Part shown: positions 1-12,584 of the stretch, in pieces
How positions within the stretch are numbered: the stretch's first letter is position 1
How the letters are laid out: each line of letters starts with the position of its first letter
IMG/VR virus record: IMGVR_UViG_3300031576_000029
Span: 64,001 to 76,584 of that record
DNA from: a virus
Lineage: Duplodnaviria > Heunggongvirae > Uroviricota > Caudoviricetes
Length of the DNA: 12,584 nucleotides
Strand: one strand, 5' to 3'
Translations under genes and position numbers: made by a program
Notes under the pieces: generated by a model
Told to the model about the DNA's origin: nothing
Database searches by the model: none
What the model saw: only the letters and a program-made list of their open reading frames with translations

Positions 1-1
1 A

Positions 2-1318
2 CGCAGTTCCTACATTTTCAACAAGCTTTACATAACTTTGTTGAAGACCAGAAATAAATTGAAGAGCCATACTTTGAACAAGAGCCAAAGCAGCTCCACT
101 ACGTAAAGAAGCTTCAGGATTTCCTCTAGCAACCGAATTGATACCGGAAATAGTTTCAGCAGCTCTTATTAGTTCTTCAAGAAATCTAAATACTTCAGCT
201 GGTGTTTGTGTTAAATTTAAAGGCTCCGGTGCGGCATTTCCTTCAATAATATTCATTGCTCCTTCTAAAGAATTAATCTGAATATCAGCTCCTCTTGGAA
301 CATATATATTCTGTACTCCAAAAGCATTTTGATTTGTTAAAATTGTACTATAAAGTGAATTAATTGCTTCTTGAATAGGAAATACATCGAACATGGGTGT
401 ATATCCATATGGAGTTCCTATAATATCACTTGGAGAAATCCTAAATATAGGTAATACCCTATAAGGAAGATGTGTATCTAATAAAATAACATCAGAATCT
501 AAAAATAATACATATCTACCTTCAGGAATAGCTTCTGTTCTTTTATGATAAAATTCAAAAACAGGAATATCATCTGTGTCATCATTAGAAAAAATAGCTA
601 ATCTATGAACACTGTCACCTATTTTTGATTGTATGCTCTTAATCTTTTCGGAAACTTCTGGATATTTGGCCATTAAATTATATCTATTTTTATAAGTTCT
701 TGTTAAACACCAATCTGGATTCCACGATTCCATAGTTCCATCAACTACTACATCTAATGGAGAAAGAGTAGAATATTCTAATTCTCCCTCATAATTGAAT
801 TGGCCAATTTCTTCATCATAATCATAAGCTTCTCCAGCAGTAACATTCCATTCTAATTTAATAAATCCACTACCGAGAACAATAGCCATCTCTACTGCTC
901 TTTTAAGAGCATCTTCGAGATGTCTTTCTCGCATATAATAATCAAGAATACCATTAGCTAAATAGGTTTGAGCAAGAGATTTATAGTCTGTATTGATAGC
1001 TCTAGCTTCCATAATAGGTCTATTAGCAGTAATCATATTATTCATATGTTGTGCAATATTACGAAAATGATTGACAGGTAGAGTAACTAATTCTCCCTGT
1101 TCTCCTGTAAAATTAATTTGATGTCCATACCCAACATCAGAATTATAAGCTCCGTGATAAGCTTTCCACATCTTGTTAATTTTTTCTAAATACGCATTAG
1201 ATTCTAAAGTATTAAAAAAACTTTTCGCTTTTTCTAAAAGAACACTTGCTACTTTTTCAGGTTCTTTGGATGCAAAATATTCTCCTACAGGATTTTCATT
1301 TATGTTATCATTAGCCAT
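2..1318 (-). CDS. Phage portal protein (partial; runs off the left edge)
   Basis: Not in the ORF track. Hand translation from ATG at 1318 gives an open frame to the window edge (MANDNINENPVGEYFASKEPEKVAS...SGINSVARGNPEASLRSGAALALVQSM...). The start overlaps the terL stop by 8 nt. The position directly after terL and the 'SG..A....' segment fit a podovirus/P22-type portal. Confidence 0.85.
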   Translation of the reverse strand, partial: MANDNINENPVGEYFASKEPEKVASVLLEKAKSFFNTLESNAYLEKINKMWKAYHGAYNSDVGYGHQINFTGEQGELVTLPVNHFRNIAQHMNNMITANRPIMEARAINTDYKSLAQTYLANGILDYYMRERHLEDALKRAVEMAIVLGSGFIKLEWNVTAGEAYDYDEEIGQFNYEGELEYSTLSPLDVVVDGTMESWNPDWCLTRTYKNRYNLMAKYPEVSEKIKSIQSKIGDSVHRLAIFSNDDTDDIPVFEFYHKRTEAIPEGRYVLFLDSDVILLDTHLPYRVLPIFRISPSDIIGTPYGYTPMFDVFPIQEAINSLYSTILTNQNAFGVQNIYVPRGADIQINSLEGAMNIIEGNAAPEPLNLTQTPAEVFRFLEELIRAAETISGINSVARGNPEASLRSGAALALVQSMALQFISGLQQSYVKLVENVGTA

Positions 1319-2759
1319 GGGTTTTCCCTTTGATTTTAAAAATTTGTTTAAATATATCAACTTGATTTATTTTATTATAGAATGATGAAGGATTCTGTAC
1401 ATGTAAATCCCTTAAATTCATATGATATGTTGCCGGATATGGATTTTTTCCGTAAGAAATAGAACGAACAAAATAAATTAATGCATCTACAGCATCAAAA
1501 TGTCCATTATCAATAGATCTGGCAAATGTATGTCTGTTAATAGCACTAGACCATCTAACATTCTTTAAATGTCTTATTAAAGTTTTACATTTAGGATTAA
1601 TAATAATTTTTTTACTTCCTAACATTGCACGTAAAGTATTTAAAGCAGCATCTTTGTCATCCTTTTTGGCTGGTGCAAAAACAATTTCTCCTTTGGATGA
1701 TCTTGCGATTTCTTGTGTTACTATATAGTTAATATCACTAACTCTTGTATAAGGTTTTTGTACTTCGTTAGTAAGAGAATTAAACCAAAGTTCCATTTCC
1801 TTTTGTTTAATACCATTAATCAATGTTGGTAAATTATTATTAGAATCACTGAAATCAATAGCTAATTCATCTTCTATAATTATTTTATCTGATTTAAAAT
1901 CAAAATAACCAAATAAAACAACAGTTAAATCTTTAAATCCTAAATCCATTGCTACATATCTATCAGAAAATGGAGGTTTATCCCAATTTCTTATAATTTC
2001 CTTACATAAATCATCAGTAAATTCTGGAATCACAGAAAGATTCGAATCTTGAATAATTTTACAATACAATTCTCTCTGACAAGCATCTGAATTAATACCG
2101 CCTAATTCCTCAATTAATTGGTTTTTTTCTTCCAAAGAAATTCTTGGATTATCATCGATAGTTTTCTTAACTAATGAACCTCGAAATTCTGCTTCTTCTA
2201 TATACTTTAAGAAATCATGTTCTGATTCTTGTGGAGGTGTGCTTGCTAAAACAATTTTACCTTTTGTTACTAATGTTGTTGGTAATAAAATACTTTTAAG
2301 AACATAATCTAATTCTGAACAACTACCAGCTTCATCAACGAAAGCTATATGAGAATCACCGCCACGAAGTTTCTCGGCATGTTTACTATCAGTTCCAGCA
2401 AGTTGTATTTCTGATCCATTTGGAAAATAATAAATATAATCTTTAGCTTTAAATTCTGGTTTTATATCTTCTGGACAATCTTTTAAAATTTGTTTAAATA
2501 ATGGCCTAAGAATAGTATTAATCTGTAATTTTGTTGGAGCTACAATTTTTACTATACTATTTGGATGACGAATACATTGCTCATTGGCTATTGTAACAAG
2601 AGCATATGTTTTGCCAGAACGACGAGATAACAACCAAGTTTGAATTTTATGATTTGAATTATAAAACAAATTATAAAGCTCTTTTTGAACTTTATCGAGC
2701 TTCCAGGAAAGAATTCCTCTTCTCCAAAGTGCATGTCTTACTTCTAATTTACTTTTCAT
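1311..2759 (-). CDS. terL: Terminase large subunit
   Basis: Walker A SRRSGKT, Walker B IAFVDEAG, coupling motif LASTP, RNase H-like nuclease motifs AMDLGFKD and GHFDAVDAL; 482 aa; directly upstream of the portal. Confidence 0.95.
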   Translation of the reverse strand: MKSKLEVRHALWRRGILSWKLDKVQKELYNLFYNSNHKIQTWLLSRRSGKTYALVTIANEQCIRHPNSIVKIVAPTKLQINTILRPLFKQILKDCPEDIKPEFKAKDYIYYFPNGSEIQLAGTDSKHAEKLRGGDSHIAFVDEAGSCSELDYVLKSILLPTTLVTKGKIVLASTPPQESEHDFLKYIEEAEFRGSLVKKTIDDNPRISLEEKNQLIEELGGINSDACQRELYCKIIQDSNLSVIPEFTDDLCKEIIRNWDKPPFSDRYVAMDLGFKDLTVVLFGYFDFKSDKIIIEDELAIDFSDSNNNLPTLINGIKQKEMELWFNSLTNEVQKPYTRVSDINYIVTQEIARSSKGEIVFAPAKKDDKDAALNTLRAMLGSKKIIINPKCKTLIRHLKNVRWSSAINRHTFARSIDNGHFDAVDALIYFVRSISYGKNPYPATYHMNLRDLHVQNPSSFYNKINQVDIFKQIFKIKGKTHG

Positions 2760-3174
2760 TACTATTATCTGCTTCTAATAAAGAGAGAAGCTCTGTATCT
2801 GATAATTTTTTAACTTTATTATCTTTTTCTTTATCTTTTTCTTTAACTGCATAAAGAATTTTAGTAAATATTTCTACTCTTTTTGCTTCATCTAAAGTTA
2901 ATTCTCTTTCTAAAGAAATATCTTTAAGCAATTTAAGTTGCATTATACAAATAGCTTGCTCATCAGTCATATCTGTAAAAAAATTATTAAGTGCTTTAGA
3001 TTTATCTCCTATTTGTGGAATATAAGCATCTAACAATTTCTTTAATTCTAAATTTTCTTCTTCGGTTTGGGTTATCTTTTTTGATAATTCAACAATAAGT
3101 TTATATTGACTATCACAATAAGATTGTAGCTCAGAAATATCGGTTAGTTGTTTTGATAAATTTTTAATATCCAT
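2749..3174 (-). CDS. Putative terminase small subunit
   Basis: 141-aa helical/coiled-coil protein overlapping the terL start, ending in 'KLSDTELLSLL', a pattern common at TerS C-termini. The call rests mainly on synteny. Confidence 0.5.
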   Translation of the reverse strand: MDIKNLSKQLTDISELQSYCDSQYKLIVELSKKITQTEEENLELKKLLDAYIPQIGDKSKALNNFFTDMTDEQAICIMQLKLLKDISLERELTLDEAKRVEIFTKILYAVKEKDKEKDNKVKKLSDTELLSLLEADNSNEK

Positions 3175-3175
3175 A

Positions 3176-3466
3176 TTATCTTACAGAAATATTCGGACGA
3201 ATATTTGTTGCCAATTTTAAGCCTTGAACATGAGTTTTTGTTCCATCTAGATCTTTACGTAATGCATCTAGATCTTTGAAAAGATTTCCGCACTTACTTT
3301 CAAGTTCTGTTAATTTTTTATCTTGACTATATTTTTCATAAAGAAAAGCAACTACTCCAAGTATAGACAAACAAACAATTTCTGGCCAATTAAAGCCTAG
3401 ATATAGTCCTTTAAAAGTAGTTCCTACAAATAAAGCCAACGGCAATCTTTGAATTATATTCTTCAT
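3176..3466 (-). CDS. Small membrane protein with C-terminal coiled coil (possible holin or lysis accessory)
   Basis: AAGGAG RBS upstream. Two N-terminal hydrophobic stretches (LPLALFVGTTFKGLYLGF; IVCLSILGVVAFLY) followed by heptad repeats. Divergent from the endolysin candidate. Function is inferred. Confidence 0.5.
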   Translation of the reverse strand: MKNIIQRLPLALFVGTTFKGLYLGFNWPEIVCLSILGVVAFLYEKYSQDKKLTELESKCGNLFKDLDALRKDLDGTKTHVQGLKLATNIRPNISVR

Positions 3467-3558
3467 TGACTCTCCTTAAAACGTTAAAATTTTCTGGGAT
3501 GTACACCACTTTATTTTTAATTGCTATACGAATAGCTGTTGGCCTTACCCATCATATC

Positions 3559-3615
3559 TAGTTGTTAATTCAGGAAAAAGAAAGAAGTTTATAGATTTCA
3601 CCTAGTTAACAACTA
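3559..3615. promoter_or_regulatory. Divergent pair of TTAACAACTA motifs (candidate phage late promoter)
   Basis: Exact 10-mer on the minus strand at 3559-3568 (toward the packaging genes) and on the plus strand at 3606-3615 (toward the endolysin). Further exact copies lie at 8114-8123 and 8581-8590, both minus strand. Confidence 0.6.
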
Positions 3616-3644
3616 AATATGTAACTTATCGAAAAGAGAGACTT

Positions 3645-4043
3645 ATGGCTATTACAAAAAAAGAATTAAATCCTCATAATTACACTTTAACAGAAGAACA
3701 AAAACCTAATTTTGAAAGACTGTTTGAAATAATGAATGAAATAAGAAAGGCTTATGGAAATCCTATGGTCATTACTTCGGGTTTAAGAAATGATCAAGAC
3801 CAAGCGAGAATTGATGGTGCTGCTGGTAGAATCCCTAGAAAAAGTATGCATCTTCTAGGAGCAGCTTGTGATGTATGGGATAGAGATGGACTACTTTGGA
3901 AATGGTGTATGAATAATATGAAATTATTAGAAAAATTAGATATTTATCTTGAAGATAAGTCTTTTACTCCAACTTGGGTACATTTTCAAATATTACCTCC
4001 AAAAAGTAAAAAACGTATTTTTATTCCCTATACTAAAAAATAA
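3645..4043 (+). CDS. Peptidase M15 family Zn-dependent peptidoglycan peptidase (endolysin candidate)
   Basis: ITSGLR, SMHLLGAACD (SxHxxGxAxD) and WVHFQ Zn-ligand motifs; 132 aa; no signal peptide. Confidence 0.88.
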   Translation: MAITKKELNPHNYTLTEEQKPNFERLFEIMNEIRKAYGNPMVITSGLRNDQDQARIDGAAGRIPRKSMHLLGAACDVWDRDGLLWKWCMNNMKLLEKLDIYLEDKSFTPTWVHFQILPPKSKKRIFIPYTKK

Positions 4044-4228
4044 TGACAAAAAAATTTACAGAAGAAGAAATAAAAAAACTTGAAGAAAAAAATCGTGAAG
4101 AGATATTAGAAAAATTTTGTCATACTAATGGATGTTTTGGTCATTATATGCAACATCATGAATTTCCACACAAATACGTAAAATGTGTTATATGTGGACA
4201 CACGAAAGAACTAAAAAAGAAATCTTAA
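4043..4228 (+). CDS. Hypothetical small Cys/His-rich protein
   Basis: Translationally coupled to the upstream gene (TAATG). Contains CHTNGC...H and CVICGH, possible Zn ligands. Confidence 0.6.
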   Translation: MTKKFTEEEIKKLEEKNREEILEKFCHTNGCFGHYMQHHEFPHKYVKCVICGHTKELKKKS

Positions 4229-4500
4229 CTGTTTTTTAATGACTTCAAAATTTTTTTATAAACAAAATTAATAGGCTGATTACTTTCGCTAGTAAATTTT
4301 GTATAATCTTCTAATTGTTTCCTCAAAATTCCACACATTTCTTCATAAATCCTTATCATTTCAAGAAGTTCTTTAGTATAATGTACTTGTAATTCATGAT
4401 CTTTCATAGACATTACAAGATTATAGGAATGTTTAACTCTATCACCTACATCCACAGTGTCATATATTAATGTGTTTATTTGCTTTTCTGTAAGATCCAT
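4225..4500 (-). CDS. Hypothetical protein (91 aa)
   Basis: ORF track; overlaps the end of the PLP-enzyme gene; its stop abuts the convergent plus-strand stop. Confidence 0.55.
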   Translation of the reverse strand: MDLTEKQINTLIYDTVDVGDRVKHSYNLVMSMKDHELQVHYTKELLEMIRIYEEMCGILRKQLEDYTKFTSESNQPINFVYKKILKSLKNS

Positions 4501-5393
4501 AGTAATTTTTCAAATTTTTCTTCAGAACATCCGACTGATATTCTAAAATAATCATTTGATACTCCAAATTTCTCGCCAGGAGTACTTATAATACTTTTTG
4601 GACATTTTCCCACACACCAAATGAACATTCCAGAACTGTTTAAAATTACAAATGAAAGTTTTTGAAGATTATGTAATTTTTTCCATCTTTTATCCAATAT
4701 AATTCTACCATACTCAAAAATAGTAACAAGAATATCTAATTGCGATCTAATTATTTTTTCAGCTTCTAATTGAGAATAAATAGATATCCCACCTGTTGCA
4801 AATTCTATATATTCTTCCATTTTTTTTACTATTTGTTCGTCTTTAATTAAAGCCCATCCTATTCTTGCAGATGCATGCCCTGTGCATTTGCTTAAGCTAA
4901 AAACCATGATATCTTCATTAAATTCAATAGGTTCGTGATATTGATACCAATTATAAGATAAATCATAAATTATATATTTTGAATGAATTTGGTGATAAAT
5001 ATTATTGTCCGGATTATTAGGACATGTGATTATTTGTACAAACTCAGGATGCCGGTTATCAAGCCAAGATTGTCCGGCAAATTTAGTATAATGTTTAAAT
5101 CTGGGAAAATAAGGAGAATTAGCTGATACTGGAAGATCTAAGGCATAAATTATAGCGGATAATATCTGTCCAGCACCATTACCAATTACTACAAATTTAT
5201 CATCAATCATGGCATTTTTTTCTTGTTTATGTAGCTTCTTTATAGCGGTTTTTAACTCATCAATGCCTGTATATAAATATGAAAGACCTTCTGGAGTAAG
5301 AGTGTATGATTCAGAAGATTTTTTAGACCAATAATCATGTAGAAAATCAGGAGAACCCCATGAAAGATTTAATTTTTCAACCTTAGGCGGCAT
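4476..5393 (-). CDS. PLP-dependent fold-type I enzyme, TAA1/TAR tryptophan aminotransferase / alliinase-like
   Basis: PLP-lysine motif [33 protein letters not shown] (PLP Asp) and C-terminal YFRIS (Arg). The N-terminal [11 protein letters not shown] and [10 protein letters not shown]..NA blocks parallel Arabidopsis TAA1 as recalled. Confidence 0.85.
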   Translation of the reverse strand: [305 protein letters not shown]

Positions 5394-5592
5394 ATTGTTT
5401 TTCTGCTAATCTTATCTTCTTAATATGTTCTTTCATCTTGACCCGATGACATTCGGGACAAACTCGACCGTTGAAGAGATTACCTTTTACATCTCGCCAT
5501 CTTTTATTAATATTATCTGGATATTTATCATCTAAGATAGCCTCTTTAATTATTTTACATGTTTTACATTGAATTTTTCTCATTTCGTTCAT
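5383..5592 (-). CDS. Hypothetical Zn-finger-like protein (two CxxC)
   Basis: CKTC and CPEC; overlaps the start of the downstream gene. Confidence 0.6.
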   Translation of the reverse strand: MNEMRKIQCKTCKIIKEAILDDKYPDNINKRWRDVKGNLFNGRVCPECHRVKMKEHIKKIRLAEKQYAA

Positions 5593-5600
5593 AGGAATCT

Positions 5601-5735
5601 CTAAATCTGGAGACCAGCGGTCAACTCACCACTTTTCCATTTAACCCAGGAAACAGAGATAATCTCTATCTCTTTAGGAACTGCAGGTGACGCAAAGCTT
5701 CCTAGTTCTCCGGAACATTCGTTGCAAACTAACAG
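5601..5735 (-). CDS. Possible 44-aa CxxC protein with CTG start
   Basis: Hand translation: TAAGGA-N6-CTG, then (M)LVCNECSGELGSFASPAVPKEIEIISVSWVKWKSGELTAGLQI*. It fills the 5593-5767 gap in the minus-strand operon. The start is non-canonical. Confidence 0.3.
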   Translation of the reverse strand: MLVCNECSGELGSFASPAVPKEIEIISVSWVKWKSGELTAGLQI

Positions 5736-5767
5736 AGTAGTTCCTTAAACAATTGCAGGCTTTACGG

Positions 5768-6610
5768 TTAGTCTGATTGTTTCGCCAGTTCCTGCTCGGA
5801 AGCTAACTTGTCTAAAAGATTATAAATTCGTCCTCGTGAATCATAACATGTTAAAGATGGTAGTTCTAAACATGTTAAATAACCTTCTTGTGCACATCCA
5901 CTACCAGTATCTATAATAATAGCATTTTTATATTTACGAACACCAGGAACAACAACATAGCCATGAGATTCAAACATACCATGCACATGACCATACACAC
6001 AAATCTTACCTTTACATGGATTTGGATCTACCCAATCAACTTCTTCTCCATCATAATAACTCCATGTTAAAAGATGTCTATTTGTTCGAAAATCCTCATT
6101 TCTCAAATTACGTCCTCTTTCATTTTCTCTATATTTTTTTTTAGGAATCGGAGCATGTGAGAAAAAATATTTATCCGTTTCTAAATAAAGTTTATGGTTT
6201 TCATTAATAAAATCATAATGTCCTGTTCGCCTTAAAAAATCATAAAAATCCGCTTTACCATAAGCACCTAATTTATTAACAGCAGCCGCATAAGATGTTA
6301 AAGTAGAACCACCTCCATTCCAATACATTAAATCAGATAAACCAGATGCCGCAGGAAGAATCATATCTTCATGATTTCCTGTAATCATATGAATATTTTC
6401 TGGAAACATTACATATTGCTGACGAAACCACTCAATTACTTTATAAGTATCTTTTCCTCTATCATTTTTATCCCCTAAAGATACCAATTGATCACCTGTA
6501 GTTAAATCAAACTTAGCTTTAGAAGTAATTAATTCAATAACAGTTTCTAAGTTATTATACATCCCATGAATATCACCCAGAACAAAAAATCTATTTTGGT
6601 TTATATTCAC
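5768..6610 (-). CDS. Calcineurin-like metallophosphoesterase (PPP Ser/Thr phosphatase-like, lambda NinI/PrpA type)
   Basis: GDIHG, GDKNDRG, GNHE, HAP, GHVH and DTGSG motifs in the canonical order. Confidence 0.92.
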   Translation of the reverse strand: MNINQNRFFVLGDIHGMYNNLETVIELITSKAKFDLTTGDQLVSLGDKNDRGKDTYKVIEWFRQQYVMFPENIHMITGNHEDMILPAASGLSDLMYWNGGGSTLTSYAAAVNKLGAYGKADFYDFLRRTGHYDFINENHKLYLETDKYFFSHAPIPKKKYRENERGRNLRNEDFRTNRHLLTWSYYDGEEVDWVDPNPCKGKICVYGHVHGMFESHGYVVVPGVRKYKNAIIIDTGSGCAQEGYLTCLELPSLTCYDSRGRIYNLLDKLASEQELAKQSD

Positions 6611-7019
6611 AATTAACTCTTCTATTTTCAGGCATAAATAAATCTGGTTTTAAATCATCAATAAAAAATTCCGGCTTTGATATACAATATTTAACAAAAC
6701 TCTTAAGTTTCAATTTCTTAACCACTTCCTTACACCAACCACTTCCTGCAGCACTCCAAACAACAATTGTATATCCTAATTTGGCAAATTCTTTTAATTT
6801 TTTAATATTTTCTATATTTGGAACAAGTTTATATGTAGTTCCATAGCAATCAAATTTAATAGCTTCGGGATGTTCTTCTTGATGCCATATAACTAATGTT
6901 CCATCTACGTCACTAAATACAGTAGGATCTGTAAATAATTTTGAAGGATCACCTTGAATTAATCTTGGACCAAGAAGCTTACGCAGCTTCTGAGGGAGTA
7001 TCGTCATCATCAGATTCAT
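6591..7019 (-). CDS. HAD-superfamily hydrolase/phosphatase
   Basis: Motif I DVDGTL, motif II WSAAG, motif III K (SKP), motif IV IDD. The start is probably ATG 7019, 7010 or 7007 rather than 7088, which would overlap the upstream gene by 110 nt. Confidence 0.82.
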   Translation of the reverse strand: MNLMMTILPQKLRKLLGPRLIQGDPSKLFTDPTVFSDVDGTLVIWHQEEHPEAIKFDCYGTTYKLVPNIENIKKLKEFAKLGYTIVVWSAAGSGWCKEVVKKLKLKSFVKYCISKPEFFIDDLKPDLFMPENRRVNCEYKPK

Positions 7020-7467
7020 TATTCCGATTACTAAGACACGTATCGTAGTCAGGAACTGATCTCCAATGTTCTTTACATCGAACTTCATACCATGATCCTT
7101 GATTTAATATTCCTTCATTTCCACAGCTTTCACAAGTGTGAAAACTCTTATTTTCTGCTTCTTGAATAAGTTTATCCATCTCATCAGTCTCAGATGACAT
7201 ATAAAATCTAAGACTGCCATATTTTTCTTTTACTTGTGCAGCTCTTGGATGATATTCATCTTTTGGATATTGTTGTTTATATTCAACAATTAGCTTTTCT
7301 AATTTTTCAGAAAGATCATAAAGTAAAGGATACCAGCCACGACCAGTATCAATACCCCAATGCATACATGTGACTCTCATATCTCCATGCATATCGGCAA
7401 AAAGATTGGGAAAATCTTTAACCAAGGTTTCTTCAAATTCAGTTCTACTAAGTTTTTGTTTACTCAT
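6979..7467 (-). CDS. Conserved phage hypothetical protein (QVKEKYGSLRFY / TCESCG family)
   Basis: The pattern GWYPLL...QVKEKYGSLRFY...TCESCG...RCKEH is recognised as a recurring phage protein of unknown function; probable Zn site. Confidence 0.75.
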   Translation of the reverse strand: MSKQKLSRTEFEETLVKDFPNLFADMHGDMRVTCMHWGIDTGRGWYPLLYDLSEKLEKLIVEYKQQYPKDEYHPRAAQVKEKYGSLRFYMSSETDEMDKLIQEAENKSFHTCESCGNEGILNQGSWYEVRCKEHWRSVPDYDTCLSNRNNESDDDDTPSEAA

Positions 7468-7473
7468 ATGGTT

Positions 7474-7502
7474 ATATTATCTCATTGTTTCTAGAATGTC
7501 AA
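7474..7502 (-). promoter_or_regulatory. Sigma70-type promoter TTGACA-N17-TAATAT
   Basis: -35 at 7502-7497 and -10 at 7479-7474. The predicted TSS (~7467) coincides with the ATG of 6979..7467. Confidence 0.55.
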
Positions 7503-7741
7503 TATTTTCTTTTGAAAGGAAAAGGCATGTTCCAAAGAGGAATATCAAAATATTTTAAATCAACAGATGGAATTAATACATCAGTAAGATCATCAGAATG
7601 TGTTTTTGGAACAATCCATAATACTTTTCTTAATTCATCTATATTTTTATTAATTAAATGTTCCATTAACATTAGTGAGGATGAATAATTTGTTAAATTA
7701 TCATATTCTTGATTAAAATCTTTACTAAATATGCTTTTCAT
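7499..7741 (-). CDS. Hypothetical protein (80 aa)
   Basis: ORF track; TAATG coupling to the upstream 7741..7914 ORF. Confidence 0.6.
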   Translation of the reverse strand: MKSIFSKDFNQEYDNLTNYSSSLMLMEHLINKNIDELRKVLWIVPKTHSDDLTDVLIPSVDLKYFDIPLWNMPFPFKRKY

Positions 7742-7914
7742 TAGATCACCATAGCTTTCAGAAATAAAATAACAATCAAGGAAAGCATAAAAAATATGAA
7801 TGTAATTAAGTAAGATTTAAGAATATCTGAAGAAAAAGTATATTTGTATTTTTCAATTAAAACATGTTTCTTCTTTTTGTTCTTAAAATCAACTTGAATA
7901 ATTTTATGATTCAT
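7741..7914 (-). CDS. Small membrane protein (57 aa)
   Basis: Hand translation MNHKIIQVDFKNKKKKHVLIEKYKYTFSSDILKSYLITFIFFMLSLIVILFLKAMVI*; C-terminal hydrophobic helix; overlaps its neighbours on both sides. Confidence 0.55.
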   Translation of the reverse strand: MNHKIIQVDFKNKKKKHVLIEKYKYTFSSDILKSYLITFIFFMLSLIVILFLKAMVI

Positions 7915-8062
7915 AATTCCTATTACGAATTACTTTAGGCACAAATTTAGGCTTTCTTATATAAGTTCGCTTCTTTTTAACGAAGATTTTATAAAAGGAT
8001 GCAAATTCCATAAGAACTAGTAAGAAAACAAGGAAGGTTTCAATAAGAGAAAGATATTCCAT
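7904..8062 (-). CDS. Small membrane protein (52 aa)
   Basis: Hand translation MEYLSLIETFLVFLLVLMEFASFYKIFVKKKRTYIRKPKFVPKVIRNRNYES*; N-terminal hydrophobic helix and basic tail; directly after a strong promoter. Confidence 0.55.
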   Translation of the reverse strand: MEYLSLIETFLVFLLVLMEFASFYKIFVKKKRTYIRKPKFVPKVIRNRNYES

Positions 8063-8070
8063 ATATCACC

Positions 8071-8099
8071 ATTATACCAGGTTAGACATAAAAATTCAA
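8071..8099 (-). promoter_or_regulatory. Sigma70-type promoter TTGAAT-N17-TATAAT with extended -10 (TGn)
   Basis: -35 at 8099-8094, TGG then TATAAT at 8076-8071; spacer exactly 17. Confidence 0.7.
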
Positions 8100-8241
8100 G
8101 ATTGTTTCTATAATAGTTGTTAATTAACGTTTTTTACGTTTCTACAGCCCTGAGCGTTAGCAAAGGGCGATTGATACTAAATTTCTAGAAACCTAATAAG
8201 ATATAGATTCCCACTACCATTTTTACATATTTTAAAATACG

Positions 8242-12584: not shown

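Follow-up and report, generated by a model that had tools for sequence, protein, structure and literature searches.

A compact TAA1/alliinase-family enzyme gene of an uncultured tailed phage belongs to a large phage-borne clade

The gene P0001 of an uncultured tailed phage encodes a true member of the TAA1/TAR/alliinase (Alliinase_C) family and not a HisC/AspAT-type enzyme, as sequence and fold comparisons support, and the clade in which it falls is large and almost confined to uncultured tailed phages. We regard these two statements, membership in the family and placement in a phage clade, as jointly close to certain. Plants owe their auxin precursor, and garlic its allicin, to the TAA1/alliinase family of vitamin-B6 enzymes. 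Whether P0001 is active, what type of reaction it catalyses, on which substrate and to what advantage for the phage are matters of inference, and we read them as follows. P0001 would be a catalytically competent, homodimeric fold-type I PLP enzyme that has kept all its cofactor- and carboxylate-binding residues, and in the infected cell its most probable part is that of an auxiliary metabolic enzyme which needs no partner and has a free L-alpha-amino acid as its substrate. The reaction would be a transamination like that of TAA1, in which an amino acid of hydrophobic, aromatic or sulfur-containing type reacts with pyruvate or another 2-oxo acid to yield the 2-oxo acid and alanine. Taken as a whole, this description of a competent, trimmed and homodimeric family enzyme from a phage clade, working as a stand-alone auxiliary metabolic transaminase, is the best explanation overall and a probable one, if only just.

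The window, that is the whole stretch of DNA that was analysed (12,584 nucleotides), constitutes the final 12.6 kb of a 76.6-kb IMG/VR virus record with a completeness of 87% according to CheckV. The enzyme gene is located in it as follows:

4476..5393, minus strand: TAA1/alliinase-family PLP enzyme gene (P0001), recognised from its ORF, the Alliinase_C match, the TAA1 and alliinase matches, the AlphaFold model, Foldseek and the codon check

According to the ORF list and translation, this frame at window positions 4476-5393 starts with ATG and encodes 305 aa, stop codon included in the coordinates, and the opposite plus strand holds no competing ORF of at least 50 aa. The GC content of the gene is 29.8% against 31.8% for the genome. 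The Pfam model Alliinase_C (PF04864) matches residues 9-245 with an E-value of 5.3e-51 and 174.1 bits (cut-off 22), far above the 49.9 bits (E 3.5e-13) of the generic Aminotran_1_2 model (PF00155), which covers mainly the C-terminal half. As PF04864 also matches weakly in 5 of the 14 control prokaryote genomes, it is the size of the score and not the bare match that counts for P0001. The NCBIfam equivalogs for HisC, AspAT, DapL and similar enzymes reached 13-43 bits for cut-offs of 276-617 (the best one 42.9 bits vs 415, and HisC 26.4 vs 276), scores so far under the cut-offs that an ordinary bacterial aminotransferase of the HisC/AspAT/DapL type was rejected. A sequence search of the PDB retrieved TAA1 (3bwn, E 4e-34) and garlic alliinase (2hor/1lk9, E 4.6e-28), the next match having an E-value of 0.09, and the PHROGs collection gave a weak match only, to a family of unknown function. 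The HMMER alignment places residues 8-247 of P0001 onto residues 25-301 of TAA1 (3bwn) and contains the blocks SK.TGHA..RIGWAL.KD...KKM.EYI, EL..AIK.LH....NA and F.YGR....RW.KL.

An earlier note, made from the letters of this DNA alone, had described the ORF as a compact, AT-rich PLP enzyme with a complete fold-type I motif set and a likeness to TAA1 going beyond generic aminotransferase motifs. The complete 305-aa frame and its Alliinase_C match confirm the PLP enzyme, the size and GC content agree with the two adjectives, and the fold-type I motif set is complete. The three motif pairs that it had set side by side also appear, as quoted, in the alignment with TAA1, so the resemblance is real and specific. 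The best relatives are TAA1 and alliinase instead of ordinary bacterial aminotransferases, and no annotated phage orthologue of known function was found.

The fold-type I motifs of P0001 consist of the phosphate loop G71-N-G-A-G-Q76, Y95, P125-N-N-P-D129, D144, Y147, S168-K169, R177 and R284. The codons of the key residues were located by the codon check:

5355..5357, minus strand: codon of G13
5277..5279, minus strand: codon of Y39
5175..5177, minus strand: codon of G73
5013..5015, minus strand: codon of N127
4962..4964, minus strand: codon of D144
4953..4955, minus strand: codon of Y147
4887..4889, minus strand: codon of K169, the PLP lysine
4863..4865, minus strand: codon of R177
4542..4544, minus strand: codon of R284

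Among 27-62 members from phages, algae and plants, little or no variation is seen at G13, Y39, G73, N127, D144, K169, R177, R236 and R284, and the cofactor and carboxylate positions are invariant or more than 90% conserved across these three groups in two alignments (A1 and A2). G13, Y39, N127, D144, Y147 and R177 align with G64, Y92, N207, D225, Y228 and R259 of alliinase, whose roles in the cofactor and substrate site are known from the alliinase structures. K169 aligns with K217 of TAA1, which is its PLP lysine (PMC6997161), and R284 with Arg401 of alliinase, a ligand of the substrate carboxylate (PMC4460571).

The fold leads to the same relatives. The AlphaFold model, built from a 27-sequence alignment, has a mean pLDDT of 93.7 and a pTM of 0.91, and Foldseek ranks TAA1 first (E 4.6e-30, TM 0.89 by query) followed by alliinase (1.2e-27), ahead of the best generic class I aminotransferase, which reaches only 1e-18. 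The structural neighbours among the AFDB cluster representatives and in the ESM Atlas are streptophyte Alliinase_C clusters (TM 0.93). The bacterial class I enzymes (HisC, AspC, YbdL and MalY, together with Thermus AspAT and KAT) share the fold type and the catalytic residues of P0001, but are only 14-19% identical to it in fold alignments and form very long branches outside the family in trees. A homodimer with the canonical interface, including residues 36-40 and 72-76, is predicted from a two-copy model with PLP. The ipSAE of this model is 0.90, compared to 0.00 for the best control, with at least 95% contact agreement between runs and a partner pLDDT of 91-92; among proteins solved as pairs, 20 of 30 reach this mark, and among those solved as single chains 1 of 23 does, but since TAA1 and alliinase dimers are already solved, the pass may reflect the memory of the model or this likeness and not independent evidence.

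Within the family, Arabidopsis TAA1/TAR1/TAR2 (3bwn, 3bwo) are the best sequence and fold relatives of P0001. TAA1 belongs to the same Pfam family and is, like P0001, a single-domain protein devoid of an EGF domain, with the same PLP-lysine block, phosphate loop, Asn/Asp/Tyr triad and C-terminal Arg, and the predicted homodimer adds to this likeness. It is however longer (391 aa vs 305 aa), and the regulatory T101 of its PLP pocket is replaced by Gly75 in P0001. P0001, being phage-encoded, also falls outside the land-plant TAA1/TAR1/TAR2 clade, in a separate phage clade. Compared with plant members, P0001 begins 8 residues before the conserved N-terminal motif, with no N-terminal extension or EGF domain, four of its surface loops are shortened (after residues 41, 88, 116 and 218), and its small C-terminal domain has lost 14 aa after residue 250 and 9 aa after residue 265. 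With 305 aa, the protein offers structural biologists and enzymologists a minimal version of the family scaffold.

The chemistry of P0001 could be that of an aminotransferase, a reading of its sequence on which we stand about evenly divided. The main competing reading, which we find rather unlikely, sees in P0001 a C-S lyase that works by beta-elimination, as alliinase, MalY and PatB do, and that would convert cysteine, cystine, cystathionine or an S-substituted cysteine or its sulfoxide into pyruvate, ammonia and a thiol or persulfide, e.g. for the supply of sulfur or pyruvate during infection. Garlic alliinase is indeed the second-best solved relative of P0001, and the known PLP and aminoacrylate contacts of alliinase have counterparts at G13, Y39, Y95, N127, D144, Y147, K169, R177 and R284. 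The same residues are common to TAA1, and therefore do not discriminate a transaminase from a lyase; the failure of the compared residues to tell transaminases from beta-lyases also has to be set against a transaminase. A gene of the IscA/HesB type for Fe-S assembly (E 1.3e-16) adjoins the homologue in one phage lineage (L023/L028), where it would fit sulfur mobilisation, but this is only one of at least seven gene contexts. Tryptophan aminotransferases have moreover been suggested to derive from alliinase-like ancestors (Koper et al. 2024, PMC11214133). This proposal and the IscA neighbour count against a transaminase, as does the Gly at the position of TAA1 T101, and the gain of a phage from such an enzyme is not obvious.

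Allium alliinase (1lk9, 2hor) and the plant TAR3/TAR4 proteins are of the same family as P0001, alliinase being close to it in sequence (E 4.6e-28) and fold (1.2e-27) and having its Gly64, Tyr92, Lys251 and Arg401 matched in P0001. They differ in that P0001 has neither the EGF-like N-terminal domain of alliinases (PF04863, no match) nor their C-terminal extension, and its clade-specific columns are mostly not in the alliinase state. The plant TAA clade can be told from the alliinase clade at 13 columns. In this comparison, a weak one of few columns at the level of the alignment only, the majority of the phage sequences have the TAA state at 6, including I178 (beside R177), A189 and F257, and that of the alliinases at 2. 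Aminotransferases make up most of the class I fold-type I enzymes and, to our knowledge, lyase activity has been demonstrated in this family only for the Allium enzymes, which form a derived, EGF-bearing clade. It is for these reasons, together with the 6 versus 2 column states, that we lean to transamination.

Relatives of P0001 are numerous. A word-indexed search returned 56 homologues with 28-52% identity, nearly all metagenomic and many of them on contigs of 60-90 kb, while HMMER, run exhaustively over 1.84 billion cluster representatives, gave 793 homologues at E <=1e-3, 415 at 1e-10 and 118 at 1e-30. Homologues are present at 22 loci of IMG/VR, and the compact relatives of about 300-375 aa number in the hundreds. 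The identity of the phage clade to TAA1 is 30-38% (E 1e-34), and the nearest ESM Atlas clusters with PF04864 are assigned for 83-99% to Viruses/Uroviricota. Metagenomic phage proteins of this compact size (P0002, P0038, P0051 and P0148, and those of IMG/VR loci L007-L028) share with P0001 33-52% identity over the full length, the same architecture and conserved residues, and a phage-borne gene, and differ by their distribution over the various gene neighbourhoods or phage types, on contigs of up to 157 kb. Their JGI labels are only those of generic aminotransferases or of an "L-tryptophan-pyruvate aminotransferase". By tblastn, P0001, P0148 and P0051 had no match in 50,697 GenBank phage records, nor did the whole window by megablast against GenBank phage records, and no family member was found in BFVD. 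No relative came out of 185,579 genomes of prokaryote species in two scans by pattern, but the patterns were narrow, and the absence of the family from these genomes is thus only weakly evidenced.

Comparison of gene orders distinguished at least seven unrelated phage contexts for the homologues. Besides the type of the window itself, they include a sister type with the gene next to those for endolysin and packaging, one in which RNR and a PD-(D/E)XK nuclease occur, an NT5C ... DUF932 type, phages of 96-157 kb where the homologue is found between a phage GroEL and an SbcC-like ATPase, and a DnaE/RecA/DnaB type, and further types exist. Synteny with the window is conserved in related phages of 67-86 kb, at 41-52% identity. 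The contexts checked are all from phages with two exceptions, one bacterial chromosome and one giant-virus contig. The bacterial homologue (P0145) is found among ordinary housekeeping genes of bacteria on a contig of 318 kb and had no match in 72,556 plasmids, and the giant-virus one (P0206) adjoins an NCLDV major capsid protein, an A32 ATPase and VLTF3. For phage biology, the family appears as a widespread and unannotated metabolic gene, presumably stand-alone, that recurs in many unrelated uncultured phages.

The enzyme gene is situated between the phosphatase/early block and the lysis-packaging module of a tailed-phage genome. In the window, nearby genes encode the portal and TerL, an M15 endolysin, and two phosphatases, one a NinI-like phosphoesterase and the other of HAD type. 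It is flanked by two small ORFs:

5383..5592, minus strand: upstream ORF of 69 aa with two CxxC pairs (zinc-ribbon-like), with sub-threshold matches only to zinc-ribbon Pfam families
4225..4500, minus strand: downstream ORF of 91 aa, whose ATG lies 25 nt inside the 3' end of the enzyme gene

The end of the 69-aa ORF overlaps the start of the enzyme gene by 11 nt, and these overlapping start and stop positions suggest a translational coupling of the enzyme gene to both small ORFs. No Pfam family was found in the 91-aa ORF. Homologues of the 69-aa ORF (cluster c8) adjoin the enzyme gene or are near it in the related phages L001, L007 and L008/9 and are absent in other lineages; those of the 91-aa ORF (cluster c13) occupy the same position in L001, L007 and L008/9 only. 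The zinc-ribbon ORF, considered as a conserved partner, was rejected as it is not kept across lineages among 29 loci, and the clustering of neighbours over the same number of loci revealed no gene conserved beside the enzyme across lineages, the IscA-type gene of L023/L028 being the one suggestive neighbour.

The rest of the genome encodes ThyX, a dCMP deaminase, a class II RNR, PolB, DnaB, UDG, MazG, a MazZ-like domain, Ro60 and an RNA ligase. Several lineages also place the enzyme gene among RNR, NT5C, PD-(D/E)XK nuclease, SbcC-like ATPase, DnaB and DnaE genes, and this, with the MazG and the MazZ-like dGTP diphosphohydrolase domain of the present genome, could evoke a role in the modification of phage nucleic acids or nucleotides: instead of free amino acids, the enzyme might for example process one that is attached to a hypermodified base, as PLP enzymes of thymidine-hypermodifying phages do. 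Such a role appears quite improbable. Unlike the known thymidine-hypermodification systems, the genome displays ThyX and dCMP deaminase and, among the 26 early-region ORFs of at least 110 aa inventoried with Pfam, no ThyA-type dUMP hydroxymethylase, 5-hmdU DNA kinase-like or base-transferase family; nothing in this inventory, which covers the larger ORFs only and a genome that is 87% complete, is suggestive of an amino-acid or base-hypermodification pathway. PurZ is absent from the genome, no neighbour is conserved across lineages, and the R284/G13 clamp for the alpha-carboxylate of a free amino acid is conserved. A link with Z-genomes was likewise dropped, the MazZ-like domain being present and PurZ not. 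So was a link with a SAM lyase: PF23780 occurs in this genome and in 2 of 5 other records carrying the gene (in one of them below the cut-off), and is absent from two near-complete ones. To return to the metabolic enzyme that we favour, the clamp for the carboxylate, a cofactor site that is complete and the absence of any conserved or phage-encoded pathway partner together point to a protein most likely acting alone on a free L-amino acid.

The phylogeny was reconstructed by FastTree on 222 rows and by IQ-TREE with C20, in a quick version (104 rows) and a careful one (67 rows). The three trees agree on a Viridiplantae clade comprising both TAA and alliinase/TAR3-4 subclades, a protist pair, a bacterial pair (P0145 and P0214) and several phage clades, including the clade of ~300-aa proteins to which the window belongs (support 98 in the quick tree and 96/88 in the careful tree). 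All the family rows are separate from HisC, AspC, YbdL and MalY in the FastTree and quick C20 trees (support 85-95), and in the careful tree the very long branch of MalY falls into the poorly resolved base. The backbone is without resolution: the quick tree joins the eukaryotes, the NCLDV copy, the bacterial pair and P0093 (support 97), a grouping not recovered in the careful tree. With 3-9 changes per site, the branches of the E. coli outgroups HisC, AspC, YbdL and MalY are too long for rooting, and given such a backbone we make no claim on the direction of gene transfer. The position of all phage-type sequences on one side of a branch was not rejected by the AU test (p 0.987). The root inside phage diversity seen with FastTree was not upheld, the constrained tree with phage monophyly being better than the quick free tree (p-AU 0.987) and the base of the careful tree having no resolution.

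Judging from these trees, the phages did not recently take their genes from plants, and these genes form deep and diverse lineages. Given that the family is otherwise known from eukaryotes, P0001 could in principle be a recent eukaryotic capture, the product of a chimeric assembly or a decaying passenger, which we consider hardly credible. The GC content of the gene matches that of the phage (29.8% and 31.8%), synteny is kept in the related 67-86 kb phages at 41-52% identity, the catalytic residues are all intact, and the supported phage clade is separate from the plant clade (96/88). With the putative translational coupling to phage ORFs, these observations effectively refute the whole idea.

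The significance of the phage clade for the origin of the family comes from the published view of its distribution, as papers on how auxin synthesis arose regard it as essentially eukaryotic. The clade of tryptophan aminotransferases was described as "found almost exclusively in plants" (PMC9309667), the best reported prokaryotic relatives, about 25% identical with E-values of about 1e-8, serving as distant outgroups (PMC9309667, PMC11214133, PMC4754409). Where the origin of TAA is debated, the homologues cited from prokaryotes are similarly 25% identical, with E-values of 1e-8 to 1e-7 (PMC4754409; see also PMC5611494, PMC10015382), and our literature search found no paper connecting the alliinase/PF04864 family with phages. 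Against this background of a family confined to plants and to protists and having prokaryotic relatives of such low identity, the phage clade matters: along with one bacterial and one giant-virus member, it changes the taxon sampling and provides much closer comparators to specialists of auxin origin. The earlier note had proposed a possible unrecognised prokaryotic or viral branch relevant to the origin of the family. It had also suggested that P0001 may act on aromatic amino acids or sulfur compounds, a role for which no conserved pathway partner turned up. A large phage clade does exist, but its relevance to the origin does not follow in the same way, since it is not specifically sister to the plants, the backbone lacks resolution and the outgroups are too long for rooting. 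That the phage-borne radiation, with the rare bacterial and giant-virus copies, is sister to the eukaryotic TAA/alliinase family, or even gave rise to it, is a tentative and unlikely proposition. If true, the family that makes auxin would have entered eukaryotes from a gene pool of viruses or mobile elements, or moved the other way once and very early, and the phage sequences would be the close outgroup so far missing from the long dispute on the origin of TAA.

A recurrent motif of the phage could be related to the transcription of the enzyme gene:

8114..8123, minus strand: exact copy of the TTAACAACTA motif, a candidate late promoter

Four exact copies of TTAACAACTA are present in the window, each aligned with the direction of local transcription, and the copy at 8114-8123 heads a leftward string of genes, from 8062 to 4225, which includes the enzyme gene and which it might drive. 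Scans for sigma-70 promoters and terminators remained at chance level. The 175-nt gap at 5593-5767, in which no tRNA or Rfam family was found and whose fold z-score is -1.55, could hold another transcription start. The only sequencing runs carrying the DNA of the window are DNA runs of one cave-metagenome study, probably its source sample.

Homologues of the phage enzyme carrying the Alliinase_C domain (PF04864) were also found in non-phage contexts. On an 11.5-kb contig (JGI 3300010883), an NCLDV major capsid protein gene has the 427-aa Alliinase_C gene P0206 as its immediate downstream neighbour, and A32 ATPase and VLTF3 genes are present on the same contig; the family therefore extends to giant viruses of eukaryotes. 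The sole bacterial chromosomal context among those found is a 318-kb contig (JGI 3300059473 / NCBI) encoding P0145, a 344-aa homologue located amid small ORFs of no known function, with an HNH protein and an AAA_14/DUF4143 ATPase encoded close by. RlmN, PfkB, glutamate dehydrogenase and DHODH genes border this neighbourhood, which may represent a small island.

In phages of 96-157 kb (loci L024-L026, L034 and L035), the position of the Alliinase_C gene is constant: it always separates a phage-encoded GroEL-like chaperonin (Cpn60_TCP1) and a small zinc-ribbon ORF from an SbcC/AAA_23-like ATPase. One further phage lineage (L023 and L028) displays a gene convergent with the Alliinase_C homologue, a neighbour that possibly hints at sulfur chemistry:

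L023:6970-7287, same position in L028, minus strand: IscA/HesB-type Fe-S cluster assembly gene (PF01521, E 1.3e-16)

Within the window, the zinc-ribbon ORF located upstream of the enzyme gene is preceded by a spacer of distinct composition:

5593-5767: 175-nt spacer separating the zinc-ribbon ORF from the phosphatase gene, GC higher than its surroundings

This spacer contains a 10-bp hairpin, with a fold z-score of only -1.55 for the whole spacer, and a search of it for a tRNA or an Rfam family retrieved neither. A repeated motif, TTAACAACTA, is present in four exact copies, all pointing along local transcription:

3559-3568, minus strand: exact copy
3606-3615, plus strand: exact copy
8114-8123, minus strand: exact copy
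8581-8590, minus strand: exact copy

With one mismatch allowed, 5 matches were observed against a mean of 2.3 in shuffles, and the motif is considered a candidate phage promoter. The window also encodes a predicted SAM lyase in the early region, followed by a DUF932-like ORF:

11799-12167, plus strand: 122-aa S-AdoMet_lyase ORF (Pfam PF23780, E 2.2e-13)
12226-12582: DUF932-like ORF

The phage genome to which the window belongs encodes both a MazG domain and, outside the window, a MazZ-like domain:

G000:C1:25139-25432, plus strand: MazZ-like dATP/dGTP diphosphohydrolase N-terminal domain (PF18909, E 1e-30)

This 87%-complete record has no PurZ/adenylosuccinate-synthetase homologue, and so gives no indication of a 2-aminoadenine genome. 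The terminase of one related phage (L002) probably harbours an intein or a homing-endonuclease insertion:

L002:3365-5893, plus strand: TerL, 842 aa, with WhiA_N/LAGLIDADG_3 matches within Terminase_6N
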